A stretch of DNA of 61,365 nucleotides, counting the filler, from Candidatus Aminicenantales bacterium (GTDB taxonomy: Bacteria; Acidobacteriota; Aminicenantia; Aminicenantales; Saccharicenantaceae), in the NCBI GenBank assembly GCA_049512315.1. It is 5 parts of 4 records of this genome, joined end to end, with 100 filler letters (N's around TTAATTAATTAA, not from the genome) between each part and the next. Parts side by side here need not be neighbours in the genome. Positions count along the whole stretch, not along the records: positions 47,573 to 49,564 come from JBEKXF010000011.1; 4 more parts are not named here. One strand, given 5' to 3'. The notes beneath the pieces were generated by a model, which was given only the letters and a program-made list of their open reading frames with translations, did no database searches and was not told the origin of the DNA. Both the position numbers and the translations under genes were made by a program. Below, one piece after another: positions 1-61,365 of the stretch (position 1 is the stretch's first letter; each line of letters starts with the position of its first letter).

Positions 1-2
1 GC

Positions 3-464
3 GGCCGCCTCGGCCGGGCCGCTTTTTCCGACCCCGAGGCCCGCGGGTTCCTGAACAAGCTCCTCCACCCTCTGGTCCTGGCCGAGGAAAAGCGCCTCAT
101 CGCCCGCCTCGAGCGGGAGGGCCGCACGGCGATCTTTATCTCCGAAGCCGCCCTGACGATCGAGGCCGGCTATTCCCGCTATTATGATAGGATCATCGTC
201 GTCCACTGTCCCGAGGGCGTCCAGGCCCAAAGGCTCATGGAGCGCGACGGGATCACCGAAGAGGAAGCCCGGAAAAGGATCGGGGCCCAGATGACCGGGG
301 AGGAGAAGCTCCGCCACGCCGATTACGTGATCGAGGCCTCGGGCTCATTCATGGAGACGATCGAGCAGACGGAGAGAGTTTACGCCGCGCTTCTCCAGGA
401 CGCCGAGCTCAAGCCCAAGCCCAAGCGCAAAAAAAGGACGGTCCTATTTTTTTGTGATATGTGA
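3..464 (+). CDS. coaE: Dephospho-CoA kinase, 5'-truncated by window edge
   Basis: Frame open from nt 3: LGRAVFSDPEARGFLNKLLHPLV...EAALTIEAG...DRIIVVHCP..Q..RLMERDG.....A..RIGAQM......HADYVI, typical of the CoaE C-terminal half. Confidence 0.9.
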   Translation, partial: GRLGRAAFSDPEARGFLNKLLHPLVLAEEKRLIARLEREGRTAIFISEAALTIEAGYSRYYDRIIVVHCPEGVQAQRLMERDGITEEEARKRIGAQMTGEEKLRHADYVIEASGSFMETIEQTERVYAALLQDAELKPKPKRKKRTVLFFCDM

Positions 465-516
465 GGCCAACCACAATCCGAGCGAAGGTGGAAAAAGAGG
501 ACCGTCCCCCTTTTCC

Positions 517-804
517 TCAGCTGAGCTTGGCCTTGGACAAGAGGGTCTTCAATTCCTGGCCGGGGCGGAACTTGATCCTCCGGCCCTTTTCTATCCGGAT
601 CTGTTTCTTGCGGCGGATGTCCCTTCCGAAACCGGTCTTTTTGGCGACGACCTTGAAGCTGCCGAAGCCGCGGATCTCCACCTTCTCATTTTCCGCCAGA
701 GCGGACTTGAGCGAGCTCAGGACCCCCTCGACGATGGACAATGATTTGGCCCTATTGAACTCGGATTTTTTCTCGATCGCAAGGGCGATATCATTCTTGA
801 TCAT
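517..804 (-). CDS. HU/IHF-family DNA-binding protein
   Basis: 95 aa with VEIRGFGSF and IKFRPGQELK motifs. Confidence 0.93.
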   Translation of the reverse strand: MIKNDIALAIEKKSEFNRAKSLSIVEGVLSSLKSALAENEKVEIRGFGSFKVVAKKTGFGRDIRRKKQIRIEKGRRIKFRPGQELKTLLSKAKLS

Positions 805-885
805 CGAAAGAGCTCCTTACTCTAAAAAAACGATAGATATTAATTAATTTATTGATAATAAAAAGTCAAGCACAATTATCCCCGG

Positions 886-914
886 TTGACTTGACCCTCG
901 CGAGTTTCTATAAT
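886..914 (+). promoter_or_regulatory. sigma70-type promoter of nfeD
   Basis: TTGACT (886-891), 17 bp, TATAAT (909-914). Confidence 0.7.
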
Positions 915-923
915 GAAGGCAAG

Positions 924-2198
924 GTGCGCACCAGAATCCTCCTGTTCCTTTTGCTTGTCTGTCCTGCGGTTTCGTCCGCCGCGATCCTGAAGATCACGGT
1001 CGACGCGCCGATCCATCCCATCACCGCCGAGTACATCGTCCGGACGATCGAGAGGGCCGACCGCGAGGGCGCCGCGCTCATCATCATGAGCCTCAACACG
1101 CCCGGGGGGCTGGATAGCTCCATGCGTCAGATCATCGAAAAGATCGTCAACGCCCGGACCCCCGTCGCGGTTTACGTGGCGCCGAGCGGAGCCCGGGCCG
1201 CTTCGGCCGGGTTTTTCATCGGCATCGCCTCCGACATCTTCGCTATGGCCCCTGGGACCAACACGGGGGCCGCCCATCCCGTGGGCCTGTCCATCACCGG
1301 CCAGGCCATGGACAAGACGATGGAAGACAAGGTCACCCACGACGCGGCCTCCTATATCAAAACCCTGGCCGAAAAGCGGGGCCGGAACATCGGGCTGGCC
1401 GAGGACGCCGTCCGCAAAAGCCTGTCCTACACCGAGCAGGAGGCCCTCAAGGGCGGCCTGATCGACATCGTGGCCAGGACGGACCGTGATATCATCGAGG
1501 CCTTCGACGGCAAGCGACTCAAGCGGTTCAACGGCGAAGAGACGACGCTTTCCTTGAAGAAGGAGCCCGTCACATCCATCCCGATGTCGTTCCGCCAACA
1601 GTTTCTGCTGACGATCTCCAATCCGAACCTGGCCTACATCCTGCTCATGATCGGCCTCCTGGGCCTGTATTTCGAATTCGCCCATCCCGGGGCCATCCTG
1701 CCCGGCGTCCTGGGCGGCATCTGCCTCCTGCTCGCGGTCTTCTCCTTTCAGATCCTGCCGATCAATTACGTCGGGCTGATGCTGATCATCCTGGCGATCG
1801 TCCTTTTCGTCCTCGAGGTCAAGGTCCACAGCTACGGCATGCTTTCGCTGGGAGGGATCACGGCCATGGTCATCGGCTCCGTCATGCTCATCAAGGCACC
1901 CATCCCCGAGCTCCGGCCGAGCTTCCGGGTCATCATCCCGATGGCCCTCGGCATTTCCTTGATTCTCATCTTCCTCGTCTATCTCGTCGTCCGCGCCCAC
2001 GCCCGCCGGGCCTTTACCGGGAAGGAGGGCATGGTCGGCGAGGTCGGACGCGCCCAGACCGACCTTTCCCCGTCCGGCAAGATCTTCGTCCACGGCGAGA
2101 TTTGGGAGGCGGAGGCGACGGAGCCCGTGGCCCGGGGCGGGAAGGTCAAGGTCATTGAGGTCCTGGACACCATGAAAGTCCGGGTCAGGAAAGCCTGA
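924..2198 (+). CDS. nfeD: NfeD-family membrane-bound serine protease (ClpP-class)
   Basis: Signal peptide from GTG 924; LNTPGG, ARAASAG and GTNTGAAHPV motifs; TM bundle; C-terminal OB domain (GKIFVHGEIWEA). Confidence 0.92.
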   Translation: MRTRILLFLLLVCPAVSSAAILKITVDAPIHPITAEYIVRTIERADREGAALIIMSLNTPGGLDSSMRQIIEKIVNARTPVAVYVAPSGARAASAGFFIGIASDIFAMAPGTNTGAAHPVGLSITGQAMDKTMEDKVTHDAASYIKTLAEKRGRNIGLAEDAVRKSLSYTEQEALKGGLIDIVARTDRDIIEAFDGKRLKRFNGEETTLSLKKEPVTSIPMSFRQQFLLTISNPNLAYILLMIGLLGLYFEFAHPGAILPGVLGGICLLLAVFSFQILPINYVGLMLIILAIVLFVLEVKVHSYGMLSLGGITAMVIGSVMLIKAPIPELRPSFRVIIPMALGISLILIFLVYLVVRAHARRAFTGKEGMVGEVGRAQTDLSPSGKIFVHGEIWEAEATEPVARGGKVKVIEVLDTMKVRVRKA

Positions 2199-2244
2199 AC
2201 CCAGAAATATCGGGAGGCCCTAGGCCTCCGCAAGGAGAAAAATC

Positions 2245-2553
2245 ATGATCACGTATCCCGTCATCGTCGTCGGACTCATAGTGCTTTATCTTTTGAACTC
2301 GATCAAGATCCTCAAGGAGTACGAGCGGGGGGTCATCTTCCGGCTCGGCCGCGTCCTTCCCAAGCCCAAGGGGCCCGGCATCATCCTCGTCTTCTCCCCG
2401 ATCGACCGCATCGTGAGGATCAGCCTGCGGCTCATCACGATGGACATCCCGCCCCAGGACGTCATCACCAAGGACAACGTCACGGTCAAGGTCAACGCCG
2501 TCCTGTACTTCAGGGTCATCGACCCGCTCAAGTGCGTGATCGAGGTCCAGGAT
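2245..2553 (+). CDS. SPFH/stomatin-family (slipin) protein, truncated by contig end
   Basis: EYERGVIFRLGR and QDVITKDNVTVKVNAVLYFRV; canonical partner downstream of nfeD. Confidence 0.92.
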
Positions 2554-2653
2554 NNNNNNNNNNNNNNNNNNNNNNNNNNNNNNNNNNNNNNNNNNNNTTA
2601 ATTAATTAANNNNNNNNNNNNNNNNNNNNNNNNNNNNNNNNNNNNNNNNNNNN
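2554..2653. other. Artificial contig linker
   Basis: N-run with central TTAATTAATTAA (stops in all six frames). Confidence 0.98.
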
Positions 2654-4608
<1,955 letters not shown>

Positions 4609-4707
4609 AATCTTCCCCTTGCTTAACTTATAGCACAATCGCCAGGCGGGCGAAAGGGCCCGCCGCTTTCACGCGCGGCTATGAGCAGTCGGCCCCTTGC
4701 GGCAGGC

Positions 4708-5292
4708 CTATTTCCGCCGGACCGGGATCCAGATTTCCGTGCGCAGCTCCTCGGGCTTGACCTGCATGGGGTTGTTCATGTAGCGCTCGAGGACCGGCCC
4801 GGACGCCGTGAAGCCCTGGGCCTTGATCCAGTCCATGAGGCGCTGGATCGTCTCGCCGGCCTTCGCGTACGGACCGGTGTGCACCGCCGCGGCGACGGCC
4901 GGATAATTCCAGGTTTTCTTCTCGAGAGGGGCTTGGGGCGACGCCTGCTCGCTGACCTCGAACCCGACCTCCCAGGAGAGCTCCTCGGGTTTGGCCTGGG
5001 CGGGGGCATTGTAATAGACGCCGATCATGGGGCCCCGGATCGAGGCGAACAGGCCTTGGCTCTGCATGGCCTGCATAAGTTGGCCGATGACGCCCGACAT
5101 GTCCGAGAGAGGACCCTTATGGGCGATCGAGCAATAGGTGAAAGGCTTGATCTCTTTCATGGAAGCGAATGGCTCTTGGGATTGTTGGGGAATGTCGCCG
5201 TCGGCGCGAGCCGCCGATGAGAGCGAAGGACCGGACAGCGCTAAGCCCACGGCTGCCAACGCGAACCAAAGGATCAAACGTTTTTGTTTCAT
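4708..5292 (-). CDS. GyrI-like small-molecule-binding protein with signal peptide
   Basis: HKGP..., HTGPY......I..LMDWI...G....GPVLERYMNNP......EELRTEIWIPV. Confidence 0.85.
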   Translation of the reverse strand: MKQKRLILWFALAAVGLALSGPSLSSAARADGDIPQQSQEPFASMKEIKPFTYCSIAHKGPLSDMSGVIGQLMQAMQSQGLFASIRGPMIGVYYNAPAQAKPEELSWEVGFEVSEQASPQAPLEKKTWNYPAVAAAVHTGPYAKAGETIQRLMDWIKAQGFTASGPVLERYMNNPMQVKPEELRTEIWIPVRRK

Positions 5293-5372
5293 CGGTTACC
5301 TCCCTATGCCTTCGAGTCAGGCCGGACCCATCCTATCACACCCCGCGGCCGGGTGAATCCCCGGGGTCGGGG

Positions 5373-6221
5373 CTATTTCCAGACGAGCTTTTCGAGGCCT
5401 TTCAGCCTCTTGAGCGCGGCCGCGTCGGTTTGGTCGAGCGTGAGCGGCGTCACGGCGATGTAGCCGTTCCTTACGGCCCAGGTGTCCGTGTTCTCGGGGC
5501 CCGCGTCCAGGGTCTTGTATGACGGCCAGTAAGAATCCTGCCCGTCCCCCGTCTCCCTCTTCTCAAAGAATTCCATGGTCGGGCGGACGTCCTGCCTGGT
5601 GATCATGATGCCCTTGATCCTGTCCTTGGGTAGAGCAGGGATGTTGATGTTGAGAAGCATCCCTTTCTCGAAACCCTTCCGGGCGAGCTCCCGGACGAGG
5701 GCGGACGTGAAGTCCGCGGCGGCCTTGTAGTCCATGTCCGGTCCGCTCTGGAGATTGACGGAGATCGCCGGGATCCGGAGGAAGGCCGCCTCCCTGGCCG
5801 CCGCCACCGTCGCCGAATAGAAGGTCACGAGACCGACGTTCTCCCCTCTGTTGGTGCCGGCGATAACGATGTCCGGCTTTTCCGGAAGAAGGGATTCCAG
5901 GGCCAGGCGGACACAGGAGGCCGGGGTGGCGTCGATCGCGAACCACGTGGCGCCCTTCCGCTCGCTTTTCCGGACGGGGATGAGCTTTCGCGTCGTCATC
6001 CCGTGGCTGATCCCGCTCTGCTCCCGGACGGGGGCGGCGACCGTGACGGTCCCGACCTTCTGCAGGGCATCGAAAAGGGTCGCCAGCCCCGGCGCCTCGA
6101 TCCCGTCGTCGTTGGAGAGCAAGATCTTCGGGGGAACGGGCTCGACGCCGGCGCAGCGGACGGCGGCCGCCAGCAGGAAAGCCAGCGCGACCATGGTCAT
6201 GGTTCTTCGGTTCGTCCTCAT
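5373..6221 (-). CDS. surE: 5'/3'-nucleotidase SurE with N-terminal signal peptide
   Basis: ILLSNDDGIEAPG, APxxEQSGISH, ATPASCV, GTNRGENVG...YSATVAAA, GYIAVTPL. Confidence 0.92.
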   Translation of the reverse strand: MRTNRRTMTMVALAFLLAAAVRCAGVEPVPPKILLSNDDGIEAPGLATLFDALQKVGTVTVAAPVREQSGISHGMTTRKLIPVRKSERKGATWFAIDATPASCVRLALESLLPEKPDIVIAGTNRGENVGLVTFYSATVAAAREAAFLRIPAISVNLQSGPDMDYKAAADFTSALVRELARKGFEKGMLLNINIPALPKDRIKGIMITRQDVRPTMEFFEKRETGDGQDSYWPSYKTLDAGPENTDTWAVRNGYIAVTPLTLDQTDAAALKRLKGLEKLVWK

Positions 6222-6362
6222 GTCTGTCTCCTTGTCGCCCGCGAAGCGATGTGCACAATGTTTGTGCAGTTTATGAAAAGTGCGCGCCCTTCAAGTCTTT
6301 AGAAAATCTCCGGGGCTCTTTTTCCACAGGCTTTTGCACAATTCCTGTGGAAATCGGGACCG

Positions 6363-8765
6363 CTAGTTTTTATTTTTGACATAACGGTCGAACCATTCGA
6401 ACATTTCGGCGAGGACGTCGAGGACGGATTCGCGGGCCGAGTATCCGTGGCTCTCGCAGGGGAGCATGACCAGCCGGGCCGTGGCCCCGAAGCCCTTCAA
6501 GGCGGCGAAGAGACGCTCGGACTGGATCGGGAACGTTCCGGAGTTGTTGTCGGCCTCGCCGTGGATCATGAGGAGCGGCGTCTTGATCTTGTCGGCGCGC
6601 ATGAAGGGCGACATCTTGATGTAGGTGTCCGGGGCCTCCCAAAGGGTCCGGCGCTCGCTCTGGAAGCCGAAGGGAGTCAGTGTACGATTGTATGCACCGC
6701 TTCTGGCAATCCCGGCGGCGAAGAGGTCGCAGTGGGCGAGCAGGTTGGCCGTCATGAAGGCGCCGTAGCTGTGGCCGCCGACCCCGACCCGCTTGGGGTC
6801 GCCGACGCCCATCTCGTCAAGTTTCTGAATGGCCGCCTTGGCGTTGGCCACGATCTGCTGGACGAAGGTATCATTGACGGTCTTGGGGTCGCCGACGACC
6901 GGCATGGTGGCGTTGTCGAGGACGGCGTATCCCTGGGTGACAAAGAAAAGCTCGGAGATGCCCCGGTAGAAGGTGAACCGGTTGGCCGACCCCCGGACCT
7001 GCCCGGCCGTGCCGCGGTCGTTGTATTCCAAGGGATAGGCCCAGATAACGACGGGCAGCCGGGTGCCGGGCTTGTGGTCCGCGGGCAGGTAGAGCGTGCC
7101 GGAGAGCTCGACGCCGTCATCGCGTTTGTACTTGACGAGCTCTTTCTTGACGGCCGTGAGCTCCGGGGCCGGATCCTTGAAGTCGGTCAGGGCCCTCCGC
7201 TTTCCGCTTTTGAGGTCGAGCAGAAAATAGTTGGGCGGCTCGGTGCGGGACTCGCGGCTGGTGATGATCTGGTTGCGGGAAGAGCCGTTGAAGGCCATGA
7301 AGGTCTCGTAGCCGGGGTCCTGGCACTGGAAGAGGCGCTCCTTCTTCATCGTCTTCAGGTTCATCCGGTCGAGGAAGGGGTGGTCGCCTTGGGGCGAAGC
7401 GCCGCTGCCGCTGAGATAGATCCAGTCCTTTTCAAGCAGGATGACGCGCTCGCCCGTTTTGAGCGCGGCCGTGACGGGGAAGCCGGGATTGCCGTATTGG
7501 TCCTGGACGTTGAGGTCGAAAAGCTTGCGCGGTGCCGCCTGCGGGTGGTCGAGGTCCGCGAGCCAGGTCGTGCGCCACCTTTTCTTCCAGTTGAATTCGG
7601 ACGCGAGGGCCAATCCCGGCTTGTCGAAGAAATTCAGCCCCTGGGCCCGTTCCTTGAGCTTGAGGACCTCGGCGGGCTCGGCGGTGAAGGGAGCGGCCAG
7701 GGTCATCAGCCGGTCGCGGCAGGGCGCGTCCTTCTCCGGGTCGCCCCCGTCCAGGGCCTCGGTCCAGATCAGGGTGGCCGGCTTCAGAGCCATCCAGTCG
7801 GCGTTGCGCGGGCCCATGGGGACGCCGTTGATCGGGACGTCTTCGGCCGGGGGCAGGTCGGCCAGGACCTTGACCGTCCGGCCGTCCATGTCCCAGATCT
7901 CGTAGGCGTGGGCGAACTCGAAATAGGAGACGGAATAGGAATAAGGCCGCTTGACCCGATCGACCAGGATGTAGCCCATGGAGGGGGACGGCGAGACGTC
8001 CGAAAAGACCCCCGGGGTTCCGATCTTCTTGACCGCGCCCGTGGCGGCATCGACGATCGCCAGTTGGGACATCGCGTAGTAATCGAAGAGGACCTCGTCG
8101 AACGCGTTCTTGAGCAGGTCCTCGTACGTGGCGACCTTGGTGGACTGGCCCGAGGTCTCCTGGACGTTGGGGCCCTTGGGGACGCGCAGCGCCTCCGGGG
8201 CCGGGCCGCGGCCCTCGGGAACGAAGCAAACGAGCATGCTCTTGCCTTCGGGCATCCAGCCGAAGCCCGCAGCAACGGCGTTTATCGCCGGTCCGGTCAG
8301 GGATTTGGCGGTGCCGGCGGCGACGTCTAGAGACCAGAGCTCGACACCGCTATCGACGTAGCGGAGGAAGGCGATGGTCCTGCCGTCCGGCGCCCAGGAG
8401 AGGGAGGTGAATTTGAAGCCGTCGGGGAGGGCAATCCGGCGGACCGTTCCGGTCCTGACGTCCTTGAGGCTGAGACCCGTGTTGAAGCTCAGAACCTGGC
8501 GGCTGTTGTTGGCCGGGGTGATGCGGATCCCGGCGATCCTCAGCAGGGGCTGGGAGATATAGGCGATGGTCGGCATGGCCTCGTATTCGATGAGGGCCAT
8601 GATGTCGCTGGCCGGGCTCATGGAGACCCGCGGCGTGGGCGGTGCGTCGACGATGGCAATGACCTCCTTCGGCGGGAGCTTATACGGCTCCTGGGCGAGA
8701 AGGATGGGTACTGCGGCCAGCCAGAGGGCGAGAAGAACGGTCAGGCCGATGAAGGTCTTTTTCAT
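6363..8765 (-). CDS. S9-family (prolyl oligopeptidase-like) secreted peptidase
   Basis: Signal peptide from MKKT; GGHSYGAFM nucleophile motif; HGEADNNSGT; ESHGY. Confidence 0.92.
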   Translation of the reverse strand: MKKTFIGLTVLLALWLAAVPILLAQEPYKLPPKEVIAIVDAPPTPRVSMSPASDIMALIEYEAMPTIAYISQPLLRIAGIRITPANNSRQVLSFNTGLSLKDVRTGTVRRIALPDGFKFTSLSWAPDGRTIAFLRYVDSGVELWSLDVAAGTAKSLTGPAINAVAAGFGWMPEGKSMLVCFVPEGRGPAPEALRVPKGPNVQETSGQSTKVATYEDLLKNAFDEVLFDYYAMSQLAIVDAATGAVKKIGTPGVFSDVSPSPSMGYILVDRVKRPYSYSVSYFEFAHAYEIWDMDGRTVKVLADLPPAEDVPINGVPMGPRNADWMALKPATLIWTEALDGGDPEKDAPCRDRLMTLAAPFTAEPAEVLKLKERAQGLNFFDKPGLALASEFNWKKRWRTTWLADLDHPQAAPRKLFDLNVQDQYGNPGFPVTAALKTGERVILLEKDWIYLSGSGASPQGDHPFLDRMNLKTMKKERLFQCQDPGYETFMAFNGSSRNQIITSRESRTEPPNYFLLDLKSGKRRALTDFKDPAPELTAVKKELVKYKRDDGVELSGTLYLPADHKPGTRLPVVIWAYPLEYNDRGTAGQVRGSANRFTFYRGISELFFVTQGYAVLDNATMPVVGDPKTVNDTFVQQIVANAKAAIQKLDEMGVGDPKRVGVGGHSYGAFMTANLLAHCDLFAAGIARSGAYNRTLTPFGFQSERRTLWEAPDTYIKMSPFMRADKIKTPLLMIHGEADNNSGTFPIQSERLFAALKGFGATARLVMLPCESHGYSARESVLDVLAEMFEWFDRYVKNKN

Positions 8766-8861
8766 CGTGGTCCCCTTTCCCGGTTCGGGCGTCATGTTCA
8801 AGAGGGAATATTCTATCCTGCGGACCGGTCCGTTTTCAATAAGATAAGAAGATAAAGATAA

Positions 8862-8910
8862 GGGGTCAAACCTTCATTTTCCAGTTTTCTTATAAGTGTA
8901 GGTTTGCCCC
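8862..8910. repeat. Imperfect inverted repeat (REP-like)
   Basis: GGGGTCAAACCT ... AGGTTTGCCCC, preceded by AAGATA tandem units. Confidence 0.5.
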
Positions 8911-8978
8911 CAGGGCCTTGACGAGTTGTCGATTGGCCGGGAGTTCTTCTATAATGGCCTCGGACTCACGACTCCGCC

Positions 8979-9704
8979 ATGCGCGATCGAATCGAAGCCC
9001 CGGCCTATCTCTCCATCGTCATTCCCGCCTATAACGAGGCAAAGCGGCTCGGGCCGAGCCTGGAAAAGATCCTCGGATACCTGAAGACGAAGCCCTTCGC
9101 TTCGGAGGTCATCGTCGTTGACGACGGGAGCCGGGACAAGACGGCGGAAGTCGCGGGAGCCGTGCTCGAGGGCCGCGTTCCGTTCCGGATCGTCCGGTCG
9201 GACACGAATCACGGCAAAGGATACGCGGTCAAGGCCGGCGTCCTCGCTTCGGCCGGGCAGGTCGTTCTGTTCACCGATGCCGACCTTTCGACGCCCATCG
9301 AGGAGCTCGACAAATTTCTGTCGCGTCTCGGCGAGGGATTCGACATCGTCATCGGCTCGCGGGCGCTCCCCGGATGCGACATCCGGGTCCGCCAGGCGGC
9401 GCCCCGCGAGGCCCTGGGCAAGTTCTTCAACCGCCTCGTCCGGTTGTCCGTCATGAAAGGCTGCCGGGACACGCAGTGCGGCTTCAAAGTGTTCCGGCGC
9501 GCGGCCGCGATGGACCTTTTTTCGAGGCTTCAGACTGAGGGCTTCAGCTTCGACGTCGAGCTCCTCCTGCTGGCCAGGAAGGCGGGCTACCGGATCGCCG
9601 AGGTCCCGGTCGTGTGGTGCAACTCGCGCCCCAGCCGAGTCCGGATCGTCCAGGGCTCGTGGCAGATGCTGAAGGAGATCATGAGGATCCGGCGGCTCCG
9701 TTGA
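8979..9704 (+). CDS. GT2 glycosyltransferase (dolichyl-phosphate beta-glucosyltransferase-like)
   Basis: SIVIPAYNE, VVDDGSRD, NHGKGYAV, FTDADLSTP, DTQCGFK, FSFDVELL. Confidence 0.92.
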   Translation: MRDRIEAPAYLSIVIPAYNEAKRLGPSLEKILGYLKTKPFASEVIVVDDGSRDKTAEVAGAVLEGRVPFRIVRSDTNHGKGYAVKAGVLASAGQVVLFTDADLSTPIEELDKFLSRLGEGFDIVIGSRALPGCDIRVRQAAPREALGKFFNRLVRLSVMKGCRDTQCGFKVFRRAAAMDLFSRLQTEGFSFDVELLLLARKAGYRIAEVPVVWCNSRPSRVRIVQGSWQMLKEIMRIRRLR

Positions 9705-9716
9705 CGCTGCGCAAAA

Positions 9717-9775
9717 GGGGGACATAATACTCTGTCCCCCCCGGGCACGAAATAAGGGAGAGAGTATTGTGTCCC
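9717..9775. terminator. Inverted repeat between convergent genes (terminator or REP-like)
   Basis: GGGACATAATACTCT / AGAGTATTGTGTCCC, 14/15 paired. Confidence 0.55.
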
Positions 9776-9780
9776 TCGGT

Positions 9781-12513
9781 TCAGCGTTTTTTGGGCTTGG
9801 CCAGGTAAATGTTCCCGACCATGTCGGTTGCCTCGAAGACGATCCTGTCCGCTGCCACGCCGATTGCGCCGTTACCCTTGGGGAAGTTCAGATTGAGTGG
9901 CCGCTCGGGGGACATATCGATTTTGCGTTCATCTCCGGCGGGCTCCTTCGTCCGGGGATCGAGCTCCCTGACGAAGAGCGAACAACGGCCGTTCTTCTCG
10001 GAGAGATAATAGAGAAAGCGGCCGTTGGGGGACCAGGCTGGCGAGCCGAGGTAATAGCCGGCCTCGGCGACCGTGATCGTGCCTTGTAACCCGCCTTGGC
10101 GTCCCTCGAAAGGAGTGATCCGGATGGCCGCGCGCCCGTCCGGCTCCCCGGCCAGCCAGACGAGCCATTTCCCGTCCGGCGAGAGGCTAACGTCCTCGAC
10201 GATATCCTGCGACGACGACAGGATGATGCTCTTCTCCCCGGTTCGGAGGTCCATCTTCTCGAGCTCGTTGGGCTTCGCCTGAACCAGGGCGAAATCATCG
10301 TCAGTGGAGAAACCGAAGACGACACAGCCCTCGCAGAGCTCCCTGCTGGCGGTGGCCCCGAGTGCGACGAGGATCGTCTTGTTCTTTCCTTCGATGATGT
10401 CGAGATAGGCCAGGAGCGATCCATCAGGGCTCAGCCGTGGGAATTGGTTGACGCTGATCCCTTGAACGGGGATCTTCGTTTCCTCGCCGGTCCTCAAGTC
10501 CTTGACCCGGACCTCGATCCTGGCCGCCTGGGCCCCGCCGAAGGCGCTGAACGCGGCTTTCGCTCCGTCCCGGGATATGGTCGGGTTGAAATTCTGCATC
10601 AGGTCCTGGGTGAGCTTCTGGGGCTTGGCCGACACCACGGCCTCGTCGGGCCGGGCCGCGACGCTCCACGCGTTCATCGCGACCGTCATCTCGGAGAAGA
10701 AGACCCGGCCGTCCGGCATGACGGCCGGAGAGATCTTCATGCCCGGCCCGGTCGTGATGGCCGCTGCGGGCCCTGTGACTGTCAATGTCTTCGGGTCGAT
10801 GGACGCCCGGAACAGGTTGACGCCTTCGATCGTCGTCCCCGAAACGAAATAGACGCTGTTCCCGGCCCATCCGACCGGGAATTGAACGATAGTGGTCAAG
10901 CCGAGATTTTCGATGGCGTGTGTCCGGACCGGCTCTCCGCCGTCGACCGGTGCGACCCACCAGTCCGTGGACTTCGGATCGTTGACCCGCCGGCCCCGGA
11001 ACAAGAGGTATTTGCCGTCAGGTGACCAGACGAGCGTGGCTCCATGCACTATAAAGCCGAACAGGAAATCGCTAAGGATCTGCCGGGGCTCTCCTCCCTT
11101 CGGCGAAACCAGGTACGTCTTGTACTGGCGGGGTTCCAGAGACGCGGGGAGGACCATGAAAGCGATCCAGCGGCCGTCGGGGGAGAACCTGGGTATGAAG
11201 CCCCTGTCGGCGATCCGCCTCGGCTCGCCGCCCACGGCCAGGGCGTCGATGAGGTAGATTCCGCCGCCGTCGCGCTCGGAGCGGAAGGCGATCTGGGACC
11301 CGTCGGGCGAGAACGAAGGGAACCAATCGTCGGCCGGGTGGTTCGTCAAGCGGAGAGGCTTACCCCCGGAAACTTGCTGGACCCAGATGTCGAGGTTCCC
11401 GTTTCCCTCACGGTCGGAGGCATAAGCTATGAGATTGCCGGCGGGGGCAAGCGTCGGAGAGAAGGTCAAGCCGGAATCGAAGGTCAGGGGAGTGATCTCA
11501 TACTCGGTGGGCCCTGGTGGCTTGAGGACGAAAAGTTTCAGGACGATGGCCGCGGCGGCGAGGACGAGGATGGATGCCGCCGTCACGAGAAACGCCGTTT
11601 TTTTCTTTCCGCGGCTGGCGGGGGCTGCCGCAGCCATGAGCTTGCCCGATTCGGAATCCTCCTTGAGGTCCTGGAGCGCGACCTTGAGGTCGGACATCGT
11701 TTGCCAACGCCTCTGGGGGTCCTTGCGGAGACAGCGGACGAGGATGCGCTCCAATTCGAGAGGGATCGCCTCGTTCACGGCGGAGGGAGGCTTCGGCTCT
11801 TCGTTAAGGACGGCGGCGAGCGTTTTAATGCCGCTCTCGCGGCCGAAGGCCTTGCGGCCGGTGAGCATCTCATAGAGGACCGCTCCGAAGGAAAAGATGT
11901 CCGACCTGGCGTCGACCTTCTTCCCTTCCGCCTGCTCCGGGGACATGTAGGCCGCGGTGCCGACGATGAAGCCTTGCTCGGTTCGGGGTTTCCCATCCTG
12001 GCCTATCGTTAACGTAGGGCCGGCCCCTGAGTCGGGGATTTCTTCCGTAAGCTTGGCCAGGCCGAAGTCGAGGATCTTGACCAGGCCTTCGTCCGTCACC
12101 ATGATGTTCGTCGGCTTGAGGTCGCGGTGGACGATCCCCGCGGCATGGGCCTTGGCCAGGCCGTCGGCCACCTGGACGGCGTAGCCGAGCGCTTCGCTGA
12201 GTTTCAGGCCTTTCCGCCCAATCACGAGGTCGAGGGACTGCCCTTCGACGAGTTCCATGACAATGAAATCGCGGCCCTGGTCGAAGGCGATGTCATGGAT
12301 GACGACGATGTTCGGGTGGCGGAGGGCGGACGCGGCCTTAGCCTCCAGGACGAAACGCTGCTTGCGTTCGGGGTTTGCGACCTTGTCCGGAGGCAGGACC
12401 TTGATAGCGACGGGCCGGTCGAGGTGGGTGTCGACGGCCTTGTAGACGGCACCCATCCCACCCTCGCCGATTTTTTCGACGATCCGGTAATGGAGAAGGT
12501 TCTGGCCGACCAT
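9781..12513 (-). CDS. Ser/Thr protein kinase with TM and TolB/PD40 beta-propeller repeats
   Basis: GEGGMGAVY, HRDLKPTN, DFGLAK; repeated PSFSPDG/WSPDG/WSPNG. Confidence 0.94.
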   Translation of the reverse strand: MVGQNLLHYRIVEKIGEGGMGAVYKAVDTHLDRPVAIKVLPPDKVANPERKQRFVLEAKAASALRHPNIVVIHDIAFDQGRDFIVMELVEGQSLDLVIGRKGLKLSEALGYAVQVADGLAKAHAAGIVHRDLKPTNIMVTDEGLVKILDFGLAKLTEEIPDSGAGPTLTIGQDGKPRTEQGFIVGTAAYMSPEQAEGKKVDARSDIFSFGAVLYEMLTGRKAFGRESGIKTLAAVLNEEPKPPSAVNEAIPLELERILVRCLRKDPQRRWQTMSDLKVALQDLKEDSESGKLMAAAAPASRGKKKTAFLVTAASILVLAAAAIVLKLFVLKPPGPTEYEITPLTFDSGLTFSPTLAPAGNLIAYASDREGNGNLDIWVQQVSGGKPLRLTNHPADDWFPSFSPDGSQIAFRSERDGGGIYLIDALAVGGEPRRIADRGFIPRFSPDGRWIAFMVLPASLEPRQYKTYLVSPKGGEPRQILSDFLFGFIVHGATLVWSPDGKYLLFRGRRVNDPKSTDWWVAPVDGGEPVRTHAIENLGLTTIVQFPVGWAGNSVYFVSGTTIEGVNLFRASIDPKTLTVTGPAAAITTGPGMKISPAVMPDGRVFFSEMTVAMNAWSVAARPDEAVVSAKPQKLTQDLMQNFNPTISRDGAKAAFSAFGGAQAARIEVRVKDLRTGEETKIPVQGISVNQFPRLSPDGSLLAYLDIIEGKNKTILVALGATASRELCEGCVVFGFSTDDDFALVQAKPNELEKMDLRTGEKSIILSSSQDIVEDVSLSPDGKWLVWLAGEPDGRAAIRITPFEGRQGGLQGTITVAEAGYYLGSPAWSPNGRFLYYLSEKNGRCSLFVRELDPRTKEPAGDERKIDMSPERPLNLNFPKGNGAIGVAADRIVFEATDMVGNIYLAKPKKR

Positions 12514-12776
12514 GCCGGGATCTCTTGAGTTATCCTTCCCTTCTTATAATTCCGGAGGCGCTCGAAAGTCAACACGGGCCGAAGGACCTTCTGGCCGCAC
12601 CTTGGGGGAAAAAATTACCGCGCGAATCACCCTGATGGGTCATTGCCTTGTCCCGAACGTCTATTAAGAATGGGCAGGAAGCGGGCATCCCGACGAAGAT
12701 CTCCGAACGCCGCCGCGGCAAAATCCGCTGAGATTTCCTCACGCCGCGGGCGTACGTTCCCAGGCCGGATTTGCCG

Positions 12777-13205
12777 TCAGCCGACCTTGACGGTCTTGAT
12801 TCTCCCGGAGATCGCCACCGTGATTTTGTAGGCGCCGCGGGAGTTGGATACGTTGATCGTGGCTAGGTCCGAGACCGTACCTTCGGGATAAAAGGTGGGA
12901 CTGTTATTGGCCGTGACTTCGACCCCTTCGAGCCGGGCGAGCCTGTCCAGGCGCCACGCTCCGGACCCCTCATCATGGGCCTCGAGCACGCACCTCTGCC
13001 CTTCGAACCGGACCCTGTATCGTCGGCCCCTCCAGGCGGCTTTGAACCGGGCCTGGTTCAGCGAGCTCTGGATCTCCCAAAGGCCTGTCTGAAGCTGAAA
13101 TTTGGGGACGAGCTGTTTGAACGAAACCGACCCTTCGTAAATGAAGAAGCCGACCAGGGCGATGGCCAGGACCGTTTCGACGAGGGTGAATCCCTTTTTC
13201 TTCAT
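12777..13205 (-). CDS. FimT/GspH-like pseudopilin
   Basis: Prepilin cleavage motif KKG|FTLVE; C-terminal ITVAISGRIK. Confidence 0.85.
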   Translation of the reverse strand: MKKKGFTLVETVLAIALVGFFIYEGSVSFKQLVPKFQLQTGLWEIQSSLNQARFKAAWRGRRYRVRFEGQRCVLEAHDEGSGAWRLDRLARLEGVEVTANNSPTFYPEGTVSDLATINVSNSRGAYKITVAISGRIKTVKVG

Positions 13206-14800
13206 TCGTGCTCCTTCCAGGTCAGGACCTTGAAGGAATAGACGGAAAGCCGGGGCTCGGCCGTGAGGGGGACATCGTCGCTCGTCCCGCCGCCGGCGAG
13301 CCGCTCGTCGGGCGCGATCCGGAGCGAGTTTCCGTTCCCCTTGTAGCCGGCCGCGTGAAGGGCGCCGAGGACTTCGACCGTTTTCCCGCTCCCGCCGATC
13401 TCGAAGTCGCCGTTCCCCGCGGTCAGCGAAGCCTGAACCTTGAGCTCGTCCGGCGCGCCCCCGTCCACCGCGATCCGGCCGTCCAGCTCCGCCTGCGAGA
13501 CGAAATCCCGCCCCGTGGAGAAAATGACTAGCTGGGACTGTGATTCCTTGACGTAGGGGATGCCCTCCTGCCAGCGGGCGCCCTGGAGGATCAGGTGCGA
13601 GGACAGTGTGATCCTGTCCGACGAGACGATGGTCAGGCTGACGCCGCCGAGAATGGACGGGATCTCGCGGTCCCTGACCATCGTGACCGTTCCGTCGCTT
13701 CGGACGATCCCGCCGCCCAGGGCGTCGATCCTGCCGTTGACAATGATGATCCCCAGCGGGACGAGGTCGTAGGAATAGACGGCGTCCGGCGTCCGGAAGT
13801 CCGTCCGGCTCCGGGCCGGGCTATACCTCAGCGACCATTCCCCCCCGCTCATCCTGAAGACGATCGCCTGGGAGTCGCCGTCAATGGCCAGGACCATCTC
13901 GTCCGCGTCCCCCTGGACGAAGATCCCGCCGAGGCCGAGGTCATTCTTGATCAGATAGACGCCGTCCGGGACCGGGTCCTCCGACGGCTCGAGGCCGAGG
14001 GCCGCCCTCAAGCGGACGGGGGAGAGGTCCTGGGGCATGAATATCCTGACGTCGAGGGCCCTGGCCGCGAGACGCGTGGCGTCCTTCGGGATGATCCCGC
14101 TCCCGGTGGCCACGAACGGGGGAGCCAGGACGTTCCCGTTTCCGGAGAGAAACGAGATGCCGTTGGCCTTCATGAACCCGCTTTTTTCCGCCTCCGTCAT
14201 CTCCTTATTGATCAGCAGGGGGATGGAGGGAAGCGGGAGATAGCCGGCCAGGACTCCGAGCGTCCCTTCAAGGCTCGAGATCCTCTTCGGCGGGAGCCGG
14301 CCCCAGCCGCCGCTCGACTCGATGCGGAGATCGGCGAGGATACGGCAATAGCTTCCCCTGTCTTCGATCCTCTCGAGGCCGCAGGTTGAGAGGGATTCCC
14401 AGTTCGACCCGTCCGCCGACTCCCTCAGGAGCCGGGGAAAGCCGGCGCCCAAGGCCTCCTCGAGGAGAAGGGGGAAAACGGCCCGCGGGTCCTCGCGGAG
14501 ATCCTCCAGCCGGCCGGCCGCGATCGGCACGACCGGGCCCGCCGATTCGACCCAGGCCGCGAGGTCCCTCAGGCCGCGCTTGATGCCGTTCTCGGAGGCG
14601 TAATCCAGGAAGACCGAAAATTTCCGGTAAGCGTTCATCTTTAAGTAGGCCTGGGAAAGGCAGATCATGCTCAGGCCGAGCCCCGAGAAGACGAAGAGGA
14701 GGAAGACGACCACCAGGCTGGCGACTCCTCGCTCCCGGCCGCGGGCCCTCTCAGGTCCGGCCGGCCAGGGCCGGGTTCTTGGGAAAAAGGCATATCTCAT
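13202..14800 (-). CDS. PilX-like minor pilin with long C-terminal beta domain
   Basis: ERG|VASLVVVFLLFVFSGLGL leader lacking E5, ASENGI motif, position in pilin operon. Confidence 0.7.
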   Translation of the reverse strand: MRYAFFPRTRPWPAGPERARGRERGVASLVVVFLLFVFSGLGLSMICLSQAYLKMNAYRKFSVFLDYASENGIKRGLRDLAAWVESAGPVVPIAAGRLEDLREDPRAVFPLLLEEALGAGFPRLLRESADGSNWESLSTCGLERIEDRGSYCRILADLRIESSGGWGRLPPKRISSLEGTLGVLAGYLPLPSIPLLINKEMTEAEKSGFMKANGISFLSGNGNVLAPPFVATGSGIIPKDATRLAARALDVRIFMPQDLSPVRLRAALGLEPSEDPVPDGVYLIKNDLGLGGIFVQGDADEMVLAIDGDSQAIVFRMSGGEWSLRYSPARSRTDFRTPDAVYSYDLVPLGIIIVNGRIDALGGGIVRSDGTVTMVRDREIPSILGGVSLTIVSSDRITLSSHLILQGARWQEGIPYVKESQSQLVIFSTGRDFVSQAELDGRIAVDGGAPDELKVQASLTAGNGDFEIGGSGKTVEVLGALHAAGYKGNGNSLRIAPDERLAGGGTSDDVPLTAEPRLSVYSFKVLTWKEHE

Positions 14801-15461
14801 ATGCGGCATCTCCTTGGTCGTTGAGGCCGAACCGGACCCGGACAAGGTTCGCGGCCCGGTCCACCAGAAAATCGGCGGAGCGGACGTTCTCGAGGAGCGG
14901 TTGGGCCGTGCTCAGGTTGACCTTGCGCCTGAGGACGCCCTGGCGCGCGTCCAGGGTCAGGCTGACTTTTTCGAGAAGCAAAAGCGAGGCTTTCTCTTTT
15001 GCGTACCCGGCTCCGAGCGGGGATGAGAGAAGCGCGGCCCCGGCCGCGACCGAGGATATGACAAGGACTTCGCCCTTTTCCCCGTCCGAAAGACAGATCT
15101 CCCGGCCGGCCTTCAGGCCGGCGACGCGTATCAGCGGAAGGCGGATGTCCCCTTCCCGGACGTCCGCGACCAGCTCGAAGGCGTCCTCCGCCCTGACGAT
15201 CAGGAGGCCTCCCGCGTCCTCAGCGACCGCTTCGACGAGTCCCAGGGCCGTCGGCTCGCCAAGCCCCTGGCCGGCCCGCAGGATATCGACCTTCATCTTG
15301 TCGATGGCGGCCATGGCTCCCTGGGCCGCTTCCTCCTTTTCTTTAAGCCTATAAAAATGCTTCTGGGCGGCCCCGAAGAACTCCAGGCAGGCGCAGACGA
15401 CGAAGAGCGATAGGGCGAGACCGATCAGGCACTCGAGGAGGGTGAAACCCCGGCTTTTCAC
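14751..15461 (-). CDS. PilW-like prepilin
   Basis: GTG start overlapping the upstream stop; KSRG|FTLLECLIGL; DILRAG; QPLLENV. Confidence 0.8.
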   Translation of the reverse strand: MKSRGFTLLECLIGLALSLFVVCACLEFFGAAQKHFYRLKEKEEAAQGAMAAIDKMKVDILRAGQGLGEPTALGLVEAVAEDAGGLLIVRAEDAFELVADVREGDIRLPLIRVAGLKAGREICLSDGEKGEVLVISSVAAGAALLSSPLGAGYAKEKASLLLLEKVSLTLDARQGVLRRKVNLSTAQPLLENVRSADFLVDRAANLVRVRFGLNDQGDAAYEICLFPKNPALAGRT

Positions 15462-15844
15462 GGCGCGAACCCCAGGTCTTTCGATATCCAGAGGGTCACG
15501 GAGGCGCCGGATCCGGGCCGGCCGGCCGGGCAGACCGTGACCCTGACCCTTTTCATCCGCTCCCCAGCGTCTTCGACCGTCCATTCGTGGAGGAAGAGGC
15601 CGCGGCCGGCCTCGTCCCGGACGGCTTCCGAATATTCCCCGGGCCGGAGCCCGTCCGATTCGAAGGAGAGAGATTTCAGACCTTCGAGCCGCGTCGTAAG
15701 AGAGTGGGCCAGGCCGGACGTCGTGTCTCCCCTCCTTTTGGCCCATACTGATAAGGTGATGAGCTCGGCCGTGCCGAGAAGCAGGACGAGGGCCAGGGTC
15801 ATGGAAACGAGGACCTCGATCAGGCTGAATCCCTGCCTCTTCAT
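15458..15844 (-). CDS. PilV-like prepilin
   Basis: KRQG|FSLIEVLVSM; RBS GGAGG upstream. Confidence 0.85.
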   Translation of the reverse strand: MKRQGFSLIEVLVSMTLALVLLLGTAELITLSVWAKRRGDTTSGLAHSLTTRLEGLKSLSFESDGLRPGEYSEAVRDEAGRGLFLHEWTVEDAGERMKRVRVTVCPAGRPGSGASVTLWISKDLGFAP

Positions 15845-15869
15845 GGCCGACCTCCTGCCCCTAGATCAA

Positions 15870-15886
15870 AGCGGGAGACGTGCCAG
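15870..15886 (-). promoter_or_regulatory. Putative sigma54 promoter of the pilin operon
   Basis: Minus strand CTGGCACGTCTCCCGCT: -24 TGGCACG exact, -12 GC retained (CCGC versus TTGC); implied TSS just above the RBS. Confidence 0.45.
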
Positions 15887-16030
15887 TGCGGGGAACTATT
15901 TTCTCAGGGACGGCGGCTCAACGGCCCGCCCCGGCCGTCAACCGGGGTGGCTAATTCGTTGAAAAAGAAGGGGATTGCGGTCAACCGGCGTTGACGCCCC
16001 GGCGGCCAGAAAAAATATTTTTCCAAGGCC

Positions 16031-16059
16031 TTGACAACCGGGGAAGGAAACCCTATCAT
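16031..16059 (+). promoter_or_regulatory. rRNA operon sigma70 promoter
   Basis: TTGACA, 17 bp, TATCAT with A/T-rich UP-like tract upstream. Confidence 0.75.
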
Positions 16060-16246
16060 ATAGGAGCCTTCGGGCATTCACTGACAACCGTATTAGGTTG
16101 ACAATTTCAATCAGTCGTTTTTAGATATTATTGAAGTTTCTCTCTCGGGATAGAGAGAAGAGAGATCTTTGAATCAAAAAAGCGGAGCGACCAATAATCG
16201 ATCCAATTTGCCAAATCAACTCGCCAAGAACTCGCAAGAGTTCTTA

Positions 16247-17193
<947 letters not shown>

Positions 17194-17293
17194 NNNNNNN
17201 NNNNNNNNNNNNNNNNNNNNNNNNNNNNNNNNNNNNNTTAATTAATTAANNNNNNNNNNNNNNNNNNNNNNNNNNNNNNNNNNNNNNNNNNNN
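17194..17293. other. Artificial contig linker
   Basis: N-run with TTAATTAATTAA. Confidence 0.98.
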
Positions 17294-17477
17294 CATCCTT
17301 GGAAGGTTTACAGAGACCGGTTCGCAAGCGAACTACCCGAGAGACCCTAGGTGATGACAAAAGCGGAAAGATTCACGTTGCCCAGGACCGGAAGTATTCA
17401 CGTTGCCTTGACAGCGAGGGTCGTTCGCTTGACATAAGTCCGAAGCGGGGAATATCATTATCCCGGAAGAGGGGTCA

Positions 17478-18731
17478 GTGCATCCGTCTAGCGCGGAGGT
17501 GAGGGCCCCCAAGAATCGGATTGATATCCCGGTTGACGCGCGATCAGTACCGGGCTCGTGGAGATCCCTGACGCTTGTCCTCCTCGGCGCGTTCGGCTTT
17601 CTCTTCCTCTCCCTCCATCCCCAGGAGCTTCGTCACTTCGCGGGGGTCGTCAACGTCGAGGTCCCGGTCCGGGTCTTCGACGGGGAGAGATTCGTCGATG
17701 ACCTGACGCTTAAGGACTTCGAGGTCTTCGAAAACGGCAAGCCCCAGAAAATCTCCGCCCTCTATCTGATCCGAAAGGCGAACATCCAAAAAGAGGAAAC
17801 GTCAGGGCCCGTGGCCGCCCGCCCCGCCCCGAAGACGGGACGGACGATCGTCATGGAGTTCGAGGTCCTGGGCCCCTCGCCCAAGCTGGACGAAGCCGTG
17901 GATTTTTTCTTCGACCAGGTCCTCGAGCCGGAGGACTCGCTGACCGTCATCACCCCGCGCACGACCTACCGCTTCAAGCCGGAGGCCCTGGCCCGCCTGC
18001 CGCGGCAGGAGATCGCCCGCCAGCTCAAGGGGAAATTGCGCAATGATATCCTTACAGGAGCAACGGAATATAAGAGATTGTTAGGCGACTTCCGGGACGT
18101 CTTGAAATTGCCCGTGGACCCCGACCAGAAGCTGCACATGCTCCAGGATATCAACCGGCAGCTGTGCGACCGGATCGGGATCGACGAGGCGAGCCTGCGG
18201 CGGACGGCCCAGGCGCTGAAGGCCACGGAGGGGCAAAAATATTTCTTTCTGTTTTATGAAAAGGAGTTAATCAACTCGGTCTCGTCCGGAAGCTTCGGCG
18301 ACGAGTCTCTGCCCGCGGCGGAGAGCCAACTGGACGATATGGCCGCGGCGGAGATGCGGAGGGACCTGACCATCAATCCCAAGGCGATAGAGCAGATCTT
18401 CTCCGACGCCTCCATCACGGTCCATTTTATCTACTCGACGAAATCGGCCTCGGACATCGCAGATGAAGTGAGTGGCCTCAACACCAAGGACCTATCGGCC
18501 TCGATCTTTGAAACTTTCAATGAAATGGCCCGGGCCACGGGCGGGGTCTCCGAGGCATCGGGCAACCCGTTTGCGGCCTTCCAAAAAGCCGCGAAGGCGA
18601 CGGAAAACTACTATCTCCTGTATTATGTCCCGGAAAACTACCAAGCCGACGGGAAGTTCAAGGAGATCAAAGTCGTGGTCAAAGGAAAACGATTCCGGGT
18701 CACCAACCGGGCCGGCTATTTCGCCAATTGA
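17478..18731 (+). CDS. VWA-related domain protein (acidobacterial type); start uncertain
   Basis: VNVEVPVRV...DLTLKDFEVFENGKPQKI at the N-terminus and YYLLYYVP...DGKFKEIKVVV....RAGYFA at the C-terminus. Confidence 0.75.
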   Translation: MHPSSAEVRAPKNRIDIPVDARSVPGSWRSLTLVLLGAFGFLFLSLHPQELRHFAGVVNVEVPVRVFDGERFVDDLTLKDFEVFENGKPQKISALYLIRKANIQKEETSGPVAARPAPKTGRTIVMEFEVLGPSPKLDEAVDFFFDQVLEPEDSLTVITPRTTYRFKPEALARLPRQEIARQLKGKLRNDILTGATEYKRLLGDFRDVLKLPVDPDQKLHMLQDINRQLCDRIGIDEASLRRTAQALKATEGQKYFFLFYEKELINSVSSGSFGDESLPAAESQLDDMAAAEMRRDLTINPKAIEQIFSDASITVHFIYSTKSASDIADEVSGLNTKDLSASIFETFNEMARATGGVSEASGNPFAAFQKAAKATENYYLLYYVPENYQADGKFKEIKVVVKGKRFRVTNRAGYFAN

Positions 18732-18995
18732 GATGATAACGCCCGGCGGGGCGCGGACGAATCATTCGCGGCAGGGATGTAACCGATTTAGGATCAGTCA
18801 ACTAGGAAACATAGCAAGAAGCCTCATGCCGGCCTTCGAATCCAGAGGTCGGGGGTTCATCATAATCTGCTCCCCCTAAATCGGTCCACGTATAATGAGA
18901 AAAACCTGAAAGATGGACTTGGCGTCCTTCTCCTTTTTTTCATGCACTTCCCGGAGTGAACATCCTCTCCGGCACCTGTCTGGCACCGGCCCGGT

Positions 18996-21380
18996 TTACG
19001 CCGGTTTGCCTGCGTTGGTCGCGCCCCACGTCCAATGGCGGATTTCCGGCAGGTCCTCGCCGTATTTGTCGATGTATTGCTTGTGCTCGATCAGCTTGTC
19101 CTTGAGCTGCTGCTTCAGGTAGATGCCCTTGTCGCCGGTCTGCGGCAGGCGGTCGATGGTATCCATCACGAGGTGGAAGCGGTCCAGATCGTTCAGCACC
19201 GTCATGTCGAAGGCTGTGGTGATGGTGCCCTCTTCCTTGTAGCCGCGGACGTGGATATTGTCGTGGTTGGTGCGGCGGTAGGTCAGCCGGTGGATCAGCC
19301 ACGGGTAAGCATGGAAGGCGAAGATGACCGGCTTGTCCTTGGTGAAGAGCTCGTCAAAATCCATGTCGCTCAACCCGTGCGGGTGCTCGGTTTGCGGTTG
19401 CAGCCTCATGAGGTCGACGACGTTGACCACCCGGATTCTCAGGTCGGGCAGATGCTCGCGCATGATGGAGACGGCGGCGAGCGTCTCCAGCGTGGGCACG
19501 TCGCCACAACAGGCCATGACGACGTCGGGCGCGGCGCCCTGGTCGTTGCTGGCCCACTGCCAGATGCCGATGCGCTCGGTGCAGTGCTTGACGGCCGCGT
19601 CCATCGTCAGCCACTGCGGCGCCGGGTGTTTGCCCGCGATCACGACGTTGACGTAATGGCGGCTGCGCAGGCAATGGTCCATCACCGACAGTAGGCAGTT
19701 GGCATCCGGCGGAAGATAGACGCGCACGACCTCGGCCTTCTTGTTCACGACGAGGTCGATGAAACCGGGATCCTGGTGGGTGAAGCCGTTGTGATCCTGG
19801 CGCCAGACATGCGAGGCCAGCAGGTAATTTAACGAGGCGATCTTCCGCCGCCACGGCAGGTGCGACGTGACCTCCAGCCACTTGGCGTGCTGGTTGAACA
19901 TCGAATCAATGATGTGAATGAACGCCTCGTAGCAATTGAAGAGCCCATGCCGCCCGGTGAGCAGGTAGCCCTCGAGCCAGCCCTCGCATTGGTGCTCGCT
20001 GAGCATCTCCATCACGCGCCCAGTGGGCGAGAGAAATTCGTCGTTCGGCACGGTCGCGGCGTCCCATTGGCGTTCGGTGACTTCAAAGAGGGCTTCCAGG
20101 CCGTTGGAGAGCGTCTCGTCAGGGCCAAAGGCCCGGAAATTCCGCTGCTCACTGTTCAGCTTGGCCACATCGCGCAGGAAACGCCCGAGCACATGCGTGT
20201 CGCCGATACCGGGCGCCCCCGGCGAGGGCACGTCGACCGCGTAGTCGCGGAAATCCGGCATCCGGAGGTCACGGAGCAGAATGCCGCCGTTGGCGTGGGG
20301 ATTTGCGCCCATGCGTCGTTCGCCCTTGGGCGCAAGTTCGGCCAGTTCCGGTTTCAGGCGGCCCTGCTCATCGAAGAGTTCCTCCGGCCGGTAGCTCCTC
20401 AGCCAGTCTTCCAACAGCTTGAGGTGTTCGGGATGGGTGGCCGGGTCGGAGAGCGGCACCTGGTGCGACCGGAAGGTGCCTTCAACCTGCAGGCCATCGA
20501 CCATCTTCGGCCCCGTCCAGCCCTTGGGTGAATTGAGGACGATCATCGGCCAGCGCGGACGCGCGAAGTTGCCGTGGGAGCGGGCGTCCTGCTGGATTTT
20601 TTGGATCTGCTCCACCGCCGTGTCGAGCGCCGCGGCCATGGCCTCGTGCATCAGTGCGGGCTCGTGACCCTCGACGAAGTAGGGCGTCCAGCCGTAGCCG
20701 CGGAACAACTGTTCCAATTCCTCGTGCGTGATCCGCGCGAGGAGGGTCGGGTTGGAAATCTTGTAACCGTTGAGATGCAGGATCGGCAGCACCGCGCCGT
20801 CGGTAGCCGGATTGAGAAACTTGTTGGAATGCCAGGCCGTAGCCAGCGGTCCGGTTTCCGCCTCGCCATCGCCGACGACGCAGGCGACGACCAGATCGGG
20901 ATTGTCGAACACCGCCCCGAACGAATGGCTGAGCGAATAGCCCAGCTCGCCGCCCTCGTGGATCGAGCCCGGGCACTCGGGCGAGGCGTGGCTGGGAATT
21001 CCTCCGGGAAACGAAAACTGAATAAAGAGTTTCCGGAGCCCGGCCTCATCCTGGCTGATGTCGGGATAGATCTCGCTGTAAGTGCCCTCGAGGTAAGTGT
21101 TGCCCACGACGGCCGGGCCGCCGTGTCCGGGGCCCGAGATGTAAATCATGTCGAGGTTGTATTTTTTGATGACCCGGTTCAAGTGCACGTAAATGAAGTT
21201 CTGCCCGGGGGTCGTGCCCCAGTGCCCGAGCAGCATGTGCTTCACATCCGCCAGCGCCAGCGGGAGCTTCAGTAGCGGATTGTCGTAAAGATAGATCTGG
21301 CCGACCGATAGATAGTTGGCGGCGCGCCAGTAGGCGTCCATCTTGTGGAGCAGTTCCGGCGTGAGTGTGTTTGTCTTCAT
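18996..21380 (-). CDS. xfp: Phosphoketolase (XFP family)
   Basis: [50 protein letters not shown]. Confidence 0.97.
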
Positions 21381-21443
21381 GGCTCAGTTATTTTTTTTCA
21401 CCGCGCCGGCTCAGCAAACCGGGAAGAGCCAGAGTGACCTGCA

Positions 21444-21480
21444 CCCGACCAATGTACTACCCCTTAGCTGAGATTTTCAA
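21444..21480 (-). promoter_or_regulatory. 37-bp repeated promoter-like module, copy 1 (faces xfp)
   Basis: TTGAAAATCTCAGCTAAGGGGTAGTACATTGGTCGGG; TTGAAA-N18-TACATT. Confidence 0.6.
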
Positions 21481-21548
21481 TCCCTTGATCTGTCCCCTTA
21501 AATCGGTCTGGGCAAGTGGAAATAAGCATTTCTAAATCCCCCTGAGGC

Positions 21549-21585
21549 TTGAAAATCTCACTTCAGGGGTAGTACATTGATCGGG
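21549..21585 (+). promoter_or_regulatory. 37-bp repeated promoter-like module, copy 2 (faces mgtA)
   Basis: TTGAAAATCTCACTTCAGGGGTAGTACATTGATCGGG; 33/37 identical to copy 1. Confidence 0.6.
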
Positions 21586-21610
21586 CAGCTCTAGTTCAGG
21601 GGGCAGCCAT

Positions 21611-24175
21611 ATGAAACGGACGGGCACAGCCACGAGTTCTTCCACGGTCGTCTCGCAGTATTGGAGCCGGCCGGCCGCCGAGGTCCTCGCGGATTTGGGC
21701 GGCACGCCGGACGGCCTGAACACGGCCGAAGCCCAGGCGCGCCTGCAGCGCGTAGGTCCGAATGCGCTGGCACCCCGGCGGCGGGCCACGGGCTTGACCA
21801 CCTTCCTCCGCCAATTCCGCAGCCCGCTGGTGCTGATCCTCCTCTTCGCCGCCGCGGTGTCGGCGATCGCCGGCGAGTGGACCGACGCCGCGATCGTGAT
21901 CGTCATCGTCGTCGCCAGCGCCGCGCTCACCTTTTTCCAGGAGCACACGGCGAGCAAGGCCGTGGAAGCCCTGCGGGCTCAGGTCACGGTCAAGGCCACG
22001 GTCGTGCGCGACGGGCGGCCGCAGCTCGTCCCCGCCGAGGACGTCGTACCGGGCGACGTGGTGCTGCTCTCGGCCGGCAGCCTGATCCCGGCCGACGGCG
22101 TCGTCCTGGAGGCCAGGGACTTTTTCGTCAACCAGGCCGTGCTCACCGGCGAGACCTTCCCGGTGGAGAAGAAGCCCGGCCCGGTCGCGGCGCACGCCGG
22201 CCTGGCCGAGCGCATCAACTGCGTCTTCATGGGCACCAGCGCGCGCAGCGGAACGGCGCGCGCGCTCATCGTGCACACCGGCGCGGGCACCGCCTTCGGC
22301 CAGATCGCCGAGCGGTTGACCTTGCGGCCGCCCGAGACCGAGTTCGAGCGCGGCATCCGGCGCTTCGGGAACCTGCTCAGCCAGATCATGACCGTGCTGG
22401 TGCTGATCGTCTTCGCCATCAACGTGATCCTGAACAAGCCGGCCATCGACTCGCTGCTGTTCGCAATCGCCCTGGCGGTGGGCATCGCGCCCGAGCTGCT
22501 GCCGGCCATCATCAGTGTCAACCTTTCCAAGGGAGCGCAGGCCATGGCCAGGCGCGGGGTGATCGTGCGGCGGCTCAACGCCATCGAAAACCTCGGCAGT
22601 ATGGACATCCTGTGCACCGACAAGACGGGCACGCTGACCGAGGGCGTGGTGCGGCTGGACGGCGCGCTCGATATCCAGGGCCACCCCTCGGATGATCTGA
22701 TGCGCTATGCGTACCTTAACGCGGCCTTCCAGACCGGGCTGACGAATCCGCTCGACGAAGCCATCCTCGCCCAGCCCCACCCCGACACGACCGGCATGGA
22801 CAAGCTCGAGGAGATCCCTTACGACTTCGTGCGCAAACGCCTGAGCGTGGTGGTCGACTCGGACCCGGGCACGTCGATCAAGCCCCTGCTGATCACCAAG
22901 GGCGCGCTGAGCAACGTGCTGGCCGTGTGCACGCGCGTGCGGGACGGCGACACGGACTTTCCGCTGGACGGGGTGCGGCGCGCGGAGATCGACCGGCGCT
23001 ATGAGGAGTGGAGCGGGCAGGGCTCCCGCGTGCTGGGCGTGGCCGTGAAGGACGTGCCGCGCCAGGCCGCGTACTGCGTGGAGACCGACGAAGCCGATAT
23101 GATCTTCATGGGCTACCTGCTGTTCTTCGACCCGCCTAAGGCGGACGCGCGGGAGACGCTCGGCGCGCTCGCCCGCCTGGGCGTGCAGATCAAGGTCATC
23201 ACCGGTGACAACCGGCTTGTGGCGCGACACGTGGCCGAGACGGTGGGCCTGCCGGTCAGTGGCATCCTCACCGCGGCCGAGATGGACGAACTGCGCGATG
23301 AGGCGCTGTGGAACATCGCCGAGCGCACGACGCTCTTCGTGGAGGTCGACCCGAACCAGAAGGAGCGCATCATCCTGGCATTGCGCAAAATGGGGCACGT
23401 CGTGGGCTACATGGGCGACGGCATCAACGATGCCCCGGCCCTGCACGACGCGGACATCGGCATCTCGGTCGACCAGGCGGTGGACGTGGCCAAGGAGGCG
23501 GCCGACTTCGTGCTGCTCAAGCGCGACCTGGGGGTGCTGCGCGCGGGCATCGAGGAGGGACGGCGGACCTTCGCGAACACGCTCAAGTACGTCTTCACGA
23601 CGACGAGTGCGAATTTCGGCAACATGTTCAGCCTGGCCGGGGCCTCCCTGTTCCTGCCGTTCCTGCCGCTGCTGGCGAAGCAGATCCTGTTGAACAACTT
23701 CCTGTCCGACTTCCCGGCCCTGGCCATCGCGAGCGACCGGGTCGACGAGGACATGGTGGAGCGGCCGCACCGCTGGAACATCCGGCTCATCCGCGACTTC
23801 ATGATCATTTTCGGGCTCGTCAGCTCGGTGTTCGACTATCTCACGTTCGGCATGCTGCTGTTTGTCGTGCGGGCTTCGCCGGAGCAGTTCCGCACCGGCT
23901 GGTTCGTCGAGTCGCTGCTCACCGAACTGGTGATCGCGCTGGTCGTGCGCACGCGCGGGCTGTCCTTCCGCAGCCGGCCGGGCACGCTGTTGTGGACGGC
24001 AACGCTCGCCGTGGGCCTGGTCACACTGGCGATCCCATACCTACCGTTCGGCGGTTTTCTGGGCTTCACGCCGCTGCCGGCCTGGTTGATGCTGGCGATA
24101 CTCGGGATCACGGCGCTGTACGTAGTCGCCGCGGAGGTGGCAAAGAGGTTCTTCTACGCGCGCGTGGAGTGGTGA
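21611..24175 (+). CDS. mgtA: Mg2+-translocating P-type ATPase
   Basis: LTGETFPVEK, AVGIAPELLP, DILCTDKTGTLT, GDGINDAP, SANFGNMFS, QILLNNFLSD. Confidence 0.93.
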   Translation: MKRTGTATSSSTVVSQYWSRPAAEVLADLGGTPDGLNTAEAQARLQRVGPNALAPRRRATGLTTFLRQFRSPLVLILLFAAAVSAIAGEWTDAAIVIVIVVASAALTFFQEHTASKAVEALRAQVTVKATVVRDGRPQLVPAEDVVPGDVVLLSAGSLIPADGVVLEARDFFVNQAVLTGETFPVEKKPGPVAAHAGLAERINCVFMGTSARSGTARALIVHTGAGTAFGQIAERLTLRPPETEFERGIRRFGNLLSQIMTVLVLIVFAINVILNKPAIDSLLFAIALAVGIAPELLPAIISVNLSKGAQAMARRGVIVRRLNAIENLGSMDILCTDKTGTLTEGVVRLDGALDIQGHPSDDLMRYAYLNAAFQTGLTNPLDEAILAQPHPDTTGMDKLEEIPYDFVRKRLSVVVDSDPGTSIKPLLITKGALSNVLAVCTRVRDGDTDFPLDGVRRAEIDRRYEEWSGQGSRVLGVAVKDVPRQAAYCVETDEADMIFMGYLLFFDPPKADARETLGALARLGVQIKVITGDNRLVARHVAETVGLPVSGILTAAEMDELRDEALWNIAERTTLFVEVDPNQKERIILALRKMGHVVGYMGDGINDAPALHDADIGISVDQAVDVAKEAADFVLLKRDLGVLRAGIEEGRRTFANTLKYVFTTTSANFGNMFSLAGASLFLPFLPLLAKQILLNNFLSDFPALAIASDRVDEDMVERPHRWNIRLIRDFMIIFGLVSSVFDYLTFGMLLFVVRASPEQFRTGWFVESLLTELVIALVVRTRGLSFRSRPGTLLWTATLAVGLVTLAIPYLPFGGFLGFTPLPAWLMLAILGITALYVVAAEVAKRFFYARVEW

Positions 24176-24221
24176 GCCCACTCGGCAGCCCGGGGCGTGC
24201 GGCAGGAAGGAACGCGAGCCT

Positions 24222-24293
24222 ATGGAGCAGTCGCTGCCCGGCCTGACCGAGGTCGAGGATGCGGAGCGGAGGCTTGCCAGTCTTCAGAATTGA
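24222..24293 (+). pseudogene. Orphan coding tail (PGLTEVEDAERRLASLQN*)
   Basis: Similar in peptide and DNA to 56966-57046. Confidence 0.55.
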
Positions 24294-24384
24294 TGCCGGC
24301 GGCTTCGCCCTCGTTGTGCTCATAGCGTCAGTGCATAGGGAGGATGGGAGGAGCAACGAGCCGCCCATTGTCCCGGCCAGCCAA

Positions 24385-25191
24385 TCACTCGTATCCCCGC
24401 CGCCCTATGGCCAAATGGCATAAGTAGATCAATTTGCAGTTGATCTCAAGCGCCTCCCCGGGTCCAGCGGCGGGCACATCGGTTTTAAAATGTTTGGTCA
24501 GTCGCTCATCGAAGATGGCCAGCGGGAACCACTCCCGGAGTTTTGTGACGACGATCTTGAAGTTCGTCGGAGTGGAGGGGGTCAGCTCGGGGCCTAGGAA
24601 AGTGTAGTCAACGTGGTTCTGGAACATCTCGACACGTGGATCAGAGGATCTCCTGTCGAAGATCCTCACAAAATCCTCAGCTTGGAACGATTCTTTGGTG
24701 GCCTTTTGGGTGACCCGGCGCATGATCGGGATGCCACCTGTCAGCACCGTCGCCGGCACGTTGAGTTTCATTTTTGTGGTTGAGGTCTTTTCCTGCGTGG
24801 CGCTCTTGAGCCTTCCGCTGATTATCAGGAAGGCGTCGCCTGCTTCAACTCTGACCTCCCCGCCGCGCCTGTCCCAGAATATAACTTCTCTCTCTCCAGA
24901 TCTCGCAGTATGCGCCACGAAGCTGGCCGGGCGGTTTCGAAGCTCGGAATCCCTGCAGACGAAGGCCACAAGTCCCTCATTCTTCAGGCTCTGAGCTATC
25001 GAGTCAGCTGTGTCGGCGTTGGGGTAGGAGGCAAGGATTCTGGGAATCTCTCCGGTGAGCAGGAGGCGGGTGTCAACGATCTCTTTGCCGATGAGGGAAG
25101 CCACCCTCTTTAAGAGGTCTTCACTGAGCGTTTTCGGGGGAGTTACGGCAACATAGGCTATGTCGTGTTGATCCCATTGCCCCTCTCGCAA
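24385..25191 (-). CDS. Hypothetical protein
   Basis: 268-aa ORF of lower GC; no motif recognised. Confidence 0.65.
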   Translation of the reverse strand: MREGQWDQHDIAYVAVTPPKTLSEDLLKRVASLIGKEIVDTRLLLTGEIPRILASYPNADTADSIAQSLKNEGLVAFVCRDSELRNRPASFVAHTARSGEREVIFWDRRGGEVRVEAGDAFLIISGRLKSATQEKTSTTKMKLNVPATVLTGGIPIMRRVTQKATKESFQAEDFVRIFDRRSSDPRVEMFQNHVDYTFLGPELTPSTPTNFKIVVTKLREWFPLAIFDERLTKHFKTDVPAAGPGEALEINCKLIYLCHLAIGRRGYE

Positions 25192-25340
25192 GTTGCTCTT
25201 CAGACCATTTCTCTATTCTGGTGATTGGGCAAATATTAGCATCGTTATGGAAACCAGTCAATGAAGGCCATAGGCCTTCCTAGACACCCCCTCCGCAACC
25301 GTCAAGAGTCGTAAGCGGGATGCTTTGGCTGGGATTCCCC

Positions 25341-26693
25341 CTAGGGCTGCTTATAGATCACGCCGCCTTTCATGACGAAGCGCACGTCTCGGACAGCCTG
25401 GATGTTCTGCGTCGGGTCGCCGGCCACGGCCACCAGGTCCGCCAAGAAATTGTCTCGGATCCGGCCAAGTTGATCCTGCATGCGGATGATCTGGGCGTTG
25501 ATCGCGGTGGCCGCCATAAGGGCCTGCGTTGGAGTCATGCCTCCCCGCACCATCCATTCGAGCTCGCGGTAGTTGGTGCCGTGAGCGAAAACGCCAACGT
25601 CGCTGCCCAGCCCTATCGTGACACCAGCCGCAAGTGCCGTCTTGAAAGCCCGCAATGCCTGCTGCATTCCCGCCGTCGGGGATTGCCCCTGCTTATACCC
25701 CTCGAAGTACTCCGCATAAGCCTCCTCGGCCGTCAGCGTCGGTAAATAGGCCACGCCGTGCTGGGCCATGAGGCGGAAAACGTCTTCGGTGCCGCCATAG
25801 CCATGCTCGATCGTATCCACGCCGGCAACGGTCGCCCGGCGCATCCCTTCCGCAGTCGTGGCATGAGCGGATACCGGTCGACCCGCGGAGTGTGCTTCCG
25901 CGACCAGCGTCCGCAACTCCTCCTCGCTAAAGGTCGGAACCGTCCCGCTCACCCCATGCCGGTAGTCCGCATACACCTTGACCCAATCGGCGCCATGCCC
26001 GACCTGCTCGCGGACCGCCATTAAGATCTCGGCCTGTCCGCTCACTTCCTGGCCGCCTTTCGGCAGGATCAGATCGGGAGCAAATCCGGCCGGTCCCGGC
26101 CCATAGCTCGCGGTGGCGACGATCGCCAGCGTTGCTACCAACAGACGCGGCCCCGGGATCAGCCCCTCGCGGATGGCCCGCTGAACGGAGATATCCGCGT
26201 AGCCTGCGCCCTCGGTGCCGAGGTCCCGGAGGAGGGTGAATCCGGCCATCAGGGTTCGCTCGCAGTGAATCACCGCCTCAATGGTCCGATAGGCGAGGGG
26301 TTCTTTTAAAACCTGGTCGTTCCAGAGCGTCTCGTTATATGGGTGGAGGAAAATGTGCGAATGAATATCCATAAGGCCCGGCAGCAGGGTCATCCCGGGC
26401 AGCTCGATCGTCTTTGTGCCTCCCGGGAAAGCGACCTGCGCCTTCGGCCCGACGGCGGCGATCCTATCTCCTTTTACAAGGACGACCCAATCCTCATGCG
26501 TCTTGCCGTCCTCGGCGTCGAACACTCGGGCCGGCCTGAGGAGGGTGGCCGCTGCCGCATTTTGGATCCCTGCGGGTGGAGTGCCAGCGGTGCCTTTCTG
26601 GGCGGCCGCTGAGGCTAATGAAAGGGCAAGCCCCGTACTGATAAAAATGAACATCACCCTTTTCCAGACCCGCTCGATGGGGGCGTGTTTCAT
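25341..26693 (-). CDS. Metal-dependent amidohydrolase (imidazolonepropionase-like), secreted
   Basis: [49 protein letters not shown] before MKHAP. Confidence 0.9.
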
Positions 26694-26993
26694 AGGGCTC
26701 CTCCTTCCGGTCCGGCCGGAACGGTGCGCAGGCACGGCATAACGCTAAGCCGCCTGGTACGAAATGTTCAGGTCTGCCAGGTTGACCGTACCGGCAGAGC
26801 GGACATCCTTCCCGACTTTCGTTTTCCTCCGGCTCAAAAGGATGCTAAATCATGACGAGGAGAGATGTCAAACCTTGATTGAAAGGATAGAAGATAGCTA
26901 CAATGACCACATGCAGTGGAAATTGGGTGAGATCGCCCAAAATTCAGTGTCAGAACAAAAAGCGATCATTGATATCCGCTCGCGGAGGGAAAA

Positions 26994-29900
26994 ATGAAAA
27001 CAAAGACGCGGCTCATTTTTCTGGTTGTTTTTTTTATCGCCGCTATCTGCCTTGCTCAGTCCGGAGGCAAGGCCGGAGAGGCAGCCAAGCCTGCTCCAGC
27101 GCGGTTCGACCAGAATCTGATCCAGGGAATGAAGTGGAGGCTCGTGGGTCCGTTCCGGGGAGGCCGCGTTCTCGCCGTTGAGGGAATCGTCAATGAGCCG
27201 AACATTTATTACATGGGTGCCGTGGCCGGCGGTGTGTGGAAAACAACCGACGGAGGCCACAGCTGGAACCCCCTCTTTGACCGGCAATCCGTGTCTTCGA
27301 TTGGCAGCATTGCCGTGGCGCCTTCAAACCATAACATCGTTTATGCGGGTTCGGGGGAAGCTTGCATTCGCGGAGATATCTCCTACGGAGATGGGGTTTA
27401 TAAATCTACGGATGGCGGCAGAACCTGGAAAAACGTGGGGCTTCGTGATACACATCACATCGGCGCCGTTATCGTTGATCCCAAGGATCCGGACGTCGTT
27501 TTCGTGGCAGCTCTGGGGCACGCCTACGGTCCCAACTCGGAGCGCGGATTGTTTCGCTCAACAGATGGCGGCACGACTTGGAGCAAGGTTTTGTCCAAGG
27601 ACGATAAAACAGGCGCAGTCGACGTCGTGTTTGATCCGGGCAACACCAGCATCCTCTACGCCGCGCTATGGGAGGTCTATCGAACGCCTTACAGTCTCTC
27701 CAGCGGCGGACCCGGGAGCGGACTTTACAAGTCCGTCGATCGTGGCCTAACCTGGAATCCGTTGGGTGGGAGAGGGCTGCCCGCAGGCATTCTTGGTCGG
27801 ATCGGCGTTTCCGTCTCAGGCGTCGACTCGAATCGGGTCTATGCCCTGATTGAAGCCGGAGAGAGTGGCTTGTATCGCTCCGATGACGCGGGAGAGAGCT
27901 GGATCAAGGTGAGCGAAGATGGGCGCCTCCGCCAGCGCCCTTGGTATTACTGTCATGTGTTCGCCGATCCTAGGTCGGCGGACACGGTCTACGTTCTGAA
28001 CACAGGTCTCTTGCGTTCGATCGATGGAGGGAGATCATTCAGCCTGCTAGCTGCGCCCCATGGAGACCATCACGGCCTTTGGATCGACCCCGCGGATCCG
28101 GAGCGCATGATCAACGGCAACGACGGGGGCGCTAGCATTACAACGGACGGCGGCAAGACGTGGACAACCCAAGAAAACCAACCCACGGCGCAATTCTATC
28201 ACGTCACGACGGATAATCGGTTTCCTTATTTTATCTACGGAGCGCAGCAGGACAATAGCACGGTCGCCATAGCGAGCATGGATGACGAGGGTGCGATCGG
28301 ACGCCAGGACTGGTACCCCGTCGGAGGCGGCGAGTGCGGATACATCGCTCCGGACCCGCGAGACAGCAACATTGTCTACGCCGGCGCGGAAGGCTCGCTC
28401 ACGCGCTTCGACAAGCGCAGCGAGCAGGCGGGCGATATCAGTGTCTGGCCGCTGGACGTATCCGGTCACGGGGCCGAGAGCCTGAAATACCGTTTCCAAT
28501 GGACTTCGCCGATGTTCCTTTCGCCGCACGATCCAGACGTGATTTACGTTGCCGCGGAGAGGGTGTTCAAGTCTGTCGATCACGGCCAGAGTTGGAAAGC
28601 CATCAGCGGCGATCTGACCCGGAATGACAAGAGCAAGCAAAAGCCATCGGGGGGGCCGCTCACCAGGGACATGACCAGCGTAGAGTACTATGACACGATC
28701 TTTGCGCTGGCCGAATCTCCCTTAAAGAAGGGAATGCTGTGGGCAGGAACAGACGACGGACTGATCCACCTGAGCATGGATGACGGACAGAACTGGTCCA
28801 ATATCACTCCCAAGCAGCTTCCGGAATGGAGCATGATCAGCATCATCGACCCCTCTGCGCATGACGCCGGAACCGCCTACATCGCGGTCGATCGTCATAA
28901 GCTCGACGACTGCCGACCCTACATCTATAAGACCAGTGATTACGGGAACTCCTGGTCGTTCATCGTCAGCGGAATCCCGGAGGACGCGTACGTCCATGCG
29001 GTCCGCGAAGATCCCAAACGGAAGGGCCTGCTCTATGCAGGAACCGAAATCGGCGTTTTTTTCTCATTGGACGATGGGGGCCACTGGAACTCTCTTCAGC
29101 TCAACCTGCCGACGGCGCCGATTCATGATCTCGTCATCAAGAACAACGACCTTGTTGTGGCGACGCACGGCCGCTCCTTTTGGGTGCTGGACGATATCGT
29201 GCCTCTGCGACAGATTGATTCCGCTGCTGCGAACCAGGAGATGCTTCTCTTTTCCCCGCAGCCGGCCTATCGCCTGCATTACCCGGGCCAAGTGGATCGC
29301 CGCGGTCCAGTCGGCGAGAATCCGCCGCCGGGAGCGATCATCGACTATTATTTTAAGGAAGCGCCTAAAGGCGAGGTGACGCTTCAGATTATCGATAGCG
29401 AAAGCCAGCCCGTAAGGACACTCTCGAGCATTGAGAAAAAGGAAGCCGAACAGCCGCCCGAGTGGCCCGACCAGGTGAAGGAGATGAAGACGATTCCCGC
29501 CTCGGCGGGGATGAAACGCTACGTCTGGAATTTACGCTTCGATGATCCCATCAAGGTACCGGGAGCTTTCTACAGTGAAGTCGGACCGCGCGGACCGTTG
29601 GCCCTTCCCGGCAAATATCAGATCAAACTGACGGCTGACGGTCGAACGCAGTCTGCAACTCTCGAGGTGTTGGCGGACCCCCGTGTGAAAGTCCCTGCCG
29701 TGGATCTGGAAAAACAGTTCGATCTTTCCATGCGAATTTATCATAGGATCAGCAGGATGCACGAGGCCATCAACCAGATCCGTGATCTCAAGTCACAGAT
29801 CCAATCGCTGCGCAAGCGCTTTGAGGACGATCCAAAGCTGAAGGCTCTTGTGGCCGCCTCCGAAGATCTAGAAAAAAAACTGTCGGTGGTGGAAGAAAAG

Positions 29901-30170
29901 CTGATCCAAGTGAACATGAAAGGCTCGGAGGCGAATCTGGCCTTCCCGGGCATGCTGAATGAACAGTTCGATTCTTTCGCTTCCATCGTTGAAGCTGCCG
30001 ACAAAGCGCCAACCCAGCAGCAATATGAAGTCTATACGATGCTGGACGCCGGTCTGGCGGATCAGCTCAAGAAGCTGGATGGCATCATCAGTGCTGACGT
30101 GGCGGCTTTTGAGGAGGCCTCGAAGCGCTACAATATACCCCTCCTCTACGTGCCCGGAGCCCGGCACTAG
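26994..30170 (+). CDS. BNR/Asp-box (VPS10-like) beta-propeller glycosyl hydrolase
   Basis: Signal peptide; many SxDGGxTW repeats; GPFRGGR; DLVVATHGRSFWVLDD. Confidence 0.9.
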   Translation: MKTKTRLIFLVVFFIAAICLAQSGGKAGEAAKPAPARFDQNLIQGMKWRLVGPFRGGRVLAVEGIVNEPNIYYMGAVAGGVWKTTDGGHSWNPLFDRQSVSSIGSIAVAPSNHNIVYAGSGEACIRGDISYGDGVYKSTDGGRTWKNVGLRDTHHIGAVIVDPKDPDVVFVAALGHAYGPNSERGLFRSTDGGTTWSKVLSKDDKTGAVDVVFDPGNTSILYAALWEVYRTPYSLSSGGPGSGLYKSVDRGLTWNPLGGRGLPAGILGRIGVSVSGVDSNRVYALIEAGESGLYRSDDAGESWIKVSEDGRLRQRPWYYCHVFADPRSADTVYVLNTGLLRSIDGGRSFSLLAAPHGDHHGLWIDPADPERMINGNDGGASITTDGGKTWTTQENQPTAQFYHVTTDNRFPYFIYGAQQDNSTVAIASMDDEGAIGRQDWYPVGGGECGYIAPDPRDSNIVYAGAEGSLTRFDKRSEQAGDISVWPLDVSGHGAESLKYRFQWTSPMFLSPHDPDVIYVAAERVFKSVDHGQSWKAISGDLTRNDKSKQKPSGGPLTRDMTSVEYYDTIFALAESPLKKGMLWAGTDDGLIHLSMDDGQNWSNITPKQLPEWSMISIIDPSAHDAGTAYIAVDRHKLDDCRPYIYKTSDYGNSWSFIVSGIPEDAYVHAVREDPKRKGLLYAGTEIGVFFSLDDGGHWNSLQLNLPTAPIHDLVIKNNDLVVATHGRSFWVLDDIVPLRQIDSAAANQEMLLFSPQPAYRLHYPGQVDRRGPVGENPPPGAIIDYYFKEAPKGEVTLQIIDSESQPVRTLSSIEKKEAEQPPEWPDQVKEMKTIPASAGMKRYVWNLRFDDPIKVPGAFYSEVGPRGPLALPGKYQIKLTADGRTQSATLEVLADPRVKVPAVDLEKQFDLSMRIYHRISRMHEAINQIRDLKSQIQSLRKRFEDDPKLKALVAASEDLEKKLSVVEEKLIQVNMKGSEANLAFPGMLNEQFDSFASIVEAADKAPTQQQYEVYTMLDAGLADQLKKLDGIISADVAAFEEASKRYNIPLLYVPGARH

Positions 30171-30221
30171 TAGCATATGGCTCGCGAAATCGATTATAAT
30201 ATTAATATAAGGAGGCTGAAC

Positions 30222-31430
30222 ATGAAAAATGGTCTGCGGATTATGACGTTAGTCCTTTTCCTTGCCGCGGGGTGCACCGCCTACACCTTTCCGCCGGGGA
30301 CCGGCTATCCCCCGGATGTGGGCGGTCCTAATATCGGCGCCCCACAAGAATACGGAGCGGATATGGACATGGACTCCATGTACAACTACCTGTCCCCTTA
30401 TGGAAGTTGGGTCAATCTGGCTCCCTATGGCCCCGTTTGGACCCCTAGGCATATGGGTTACCAATGGCGGCCCTACAGCGACGGCCATTGGGTCATGACC
30501 GACGACGGCTGGACCTGGATCGCGAACGAGGAATGGGGCTCAATTCCTTTCCATTACGGGCGATGGGGCTATGACGACGGTTTCGGCTGGTACTGGGTTC
30601 CCGGTACGGTCTGGGCTCCGGCTTGGGTGAGCTGGAGATGGAGCGACCAGTATGCGGGTTGGGCGCCCCTGCCACCCGGGGTCGAGTTCCGGGCCGGCAT
30701 GGATTTTGCCTCGCTTTCATTCAACATTCCCAGTCGTTTCTGGGTCTTTATCCAGGCCCCGCATTTCCTGGACCGTGACATCTATCACTACACCCTCCCT
30801 TATGAACGTAACAACACGATTATGAATTTCACCTCCATCCACAACAACATGTCCTTCCGTAACAACCGGGTCTTCAACGCGGGGATCGGGACCGACGTTG
30901 TGCAGCGTGTCACCCGGCAGCAAATTCCTCGCTACAGGATCCAGGATGTCCGGCAGCCCGGACCGGCCCGGGTCGCGGGCAACAATCTCCAGATCTACCG
31001 GCCGGCCATGCGGGCGAATGCGGGAGCGAAGCCGAGGGCCGTTCTCAACACGAACCAGGCCCGGCAGGAATTGGCTCCGGCCAAGGTCTTCGAGCCGCGG
31101 CAACAGGTGCCGGTGAGCGCGCAGCAATCGGCCGTCCAGAAGCGGCAAGCCGAGGAAAAAACCCTCCTCCAGAAAACCCAGGCGCAAGAGCTGAAAGACC
31201 TGCAGGGCAAGCGCACCGCGGAACAAGCGCAAGCCCGCGACGCGGCTTCAAAAGCGAAAATCCAACAGACGTACCAGACTAAAACGGCCGATTTGCAGAA
31301 ACAGCATCAGGCCGAGAAGCAGCAGTTGACCCAACGGCACCAACAGGATACCGCGCAGGTCAAACGGACCGCCCAGCCGGCCAAGCAGGAGAAGCAGGCC
31401 CCGCCGGTCAAAAAGAAAAAGGGGGAGTAA
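30222..31430 (+). CDS. DUF6600-like lipoprotein with Q/K-rich tail
   Basis: LAAGC lipobox; LSPYGSW...W RPY..GHW...WGSIPFHYGRW...WYWVPG..WAPAWVSW...GWAPLPP. Confidence 0.8.
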   Translation: MKNGLRIMTLVLFLAAGCTAYTFPPGTGYPPDVGGPNIGAPQEYGADMDMDSMYNYLSPYGSWVNLAPYGPVWTPRHMGYQWRPYSDGHWVMTDDGWTWIANEEWGSIPFHYGRWGYDDGFGWYWVPGTVWAPAWVSWRWSDQYAGWAPLPPGVEFRAGMDFASLSFNIPSRFWVFIQAPHFLDRDIYHYTLPYERNNTIMNFTSIHNNMSFRNNRVFNAGIGTDVVQRVTRQQIPRYRIQDVRQPGPARVAGNNLQIYRPAMRANAGAKPRAVLNTNQARQELAPAKVFEPRQQVPVSAQQSAVQKRQAEEKTLLQKTQAQELKDLQGKRTAEQAQARDAASKAKIQQTYQTKTADLQKQHQAEKQQLTQRHQQDTAQVKRTAQPAKQEKQAPPVKKKKGE

Positions 31431-31449
31431 ACCCTGAGCAGGACCCGGG

Positions 31450-33246
31450 CTACTCCGATTCCAAGATCCCGTTCCCGACGTCGGCGGAGTCCGTGTCGAT
31501 GATCACGAAAAGCGTCCCGCTCACCTGGTAGCCGCTGATACTATAATTGGTGCTGCTCAGCGTGAAGGCCCCTATCCACCGGCCAACGTCACTGGCGTCG
31601 GCAGTGAAGGTGCCCGACAAGCTCACGCCGGCCGTGGTGACTCCGTCCGCATTGACGTCTACCGTCCCGGTCAGTCCGCCGCTCGTGACCACCGATTGAC
31701 CGACCCAGTCCGTCTGGCCGGTGGTGTCGACGAACGACAGGTTGACAGCATAGTTGCCCTGGAAAGCGCCGGATGATTGGGGCAAGATGAACCCGGAGCC
31801 GACCGCACTGCTGTCATAATCCATGACCAGCGCCCCGCCGCCTCCGCTCGTGCTGTTCGGATCGAGGAGGTTGAGGGTCGGGTCGACGACGAAGATCAGA
31901 AGAGAGGAAACGTCCTGGGTGGTGTCCGACGTGCCGGGCAGGGCCAGGGTCCCGGTTCCGTCTCCGGCTATCGAATAGACCCTCTGACCCGCGATCGGGC
32001 CGAACGTCGCCACTCCCGCATCGTTGGTGTCGGCGACGCCGGCCGTGAGGTTTCCGGCCCCGTCCGCAGAGAACTGGCCGGCCAGGGCCAGCGAGCCCGA
32101 AACCGACGCCCCGGCCTCGGAAAGAACGTAGTTCCCGGAAAGCGCCGCGTTCGAAAACGACGCACTCGCGCCGGCCGCTCCCTGCCCGTACATGCTCCCA
32201 CCCGTGATCAAAACCGGAGCATCCTTTTCGACGAGCCGCAGGACCTGGCCCTGGATGGCGTAGTACGCAAAGTTGACGCCGTTGCTGAACCCGATGGTCC
32301 CCCGGCCGAACGCATCCGGGGTCGTGATGGAGCCGGAGAGAGACGATGTGGACGTTGAGCCTGCGTCGTTTTCGAAAAATGTGGCGCTGGCGATGCTCCC
32401 CGACGATGTGCTCATCAGCGCCAAGCCGCCGAAGGTGATCGGCACCTGATTCCCGACGTCCGCTCCCTGCGCCGTAAAGGCGAAGGAGCCGCTGATCGCG
32501 TTGGGGTTGGTGGCGCTGGCGGCCTGGACGTCGAGGGTGCCGCTCGAGGTTGCGCTTCCGTCGAACTGGATGATCAAAGCGTGGGTGGTCGAGGTGACGG
32601 CGACGCTGAACGTCTCGACGCCGTTGTTGGGCAGGGTCGTGTTGCTCGCGTTGAGCGTGAGGCTGCCGCGGCCATCGGGACCGATGGAATAAGTTCCGGT
32701 GACAGCGTCGGGGCCGGACTCGACCGACGTATCGGAGGAGTCCTGTTCGCCGCCGGTGATGTTGCCGTTGCCGTCCGCGACGATCGTGCCCGCGGCGGCA
32801 TAAATCCCGTAGCTGTCGTATCCCTGGACAGAAAAGACATACTGCCCGTTGAGCGCGGAGTTCGAACCGACGGGGACAATGGAGACCGTGGCACTAGACT
32901 TGACGCTGCTGTTGGCGGTCGCGGCCGCCGTGAGGGTCACGGTGCCGGCGGACGAGGGAGCCGTATAAACGGTCGTGCCGCTGTTTGCCGTATGGACCGG
33001 ATTGAACGTGCCGCAATTCCCGCTGCCGCCGCAGGACCAATCGACGCCGGCGTTCGATGAATCGTTAGCGACGCTTGCCGTGAGGTTCACCGATTGGTTG
33101 ACCGTCAGCGTCGAGGGCGCGTTGATCAATTGGACGTTGATATCCGACGCGCTCTGCCGGCTGCACGACGAAAATGAGACGGTGACGAGAGCCAGCGCGG
33201 CGGCCAGAGCGAAGCAGAGAAACGGATGGCGGCCTGTATTCATCAC
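31450..33246 (-). CDS. Secreted/lipoprotein with Ig-like domain and tandem beta-rich repeats
   Basis: SFSSC lipobox-like; S/T/G-rich; repeat starts LNGQYVF, ISGSFAF, LSGNYVL, FQGNYAV. Confidence 0.75.
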   Translation of the reverse strand: MMNTGRHPFLCFALAAALALVTVSFSSCSRQSASDINVQLINAPSTLTVNQSVNLTASVANDSSNAGVDWSCGGSGNCGTFNPVHTANSGTTVYTAPSSAGTVTLTAAATANSSVKSSATVSIVPVGSNSALNGQYVFSVQGYDSYGIYAAAGTIVADGNGNITGGEQDSSDTSVESGPDAVTGTYSIGPDGRGSLTLNASNTTLPNNGVETFSVAVTSTTHALIIQFDGSATSSGTLDVQAASATNPNAISGSFAFTAQGADVGNQVPITFGGLALMSTSSGSIASATFFENDAGSTSTSSLSGSITTPDAFGRGTIGFSNGVNFAYYAIQGQVLRLVEKDAPVLITGGSMYGQGAAGASASFSNAALSGNYVLSEAGASVSGSLALAGQFSADGAGNLTAGVADTNDAGVATFGPIAGQRVYSIAGDGTGTLALPGTSDTTQDVSSLLIFVVDPTLNLLDPNSTSGGGGALVMDYDSSAVGSGFILPQSSGAFQGNYAVNLSFVDTTGQTDWVGQSVVTSGGLTGTVDVNADGVTTAGVSLSGTFTADASDVGRWIGAFTLSSTNYSISGYQVSGTLFVIIDTDSADVGNGILESE

Positions 33247-33719
33247 TGGCCTCCTTCCGCGGCCTTCCTGGAGTGTGTCGCGGTGGCCGACGCGGGCCGT
33301 ATCAGGAATCCGCGCGCGTTGCGGATCGTGTACAGGCCGCTGGCGGTCTGAGCGGTGCGGACGAGAAGGACCGGCCGGCCTTTGATGATCGTCAGGACAC
33401 CGACCATCTTGACCCGTTCTCCGCTTGCGAGCGACAGAGCACGGGCCCCTCTCATGGCGTAATTCCCCAGATGGGCGTCTACGGTCCCGGTCGGCGTCGT
33501 CAAGATCGCGTGGGCGCCGGCCAACATTCCCGGCGACGCTTTCGTGACGACGCTCGCCACGCTGCCTTCGATCGTGACTTCCCTGGCGATGTCATATCTG
33601 GGCGCAGCCACGGCCGCCTTCACCCAGGCAGCCGTTTGCCCGCCGGCCGGGCCGGCCAGCACCATCGCCAGAAGTGCGATGGATGCCGACAGGAACAGGC
33701 CTCCAGATGGTTTCTTCAC
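33243..33719 (-). CDS. Secreted hypothetical protein (OB-fold-like)
   Basis: RBS GGAGG plus GTG start; signal peptide; YD...EVTIEGSV...HAIL...VDAHLG...GERVKMVG. Confidence 0.7.
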   Translation of the reverse strand: MKKPSGGLFLSASIALLAMVLAGPAGGQTAAWVKAAVAAPRYDIAREVTIEGSVASVVTKASPGMLAGAHAILTTPTGTVDAHLGNYAMRGARALSLASGERVKMVGVLTIIKGRPVLLVRTAQTASGLYTIRNARGFLIRPASATATHSRKAAEGGQ

Positions 33720-34009
33720 CGATTCCTCCTGCCGGGTTTTCGATTCGCGAAAACCCGCGTTCTAGCGGCGCGCGCCCTCGCGTGCGTCCCCGGCGAACAG
33801 AACTCTAACCACCCTTTCCCGACTCCATTATATGCCCGGGCGCCCGGCCACGTCAAAAACGCCTCGAGGTGGGCAAGACGAGGCGATCGGGGTCAGAAGC
33901 GTTCCCTATGGAACAACGGCCTGGTGCGTTCCTGCTCCATTTCCAGAATTGCTCGACAACGGCGTAATTCATCGAACCTTGATATATTATTATCCCGATA
34001 GGAAATTGA

Positions 34010-34855
34010 ATGAGGAAAATCCCGGAGGCGATCTACGACCGTATCGACAACGGTGTCTACAGCGCTCAGAGCGGCCAGTGGTGGCAGCCGGAATCCGCAT
34101 TTTATCAGATGAAGGTTTCCTTCAATCCCGCCCGGCTGGGCTATGCGAAAAGGAAACTGATCGAGGAGCTCAAGGTCGATCCCAAAACGACGGCCGCCCT
34201 GGACGTCGGCTGCGGCGGGGGATTCCTGACCGAGGAGATCGCCCGGCTGGGCTTCGATACGACCGGGGTCGACCCGTCCGAACGCTCCGTCCGGGTCGCC
34301 GCCGACCACGCGCGGGAGAGCGGGCTGGACATCCGGTACGGGACGGGCACGGGCGAATCTCTTCCGTTCGAGAACAACTCCTTCGGCGTCGTTTTCTGCT
34401 GTGATGTTCTGGAGCATGTCCGCGACCTGCCCACGGTCATCTCCGAGATCTCCCGGGTTCTGAAGTCGGGAAGCGTGTTTTGCTACGATACGCTCAACCG
34501 GACCTGGGTGAGTCTCCTGGCCGCCATCAAGATCAGCCGAGTCTGGAAGCCGTGGGCCTTCATGCCCCCGAACCTCCATGTCTGGAGGATGTTCATCAAG
34601 CCCGGCGAAATGAAGTCGCTCCTCCGGCAAAACGGTTTGGAGTGGAAAGAGCACCGGGGCATGATGCCCAATGTTCGCATCCCCCGGCTCCTCGGCTATT
34701 TACGCAAGCGGGCCGGGGGAGAATGGACTTACAGTGATCTCGCCAAAAAGATCCAGATGGTCGAAAGCCGAATCACGGCGATCATGTACATGGGCTATGC
34801 CGTGAAGGAAAGTCCGCCCGGCCCCGGCGCCGATTTGACAAGAGGAAGGGAGTGA
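34010..34855 (+). CDS. ubiG: UbiG-like SAM-dependent O-methyltransferase
   Basis: WW.P...FNPARLGY, LDVGCGGGFLTE, CDVLEHV, DTLNRT, MFIKPGE. Confidence 0.8.
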   Translation: MRKIPEAIYDRIDNGVYSAQSGQWWQPESAFYQMKVSFNPARLGYAKRKLIEELKVDPKTTAALDVGCGGGFLTEEIARLGFDTTGVDPSERSVRVAADHARESGLDIRYGTGTGESLPFENNSFGVVFCCDVLEHVRDLPTVISEISRVLKSGSVFCYDTLNRTWVSLLAAIKISRVWKPWAFMPPNLHVWRMFIKPGEMKSLLRQNGLEWKEHRGMMPNVRIPRLLGYLRKRAGGEWTYSDLAKKIQMVESRITAIMYMGYAVKESPPGPGADLTRGRE

Positions 34856-34859
34856 ACGC

Positions 34860-36695
34860 ATGGATGACGTCCTGAAGATCGCCAAGAATTGCCGTCACTA
34901 CGCGATGTGCAAGATCGATTTCCTGGGGAGCGGCGTCTGCGCCTCGGGGCTGGAAAAGCAGTATGTGAGCTACTATCCGGAGGGGCGGATGGACCTCTAT
35001 GCCGCCCTGGCGGAGCACAAGATCCCCGTCACCGAAAAATGCCTCGACATCGCCGCGAGCTGCGACCTCTGCGGAAAGTGCGATTACCAATGCTACTTCG
35101 TCACTGAGCTCCGGCCCTCCCGCGTCATGGCGGCCCTGAAGGACCTTGTCGTTGCCCAGGTGCGCGGGGAAGGGGTGTTCGAAAGGGCCCCGGAGGATCC
35201 GCTGCTCCGGGATATCCGGCGGATCGTCGGCGAGGAATGGGCGACGAACGATAAGGCCGTTGCCGTCACGTATTCCCATGATCCCGGCCCGATCACGGTT
35301 CCCAAAATGCCGGCCTATGTCGTCCTGCCCAGGACCCGGGAGGAAATATCGGCGCTCCTGAGGCTCTTCAATGACCATCACGTCCCCTGGGTGGTCCGCG
35401 GCAACGGGTCCCAGGGCGCGGGCCTCAGCCTCTGCGAAGGCGCCGTCATCGACCCGAACCGGATGAAAGACATCGCCTTCGACGAAAAGAACTGGACGGT
35501 CAAGGTCGGGGCGGGCGTCCCGGCCTTCGACCTCCAGCGCGAGGCCGCCCGGCGCGGCTTCCGCGTCAACGTCGCCGAGCCGGCGGCCCTGGTCTGCTCC
35601 AATATGATCTGCTCGGGGATCTTCTCGACCTTTTTGACCGCCTACGGAACGGCCGCCGACAACTGCGTCGATGCAGAGTTCGTGGCTCGGGATGGCTCGT
35701 TCTTCTCGCTCAGCGACAAAAACGCCCCCAACCTGTTCGCTTTCAAGCAGGCCGATCAGGAGTCTCCCGGGATTTGCACGGCGGTGAGCATGAAGCTCCA
35801 TCCCGTGACGGGCGACGAGGCGGGAGTCCTCGTTCCCTTCGATTCGCTGGAAAAGGCCCTCGATTTTTCCAAGGAGTGCGCGGTCCGGCGGATCGGCCTG
35901 GCCATCGGAGTCCTCGGGGGCGGGTATATCTCCTCCTTCCTGGCCCCCACGAAGCAGCTGGCCGCTGAGGTCAGGGACGTTTTTGAGAAAAAGCTCGGCA
36001 TTGCCCATCTGGTCCTGGTGATCGGCGATCGGTACGCGATCCAAAACGTCATGACCATGGGCCACCCGGTTTTCGATCAGCGGCTCTTCAAAGCCCTCAA
36101 TCTGGGCCTGCCTTCGCTCCGCTCTGCCGAGTGGCCCAGTCTCCTGGGCCAACTTCCCAGTCTCGAACCGTTTTCTTATCTCCGGGTCAAGGGCTTCGCG
36201 GAGATCGCGGAGGCGGCCTTGGCGCCGTCGGCGGCGACCTTGGCGGCGTCGGTCGATCTGGACCTCCGACCTTTCTTTGAGGAGATCTTCGGCCGGCCGG
36301 AAATGACCGACCTCGTTTGGCTGAACATGTTCAGGATCCTGAGCTCGAGGATGGGCCGGGATAAGCAGTTCTCGGTGAACATCATTTATCTTCCCCTCGA
36401 ACAGGCCTTGATTTGCGAGATCAGCGAAGGTTTCAAGAGGATTGCCGACCGCTACGGGCTCGCAAACGATCTGGGGTTCATCACGCCCCTCGACGGCGGA
36501 AAACGATGCATCCTCGAATACGATTACTTCTTTGACCAGACCGATCCTGAGGACATCTTACGGGCCCAGCGGGCGGCGATGGACGCCGGCGGCCTGATCA
36601 TGGAGTATTCAGCCAAGCTGGGCACCATCCCCTGGATCCGGCACGTGGTGAACCAGGGATTCAGCCGGATGGAAAACTTATTGTACACGACTTGA
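34860..36695 (+). CDS. FAD-binding oxidoreductase with N-terminal Fe-S cysteine domain
   Basis: CRHYAMC, CDLCGKCDYQC, P.YVVLP...VRGNGS (FAD_binding_4). Confidence 0.8.
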   Translation: MDDVLKIAKNCRHYAMCKIDFLGSGVCASGLEKQYVSYYPEGRMDLYAALAEHKIPVTEKCLDIAASCDLCGKCDYQCYFVTELRPSRVMAALKDLVVAQVRGEGVFERAPEDPLLRDIRRIVGEEWATNDKAVAVTYSHDPGPITVPKMPAYVVLPRTREEISALLRLFNDHHVPWVVRGNGSQGAGLSLCEGAVIDPNRMKDIAFDEKNWTVKVGAGVPAFDLQREAARRGFRVNVAEPAALVCSNMICSGIFSTFLTAYGTAADNCVDAEFVARDGSFFSLSDKNAPNLFAFKQADQESPGICTAVSMKLHPVTGDEAGVLVPFDSLEKALDFSKECAVRRIGLAIGVLGGGYISSFLAPTKQLAAEVRDVFEKKLGIAHLVLVIGDRYAIQNVMTMGHPVFDQRLFKALNLGLPSLRSAEWPSLLGQLPSLEPFSYLRVKGFAEIAEAALAPSAATLAASVDLDLRPFFEEIFGRPEMTDLVWLNMFRILSSRMGRDKQFSVNIIYLPLEQALICEISEGFKRIADRYGLANDLGFITPLDGGKRCILEYDYFFDQTDPEDILRAQRAAMDAGGLIMEYSAKLGTIPWIRHVVNQGFSRMENLLYTT

Positions 36696-36826
36696 TGCCC
36701 TCCTCTGCCTGATGGGGGGGACGAAATCACCTCGTGAATCACCTCTGATGGCGATTGCCCTCGTTCCGGTGGCGTCGCACTATCCCTCCCGGGTCAAGAC
36801 GACTGCCTTCGGAAGGGATCGCGATC

Positions 36827-37186
36827 ATGGAACGGCGCAAGAGAATCCGGTTCATCGAGCGGAACGACGTTACCGTCGCCTCCGTCTCCCACGACCATAA
36901 CGGCAAAAAAACCAAGGCCTATACCTTTGACATCTCCACCGGCGGCGCGAGGATCATCGCTGAAGACTGCTTCGAAGTCGGGACCGTCCTCAGGATCCGG
37001 ATCGACCTGGCCAGGGCCCAGCAGTCCGTGACGGTTGACGGAGAAGTCAAATGGACCCGCTTCAACGAAAAATCGGGCCTCTTTGAAATCGGGATCGAGT
37101 TCCTGCACCTGACGTCCCCGAAGGTCCTGGCCTTGATCAAGTATCTCTACGGCCAGTATTGCAAACCCCCTACGCAGGTCGCCTAG
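36827..37186 (+). CDS. PilZ-domain (c-di-GMP-binding) protein
   Basis: ERRKRIR (RxxxR) and DISTGG (DxSxxG); GEVKW; IGIEF. Confidence 0.85.
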   Translation: MERRKRIRFIERNDVTVASVSHDHNGKKTKAYTFDISTGGARIIAEDCFEVGTVLRIRIDLARAQQSVTVDGEVKWTRFNEKSGLFEIGIEFLHLTSPKVLALIKYLYGQYCKPPTQVA

Positions 37187-38060
37187 GGAGTGTGACCGGC
37201 GGGGCCGACCACTTTTTTCATCATCGGAAGATTCGCCGCCGCGACCCTCTCGCCCGTCCTGATGATCCTCCCGGGGTCGGAAAAATCGAGCGTCTCGACG
37301 TCGATGGGGACCCGGAGGACGAAATCGGCCCGGCGCGCCGTCTTCTCATTGGACCTGGCCCTCGCCACTTCGAACACTCTCTGGACGACTTGAAGCGTGT
37401 TCTTGATCTTTTCCGGCGGCATTTTCCTGAGGGGCCGGTGGATGTCCACGAGAATGGTGACGGCGGCCCCCGCCTTTTTGGCCGCTTCGACCGGCGCGTT
37501 GTCGAGCACTCCGCCGTCCAGAAGAAGCATGCCCTCCATCCCGGCCGGAGTGAACAAAAGGGGAAGGGACATCGTCGCCCGGAGGGCTTTATAAAGCCTC
37601 CCCCGGTCGAACAGGACCTCTTTCCCCGATATAAGGTCGACGGCGTTGCAGGCGAATTTGATGGGCAACGATTCGATCCGGACGTCCCCGACCATTCTCC
37701 GGAGTAAGGACTCGAACGCGTCCTCCCTGTCCAGCCCCATTTTCCTGAAAAGCCTGTTCCTGTAGTCCGTCAGCATCAGGTATTCGAAAAGGCTCTTGGG
37801 GCTCCTGAGCAGGCGTGAGGCCGCGGATCTTTCAATGTAGTTATTAAGACTGAGGTCGCACGCGATCTCCTTCAGCTTCGTCCCGGAAAACCCGGCCGCG
37901 AAGAGCCCCCCGACCATCCCCCCCATGGAGGTCCCAGTCACGATATCCGGGACGAAGCCGTTCTTCTCGAGGACGCTGAGGACCCCGATGTGGGCGAGCC
38001 CCCGCGCCCCGCCGCCCATGAGGACCAGGGCCCAGGTTTTATCTTTTTTCGCGCGCTTAA
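37183..38060 (-). CDS. Patatin-like phospholipase (no canonical start before the first beta strand)
   Basis: WALVLMGGGARGLAHIG, GTSMG, LDGG. Confidence 0.88.
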
Positions 38061-39157
38061 CGAGAATCCTCCAGGTAAAATTCCGCCGCTTTGAGGGCCA
38101 GCTCGCGGGCGTCGAGGTCGGCCCGATTGCAGAGGACGATCACGGTGAGCCGGTCGTTCGGGAACCGCTGGATCGCCGTCCGGAAGCCCAAGGTCTCACC
38201 GTAGTGCCACATCCGGACGTGCCCTTTCCACGGATTCAGGAACCAGCCGAAGCCATATGCGGCGGGCGCTCCGTCCGGCTCGGTCGGGGGGGCTTCGGCG
38301 ACTTGGACGGGGGTCAGCGCGGGGCGCATCTCCGGCTCGCTGAGGAGGGTGTGGAGGCGCAAAGCTCCATCCCACTTCAGGAGGTCCGAAAGCGAGGAGT
38401 AGACGCCTCCGTCGCCGAGGGTCGCTGAGGTCGGGCTCTGATCCGTTTCGCGACAGCCGCCATCTTCCCTGGTGTGGCCGTAGGCGCGGTCCGGCACCTC
38501 GTTCTTGCCGCGCTCGTAGGCGACGGTGTTCGTCATTTCCAGGGGAACGAAAATGCGGTCATGCAAGAATTCGCCGAAAGGCTGGCCGGAGACCTTTTCG
38601 ACGACGAGGCCCAGCACCACGTAGCCCGAGTTGCTATAGGTCCATCGCGAACCGGGCGCGAACTTCCCGGCTTTCTGATGTTTCAGGAGTTCGAGAACCT
38701 CGGCGTCCTTGATCTGGACCTGCTCCACGGGCAGCGAGGGATCGGATGGTGGCATGAGGTCTTCGTAATCGGGGAGGCCCGAAGTGTGATTGAGGAGATG
38801 GCGGACGATGATGGCCCGGCCATATTCCGGGAAGCCGGGGAAGATGTCGGTCAGGCTGTCTTCATAACGTAGCTTTCCATCGTGCACGAGCAGCATGATG
38901 GCCGCGGCCGTGAATTGTTTGGTGACCGAAGCCAGGCGGAAGTTTGTCCGGGCGTCGATCGGGCGGCGCTTTCGCAGATCCATGACGCCATATCCGCGTT
39001 CGAAGGCAACGCGCCCGTCCTTCATAACGAGCACCGCCGCCCCCGGTTCACGGGTGGACGTCAGGCCGGCAAACATGGCGTCAACCTGCTTGGCTGAAGA
39101 AGCCTTGTTCGCCGCCCGGCACGTCACCATCATTGGAAAAACCAGCCCGATCATGAT
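38057..39157 (-). CDS. Serine hydrolase, beta-lactamase/class C family
   Basis: ASVTK (SxxK), LLNHTSGL, YSNSGY, WHYG; start approximate. Confidence 0.9.
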   Translation of the reverse strand: MMIGLVFPMMVTCRAANKASSAKQVDAMFAGLTSTREPGAAVLVMKDGRVAFERGYGVMDLRKRRPIDARTNFRLASVTKQFTAAAIMLLVHDGKLRYEDSLTDIFPGFPEYGRAIIVRHLLNHTSGLPDYEDLMPPSDPSLPVEQVQIKDAEVLELLKHQKAGKFAPGSRWTYSNSGYVVLGLVVEKVSGQPFGEFLHDRIFVPLEMTNTVAYERGKNEVPDRAYGHTREDGGCRETDQSPTSATLGDGGVYSSLSDLLKWDGALRLHTLLSEPEMRPALTPVQVAEAPPTEPDGAPAAYGFGWFLNPWKGHVRMWHYGETLGFRTAIQRFPNDRLTVIVLCNRADLDARELALKAAEFYLEDSR

Positions 39158-39327
39158 GAATGTCCTTATCGATCGTTTACACGCAATTTGCATTCCTGAA
39201 GCATCGTAATTCATGCAGCCGGGGAATATCAAGGGCCGGGAGATCGCTGGGGTCTCATAGGAAACTCACCGACATCTTTGACTTCCCCGTCTTCTTAAGA
39301 TAAAAATTTATAAAAAAGGGGAAGATC

Positions 39328-39675
39328 ATGGTCATCAATACCAGGGAAGTCGGGGATGTGATTATTTATGACTTGAAAGGAAGGGTGTGCCGGACTGCGA
39401 GTGAAGGGCAGACGCTCCACCAGTTCGTGAAATTAGATTTGGGCAAAGGAAAAAGGAACTTCCTTTTTAACTTTCAGAACGTGGAGTTTATCGACAGTTT
39501 TAGAGCAGGCGAGATCCTCGCGAGCTATATCTCTATCAGTAATATCGGAGGGAATCTCAAGCTGGCGTGCATTCCCGAAAAGTTACTCAGTTTATTTATC
39601 ACGGGTGGCCATGATTTCATGCTTTATGAGAATGAGGAGGCCGCGCTGAAGAGCCTCGAGAAAGCTAAGATATAG
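39328..39675 (+). CDS. STAS-domain anti-sigma-factor antagonist
   Basis: VEFIDS..GEIL..YISI...GGNLKL; low GC. Confidence 0.8.
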   Translation: MVINTREVGDVIIYDLKGRVCRTASEGQTLHQFVKLDLGKGKRNFLFNFQNVEFIDSFRAGEILASYISISNIGGNLKLACIPEKLLSLFITGGHDFMLYENEEAALKSLEKAKI

Positions 39676-39885
39676 ATGGTGGCTGTCCGATATATGAACA
39701 TTGCCAAGATGAATTCGGGTCCTTTTTCTCGCGCCGCAGAGTTCCTGTAAATAGATATTAACTATCAGTAAATATTAGAATTATATAGTCTTTGGACGCC
39801 TATCGATTTGCCAATTCTTGACTACGGCGAGCGTTTAGCCCTATAGTAGGTCGGCAGCCTTGTTGGGAACCCCGGCGGAGGTTTT

Positions 39886-41605
<1,720 letters not shown>

Positions 41606-41613
<8 letters not shown>

Positions 41614-42622
41614 CCGGGAAGTTCATTTTCGGCGCCCTCTTCTTTTCTTCGAGGGCCGTGCTTTCCCTGAGGTCGAAGAGCAGCCACTGCTTGTGGATGA
41701 TGTTTTCCCGCTCTTCTCTGATCAGCTTCAGGAACCGCCGGATCCCGATCGGCTCGTTCCCGTTGGCGTGGACGAGGACGATGCTGCCCTCTTTGGGCTG
41801 CTCGTTTTTCCCGAGCCAGGCGTCGCTCCCGACCGGGATGAGGCCGTAGGCCATGACCGCCAGGACGTGGCTCTTGTCGGAGATGAGGCCCGGGAACCTG
41901 AAAAAGACGGACGGCACGATGCCTTCCTCGATCATCTTGGCCTCGGTCCGGAGAACCTCGCCGGCCAGGTCGGTCCCTTTTTCGAGCAGGAAATTCTCTT
42001 TGAGGGGCAGGTTCTTGTCCCACCGGTGGTTATAGGAATGATCGATCCAGGTGATCGAGACGTCGCCGCTCTTTTCAAGCCCCCGGAGCCACTCGAGGTC
42101 CGGCCGATGGCTCTCCATCCAGACCCCCGTCACGGCGACCGCGAGGGGGACCGGCCTTTCTTCCTTGCCGAACTCCCGGACCAGTTCGGTGAAGAGGGCC
42201 CGGTCCATCGGCCTTTTGGACGGGCAGAGGTCGACGGTTAGCACGACGCCTGTTATCGTCTGGGAAAAATGGGTGATCCCGGCGTTCTGGAACGCCCCGG
42301 CATTCGTTCCGGCATCTTCCATGGCCCTGAAATATAAGGATTTCGCGAACCTTTTTTTGAGCTTGTCCCACGGCTCTTTAGAAACGCGCAGGTCGGTGCC
42401 GGACTCCACTGTGGTCGCCAGGCTGTCGGGGTCGAGGAGGAGATAACGGGTCTGGCGATCGAGGCGGAACCGCCTCAGGACGATGGACGTCCGGTGGTCC
42501 CGGCGGGATGTGGCCACGGCCGTGAAACGGGCGTAATCGCTGACCGTCTGGGCTGCGAGGAGCAGAGGCGCCGCGAGCAGGGAGCACAGGAGAAACGCCT
42601 TCCGCCCCCGGTTGTCGGCCAT
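41606..42622 (-). CDS. Secreted polysaccharide-deacetylase-like protein
   Basis: LTVDLCPS, WIDHSYNH, FFRFPGL, IVLVHANGNE. Confidence 0.75.
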
Positions 42623-42697
42623 CTGATGCCCTTCCTTCATCTGTCCGGACTTATGGCGGAGGTAAGATACCAACTCTGGAGACGGGCGTCAAATGGG

Positions 42698-42796
42698 TCA
42701 GTCGAACTTGGATTTCTTTTGGCTGAAAAGCTTCTGGCAGGCCTCCACGACCTCGCGGTCGTAGAGGATGCCGCGCTGTTTCCTGACGATGGACTG
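42698..42796 (-). pseudogene. Orphan C-terminus of an HD-GYP-type protein
   Basis: IVRKQRGILYDREVVEACQKLFSQKKSKFD* with no upstream domain. Confidence 0.6.
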
Positions 42797-43164
42797 AGGC
42801 CAAATGAGAGGGGAATTCTAGATTAGGCGCTTGGGAAAAAAATCGCTCCCGGGAATGAATCTCAGGGTGACCTTCGGGCGCTTTTTATCCTCTCGAGGGG
42901 TGAGAACCGCCGGGGTGCGCGGGAGAGGCCTTTGTCTCCATCAACAAAGAAGTCGGAAAAGCGCCGGCATTTTCTCTGCGAAAAATCCTCCCGGATTTCA
43001 CCTCAAGGGGTGATTGACCCGGGTGAGGCGGCCCGGGAAGATAAGGGCGCCGGGAAGAGATTCTGTGGACTGCCGGGAGATAGGCACTTCTTGACGAAAA
43101 ACGGCTCCGGCGCCAGGAAAAGAGCTGATATCATCTTCCCCGATGCCGCTGAAAGGAGCAGGCC

Positions 43165-44487
43165 ATGGCGAAGATCCTGTTGCTCGATTTCGACGACTCA
43201 GACAGGGGGCACCTCGTCGCGGAAAAATATGACGTGGAGCTGAGGTCCACGGGGTGGCGCTCGGGAAAAGAGGAACCTCTCGATATCCCCGCCGAGAGCG
43301 AGATCGTTTTCTACCACGTGAACGGCCGGGGCGGCGACGGCCGTAGCCAGCTCCACGCGGAAGTCCAAGAAGCGCTGTCCCGCCGCGTCGAGGGAGGCGC
43401 CAGGGTCGTCTGCTTCATCAGCGGCGGCGAGGTCTATCAGCTGACGAACATCGTCGGCCCCCTCGAGCGTCTCCAGCTCCAGGATGTCGCCCGGCCCGAT
43501 TCGATCCTTTTTAGTCCCCGGGCCCTTTTCCACGTCCCCTTCGAGAGGTTCAAGCCCTTCATCTCCAAGGCGTACAAGCTCTTGCCCGAGGCGGCCGGCG
43601 AAGGGATCTGGGAGAAGGCGTCCGGGCCTGAGGGCAAGCTCGAGATTCTGGCCAAGAGCGCCGACGGCTATCCCGTGTCCCTCCTGATGGGGAAGGGCAA
43701 GGGGTCCGTCCTCCTGCTCCCTTCTTTTGGCCCCAAGAATGTCGAGATCATCGACTACATCCTCAAGGACAAGACTCCGTTCACGGCCGAGCCAGTGGCC
43801 GAGACGGGCGCCGGCCCGTGGATCGAACACGAGGACTACCTCTTCCCGGACCTGAAGGGTCTCTTCGTTAGGAAGGAGGAGGAAAAGCACCGCCACGAGC
43901 TGGCCCTCGCCGAGATCGACCGTGAGATCCGGGAGATGAAGGCCGGCGGCCAGGATGAGTACCACAAGCTCCTCACGGCCGAAGGGACCGACCTCAGCAA
44001 GGCCGTTGTCAACGCCCTCCGCTATCTCGGCTGGGGCAAGGTCGTGGACGTCAACAACTACTGGAAAAAAGTCATCCGGAACAAAGAAGAGGACGTCTGG
44101 CTGATCGAAAACGACGGCCCCTCCGTCGAAGCCAACCTCCGCAAGGAAAGCCTGATCCTCGTCCTTGTCCGGGCCGGCAAGGCCTGGGCCACGGACGACG
44201 AGTGCGCCCTTCTCCAAAAGTACAAGGGGAGGAGGATGCAGGAGTTCGACAACACCCGGATGAAAGCCGTCCTCATCGGCAACTATTTCTCCGCGACCGA
44301 CGCCAAGGCCCGGAGCAACCCGTTCTCGGCCGTCCAGATCGAGGAGGCCCAGAAGGACGGAAACGGACTCCTGACGAGCTACGAGCTGTTCAAGGCCATT
44401 AAGGCCGAAAAAGAAAGCCGGATCACCAAGGCCGACGTCCGCAGCGAGATCCGCGATAAGACCGGACTCGTCACCATCGACTACTAA
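43165..44487 (+). CDS. Hypothetical protein (coiled coil plus possible restriction-endonuclease-like C-terminal domain)
   Basis: 440-aa ORF with strong RBS AAAGGAG and high-GC3 codon bias. Confidence 0.8.
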   Translation: MAKILLLDFDDSDRGHLVAEKYDVELRSTGWRSGKEEPLDIPAESEIVFYHVNGRGGDGRSQLHAEVQEALSRRVEGGARVVCFISGGEVYQLTNIVGPLERLQLQDVARPDSILFSPRALFHVPFERFKPFISKAYKLLPEAAGEGIWEKASGPEGKLEILAKSADGYPVSLLMGKGKGSVLLLPSFGPKNVEIIDYILKDKTPFTAEPVAETGAGPWIEHEDYLFPDLKGLFVRKEEEKHRHELALAEIDREIREMKAGGQDEYHKLLTAEGTDLSKAVVNALRYLGWGKVVDVNNYWKKVIRNKEEDVWLIENDGPSVEANLRKESLILVLVRAGKAWATDDECALLQKYKGRRMQEFDNTRMKAVLIGNYFSATDAKARSNPFSAVQIEEAQKDGNGLLTSYELFKAIKAEKESRITKADVRSEIRDKTGLVTIDY

Positions 44488-44573
44488 CGCCCCGATCGCC
44501 CCACAGGCTTCAAAGACGGTTTGACTTAGCTTCCTTCCTAAGCCATAATCGGCAGCGTCCCAGGAGGAATCCG

Positions 44574-45050
44574 ATGCCCAAAGCCCTTGTTTCCTATTAT
44601 TCCCGGACCGGGAATACCAAGAAGATGGCGGTCCGGATCGCTGAGGTCCTCGAGTCCCAAGGCCTCTCGGTGGACCTGAAAAAGGTTGAAGACACGGCGC
44701 CGGCCGAACTCCTCGGCTACGACTGCATCGTCCTCGGGTCCCCGACCTACTACGGCTCGATGGCCTGGGAATTGAAGAAGCTTCTCGACGAGAGCGTCAA
44801 GTTCCACGGGAAGCTCCGGGGGAAGGTCGGCGGGGCTTTCACCTCCTCGGCCAACATCGGAGGCGGCAACGAGACGACGGTCCTCGATATCCTCCAGGCG
44901 CTCCTCATTCACGGCATGGTCGTCCGGGGGGACCACCGGTTCGACCACTACGGCCCGGTCTCGATCGGCCGGCCCGACAAGAGGTCGCTCGACTGTTGCG
45001 AAGCCCACGCCATGAACCTGGCCGCCCTGACGAAGAAGCTCTTCCCTTAA
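44574..45050 (+). CDS. Flavodoxin-like NAD(P)H-dependent oxidoreductase (WrbA-like)
   Basis: YYSRTGNT, GSPTYYG, GKVGGAF, GGNETT; promoter TTGACT-17-CATAAT at 44521-44549. Confidence 0.9.
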   Translation: MPKALVSYYSRTGNTKKMAVRIAEVLESQGLSVDLKKVEDTAPAELLGYDCIVLGSPTYYGSMAWELKKLLDESVKFHGKLRGKVGGAFTSSANIGGGNETTVLDILQALLIHGMVVRGDHRFDHYGPVSIGRPDKRSLDCCEAHAMNLAALTKKLFP

Positions 45051-45138
45051 GGCCCAGGCGCCCCGCCTTGATATTTGGCCTTTCCCTAGATAGGATTCCC
45101 TTCCGCGAGCGAGACCCGATGACGCAAGGAGCCTTCCG

Positions 45139-45450
45139 GTGAACCTCACCTGGATCGACTGGAGCATCGTGGCCGTCGTCTTCGCCTTCATCATCGGCGT
45201 CGTCATCGTCAGCAGGACGCTGATGCGGAGCGTCTCGGACTTCCTTGCCGCCGGCCGCACGGGCGGGCGCTACCTGATCAGCCTGTCCCAGGGCACGGCC
45301 TCCCTCGGGGCCATCACCATCGTCGGCATGCTCGAGATGAACTACATCGCCGGCTTCAACATGCGCTGGTGGGAGATGGTCATGGCCGTCGTGGTCGTGG
45401 GCATCAGCGTCTCCGGCTGGGTCCTCTACCGCTTCCGGCAGACCCGGGCC
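45139..45450 (+). pseudogene. Sodium:solute symporter, N-terminal fragment
   Basis: IDW.IV...SVSDFLAAGRTGGRYL...YRFRQTRA, then homology stops. Confidence 0.8.
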
Positions 45451-45701
45451 GGGTCGTCGGCCGGTGCCGCGGCAACATCCTCGAGCCGCGGGAACCCTAC
45501 GAGCTTGCAGGTCAGGTGCCGAATGTCGTCTTTCCCTCGGGGATGATCGTCGAAGAGCTCGACCCCGAAGGCTATGCGCTCCCCTCGAGCCCGGTCAAGG
45601 TCTATTACGGCGCGGCCGACACCGCGGTCGGCCTGGCCGTCACGACGGTCGGGGAGCTCCTCGAGGCCGCGACCGAGAGCGACATCCCCTTATCGGTTTG
45701 A
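45441..45701 (+). pseudogene. GH130-like glycosidase/phosphorylase, C-terminal fragment
   Basis: DPGRVVGR...ILEPREPYE..GQVPNVVFPSG...VYYGAADTAVGLA. Confidence 0.8.
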
Positions 45702-45761
45702 CCCCGTGGTTCGATTGTGTTAAAAAATAGGGCGAATATTTTTTGACCCACGGAGAGAGGA

Positions 45762-46418
45762 ATGAAGAGAACCGAGAGACACCACCTCAAAGAAGACGAA
45801 ATGCGCACCGGCCTGAACTGGTTCATCCATTTTTACGAATCGTGGCAAAAGGAGATCCTGATCGCCGCCGGCGTCATCGTCTTCGCGGCCCTCGTCTTCA
45901 TGGCCCTGCTTCTCGTCAGGTTCCATGCCCAGGGCGTCCAGAGCCGGGCCATCGGCGAGGTTGTCAGCCTCAGCCAGGACCTCCAGACAAAGCCCGAAAA
46001 CCTGGCCAAGCTCGAGGCCCTCTCCGGCCGCGGCGCCGGCGCCCGGCTGGCCTGCCTGGAGCTCGCCGCCTATTGGGCCGGGCAGGGCGATGATGCCAAG
46101 GCGGAGTCCTATCTCGGCCGGATCCCTGCCGCCCCCAAGGACCTCCTCCACTACCAGGCCGAGGACCTCAAGGCCCAGACGCTCATCAGGAAGAAGGAAT
46201 TCGATAAGGCGATAACGATCTACCGGAAGATCCAGGATGAAAAGCCGAAAGCCTACCCGCTCGACGCCGTCCTCTTCCACCTCGCCGAAGCCTATGAACT
46301 GAAGGGGCAGAAGAAAGAGGCCCTGGACCTCTACACCAAGCTCCAGTCGGAATACTCCCAGACCTATTACGGATACGAGGCCTCCATGAAGGCCGGTCGC
46401 CTGGCCCTGCAGAAGTAG
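45762..46418 (+). CDS. Membrane-anchored TPR protein (YfgM-like)
   Basis: ERHHLKEDE N-terminus, one TM, TPR-like helices. Confidence 0.8.
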   Translation: MKRTERHHLKEDEMRTGLNWFIHFYESWQKEILIAAGVIVFAALVFMALLLVRFHAQGVQSRAIGEVVSLSQDLQTKPENLAKLEALSGRGAGARLACLELAAYWAGQGDDAKAESYLGRIPAAPKDLLHYQAEDLKAQTLIRKKEFDKAITIYRKIQDEKPKAYPLDAVLFHLAEAYELKGQKKEALDLYTKLQSEYSQTYYGYEASMKAGRLALQK

Positions 46419-46458
46419 GGGGGAAGGCTTGTAAATAGCCCGGAATGGGATATAATGA

Positions 46459-46734
<276 letters not shown>

Positions 46735-46759
46735 CCGTCTTTTTTCATTTCGCCAGATC

Positions 46760-46792
46760 GAGGAGTGAAGGCCTTTCACTCCTCTTTTTTTT
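46760..46792 (+). terminator. Rho-independent terminator
   Basis: GAGGAGTGAA/TTCACTCCTC stem followed by T8. Confidence 0.8.
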
Positions 46793-46795
46793 AGG

Positions 46796-47472
46796 ATGAA
46801 CATGGAAGGATCACCGGGCCGGACCTCCCGGAAGCCCTGGCTGAACGGCGTCCTTTTTTTCCTGACCCTCGTTTCGACGTTTTCGCTGGGGGTCCTCTTG
46901 AGCCTCTCCTACGTCTATCCGGATTCGCCCGGCCCCGCTCCAGGGCCGAAGCCCGACCTCGGGTCTATCCTGGAACCGCGGATCCTCATTCTCGCGGGAC
47001 TCTACGCGGCCGTCCTGATGATCATCCTGACTGCCCATGAGCTCGGCCATTACCTGACCTGCCGCCGTTATGGGATCGAGGCGACCCTGCCCTATTTCAT
47101 CCCCGGGCCGACCCTCATCGGCACGTTCGGGGCGTTCATCAGGATCCAGTCGCCCGTCAATTTGAAGCGGCAGTGGTTCGATATCGGGGCCGCGGGCCCG
47201 CTGGCCGGCTTCATCCTCACGGTGCCGGCGCTTTTCGTCGGGCTGGCCCTCTCCAAGGTCGTGCCCGCCGCGGCGAGCGAAGGCGCCATCGCTCTGGGCG
47301 AGCCCCTCCTCCTCAAGCTCGGGAGCGCCGTTTTCTTCAGGCATGTTCCCGCGGGGTCCAGCGTCGTCCTCCACCCGGTCGCGTTCGCCGGCTGGGCGGG
47401 GCTGCTCGTCACCTTCATCAACTTGTTTCCCTTGGGTCAGCTGGACGGCGGGCACGTGGCCTACGCTCTGCT
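46796..47472 (+). CDS. Site-2 protease (M50), truncated by contig end
   Basis: HELGH, AGPLAG, NLFPLGQLDGGH. Confidence 0.92.
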
Positions 47473-47572
47473 NNNNNNNNNNNNNNNNNNNNNNNNNNNN
47501 NNNNNNNNNNNNNNNNTTAATTAATTAANNNNNNNNNNNNNNNNNNNNNNNNNNNNNNNNNNNNNNNNNNNN
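47473..47572. other. Artificial contig linker
   Basis: N-run with TTAATTAATTAA. Confidence 0.98.
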
Positions 47573-47726
47573 TTTTCGCTCAGCCGGAACCTTTACCGGA
47601 ACGCCGGGCAGAGAGCCGCCCGCGGGGAAGCGGCGGCAAAGGCCTGGCTGGCGGATTTCAATGCGCTCGGCGGCTTTCTCCGCGTCAACCCGGCCGCCAT
47701 CCGGGAGAAATAGAAGAAGGAGACCC

Positions 47727-47954
47727 ATGCCGACCGTGAGCTTTGCCTCCGATATCAGGCCCCTCTTCCGTCCCGAAGATCTCGAGACCATGAAACCTCA
47801 TGGGCTCGACCTCTCCTCCTACCAAGGCGTGAGGCAAAACGCCGAGGCGATCTTAAGCCGGCTCGAGGCCGGGGGCATGCCCTGCGACGGGAGTTGGGCC
47901 GACGACTGGATAGAGAAATTCAGGCGGTGGATGGACGCCGGGATGCCGGCTTGA
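47727..47954 (+). CDS. Small hypothetical protein
   Basis: RBS AAGGAG; SFASDIRPLFR...DLSSY..V...A..I..RL..G.MPCDG.W......F.RWMDAG. Confidence 0.75.
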   Translation: MPTVSFASDIRPLFRPEDLETMKPHGLDLSSYQGVRQNAEAILSRLEAGGMPCDGSWADDWIEKFRRWMDAGMPA

Positions 47955-48069
47955 GGAAGCCCTCGCCGAGTTGTCTTTGATGGCCGCCGGTCATCGCCTG
48001 CTCGGCTTCCCGTCGCTTGCCTTTGAGGTCCGTTTGAGGTATAAAATGACGCACGACGAGCGTCCAGAC

Positions 48070-48146
48070 GTGCCTGTAGCTCAGCTGGATAGAGCGTTGG
48101 ACTCCGGATCCAAAGGTCGGAGGTTCGAATCCTCTCAGGCACGCCA
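48070..48146 (+). tRNA. tRNA-Arg(CCG)
   Basis: Cloverleaf: GTGCCTG/CAGGCAC acceptor, TTGGA-CT-CCG-GA-TCCAA, GGAGG-TTCGAAT-CCTCT, encoded CCA. Confidence 0.97.
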
Positions 48147-48244
48147 TTTCTAATTCGCTGAAAATCCAGAGGTTGCAGGATTCCCCGGCTTCCCGGCCAG
48201 ACTCGATTTTCCCGCCGTGTCACAGCCGTGCGTATGTTACTTTG

Positions 48245-48394
48245 CCATTTGCTACAATGGGAGGGCAGGGTAAGGTCTTCACACCGGTTCCCAAGAAGGA
48301 CTTGTGACATTTACCGCCCTGCCTTCCCCTTTCCCAGGATGGCCCATAGGATAAAGCAGCCACCTGCTTAAATACGCAATTGCCGCTGGGAAAG
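48245..48394 (+). ncRNA. Predicted bridge RNA of the IS110 element
   Basis: 5' hairpin CCATT/AATGG, then two stem/internal-loop/hairpin modules whose loop strands match the target and donor junctions. Confidence 0.75.
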
Positions 48395-48409
48395 GAACTT
48401 GAGAAAGGA

Positions 48410-49539
48410 GGTTTAGGAATCGATCCGTGCAAGGAGTTCCTCCAGCTGGCCATCCTCTCCCCGGGACGTGACGTGGAGTTCCGAAAACTCCCGCTTCTTC
48501 CTTCTATCACGGCGGAAATCGCCAAGTCAACCGACCCAAGCAGAACCCAGATCGCCATCGAGTCTTATGCCAGTTATGGGCGGCTGTTTATCCATGAGCT
48601 CCTCCAGAAGGGATACGACATCAGGGAGGTGAACCCGTCGGTCTCCAACAAGCTGGTCGACCTTTTTACGGAGGAACATAGCGACCGGCGAGACGCCGAA
48701 ACGATCGCTCGGGCGCTCCTCTTGATCCCTGACCTGCCGAGGGTATCCTTCAGTGAGGAAAAACTGTGGTTGGCAAAACTGAGCCGGCTCCGGAAGAAAC
48801 TGGTAAAGGATCTCAACGGCTATCTGAACCGGCTTCATGTCGCCTTGACAGAGAGCTACGGGGCCGTCTACAGGAAGATTTTCCGTACCCTTTGGACAGG
48901 GAAGGCGCTGACCTTTTTTGAAACCTCCCCCACCATCAACGACGCCCGGGCCCACCAACGGAAAGTCTGTAAAGTTCTGGGCGAAGAGAAGTGGGAGCTC
49001 GTCCGGCAAGCCGGTCAATGGGGAGAGAGGGATTTTACCTGGAGCTCTTGGGAAGGGAAGTCCGGTCGTTAACGCGGTTGATCCGAGTCCTCCAGGCGAC
49101 GCGGAAAGAGTTCGACGAGGAGATCAGGAGAATCGGCGAGAAGGATGAAGAGGTCCAGCGGTTGAGGACATTCCCGGGGATCGATTATGTGACGGCTTCA
49201 ACTCTTTTGGGCGAGATCGGAAACATCGAGAGGTTTGAGAACGAAAGCTGTCTCTCGTCCTACTGTGGCGTGAGTCCCGTGGTGTGGCAGAGTGGGACAT
49301 CGAAGATCAAAGCGAAACGCAGGAAGAGGTTCAGCCGGAGGCTCAAAGGCGTTCTCTACTTCATCTCCCTGTCCCAGATCAGAATCAATCCCGAATCCCG
49401 GCAGTACTACTGGCGAAAGAGACGAGAGGGCAAAACCCACTGGCAAGCCATGAATGCCCTCTCCCGGCAGCTCATCAAGATCATCTACTACATGCTCAAG
49501 AATAAGGAATCTTATTGCCGAAAGGAGGCTGTCAACTAA
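48410..49539 (+). pseudogene. IS110-family transposase/recombinase, frameshifted near 49030, start codon missing
   Basis: LGIDPCK, IAIES, HSDRRDAETIAR; second frame has TFPGID, SYCGVSPVVWQSG, ALSRQLIKIIYYML. Confidence 0.88.
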
Positions 49540-49564
49540 AATATTGACATAGGATAATGTCACA

Positions 49565-49664
49565 NNNNNNNNNNNNNNNNNNNNNNNNNNNNNNNNNNNN
49601 NNNNNNNNTTAATTAATTAANNNNNNNNNNNNNNNNNNNNNNNNNNNNNNNNNNNNNNNNNNNN
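49565..49664. other. Artificial contig linker
   Basis: N-run with TTAATTAATTAA. Confidence 0.98.
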
Positions 49665-49786
49665 TCCTTGATCCAAGTACTCCATGGCCCGCAGGCGTCG
49701 CCCTTCCAGGTACTCTGCGCTTCCGGATGGTCTCATCGATTCCCTCCGGATCAGAGTATAGGACATTTATTATGCAGGTGTCAATA
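49665..49786 (-). mobile_element. Left end of a probable IS630-family element
   Basis: TA-TTGACACCTGCATAATAAA end; TTGACA-18-TATACT; RBS GGAGG; ORF MRPSGSAEYLEGRRLRAMEYLDQG (from 49736) resembling IS630 HTH N-termini. Confidence 0.6.
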
Positions 49787-49991
49787 GTTTGGCGTCGCTG
49801 GCGCCTATTCCCGCAACCCTTTTTCTCCATTTTAGAAGGAGTTCCTTTTCTTCTTCTGATGCTATAGACATCAACTTTTCTAAACAAATAGAGGCCATTG
49901 GGTCATGAATAACTGGATTTCTATTCGCTGTCTGCACGACACGACAGAGCAATGTGTAAATTGCAGTTTGTGATACATCTGATAGGTTCAT
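49787..49991 (-). pseudogene. Class I SAM-dependent (LCM/O-) methyltransferase N-terminus, interrupted by IS
   Basis: MNLSDVSQTAIYTLLCR.......PVIHDPMA resembles LCM-type methyltransferase starts. Confidence 0.6.
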
Positions 49992-50045
49992 GATTTATCT
50001 CCCTTTCCACTATTTTGAAAGCGCCCTTGGGCGCACGTGGCGCCC

Positions 50046-50133
50046 GCCTAACTACGTAATTGGCGAATACATTTAATAGTATTGGACTTGACCTATTTAA
50101 GATCTCCTCTTCAAGCCGATTACGTAGTTCGGG
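50046..50133 (-). repeat. attC-like palindromic site
   Basis: Minus strand CCCGAAC...GTTAGGC, 88 bp, arms AACTACGTAAT(C/T)GGC 14/15 paired. Confidence 0.5.
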
Positions 50134-50470
50134 CCGGAAAAGCATGCAAGGCGATGACCTTTATTTGTAAAAGCCTCATCTGCCGCCAATCCGGTATGGC
50201 CGTCCACGCCTTTGAATTGATAGGAATTTCCTTTCTGTTATTTTCGACGCTTCGGCAAGAAATCGGGAGGTATCTTATACGGACAACATACAAGACTATT
50301 GCATCCTATGCGGATCCATCTAATATAGGGAGAGTCAGATATTCTGTGTAAACCCCTTCTTCGCATTTAAGCACGTTCACCCAAACCGTCGCCAAAACAG
50401 ATTATCAACTGGGAGTATATCATAGCCCAGTCCCTATGGCGGAAGGTCCACTTCTTCGAAGGTCCTAGGG

Positions 50471-50507
50471 TTGAAAACCTCACTTCAGAGGTGGTACATT
50501 GAGCGGA
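50471..50507 (+). promoter_or_regulatory. 37-bp repeated promoter-like module, copy 3
   Basis: TTGAAAACCTCACTTCAGAGGTGGTACATTGAGCGGA; 32/37 identical to 21549-21585. Confidence 0.6.
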
Positions 50508-50542
50508 AGCAGGTCAGACTGGCTTCGATTTTGCGTCCCCTG

Positions 50543-51988
50543 ATGAGTCCGCTTCCGGCACGAGTTCTTGTGACCGGCGCGACCGGATATGTCGGGCGGC
50601 GATTGGCCGACAGGTTCATTCGCGACGGCCTGGTTCCGGTTCGCCTTCTGGTTCGGAATCCCGCTAAGCTCGATGTCCTTTTGCGGAACTCCGCCGAGAT
50701 CGTCAAAGGAAACACTCTCGAGCCTGAGACGCTCGGCCCCGCGCTCAACAGCATAGAAACCGCCTTTTACCTTGTCCATTCGATGGGGGCCGGCGCCGTG
50801 TTTCCCGAGCTCGACAGACGGAGTGCCGAGAATTTCCGGAACGCCTGCATCCAGGCGGGCGTCAAACGGATTGTCTACCTGGGAGGGCTTGGCGAGAAGG
50901 GTACGGCCAGCCGCCACCTGCTCAGCCGGCTCGAGACGGGAGAAATCCTGAGCGCCCGGCCGGACCTTCTGCAGACGGTCTGGTTTCGGGCCGGCATCAT
51001 CATCGGCTCGGGAAGCGCCAGTTTTGAGATCATTAGAGGCCTCGTCCGCAAGCTCCCGGTCATGATCACGCCGCGATTCGTGAACACGCGAACTCAGCCC
51101 ATCGCCGTTGCGGACGTCATCCAATACCTCGTCCGGGCTGCCGGCACGTTCCCGCCCGGGAACCTCATCGTGGATATCGGAGGGGAGGCAATGACCTTCC
51201 GGGAGATGCTCCTTAGGACTTCCGCCGTCATGGGCCTCAAACGCCTTCTCATCCCGGTTCCGGTGTTCACGCCCAGGCTTTCCTCCTACTGGCTCGTCCT
51301 AATGACTCCTGTCCCCTACCGAATCGCCGGTGCCCTCGTCAATGGCTTGAAGTCCGAATCCGTCGTCCAGAATGACCTGGCCACCCGGATTTTTCCGGAC
51401 ATCAAACCAGTGAATTTCGATACCGCTGTCCGCCAGGCGATCGGAGAGGTTTCAGATAATAAGGTCGTGAGCGCCTGGTGCGACAGCAGCGCCAGAGAGG
51501 TTTGCGACGTGGAGGGGCGCGCCCGGATCGGGGACAAGGTCTTAAGGGACGAACAGTTTTTCCCATTTCAAGGCATTTCCTCCACTCGAGTTTTTAACAC
51601 TGCCCAAGCCATCGGCGGGGAGAACGGTTGGTACGCCTACAATTGGCTGTGGAAGATCAGGGGTGGCGTGGACAAGGTCCTCGGCGGGCCGGGACTCATC
51701 CGCGGGCGTCGGGACCCAAAGATGCTGCGGGTCGGAGACAGCCTGGATTTCTGGAAAGTCGTTGATCTCCGTGACGGAGAAAGGATCCTTCTTGCGAACC
51801 AGATGAAGCTCCCGGGAGAGGCCTGGCTCGAGTTCTTGATTAGGGACGATACCCTCATCCAGAAGGCCTATTTCGTTCCCCGCGGGTTATGGGGCAGGAT
51901 ATACTGGTTCCTGATGAAACCGTTCCATACCCTGATCTTTGGAGCCATGGGCCAGGCCATCCTCCGGAGGGCAAAGGGTGCCTTCTGA
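50543..51988 (+). CDS. SDR/NAD(P)-binding protein with DUF2867 (YbjT-like)
   Basis: VTGATGYVG, YLVHSM, IIGSGSASFE, IGGENGW, MKLPGEAWLEF. Confidence 0.9.
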   Translation: MSPLPARVLVTGATGYVGRRLADRFIRDGLVPVRLLVRNPAKLDVLLRNSAEIVKGNTLEPETLGPALNSIETAFYLVHSMGAGAVFPELDRRSAENFRNACIQAGVKRIVYLGGLGEKGTASRHLLSRLETGEILSARPDLLQTVWFRAGIIIGSGSASFEIIRGLVRKLPVMITPRFVNTRTQPIAVADVIQYLVRAAGTFPPGNLIVDIGGEAMTFREMLLRTSAVMGLKRLLIPVPVFTPRLSSYWLVLMTPVPYRIAGALVNGLKSESVVQNDLATRIFPDIKPVNFDTAVRQAIGEVSDNKVVSAWCDSSAREVCDVEGRARIGDKVLRDEQFFPFQGISSTRVFNTAQAIGGENGWYAYNWLWKIRGGVDKVLGGPGLIRGRRDPKMLRVGDSLDFWKVVDLRDGERILLANQMKLPGEAWLEFLIRDDTLIQKAYFVPRGLWGRIYWFLMKPFHTLIFGAMGQAILRRAKGAF

Positions 51989-52158
51989 GTCACGGTGGGC
52001 TGATCGCTCTTGAGGCGGTATGGAGGGACCTGCTCGCCGAATCCCGGTCCATTGGGAGGAACAGTTTGCCAGAAAATTCGCATTATGTCTGGACCATTCT
52101 AAAGGGATGAACTCCAATTGATATGTGTAAAATTAGTTGATATAATCAAAAAATAAAG

Positions 52159-52782
52159 ATGATCATTCCCTTTATTATAATCATAATACTTGCCCTTTGG
52201 TCATTGTGGGGATACTTTTCTTCTCGCGTTGAACATACGGATTATAATGTCATTCAAAAAATGGCGGATTATGAAATCCGAGAATATCCGGCTCATATTG
52301 TCGCTCAAACCACTGCTAAAGGAACATATCGAGAGGCTCTGAATCTTGGCTTTAGAATTGTCGCCGGCTACATTTTTGGCGGTAACACTAAAAAGCAGAC
52401 CATTGCTACTACAGCTCTTGTTACCGCACAGAGGGATATTTCAGAAAAAATATCCATGACCGCGCCGGTGCTGGCCACCACAGAAGGCGACTCGCATATT
52501 ATCTCTTTTGGTATGCCTCGTTCGTATACTTTAGAAACGTTACCCAAGCCCTTAGACCCACAGGTGGAAATTGTGCCGATACCCCTTAAGAGATTTGCGG
52601 CGCTGAAATTTTCTTGGTCTAGGGCAGATGCCAGGGTTAAGAGAATGGAAATAAAACTGCTTTCTGCGCTCGCGCGCGATAAAGTGGAGGTAGCGGGTAG
52701 CCCGGTATATGCCGGATATAATGCGCCATGGACTCCGCCTTGGATGGTCCGAAACGAGATAATGGTGGAGATAGTAAAATAA
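52159..52782 (+). CDS. SOUL-family heme-binding protein
   Basis: YEIREYP, GFRIVAGYIFGGN, ISMTAPV, AGYNAPWTPPWMVRNEI. Confidence 0.9.
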   Translation: MIIPFIIIIILALWSLWGYFSSRVEHTDYNVIQKMADYEIREYPAHIVAQTTAKGTYREALNLGFRIVAGYIFGGNTKKQTIATTALVTAQRDISEKISMTAPVLATTEGDSHIISFGMPRSYTLETLPKPLDPQVEIVPIPLKRFAALKFSWSRADARVKRMEIKLLSALARDKVEVAGSPVYAGYNAPWTPPWMVRNEIMVEIVK

Positions 52783-52797
52783 ATTGGCAAGAATATT

Positions 52798-53196
52798 ATG
52801 TTTATAAAACTTTACATTATTGCCCTGCCAGTTTTCCTTGCCATTGATATGGCTTGGCTGGGGCTTGTCGCTAAGAATTTCTACGCCAAACGAATCGGCT
52901 TTTTGATGAAGACCGACATTAATTGGACGGCGGCCGTTCTTTTTTACCTCCTCTTCATTATCGGACTGGTCCTCTTTGTTATTATGCCGGCAGTTGGAAA
53001 GAACTCGTGGGTACACGCGCTGTCGTTCGGCGCATTGTTCGGGCTCATTGCCTACGCGACGTATGATCTAACTAACCTCGCTACGCTTAAGGACTGGCCG
53101 CTTATTGTAACAATTGTAGACTTGGCGTGGGGCGCTGTGCTTGCAGGTTCTGTCTCGACGGTGACCTTCTTCATTGCAAGTAAGATCGGCCCATGA
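52798..53196 (+). CDS. DUF2177-family membrane protein
   Basis: IDMAWLG...FY; AYATYDLTNLATLKDWP...VDLAWG. Confidence 0.88.
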   Translation: MFIKLYIIALPVFLAIDMAWLGLVAKNFYAKRIGFLMKTDINWTAAVLFYLLFIIGLVLFVIMPAVGKNSWVHALSFGALFGLIAYATYDLTNLATLKDWPLIVTIVDLAWGAVLAGSVSTVTFFIASKIGP

Positions 53197-53966
53197 ACTA
53201 TTATCTAACCCTTGCCTTAGTCCTATTCGTATACATGAGCCTGTGGTTCATGGCTTCTTTGGTTAAAAAAAGAAATGATATAGCTGATGTAGCGTGGGGG
53301 TTGGGGTTTGTACTCCTTGCATGGGTATCCTATTTTATTTACGCCGATTCCGGAATACGAGGACTATTCGTAGGAACGCTGGTGAGCATTTGGGGATTGC
53401 GCTTGGCGTGGCATATTTACACGCGCAATAAAGGTAAAGCGGAGGATTACCGGTATCTGGCGTGACGGAAAAAATGGGGCAAGTGGCTTTATCTTCGCTC
53501 TTATGCGCAAATTTATTTATTACAGGGCGCGCTATTGTTTCTCATTATTTTACCAGTGCTGCTTACCAATAGGAGCGCCGGACAAGCACTCGGCTTTCTT
53601 GATGGCGCCGGTGTTGCGGTGTGGCTTATTGGCTTTTTCTTTGAGTCCGTAGGCGATGCGCAGCTTGCGAAGTTTATTAGTAATCCGATAAATAATGGCA
53701 AGCTTATGCAAAGCGGACTGTGGCAATATACCCGTCACCCCAACTATTTTGGCGAAGTCACCCAGTGGTGGAGCATTTGGCTTATTGCGCTTTCCGTGCC
53801 GTACGGCCTCTTTGGTATCATTGGCCCCATCACCATCACTATATTGATATTAAAAGTGTCCGGCATCCCGATCCTTGAGAAAAAAATGGCCGAAAATCCG
53901 GAATTTGTGCTGTACAAAAAGCGAGTGAGCGTCTTTTTCCCGATGTCACCGAAAACGAAAATCTAA
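53193..53966 (+). pseudogene. DUF1295-family (steroid 5-alpha-reductase-like) membrane protein with in-frame TGA at 53463-53465
   Basis: ADVAWGLGF, WGLRLA, EDYRYLA*RKKWG, GLWQYTRHPNYFGE all in one frame. Confidence 0.85.
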
Positions 53967-53978
53967 GCCCCAAAATAT

Positions 53979-54326
53979 ATGCGAATATGGGATATTCACC
54001 CAAAATTTTTATGCCGTAAACACTTGCTCGGTGAGCATCGTGAGCTTCATGGCTTGTGGAATATCTTGACCAGGCATAAAGGCAAGTGCGGATATTCGCG
54101 CCATCCGGAGACATTACGCTGGGTCGGTAAACGAAAAGCGCTTTATATTCGGCATGAGGTATTGGTGAAGGAATTTTCCCGTCGCGGATATTCACACCAC
54201 ACCCCGCTCGATAAACGATTGGCTACCGGTTCGGGCAATCAAAATGTTTTCATTAACACTGTCAAAGAGCAACAAGTGATACTTAAGCAGAAACCCTGTG
54301 ACTGTTTTTTTCATTTCTCCTCTTAA
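53979..54326 (+). CDS. Pyrimidine-dimer DNA glycosylase/endonuclease V-like protein
   Basis: MRIWDIHP..LCRKHLLGEHRELH, YSRHPET.RW, LYIRHE.LV.E..RRGY.H. Confidence 0.85.
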   Translation: MRIWDIHPKFLCRKHLLGEHRELHGLWNILTRHKGKCGYSRHPETLRWVGKRKALYIRHEVLVKEFSRRGYSHHTPLDKRLATGSGNQNVFINTVKEQQVILKQKPCDCFFHFSS

Positions 54327-54547
54327 GCTCCCGCCGGGCAGAGTCTTCTCTGGGCTTCTTTTAGTACTTTGATCTGGGCGCCTAGGGAGTTGTGCTTGAG
54401 GAAGGTTCGAAGTTCGTATATTAAGGCACGCTCCGTTTGACTTCCCGCCCTTACGGCGTTATCCTCTCGCCAAGCAAAGTATGAGGGGATAAGGGCTAGA
54501 ATAAGGTGCCCGAACTCCAACACGACAATTCTCTTTAGGGGGACGTT

Positions 54548-56965
54548 ATGGACAAGAAGGAGTCTTCCGAAAAGACAATAACCTTGGCTTCAACTGGCGG
54601 GACTGCTCAAACCATCGGCCCCTATCATCTGCTCCAGAAGATCGGCGCGGGCGGAATGGGCGAAGTCTGGGTCGCTGAACAGCACAAGCCGATCCACCGG
54701 CGTGTAGCCCTGAAGCTTATCAAGGCGGGCATGGATACAAGCCAGGTCATCTCCCGCTTCGAATCGGAACGTCAGGCCCTGGCACTGATGGACCATCCGG
54801 TAATTGCCAAGGTATTCGACGCCGGGGAAACGGGCGATGGCCGGCCCTATTTCGTCATGGAATATATTCAGGGCATCCCCATCACAAAGTACTGCGACCA
54901 GAACCGCCTGACGACCAAGGAACGGCTGGAGCTTTTCCGGCACATTTGCGAGGGGGTCCAGCACGCCCACCAGAAGGCGATCATCCATCGCGACCTCAAA
55001 CCCTCCAATATTCTCGTCGCCATCCAGGACGGGGTCGCCGTGCCCAAGATCATCGACTTCGGCGTGGCCAAGGCGACGGCCCAGACCCTGACCGAGAGGA
55101 CGATGTACACCGAGCTGGGGATGCTCATCGGGACGCCGGAGTACATGAGTCCTGAGCAGGCGGAGATGTCGGGCCAGAACGTCGACACCCGGACCGACGT
55201 CTACTCGCTGGGCGCGATCCTCTATGAGCTCTTGGTCGGAGTCCTGCCTTTCGATCCCAAGGAGCTGAGGCGGGCCGGCTACGACGAGATCCGCCGGAAG
55301 ATCCGGGAGGAAGACCCGCCCCGGCCGAGCACCAAGCTGAGCACGATGGGCGATGCGTCGACGACCCAGGCCCAGAACCGGCGCACGGAGCGCCCGGCAC
55401 TTATCCGGGAGATCCGGGGTGACCTCGATTGGATCACGATGAAAGCGCTGGAGAAGGACCGGACGCGGCGCTACGGGTCGCCCTCGGACCTGGAGGCCGA
55501 CATCGACCGGTATCTGCACCATCAGCCGATTGTCGCCCGCCCGCCGAGCACTGTCTATAAAGCGAGGAAATTCGTCCGCCGCCACAGGTTCGGCGTCGGG
55601 GTGGCCTCGGCCATCGCGGTCCTTCTGGTCGTTTTCTCGGTGACGACGGCCATCCAGGCCCGCCGCATCGCCCGCGAGCGCGACCGGGCCAACCAGGAGG
55701 CCGAGGCCTCGCGCCAGGTTTCGGATTTCCTGACCGGGCTTTTCAAGGTCTCCGACCCGAGCGAAGCCCGGGGTAACAGCGTCACGGCCCGGGAAATCCT
55801 GGACAAGGGTGCGGACAAGATCGCCCGCGATCTCCAGGGGCAACCTCTCGTCCAGGGCAAGCTTATGAACACGATGGGCTACGTCTACGAGAGCCTCGGC
55901 CTGTATGACCCGGCCCGGGGCCTCTTGGAGAAGGCCCTAGACATCCGCACGAAAGCCCTCGGCCCGGATCATCCGGATGTGGCGATTACCCTGTCCGAGC
56001 TCGGCACGGTGGTGTGGCGCAAGGGCGATTTCGCCAGGGCGAAAGCCCTCCAGGAGCAGGCCTTGGCCATTCGCGAGAAGCGACTCGGTCCGGACAGCAA
56101 GGAAGTGGCCTCCAGCCTTCATAACTTGGGCAATCTCAACTGGAGCCAGGGGAATTATGCCGAGGCCCGGCGTCTTCTCGAACGAGCCTTGGCCATCCGG
56201 GAGAAAGTGCTCGGGCCCGAAAATTCTGATGTCGCGACGACGGTCAACTCGCTGGGAGCGATCGCTTACAAAGAGGGCGATTTCAAGCGCGCAAGGGAGC
56301 TGTGGGAACGGACGTTGGCGATCCGCGAGAAGACACTCGGCCCCGACCATCCCTATATCGCATCGTCGCTCAACAACCTCGCCATCGTACATACATACAC
56401 CGGAGATCCTAAAGGTGCGATACCGCTCCTCGAGCGCGTCGTCAAAATCCAGGAAAAGGTGCTGGGCCTCAAGCATCCGGACCTCGCGTCGGGCCTCATG
56501 AACCTGGGGGATGCAATGTCCAAGAGCGGCGACCTGGTCGGGGCCAAGCCCTATTATGCCCGTGCCGTGGCCATCATGGAGGCGGCCAGCCCCAACAACC
56601 CCGAGCTAGCCCGTTTTCTCGACCGGCTGGCGTCCGTCGCGCTCGCAGAGAAGGATCTGAAGGAGGCCCGGGGACTTTATGAGCGCTCGCTCGCGCTGCG
56701 GCAGAAAGCTCTCGGCTCGAAACACCCCGAGGTGGCCGAAAGCCTATGCGGGTTGGCAGATTGCGCCTTCCAGAGCGGCCGTCTCCAGGAGACCGAGACA
56801 CTTTACGAGCGAGCCCTGGCCCTCGTCCGAAAGCCGGACGGAGGCTATTATCCCAGCGCCTATGACGTTCTCAAGGGCTTTGCAGCTCTGCTGCGGGCCA
56901 CCCACAGGGATGCCCGGGCCGCCGAGATGGAGGCTCTGGTCCGTCGCCTGGAAGGTATGAAATAA
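54548..56965 (+). CDS. Ser/Thr protein kinase with TM and kinesin-light-chain-like TPR array
   Basis: [22 protein letters not shown]; repeated ALAIREKxLGPxHPxVA. Confidence 0.95.
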   Translation: MDKKESSEKTITLASTGGTAQTIGPYHLLQKIGAGGMGEVWVAEQHKPIHRRVALKLIKAGMDTSQVISRFESERQALALMDHPVIAKVFDAGETGDGRPYFVMEYIQGIPITKYCDQNRLTTKERLELFRHICEGVQHAHQKAIIHRDLKPSNILVAIQDGVAVPKIIDFGVAKATAQTLTERTMYTELGMLIGTPEYMSPEQAEMSGQNVDTRTDVYSLGAILYELLVGVLPFDPKELRRAGYDEIRRKIREEDPPRPSTKLSTMGDASTTQAQNRRTERPALIREIRGDLDWITMKALEKDRTRRYGSPSDLEADIDRYLHHQPIVARPPSTVYKARKFVRRHRFGVGVASAIAVLLVVFSVTTAIQARRIARERDRANQEAEASRQVSDFLTGLFKVSDPSEARGNSVTAREILDKGADKIARDLQGQPLVQGKLMNTMGYVYESLGLYDPARGLLEKALDIRTKALGPDHPDVAITLSELGTVVWRKGDFARAKALQEQALAIREKRLGPDSKEVASSLHNLGNLNWSQGNYAEARRLLERALAIREKVLGPENSDVATTVNSLGAIAYKEGDFKRARELWERTLAIREKTLGPDHPYIASSLNNLAIVHTYTGDPKGAIPLLERVVKIQEKVLGLKHPDLASGLMNLGDAMSKSGDLVGAKPYYARAVAIMEAASPNNPELARFLDRLASVALAEKDLKEARGLYERSLALRQKALGSKHPEVAESLCGLADCAFQSGRLQETETLYERALALVRKPDGGYYPSAYDVLKGFAALLRATHRDARAAEMEALVRRLEGMK

Positions 56966-57046
56966 CTTATCTTGAAAGACGCCGACCCTGGCCTGCCCGA
57001 GCTCGAGGACGCTCGGAAGCGGCTGGCCGGGTTGAAGGGCAGCTGA
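56966..57046 (+). pseudogene. Orphan coding tail LILKDADPGLPELEDARKRLAGLKGS*, in frame after the kinase stop
   Basis: Direct translation; similar to 24222-24293. Confidence 0.65.
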
Positions 57047-57179
57047 TACCCGATTCGATGCAGCTCTACAGGTGAGCACAATCTGAGCACAGTCGATTGG
57101 GTGCCCCCCCTTCTATGATTGCGAAACGCAAGTCTTCGTATACATTTTTCTTCTGTCCATCTTGATGGCTGCTTCGGCC

Positions 57180-57295
57180 TCTTGAACCACCCTTCTATCC
57201 GCGCCATGATGCGCACCATAACATTCGATCTCGGCTCCTAAACCTAATTCTGAACGCGACCCTTGCGGGCCCGTTAAGGCGGGACCTAGGCAGCC
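57180..57295 (-). ncRNA. Predicted bridge/seek RNA of the IS1111 element
   Basis: Two hairpin-with-internal-loop modules (one closed by GCAA) carrying TCAGAATTAGG, ATAGAAGG and ATGTTA matching the junctions. Confidence 0.72.
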
Positions 57296-58269
57296 TCTCT
57301 CCTCTCTGTCAGCATTCGATAAATGATCGTCAGGAGCCGACGGGCCACGGCGATCTTGGCCACGTTCGGTCCTTTTCTCCGGGCCAGCCGGCTGTGTCAG
57401 GTCCGCAACACGAGGTCTTTCTTGATCGCCGGATAAACCGCTTCCAAAGCCGCCCACCTCAGCCAGCTGCTCCCTTGCTTGGTGATGGGCCCGTGATACG
57501 TCCTCTCTCCCGATGAGCCGGCATAGGAATGAAGATCCGCCGCCCTCGAAAATCGCTTGACGTCCGCGATCTCGACCGCCACCAAGACCGACAGCGTCTT
57601 GGCAAAACCCGGCACGGTGTCGATCCGGGACGCCTCCTCCATCTCCCCATAGAGGGCGTTCACTAATCCGTCCGACTTCTTGATATGCGCCTGGATCTCC
57701 TCGTATCCCTGGAGAAGATCCTTCAAAATTTCCTTCTCCCTGCTTTCCAGCGGCAGTCCGGCCAAAAACTCCAATCCCTTCGAGCTGAAGAGCCCGCTTT
57801 CCCTCTTTTCCACCTCCGACCGCACGTCCTGTTGAGCCAAAAGCACCCGGATCTTGTTCTTCACTTCGGTTTGCTTGCAGACCCAATAAGCCCTCATCCT
57901 TATCACCCGTTGCGCCCGCCGGTTCCCATCCCCCCGCTGATAAACCTCCGGAATGAGATTCGCCCTTAAGAGGTGGGCCAACGTCCGGGAGTCTCGCTTG
58001 TCGGTCTTGATCCGGGCCTGGGCGATCGCTTTGACCTGAAGCGCGTTCGCGATCTTGACCTCCCCGCCCAGCTCCCGAAACAGATCTGCCATCACATACG
58101 ACGACCGGCCGGCCTCGAGAACAGCCGTGAACGGCCGCCAGCCCTCGAGGAACCGGTCCACATCCCTCCTGAGGTTGGGCACCCGCCCGTTCTTCCGCTC
58201 CTGGCCATCCTCGTCCAACACCGTCATCACAGAGACTTGTTTGTGATGGTCCACGCCGATAAAATACAA
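57286..58269 (-). pseudogene. IS110-family (IS1111) transposase with in-frame TGA at 57397-57399
   Basis: RBS AAAGGAGG plus TTG; IGVDHHK, VLEAG, KTDKRDS, TVPGF, YAG-SSG, AVARRLLTIIYRML. Confidence 0.9.
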
Positions 58270-58445
58270 CTGCGGACCTCCTTTTGAGATTTTGGTCCGA
58301 CGAGTCATCTAGCACAGCATTACCCGTCAGGGAGGTGCGTTTCGCTATCATGTTACCTAATTCTGACTAATGGTGCGTAAAGGAAAACAAGGCATTCTCC
58401 CCTGGAAATCGGGTTTTCTCCATATATCCAGAAGGGTAGAGGAGG

Positions 58446-58563
58446 GGACTCCGGATCCAAAGGTCGGAGGTTCGAATCCTCTCAGGCGCGCCATATCTAA
58501 TTCACTGAAAATCCTGAAGTTACAGACTTTTCCTGGTTCCCCGCCAGACTCGATTTTCCCGCC
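58446..58563 (+). repeat. Direct repeat of tRNA-Arg 3' half plus about 70 nt of flank (att-like)
   Basis: Aligns without gaps to 48099-48216; tRNA part 47/48 identical. Confidence 0.9.
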
Positions 58564-59257
58564 CCGCCACAAGTTCTTTTGCGTTGCCGTCCGCTATGCC
58601 GCCTTTGTGGACATGCGGGGGGACCTGCTGAAAGGTCAAGGATTTAAAAATAGTTTTCATCACATGAACACAACCTATCTATTGACAAACAGAAATCAAC
58701 ACTGTATATAGTATAGTATGGGGGAAAAAATTCGTTCGGTGTTCTTGCGTTCCGGTATAACTAAAAAATGCCCGTCTATGGTGGTCTGCCCGTATTGCCA
58801 CAAGCTTTTCGGGGCCTACGGCGAATTGAGGAAGAAGCCCAGGTCCTCAAATGGGCCGAGATCTTCCGGCAGAGTACGGGACGGGCTAAGCGCGGAATAA
58901 GACCTCTACGCGGTACATGCCCATTTGGCTGTCATGATTGGCGTTGGCGTTTGGCAGGCAGGCCACGCGTCTTCGCTTCGCCGTGCCGGCACTGCCGGAG
59001 AAGAGTTTCGATTCTGAAGTGTGGCTGTCCTCGGAAAAGGACAGCAGGCCGGCCTCAAGGAGCTAAAAAGATCTCTCGTCCTGCCGGCTTGCAAGCCGCA
59101 GGCCGATTGACGTCTAACAAGATGAAATTAAATAAGTTATCTGCATTCCCGGAGTTCCTAAAATGGCCTGTCAGCCCCCGGCATGCTTCCTTGGTATGGT
59201 TCTTGCTTTATAATCGGGTGGGACGACTAACCGAATGGATATGAAGGAGGAAAAGCG

Positions 59258-59641
59258 ATGAAGGCAAAGTGGCTGACAATCCTGTTTTTGGCCGCTCTCA
59301 CGCTGGGGATCGTTTCCTGCTACCGTCCTTATGGATACAGTTTCTACCCTGGCGTGCCGCGCTTCACCCCGACCAATCCGGGGGCCGTCGAGCTCATGAG
59401 GCACGATCCGAGGGGGGACCACATCCGGCTGGGCGAAGTCTGGATCCGTCCCGACCCCGGGATGAGCCGTGGCTACGTCGAGGGAATTCTCCGGGAAAAG
59501 GCCGCCCTCATGGGGGCCGACGCCCTGGTGATCGTCGCCGACAGGTATTTCCGTGAAGGCGTCGTCTACAATTATTGGCGCGGGAGGATGGCTGTTTACG
59601 AGCGGCAGATCGTCGGCGTCGCCATCCGTTTCAGGAGATAG
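59258..59641 (+). CDS. Hypothetical lipoprotein
   Basis: RBS AAGGAGG; IVSC lipobox-like; LREKAALMGADALVI. Confidence 0.8.
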   Translation: MKAKWLTILFLAALTLGIVSCYRPYGYSFYPGVPRFTPTNPGAVELMRHDPRGDHIRLGEVWIRPDPGMSRGYVEGILREKAALMGADALVIVADRYFREGVVYNYWRGRMAVYERQIVGVAIRFRR

Positions 59642-59645
59642 CAGG

Positions 59646-59921
59646 CTACCGCCGGAGCCGGACCAGGGTCGCGCCCCAGCCGCCGGCCGTCGGGTCGGCA
59701 TCCTCGAAAGACGCAACGCTCGGGTCTTTCCTGAGAATGCCGTGAACGATCCCCTTGAGCGTTCCGGTCCCCTTGCCGTGGATGATTCGGAGCTCGATGA
59801 TCCCACGCCGCAGACATTGCTCGATGTACTCGGGAACCAGGTCCCTGACGTCCTTCGGGCTGAAGGTATGGAGGTCGAGGACGCCGTCGATCGGGATCTC
59901 CACGGGCTTGTCGTCGGACAT
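59646..59921 (-). CDS. Smr/MutS-domain protein
   Basis: LDLHTF, IIHGKGTGTL, GGWGATLV. Confidence 0.92.
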   Translation of the reverse strand: MSDDKPVEIPIDGVLDLHTFSPKDVRDLVPEYIEQCLRRGIIELRIIHGKGTGTLKGIVHGILRKDPSVASFEDADPTAGGWGATLVRLRR

Positions 59922-60053
59922 CAGTCTTGCAGCCTCCGCTACGTCATTTTAGCACGTTTTCGGGGCCGGCGGGCCGCTCGGGGAAGGCCCGAATGGACGA
60001 TCTCAAGAGTTTGACAAGACCGGTCAAGTCATCTAAACTAGAGGGGATTTTTT

Positions 60054-60126
60054 GGCCCGTTAGCTCAATCGGTAGAGCAGCGGACTCTTAATCCGCGGGT
60101 TGTAGGTTCGAGTCCTACACGGGTCA
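60054..60126 (+). tRNA. tRNA-Lys(CTT), CCA not encoded
   Basis: GGCCCGT/ACGGGTC acceptor, GCGGA-CT-CTT-AA-TCCGC, GTAGG-TTCGAGT-CCTAC; promoter TTGACA-17-TAAACT at 60011-60039. Confidence 0.96.
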
Positions 60127-60167
60127 TTTTGCTTTTCCCTATCTTATTCGGAAAGGAGAACAAACAC

Positions 60168-60557
60168 ATGGCGGGCTATTTTGGACCGATTGAAGAACAA
60201 ACGCTCAAGAATCAGTATTTTCGTCAGGTTTTATTCACCGGCAAGCACTGTCAGCTTGTGGTGATGTGCCTGCAGCCGGGTGAAGAGATCGGCAACGAGG
60301 TGCATCCCATGGTCGACCAGTTCTTCCGCATCGAGAAGGGGGAAGCCAAGTTCATCCTGAATGGTTCGGAAGAGCACCGGGTCAATGAGAATGAGGCCGC
60401 CATCGTGCCGGCCGGCACCTTCCATAACGTCATCAACACATCCCAAATCAAGCCATTGAAACTGTACACCGTTTATTCTCCCCCCAACCATCCGGCTGGC
60501 ACCGTTCATAAAACCAAAGCCGAAGCCGAGGCCGCGGAAAAGGCCAAGCACCATTGA
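60168..60557 (+). CDS. Cupin-domain protein
   Basis: QLVVMCL.PGEEIG.EVH..VDQFFRIE.G; VPAGTFHNV; LKLYTVYSPPNH. Confidence 0.9.
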   Translation: MAGYFGPIEEQTLKNQYFRQVLFTGKHCQLVVMCLQPGEEIGNEVHPMVDQFFRIEKGEAKFILNGSEEHRVNENEAAIVPAGTFHNVINTSQIKPLKLYTVYSPPNHPAGTVHKTKAEAEAAEKAKHH

Positions 60558-60644
60558 GGAATTGCCCCTTCGAACGCAGATCACACGCTGCCTGTTCACA
60601 TCCTTGTTTGTGCACACCCAAGCGGACTATCCTTATCTTCGCCC

Positions 60645-61142
60645 TTAAGAAATCGTTTTCTTTCCTATTGACGAAACAAATTCTCTTGTGAAAGAGGCCG
60701 CTTTCTCTTGTCCGTCATTTCCCAGCGGGCCCTTCATTCCTTGGACTTCACACCGAAGGGTTTTTGGGTAAACATTCAAGCCCAGGCCTCTGGCGACCTC
60801 CTGCATCTTGCCGGCAGCTCCAGGCTCCAGCCATTTTTTGGCCTTCTCCATTTCTTCGGGCTTCGTCGGCACGGGTCCATAGGTATCGAACACCGCGATG
60901 GGTTTTTGCGCAATCCCCTTCTTGTGCAGCCGCTTCAGCGCCTTGAGAGCTTTCCGATTGACCCTGGCTATTCTTGTCGGGGCACCGATGAGAATGAAGT
61001 CAAAGCTCTGCAAGTCCGGAAGCTTCGTGCGAAGATCCTGAACGATGGGTTCGTGCCCGAGGGCCGTGATCTCTCGGGCGATGACTTCCGCGACCTCTTT
61101 CGTGTTGCCGAAGTAGCTTCTGAATAGGACGAGCGCTTTCAT
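60645..61142 (-). CDS. Flavodoxin-family protein
   Basis: SYFGNTKEVA, IGAPT, AVFDT, VQGMKGPL. Confidence 0.88.
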   Translation of the reverse strand: MKALVLFRSYFGNTKEVAEVIAREITALGHEPIVQDLRTKLPDLQSFDFILIGAPTRIARVNRKALKALKRLHKKGIAQKPIAVFDTYGPVPTKPEEMEKAKKWLEPGAAGKMQEVARGLGLNVYPKTLRCEVQGMKGPLGNDGQEKAASFTREFVSSIGKKTIS

Positions 61143-61365
61143 TTTAATTTGATCTCCGTTTCGACCGTGAAGAACTTATAACGTCGATAAAGGCTATTGA
61201 CCTCGGCGCTGACGGACTTTCGTTCGTCTTTCCCGATGGATGCGTTTTCCGTATAGTTCCGGGTTGGAAAGCGAAGTCCGTTCTTTTCCAGGCCGTATTC
61301 CGAAAATGCCATGATCCGGGGTTCGGCCTCGTGGGCCTTGGCCCACTCTTCGACGCTCCGGAAAT
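61139..61365 (-). CDS. Hypothetical protein, C-terminal part (window edge)
   Basis: Open frame ...EYGLEKNGLRFP...YKFFTVETEIKLK*, with its stop overlapping the flavodoxin ATG (ATGA). Confidence 0.65.
   Translation of the reverse strand, partial: FRSVEEWAKAHEAEPRIMAFSEYGLEKNGLRFPTRNYTENASIGKDERKSVSAEVNSLYRRYKFFTVETEIKLK

Follow-up and report, generated by a model that had tools for sequence, protein, structure and literature searches.

A damaged copy of an IS110-group insertion sequence with a candidate bridge RNA from an uncultured Aminicenantes bacterium

The window, a stretch of 61,365 nucleotides of DNA joined from five parts of the genome of a Candidatus Aminicenantales bacterium (GCA_049512315.1), carries an IS110-group insertion sequence at positions 48229-49557 (+), in which a non-coding left end lies 5′ of a DEDD/Tnp recombinase gene. 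All features described here are on the plus strand. The left end measures ~185 nt, from 48229 to the recombinase start site at 48415/16, and the right end consists of the 18 nt that follow the recombinase stop. A tRNA-Arg(CCG) gene occupies 48070..48146 (ARAGORN; Rfam tRNA, 70.3 bits), and the insertion site is 72-83 nt downstream of it. At the left junction, CACAGCCG is followed by the core dinucleotide TG (48229-48230) and CGTATGT; at the right junction, CATAGGATAA (49548-57) is followed by the same TG (49558-59) and TCACA (49560-64), after which the contig ends in an N linker. The right end (49544..49557) harbors a -35-like TTGACA (49544-49) overlapping the left donor arm CATAGGATAA, which is identical to the left donor guide and is present at exactly two places in the 61 kb window, where 0.03 occurrences would be expected (100 shuffles).

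The boundaries agree with those of other copies of the element, which share the same ends. The last 115 nt together with TGTCACA recur on two more contigs of the same genome (C56 and C30), whose sequences diverge afterwards. At least two different right flanks follow the element in its own genome, and a metagenome contig (L081) has a third; all are of the form TG-TCACA, a pattern that, read from sequence, speaks for recent movement. The same core is found at both junctions without a target-site duplication, and empty sites equal the joined flanks in length.

The left half of the target (48218..48228) comprises a first TGTCACA palindrome (48218-24) and GCCG, the same architecture being found in empty sites. 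Its last 9 nt, TCACAGCCG (48220-28), constitute the left target (LT) and match the left target guide at 7/9 positions. The core TG and the right target TCACA (49558..49564, at the contig end) make up the second TGTCACA palindrome; the same 7 nt are present on C56 and C30, and the right target guide is their reverse complement. In nature, the element targets a conserved repeat with two TGTNACA palindromes 11 nt apart, and seven empty TGTNACA-N4-TGTNACA loci exist in the same genome, one of which (C66) is paralogous to the left flank in the window. The palindromes are located at the edge of this landing-pad repeat, which ends in a 3′ fragment of tRNA-Arg and occurs after single genes in same-strand arrays and, once, beside a tyrosine integrase; a tyrosine integrase gene of this genome is located at C34:11636-12763. 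In seven other genomes of the genus, an orthologous empty site was not found: the best match (G002 C44) stops at a contig end before the site, almost all remaining matches are the tRNA or its fragment, and one contig (G006:C8) matches the upstream flank twice.

As a hypothesis only, the targeted repeat could be a recombination site. The IS1111-attC elements and IS4321/IS5075 are IS110-family elements that have specialised in targeting the recombination sites or the termini of other mobile systems. As members of the IS1111 group they carry their RNA, unlike the window element, in the right end. The IS1111 group is characterized by a guide RNA in a long right end and by long subterminal inverted repeats (Durrant 2024), whereas the right end of the window element is 18 nt long and its structured RNA is in the left end.

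The recombinase gene is preceded by the RBS GGAGG (48407-11), which, on the basis of protein and DNA alignments, is followed by an assembly-gap point at 48415/48416 (feature 48407..48416). Here the assembly lacks 48 nt that relatives have, equivalent to ATG and 15 codons, and the contig crossing this point carries the 48 extra letters in 4/4 public metagenome runs. The first part of the gene (48416..49024; frame open 48380-49072) encodes the RuvC-like DEDD domain (PF01548, E 4.4e-14), and the second part (49025..49539; frame open 48991-49539) encodes the Tnp domain with a conserved serine in QSGTS (PF02371, E 5.1e-22). Between the two domains, a (GA)n run at 49023..49029 has 2 extra bases compared to the intact relatives L017, L018, L019, and L050 (DNA alignment), resulting in a frameshift. 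The +2 frameshift is present in 4/4 runs, in X1 and X3 on one gap-free contig covering 48416-49564, and in X2 and X4 on gap-free contigs across the site. Programmed frameshifting at the run is unlikely, as no slippery motif is visible and the four aligned relatives are all in frame.

The catalytic residues are preserved across the broken frames. D19, E65, D106, and D109 (P0005 numbering) do not vary among 28 relatives, and all of them are found in the window's first frame; the acidic residues of the clade align to D13, E62, and the D..D pair of the IS621 chain. QSG is also invariant in relatives and is aligned with ESG of IS621 and ISCro4. The clade serine would correspond to S241, a reading that rests on a 2-residue N-terminal offset of the deposited chain. 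The best sequence match in the structural database is ISCro4 (PDB 9t56, E 7.7e-18), a distant relationship within the same family, followed by IS621 (8wt6, 1.2e-17), with the D, E, D, D, and S columns of the family profile aligned. With the +2 frameshift at 49023-29 and the ATG region absent from the assembly, the gene is not intact, and the copy as it stands would make no recombinase; its movement could be possible only with a related recombinase in trans. The assembly holds no intact clade copy, only a 27%-identical paralogue on C50. This damage lowers the claim of activity for the copy and not its assignment to the IS110 family.

The predicted bridge RNA is composed of two hairpins. The target-binding loop hairpin (48260..48327) is backed by the consensus fold, by pair counts, and by guide/flank and handshake covariation. 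It has outer stems at 48260-76/48313-27 and a distal hairpin at 48289-48300, and contains the left target guide UCACACCGG (48279-87, plus U48288), the right target guide UGUGACA (48303-09), which is the complement of TG-TCACA, and the handshake guide UU (48310-11). The donor-binding loop hairpin (48330..48393; consensus fold, pair counts, and covariation) has outer stems at 48330-43/48382-93 and a distal hairpin near 48356-67. It contains the left donor guide CAUAGGAUAA (48345-54), which equals the last 10 nt of the element, the right donor guide AUACGCA (48372-78), complementary to TG and the first 5 nt of the element, and the handshake guide AU (48379-80); its closing stem pairs CTTTCCCAG (48329-37) with CTGGGAAAG (48386-94). 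The junction and loop strings that a preliminary description had quoted are all present where it placed them, the loop strings being TTCACACCG (48278-86), TGTGACA (48303-09), CATAGGATAA (48345-54), and ATACGCA (48372-78). Its partial match between loop 1 and the left flank holds (7/9 of the flank), with the limits of the left target guide refined to 48279-87 and U48288 opposite the first core base.

A single-sequence fold yields two long hairpins at -66.6 kcal/mol, compared to -56.4 for shuffled sequences (z = -2.3; 5/200 shuffles as good), which by itself argues weakly for the predicted structure. The consensus structure of 38 distinct sequences has 33 pairs, 11 of them with compensatory changes. 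Paired cells make up 98.7% of 1252, versus 95.8% in shuffled and 44-58% in slid controls, and 0/500 shuffles attain any of five measures, although this and the other shuffle controls, those of the guides and handshake pairs included, leave shared ancestry among relatives in place. The two internal-loop hairpins proposed earlier, for which folding and covariation among homologues had been named as the check, are thus present in the single fold and strongly supported on 38 relatives. The 5′ hairpin proposed alongside them is marginal in the single fold and has no consensus pair in alignment columns 1-40; its region holds two conserved promoter-like motifs instead. One base is absent at 48259 relative to four relatives (DNA alignment). 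The single-sequence fold pairs both target guides with each other, and loop 1 may be closed in the free RNA. An Rfam 15 search of 47900-49570 (E up to 1) returned the tRNA only and matched no bridge-RNA family, and none of the 24 public runs listed as holding the stretch is recorded as RNA.

Pairing between guides and DNA was evaluated on 40 distinct of 46 elements, with 35-38 used per pairing and 10000 shuffles. The left target agrees with its guide at a mean of 7.37/9 positions versus 4.94 when shuffled (n = 38), the right target at 4.43/5 versus 3.72 (n = 35), the right donor at 4.87/5 versus 4.32 (n = 38), and the left donor at 9.57/10 versus 9.16 (n = 35); for each pairing, 0/10000 shuffles were as high. 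The loop sequences covary with insertion sites over these 35-38 distinct relatives, as the preliminary description had required of a bridge RNA. The window copy itself matches 10/10 at the left donor, 5/5 at the right donor, and 5/5 at the right target, and its left guide has 2/9 mismatches to its own left flank TCACAGCCG. Elements aimed at unrelated sites covary fully with their own guides. L007 is retargeted to the site ATTATTTCA-CG-CCATA, its guides being ATTATTTCA and the complement of CGCCATT, while the guide of the retargeted L024 is the complement of TG-GTCAA. L050 and L055 are retargeted to TCACC, and L030, with the right donor TGTGT, has the guide ACACACG. Counts of the two flank types by loose regular expressions miss visibly related flanks and indicate a trend only.

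The handshake pairs follow the same logic. The pair in loop 1 agrees with the final two donor bases at 66/66 positions versus 51.3 when shuffled, and that in loop 2 with guide positions 8-9 at 64/76 versus 46.9, with 0/5000 shuffles as high in either case. In the window, UU of loop 1 fits AA, and AU of loop 2 pairs with neither of the last two bases (CG) of the copy's own left target.

The core complements of the two right guides agree mutually in 40/40 elements and with the right-junction core in 34/35. The element had been introduced as a new ortholog with a TG core and a 10-nt donor guide; the TG core and the guide length stand, the lone ortholog gives way to a clade for which public data hold at least 141 related proteins, and the core is better written YG, as it varies between TG and CG. 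In nine distinct elements, the guides specify a CG core. Their right junction keeps the donor C in 9/9, and their left junction has T in six, G in one, and C in two. This pattern would be expected if the junction sequence were set by the transferred top strand alone, which two 2025-26 preprints have reportedly proposed from bench work.

The start of the left end (48231..48258) holds the right donor arm CGTAT (48231-35), an extended -10, TGT-TACTTT (48235-43), and a second extended -10, TGCTACAAT (48250-58), both of them conserved among relatives and putative promoter elements. Circularisation at TG had been said to create TTGACA-N17-TACTTT, and this arrangement is indeed present: TTGACA (49544-49), 8 nt, TG, 7 nt, and TACTTT (48238-43) give a 17-nt spacer. 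The motif is conserved, such that, read by position, T1 and A2 of the junction -10 occur in 37/37 relatives, T6 in 35/37, and the preceding TGT in 37/37. TTGACA-N17-TGT-TAnnnT, present in the window and conserved in relatives, is a putative promoter only. The second motif, found as TGNTANAAT in 30/37 relatives, is nearer to the first hairpin than the junction -10 and is a putative alternative promoter. An RNA start ~7 nt after TAnnnT would indicate the junction promoter, and a start after TGNTACAAT the internal promoter. A promoter scan of the linear window gave two weak sites within the 3′ end of the gene, neither of which is relevant; the junction promoter is absent from the linear sequence by nature. 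A joint from 49557 to 48229 was not reported in four public runs searched as DNA contigs (Logan), in which rare forms are not visible.

For circle formation, transcription, and catalysis, the following cycle would be expected by analogy with IS621. The element would circularise, joining its right and left ends at the core to form a promoter of TTGACA, 17 nt, and TGT-TACTTT, from which an RNA of ~140-150 nt could be made. The first loop would read the target, UCACACCGG(U) corresponding in sequence to the 9 nt left of the core and pairing with the bottom strand. The second loop would read the element's own joined ends, with CAUAGGAUAA corresponding to the last 10 nt and AUACGCA pairing with TG-CGTAT. 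Handshake guides for the exchanged strand would be provided by the two bases 3′ of each right guide. A recombinase combining the DEDD RuvC-like domain and the Tnp serine would then exchange strands at the core without target duplication.

With a probability of about 0.9, window 48229-49557 represents a damaged copy of an IS110-group element that would move by bridge-RNA-guided recombination in the manner of IS621. The assignment to the IS621-type design, made in the preliminary description, is borne out in that every feature of the design that sequence can reveal is present, and it builds on what is observed of the element's anatomy and boundaries, the structure of the RNA, the covariation of the guides, and the damage to the gene. 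The matches in loop 1 could be a by-product if UCACA (48279-83) and UGUGA (48303-07) were merely a stem and not guides. The single-sequence fold pairs these segments, their first five bases are fully complementary in 23/40 distinct relatives with 4/5 paired in 11 more, and both sides are altered together in the G002 remnant. However, the partial complementarity of the two loop 1 halves is explained by the target, in which the same palindrome is present twice, and both segments are unpaired in the consensus fold of 38 sequences. At most 3/5 positions pair in 6/40 relatives, some of which (e.g., L007 and L024) still match their own flanks, and the four bases at the 3′ end of the left guide covary with the flank without having an RNA partner (GCCGG in L017, GTATT in L029, and ACCGT in L047). 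A stem as the sole account of loop 1 is ruled out by the retargeted relatives, and we consider it highly improbable. The presence of TGTCACA 11 nt left of the junction and again directly 3′ of the element, as well as 10 nt common to the two flanks of L045/L046, would fit a longer element that starts at 48218-25 and has on either side a 7-bp direct repeat, generated when it entered a target with only one TGTNACA. Against this, the seven empty sites of the same genome already have both palindromes 11 nt apart and rule out a boundary at the outer TGTCACA with a 7-bp duplication. Moreover, the central base of the two motifs is often unequal within one locus (e.g., L008, L018, and L026), the right donor guide pairs with TG-CGTAT at 48229-35 and not with the sequence at 48225, and the 17-nt promoter spacing arises only with the junction at 48229-30; the longer element is very unlikely.

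Whether the copy retains any function is a more balanced question. The chances are about even that it is an inert relic, with RNA structure and matches inherited from an active ancestor. The frameshift between the domains in all four public runs, the start codon absent from the assembly, the base absent at 48259, the imperfect fit of the left guide and of the loop 2 handshake pair to the present site, and the lack of an intact paralogue in the assembly are all consistent with decay. On the other hand, the copy retains its ends, its two loops, and its promoter motifs intact, and the several right flanks, all with TG-TCACA, speak for recent movement. Loss of function bears on activity only and is compatible with the identification of the copy as an IS110 element with a bridge RNA. 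The copy belongs to a large clade of elements carried by uncultured Aminicenantes bacteria and involves no new mechanism.

In a DNA search of 40 relatives, the RNA region is covered only by a solo left-end remnant in G002, with G013 giving a 26-nt match in the recombinase gene. A covariance-model search of 87 genomes of the family matched three (G000, the G002 remnant, and, weakly, G024, E 1.5e-4), which says little on absence, as MAGs are often without assembled repeats. In seven text files of the Durrant 2024 supplements, some of them incomplete, CATAGGATA, GGATGGCCCATAGG, TTGACATAGGAT, GGAUGGCC, and Aminicenantes are absent, and CAUAGGAUA is found a single time, in an unrelated sequence; this suggests, if weakly, that these supplements do not show the clade. 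Thousands of IS110 bridge RNAs have already been predicted, according to the same work (Durrant 2024).

The layout of IS621 from Escherichia coli, as given in Durrant et al. 2024 (PMC11208160) and Hiraizumi et al. 2024 (PMC11208158), is shared by the clade in several respects: a recombinase of DEDD and Tnp domains that has a catalytic serine, a left end holding a bridge RNA with two internal loops, a left guide with the top-strand sequence and a right guide complementary to the top strand, and no target duplication. However, there are several differences between the two. The clade recombinase has ~389 aa, with good alignment restricted to its C-terminal half. The clade core is TG or CG, the second base G being constant, in contrast to CT with a constant T in these descriptions of IS621, and the target read-out is 9+2+5 nt compared to 7+2+2, extendable to 7+2+5. 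In addition, the left donor guide of the clade is 10 nt long and unpaired with the first core base, a 5′ stem-loop is not supported, a second conserved extended -10 is found inside the left end, and the window copy is broken. The window element also resembles ISPpu10 of Pseudomonas putida, another IS110 element inserting in copies of a conserved repeat; according to a preprint (10.64898/2026.03.19.712850), all its insertions are in copies of one conserved intergenic repeat with secondary-structure potential. The added determinant in ISPpu10 is a GC-rich stem-loop 5′ of the target, whereas the target of the window element itself consists of two 7-bp palindromes.

Conceptually, nothing here is new, as publications already cover the design, the logic of covariation, handshake guides, and the promoter at the junction. 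Bridge recombinases are under development as programmable genome-rearrangement tools, for which natural diversity in guide length and core is raw material. ISCro4/IS622-type bridge recombinases are reportedly used for genome engineering in a preprint by Perry et al. A clade with a longer target (9+2+5) than wild-type IS621 and a YG core is a usable lead even though the window copy is broken, and intact relatives exist in public metagenomes (e.g., the element in L017). It is conceivable, if rather unlikely, that the clade jointly adds the reading of a 16-bp target and a 17-bp donor that share only the second core base (G), junctions that record natural strand movement, and specialisation on the attachment site of an undescribed cassette system. 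On the host side, the element points to a family of repeats close to tRNA-Arg fragments that merits separate study.

The element is an IS110-group insertion sequence on the plus strand, with a putative bridge RNA in its left end and a broken recombinase gene. Contig C11 of the window's own assembly (77 contigs, 96.6% complete) carries it at its 3′ end; a tRNA-Arg(CCG) gene occupies 48070–48146, and the right flank in the window amounts to only 7 nt, the contigs being joined by N linkers. The recombinase frames match PF01548 (DEDD_Tnp_IS110; 48380–49072, plus strand, E = 4.4e-14) and PF02371 (Transposase_20; 48991–49539, plus strand, E = 5.1e-22). Every string quoted in the preliminary description was recovered where it had been placed, and CATAGGATAA occurs twice in 61 kb (0.03 expected). 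The assembly holds one complete copy (C11:94836–96164). Its final 115 nt also open contig C56 and, in reverse orientation, close contig C30. All three contigs read ...CATAGGATAA-TG-TCACA and thus share their right boundary, after which they diverge (C56 continues with ATTGGCTTG, C30 with GATTTTGCC); the end of C11 thus coincides exactly with an assembly branch point. Left-end words of 12–30 nt occur once in the genome, so at least one left flank is absent from the bin. Two contigs of one metagenome (L087 and L088) start inside the element, within ~100 nt of its right end, and continue into the right flanks seen on C56 and C30, so the same break is present in that assembly.

The left flank has TGTCACA 11 nt ahead of the junction, as would be expected if the true left end lay farther left and TGTCACA were a 7-bp duplication made on insertion. 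This explanation fails, however, because the empty arrangement TGTNACA-N4-TGTNACA is present at seven loci of the same genome (an estimated ~0.2–0.4 expected). At one of these, C66:5446, the sequence to the left is paralogous to the window's left flank (...CTCGCCG-TGTCACA-ACCG-TG-TAACA-GATTTGCC). Moreover, when the flanks of occupied sites of relatives are juxtaposed, the same 7+4+7 architecture and length result, as at locus L017 (left, ...CCCCG-TGTAACG-CCGG-TG; right, TG-TAACA-GATTTTGC). These comparisons place the element at 48229–49557, with the core dinucleotide counted once, and indicate that it inserted, with no duplication, at the TG belonging to the second palindrome.

With the first recombinase frame as query, 141 of 578 candidate proteins were retrieved at E ≤ 0.001. 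The best are 84–92% identical, full-length forms are mostly 387–389 aa, and some are named IS110 family transposase, from Aminicenantes or Deltaproteobacteria MAGs. Through an alignment of 28 relatives, species genomes contributed 11 loci and metagenomes 80. The guide table comprises 46 elements (40 distinct, window included) whose whole left-end RNA region could be parsed by anchored patterns, leaving out loci with a right end only or a partial left end; guides were assigned by alignment position. In loop 1, the target-binding loop, the left guide (48279–87, plus one U opposite core base 1) corresponds to the 9 nt left of the junction, and the right guide (48303–09) is the reverse complement of the core and the 5 nt right of the element. 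In loop 2, the donor-binding loop, the left guide (48345–54) has the sequence of the last 10 nt of the element, and the right guide (48372–78) is the reverse complement of the core and the first 5 nt. The window itself matches at 10/10 positions for the left donor, 5/5 for the right donor, 5/5 for the right target, and 7/9 for the left target. The 10-nt donor guide and both right guides of the preliminary description are thus borne out, as is its partial left-target match, although its coordinates for the latter (48278–86) shift by one.

Across distinct elements, loop sequences covary with insertion sites and element ends. The observed mean match is 7.37 of 9 for the left target (n = 38; shuffled 4.94, best shuffle 5.74), 4.43 of 5 for the right target (n = 35; 3.72, 4.17), 4.87 of 5 for the right donor (n = 38; 4.32, 4.66), and 9.57 of 10 for the left donor (n = 35; 9.16, 9.46), each reached by 0/10000 shuffles. 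Because kinship inflates these tests, elements aimed elsewhere are the most telling. L007 occupies ATTATTTCA-CG-CCATA and carries the guides ATTATTTCA and the complement of CG-CCATT. The guide of L024 is the complement of TG-GTCAA, and this element is inserted directly before GTCAA; L050 and L055 have TCACC in both guide and flank. On the donor side, L030 starts with TG-TGTGT and its guide has changed from G to A to suit, while between the donor classes ...GATAA/CGTAT and ...GATAT/CGTGT both guides switch together.

In IS621, each right guide is followed on its 3′ side by two bases that contact the exchanged strand by pairing (Hiraizumi 2024, PMC11208158), and the same handshake arrangement is seen here. 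The dinucleotide 3′ of the right target guide pairs with the final two bases of the donor at 66/66 positions (shuffled mean 51.3), as UU with AA, or AU or GU with AT. The dinucleotide that follows the right donor guide pairs with positions 8–9 of the left target guide at 64/76 positions (46.9) and with the actual flank at 52/76 (37.2); all three counts were reached by 0/5000 shuffles. In the window, the second pair is AU, a mismatch to the CG of its flank. The core complement is identical in both right guides in 40/40 elements (CA in 30, CG in 10; loci of the latter type include L022, L023, L028, L030, L034, L035, and L083) and agrees with the right-junction core in 34/35, the exception being L041, which has an extra T in its right end. 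The nine CG-type elements with a right junction all have CG there (9/9), while their left junctions have TG in six, CG in two, and GG in one. The first core base would thus travel with the left arm of each partner. This pattern, which comes from natural data and is not a test, is consistent with cleavage of the top strand 3′ of the core, the mode described for IS621 in Hiraizumi 2024, and with the proposal of two preprints that the top strand fixes the junctions.

The consensus fold of 38 distinct left ends comprises two long hairpins (48260–48327 and 48330–48393) with 33 pairs in total, each opened by a large internal loop and capped by a small distal hairpin. Nothing is predicted in the first 40 columns, so that the 5′ hairpin proposed earlier is not supported, while the two internal-loop hairpins are retained. 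Of 1252 cells, 98.7% form standard pairs, compared with 95.8% in shuffles, which ignore relatedness, and 44–58% when partners are slid by 1–3 columns, a control that retains it. Eleven pairs (shuffled mean 6.5) and 60 cells (19.3) have changed on both sides, and none of five structure measures was reached by shuffling (0/500). In a single-sequence fold, UCACA of loop 1 pairs with UGUGA, and the first five bases of both target guides are fully complementary in 23/40 relatives. This complementarity is no rival to guiding: the target has the same 7-bp palindrome twice, and if one guide copies the first and the other is the complement of the second, the two must be complementary to each other. In L007, L016, L024, and L083, which have a different target, complementarity is lost and the flank matches are kept. 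Guide–guide pairing may close loop 1 in the free RNA.

Joining the right end to the left sets TTGACA 17 nt before TACTTT, a conserved motif that forms the putative circle-junction promoter suggested earlier. Position by position, the second hexamer keeps T1 in 37/37 relatives, A2 in 37/37, and T6 in 35/37, preceded by TGT (extended −10) in 37/37; TTGA precedes CATAGGAT in all listed right ends but L041. The arrangement of this putative promoter matches that of IS621 (Durrant 2024, PMC11208160). In 30/37 relatives the first hairpin is immediately preceded by a second motif, TGNTANAAT, an extended −10 (TGNTACAAT) close to consensus. Absent from the preliminary description and separate from the junction promoter, it reads TGCTACAAT in the window (48250–58). 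By analogy with IS621, for which weak expression from the integrated copy is reported (Hiraizumi 2026), it could serve expression of the integrated copy.

Set against intact relatives (L017 and L018, at 92–94% nucleotide identity), the window is short of 1 nt at 48259 and of 48 nt between 48415 and 48416, the latter comprising the ATG and 15 codons directly after the ribosome-binding site. Two extra bases in a (GA)n run at 49023–29 shift the frame between the two domains. Each of four peat-metagenome runs contains a contig with 48 extra letters at 48415/48416; in two runs (X1 and X3) this contig reaches 49564 without gaps, and in the others (X2 and X4) shorter gap-free contigs span the frameshift site. 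The 48-nt loss is therefore a feature of the assembly or of a minor variant, and the frameshift is real in the population; as the best-matching run may stem from the sample that yielded the window, the runs do not count as independent of it. The catalytic residues are all still encoded. With the gene broken and the only other IS110 gene in the assembly 27% identical, the window copy is non-autonomous. That this sequence type has moved recently is suggested by the three right flanks known for it (C56, C30, and L081), each of which has TG-TCACA.

The double palindrome lies inside a repeat of ~190 nt, which runs from GGCAGACCTCTCCCCG through two TGTNACA palindromes, GCTTAAACGCGCTTAATTCTGACTAAAGGTGCGTAAAGG, and ~60 nt to the 3′ 45–57 nt of tRNA-Arg(CCG), with a conserved block, GCTTAAACGCGCTTAAT...GGTGCGTAAAGG, after the palindromes. 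Full copies are found at C26:20748–20937, C26:21724–21934, C24:8278–8446, C27:306–480, C34:7800–7981, and C39:511–702, and a partial copy at ~58358–58494 of the window (C14:8694–8830). The repeat usually follows directly after a gene, and three of the six full copies stand behind Ser/Thr kinase genes with TPR or PD40 repeats. By loose patterns that undercount, the window's donor class has the GATTTTGC... side on its right in 5/17 distinct flanks and the other side in none, while the second class has the other side, reverse-complemented (...CGGGGAGAGGTCT), on its right in 21/48 and the opposite type in one. The two classes thus appear to enter the quasi-palindromic site in opposite orientations. 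In a same-genus genome (G002), such a site holds a solo left end of a related element (L004; C38, minus strand, ~1690–1500), in which the junction, the promoter motifs, and both RNA loops are retained and the sequence breaks within the last stem; a recombinase gene is lacking, and an M61-like peptidase gene follows.

The window's assembly has 31 matches to the tRNA-Arg(CCG) gene, only one being the full gene; most others start at tRNA positions 20–41 and extend toward the 3′ end. Many lie 25–140 nt behind single genes (including kinases, methyltransferases, and DUF1579) in same-strand arrays spaced by 1.1–2 kb, for example, C55:2797–2843, 3977–4019, and 6023–6052 (minus) and C26:36863–36909, 37926–37968, and 39118–39155 (plus), among ~30 places in all. 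Such fragments also occur in other genomes of the genus, and the pattern resembles arrays of cassettes or serial integration at tRNA-Arg. A copy of the repeat's left part, containing TGTCACA-GATT-TGTCACA, is found at C34:11112–11194, ~440 nt upstream of a tyrosine recombinase gene (C34:11636–12763; PF00589, E = 6.3e-32), for which the palindromes might be the recombination site.

In its hairpins, four guides, handshake pairs, core, and junction promoter motif, the element matches the IS621-type bridge-recombinase design first proposed for it, and in every testable respect it is of that design. Compared with IS621, it has a longer read-out (9+2+5 target and 10+2+5 donor), a YG core, and a second internal promoter motif, its left donor guide does not pair with core base 1, and a 5′ stem-loop is not supported; these differences are of degree. 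The earlier label of a new ortholog with a TG core needs qualifying: the element belongs to a clade with at least 141 related proteins, and the core is TG in the window and YG across the clade. The kind is already known, since Durrant 2024 predicted such RNAs for thousands of IS110 elements, and for 85.7% of the IS110s in ISfinder. Its incomplete supplementary texts yielded neither the conserved strings of this clade nor the word Aminicenantes, and no paper combining bridge RNA, IS110, and Aminicenantes was among the matches listed in a full-text literature search. The mechanism is thus a known one, and the novelty is limited to the clade added to it, an Aminicenantes clade that is probably undescribed.

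Follow-up and report, generated by a model that had tools for sequence, protein, structure and literature searches.

The window analysed here, the whole stretch of 61,365 nucleotides from an assembly of a Candidatus Aminicenantales bacterium, carries an IS110-family element on its minus strand, within 57101-58366. With AG, the dinucleotide shared between element and target, counted once, the element is 1247 bp long and spans 58358 (AGGTAAC...) to 57112 (...CATCATAGA). The parts of the element and its borders are as follows.

58359..58366, minus strand: left target half TCAGAATT, the outer end of a repeat arm bearing a tRNA-Arg fragment
58357..58358, minus strand: AG of the left junction, taken as the shared dinucleotide; its A is invariant in the 25 left flanks compared
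57112..58356, minus strand: element proper, GTAACATG...CATCATAGA, its ends aligned with those of 15 relatives
58336..58351, minus strand: left subterminal inverted repeat, 16 nt, 94% complementary (15/16) to 57115-57130
57286..58269, minus strand: transposase pseudogene with a TTG start (58269-58267) behind AAGGAGG; 327 codons on read-through versus 344 in relatives
57397..57399, minus strand: premature TGA; the aligned codon in five relatives specifies Met or Leu
57115..57130, minus strand: right subterminal inverted repeat; TTGCGT at 57126-57131 had been proposed as a -35 hexamer
57101..57111, minus strand: right junction, AG (57111-57110) followed by the right target GGGGGGCAC

Read on the minus strand, the left junction is TCAGAATTA-GG-TAACATGATAGCG, with TCAGAATTA at 58366-58358 and GG at 58357-58356, and the right junction is AATCATAGAA-GG-GGGGGCAC, with GG at 57110-57109. 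Every sequence motif listed in an earlier, sequence-only reading of this DNA was found on the minus strand, each in its place. When the shared AG is assigned to the left end, the terminal extensions outside the repeats amount to 7 bases on the left (AGGTAAC, 58358-58352) and 3 on the right (AGA, 57114-57112). The subterminal repeats of a paralogue on contig C50 of the same genome match at 16/16 positions in our reading of the alignment. The non-coding stretch ahead of the TTG start measures 86 bases, against about 175 from the TAG to the right end, so that the longer non-coding part lies downstream of the gene. A simple scan of the linear element returned no promoter-like site. Joining the ends does create TTGCGT-N17-TAACAT, as had been claimed, but as a promoter this junction is weak: the hexamers match the consensus at 3/6 and 4/6 positions, 7/12 together where the scan threshold is 9, and the bases involved are under constraint in any case. 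A joint of 57047 to 58446 within one contig of run X1 (side 24) was considered as evidence of excision and set aside, as it lies off the element ends.

The transposase gene is decayed. Past the premature TGA, the read-through frame ends at TAG (57288-57286). Alignment with five relatives (the C50 copy and four others) places three deletions, all in frame: 2 codons near 57828, in the variable middle of the protein; 6 codons, [LV]IPST[HY], near 57517, immediately ahead of the conserved SG; and 9 codons near 57295, toward the C terminus. Contigs from runs X1 and X2, which may represent the sample behind the assembly, show zero differences across 57350-57483, stop codon included. Both Pfam domains are recognized in the window copy (PF01548, 2.2e-14; PF02371, 8.4e-10) and in the C50 copy (7e-16 and 7.5e-19), and the latter scores 211.3 bits against NF033542, "IS110 family RNA-guided transposase" (cut-off 140). 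A BLASTP comparison with the IS110-type ISEc21 aligned 19 N-terminal residues only (E 0.013). The motif GL-P----S(t)G takes the form G[LV]IPST[HY][SA]SG in the C50 copy and five relatives, which are 343-344 aa long; the motif-bearing form of 330-350 aa is thus seen in the C50 copy and the relatives, and the window copy has lost [LV]IPST[HY] and stops early. With a stop codon and three in-frame deletions, one of them reaching into the G[LV]xP----SG motif, the gene is dead. It had been suggested that activity be assayed after restoring a Trp and the missing residues; the missing residues are real (2, 6 and 9 codons), but the codon at the stop would have specified Met or Leu, as in the five relatives, and not Trp.

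The genome contains two copies of the element only. The second, on C50, is 86% identical over the element and 1298 bp long, has an uninterrupted frame of 344 aa and is inserted at the same sequence as the window copy. Querying genome contigs with the C50 protein returned 24 loci, and 14 of them are close relatives (63-82% identity) from Aminicenantes assemblies; the best tblastn match in a plasmid collection was 41% identical. In alignments covering both ends, the relatives are conserved on the left (...A-GG, then TA[A/G]CATGAT...) and on the right (...CATCATAGA-AG...), and their flanks are unrelated from one element to the next. Past the stop codon they share a near-invariant scaffold interrupted by two short variable islands. 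In one relative, L027, the transposase ATG is separated from its ribosome-binding site by a 32-base insertion at ~1170-1200, which resembles a repeat carrying the target of the elements L031-33 of the same genome (...GGCTTCCATGAGT).

The scaffold downstream of the gene corresponds to a predicted structured RNA with two loops, each made up of a 5´ strand, an inner hairpin and a 3´ strand:

57161..57297, minus strand: predicted guide RNA (seekRNA/bridge RNA), 137 nt, 148.2 bits with covariance model R1; its ends are those of the model
57277..57285, minus strand: loop 1 5´ strand GTCCCGCCT, the reverse complement of which, AGGCGGGAC, is AG plus the right target
57254..57275, minus strand: loop 1 inner hairpin, with a GCAA loop at 57263-57266
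57243..57253, minus strand: loop 1 3´ strand TCAGAATTAGG, which runs through the left target and AG into the first base of the element
57219..57224, minus strand: loop 2 5´ strand ATGTTA, reverse complement of the left end TAACAT
57200..57215, minus strand: loop 2 inner hairpin TGCGC-ATCATG-GCGCG (helix 8)
57191..57198, minus strand: loop 2 3´ strand ATAGAAGG, which joins the right end, via AG, to the first base of the left end

Model R1 was built from 10 distinct sequences of the 137-nt region. It matches 44 of 151 genomes of the same order, our genome included, and one of 151 in a phylum-wide sample, namely our genome. The C50 copy scores 153.1 bits versus 148.2 for the window copy. A second group of matches at 58-71 bits (L069-L083) is a diverged subgroup with an extra hairpin of ~22 nt inside the loop 2 hairpin; many of its members aim at ...TTTAT-AG-GAATTTGG..., and three have AAG, not AGG, at the right junction. 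In G169, a genome of the order sample, the RNA model gave 18 matches; contig ends truncate many of these, and the element seems to have expanded there.

The closing stem of the predicted RNA pairs GGCUGCCU with AGGCAGCC. Across 33 distinct RNAs, aligned to the model structure and hence biased toward it, 94.5% of the paired cells hold standard pairs, versus 36-43% when the partners are slid, and at 10 of 38 pairs both partners have changed. Such double changes occur in 74 cells, versus 30.5 in shuffles, and 0 of 500 shuffles reached 74. Helix 3, the inner hairpin of loop 1, accounts for three such pairs out of 9 (CG to UA at all three), and helix 8 for two out of 5 (CG to UA at one); by our own reading the loop 1 tetraloop is GNRA in 9 of the 10 sequences of alignment A1. 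Minimum-free-energy folding of the region was uninformative, being no better than that of shuffles (z -0.30 and +0.25). An Rfam search of 56900-58800 at E up to 10 gave no family match except a sub-threshold tRNA (16.2 bits), and a scan of the whole window at gathering thresholds gave rRNA and two tRNAs only. A partial bacterial 16S rRNA at 16255-17078 (model positions 9-873 of 1533) ends inside the window and probably reflects a contig end or a truncated gene.

Loop 2 had been described as carrying the donor ends plus the core, ATGTTA on one strand and ATAGAAGG on the other, and both are there. The latter is the circle junction in sense and does not vary among the 33 distinct RNAs; CATAGA, the right end, is also near-constant. 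The 5´ strand matches the left end at 4 to 6 of 6 bases across relatives, and its fourth base tracks an A/G polymorphism of that end (12/2/2/7; Fisher 0.0066, uncorrected for relatedness).

In loop 1, the guide columns are the most variable ones of the scaffold. In relatives, the island after GCGTTC gives the left flank in sense, and the island between GCCTAG and TAACGG gives the reverse complement of the right flank. Examples are L025, where the guide TGACTTGCCC faces the flank GGGCAAGTC, and L029, where CAATCCCC faces GGGGATTG. We compared guides with insertion sites in 43 elements, 34 of which retained both flanks and represented 25 distinct guide pairs, each taken with one site. Of 16 non-core positions, 10.6 agree when the loop 1 strands are set against the flanks of the same element, and 5.9 when the flanks are those of other elements. 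The summed score was 140 for the left side (permutation mean 85.8), 125 for the right (66.1) and 265 for both (151.9), and none of 100000 permutations attained any of these scores, in a test that treats related elements as independent and leaves relatedness uncorrected; two pairs of elements with a common target weigh against the signal, not for it. Covariation across homologues and their insertion sites had been named as the way to check the guide assignment, and this is its outcome. Homologues with the same loop at unrelated sites, which would have spoken against the assignment, were not what we found: within L025/L026/L034 and within L031/L032/L033 the loops are identical and the elements sit in the same short sequence, in surroundings that are otherwise different.

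For the window copy taken alone, the two strands differ. The first 8 bases of the 3´ strand are identical to TCAGAATT at 58359..58366, and 9 of 20000 shuffled versions of the non-coding region gave a match to the left flank as long as the 11 bases seen. The longest word shared with the right flank is 5, which 19504 of 20000 shuffles reach. The 5´ strand (TCCCGCC at 57284-57278) in fact fits the right flank of the C50 paralogue (AG-GCGGG) better than that of the window copy. The earlier description of this C-rich strand as a partial match to the right target thus agrees with the covariation in relatives, but in the window the match is at chance level; only the relatives argue for the strand as a putative right-target guide.

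A GG core had been proposed, and the junctions place it one base off. On the left, all 25 flanks have A in front of GG. On the right, A-GG is present at just 14 of 25 junctions, and the remaining ones have GT (3), GA (4), GC (1) or AG (3); by our count the 5´ guide strand follows the non-GG right junction in all 11. GG on both sides was rejected as a general rule on these grounds. With AG as the shared pair, 22 of 25 elements agree. Joining the flanks of L031-33 with AG counted once (CTTCCATG-AG-TGTCGA) gives a sequence with 12 exact copies in their own genome and 0 for a reversed control, and the unoccupied sites of L032 and L033 (...ATG-AG-TGTCGA) show that insertion occurs without target duplication beyond the shared bases. 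Because A-GG varies at right junctions and the empty sites of L031-33 count AG once, we take the shared dinucleotide to be AG, one base to the left of GG, and the next G to belong to the element. The empty site predicted for L025 had 0 exact copies and 6 with one mismatch. The right junctions of L074, L077 and L081, which read AAG, are not explained by an AG core. Tolerance of core mismatches, or insertion governed by the top strand only, as described in the Sun et al. 2025 preprint, was also considered and dropped, as most of the mismatches vanish with the AG core.

The left target half belongs to a repeated sequence, with this unit beside the element:

58358..58494, plus strand: 137-nt repeat unit, a hairpin arm joined to the tRNA-Arg(CCG) 3´ part, which begins at the D loop

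No tRNA was called at 58358..58494, and the unit holds no complete one. It has 41 matches in the genome, for example at 20801/21790 and 36864/37926/39118 on contig C26 and at 2796/3972/6023 on C55, and two complete tRNA-Arg genes only were found among 19 loci scanned. About 35 copies of the 3´ part of tRNA-Arg(CCG) were seen, eight of them with the full 137-nt arm. Some of the units occur in rows ~1 kb apart with single genes between them (for a PEGA-domain protein or an SDH-type protease). At L051 (1504-1899, minus strand), a C-terminal fragment of a tyrosine integrase (PF00589, profile positions 94-171 of 172) directly follows a tRNA-Arg fragment and iterons. The tRNA-Arg 3´ fragments are probably attachment-site remnants of small integrase-borne modules.

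The window copy is inserted at TCAGAATT-AG-G..., at the outer end of the arm of this multi-copy repeat. Uninterrupted arms read TCAGAATT-AA-GCG[C/G]G at eight sites in the genome (0 in the control), a contig of run X3 has the same AA arm, and the two occupied arms, in the window and on C50, both have AG. The empty sites are of the same length as the joined flanks. From these we infer the pre-insertion sequences of both copies, and arms with AA would appear to be poor targets.

A second element in the window was compared with the first:

48231..49565, plus strand: IS110-type element on a separate contig, cut by the contig end and adjoined by a real tRNA-Arg

Its frame is split into ORFs 48380-49072 and 48991-49539. 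Two further contig ends carry the same 3´ end, and therefore several copies are collapsed in the assembly. Beside the window, loci L049, L050 and L051 were looked at for this element. Judged by an empty homologous site, it inserted at a TG in the TGTCACA iterons that belong to the same repeat unit. Two matches to its own ends follow one another in the 5´ non-coding region, first a sense match to the right end (CATAGGATAA, 48345) and then, on the 3´ side of it, an antisense match to TG plus the left end (ATACGCA); an antisense match to the right target is found at 48303. The guide order is thus opposite in the two elements, antisense 5´ and sense 3´ in the IS1111-type element and the reverse at 48.2 kb, as the sequence-only reading had noted and in agreement with the opposite seekRNA orders given for the IS1111 family (antisense 5´, sense 3´) and the IS110 family in PMC11187229 (Siddiquee et al. 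2024). The further statement that both architectures occur in one window has to be narrowed: 49665-61365 is a separate contig beyond an N-run, and the two share one genome assembly only. The N-run that separates the contigs, at 49566-49664, contains the linker ttaattaatta.

Several features are familiar from known systems. IS1111 elements have terminal extensions of 7 and 3 bases and insert without target duplication (PMC11187229), and their subterminal repeats are usually 11-13 bp long according to PMC11187229 and range over 7-17 bp in PMC11208160. ISEc11, ISKpn4, ISPa11 and ISPst6 (PMC11187229) resemble the present element in their subterminal repeats, long non-coding region downstream of the gene, 7 + 3 extensions and lack of target duplication; in a transposase of 330-350 aa with GL-P----S(t)G (as seen in the C50 copy and the relatives; the motif is incomplete in the window copy); in guide segments that overlap in the target; and in a segment complementary to the top strand lying 5´ of one complementary to the bottom strand. 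The window element differs from them in being from Aminicenantes, in its 16-nt repeats, in its target and in being broken, and it is known here from sequence alone. The bridge RNA of IS621 (Durrant et al. 2024, PMC11208160; structures 8WT6 and others) likewise has a target loop and a donor loop, strands for bottom-left and top-right, the core in both loops, and variable target guides beside conserved donor guides. According to the same source, the IS621 RNA lies in the left end, upstream of the gene, with the reverse strand order, and its core is CT, where the window element has AG; the IS621 protein matches only the C-terminal third of the transposase (E 7.9e-08). ISPpu9 also targets a short sequence in a multi-copy repeat associated with mobile elements; the repeat of the window element differs in being an arm on tRNA-Arg 3´ fragments, which are probably attachment-site remnants.

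Taken together, the locus is very probably a decayed copy of an undescribed IS1111-group element of Aminicenantes that has an RNA guide, which is the best explanation of the observations. The assignment to the IS1111 group is supported by the subterminal repeats, the downstream non-coding region, the guide order and the extensions, and the original proposal of an IS1111-type element with a 3´ guide RNA is borne out by the repeats, the gene domains, the scaffold and the covariation of guides and flanks. The RNA, its ends and its promoter are predictions; the DNA occurs at peat and wetland sites, the four sequencing runs compared consist of DNA contigs, and none of the listed runs is recorded as RNA. 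By analogy with the family, an intact element would excise as a circle that joins its ends (...CATAGA-AG-GTAACAT...), and a DEDD/serine recombinase would act together with a ~130-nt structured RNA whose template is the region downstream of the gene. The covariation found here supports that the 5´ strand of loop 1 complements the top strand across AG and the right target, and that the 3´ strand, which repeats the top strand of the left target plus AG, could pair with the bottom strand; loop 2 treats the joined ends of the element likewise. Recombination at the shared AG would then insert the element without net duplication. The circle, the transcription and processing of the RNA, the binding of the recombinase and the pairing of both strands are all carried over from work on ISEc11, ISKpn4, ISPa11, ISPst6 and IS621 (PMC11187229; PMC11208160).

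The matching segments could in principle work as DNA, as protein-binding or synapsis sites that pair an end with the target. They do lie near the right end, the folding energy of the region is unremarkable and the RNA is here a prediction. Yet one segment is sense and the other antisense to the target, and they flank a hairpin with compensatory pairs, which is the pattern of a folded RNA; homologous families, moreover, use RNA by experiment (PMC11187229; PMC11208160). We therefore consider action as DNA very unlikely. Still less credible, to the point of being nearly negligible, is that the matches are due to chance or to hitch-hiking, for instance of a flank picked up in imprecise excision, and have no function. 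The non-significant right-flank match in the window would fit such an origin, but the left 11-mer was reached by 9 of 20000 shuffles, the segments occupy fixed positions in the scaffold, and both strands covary with their sites across the 25 guide pairs (0 of 100000 permutations).

What the window copy itself can do is a separate matter for the RNA-guided element favoured here. That this copy is a wholly inert fossil, neither expressed nor mobilisable, its intact RNA and ends reflecting only recent decay, is slightly favoured: the gene has a premature stop and three deletions, the linear element has no promoter-like site in the scan, and the genome has only two copies. Against this, the ends and RNA are as well kept as in the C50 copy (repeats 15/16; 148.2 versus 153.1 bits), an intact paralogue with a near-identical RNA is present, and in ISEc11 a cargo placed between the ends was mobilised by transposase and non-coding region provided in trans (PMC11187229). 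Mobilisation of the window copy, with its intact ends and RNA, by the enzyme of the C50 paralogue is possible but on balance doubtful.

A further possibility concerns the two unrelated RNA-guided elements of this genome. Each would have tuned its guides to a different conserved segment of one repeat unit, the IS1111-type element to the outer end of the arm and the IS110-type element to the TGTCACA iterons, and a single base of the crossover dinucleotide (AA in the eight empty arms, AG in the two occupied ones) would decide which arms are open to insertion. On this view the elements would be hyperparasites that exploit another mobile system by way of their guide RNAs, and the number of arms they occupy would be naturally limited, a proposal that we put forward tentatively and rate somewhat short of probable.

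In conclusion, the architecture described here has been known since 2024 and the mechanism is not new. New are the clade, the size of the natural series of guides, the target, as compared with the systems above, and two RNA-guided elements aiming at one repeat unit. RNA-guided recombinases are a class now used for genome engineering, and an uncultured phylum here supplies a natural series of such guides: 25 distinct pairs, each with its insertion site and all built on the same conserved scaffold. While it leaves the known mechanism unchanged, this series, together with the empty sites that fix AG, could help in learning the guide rules of IS1111-type elements.
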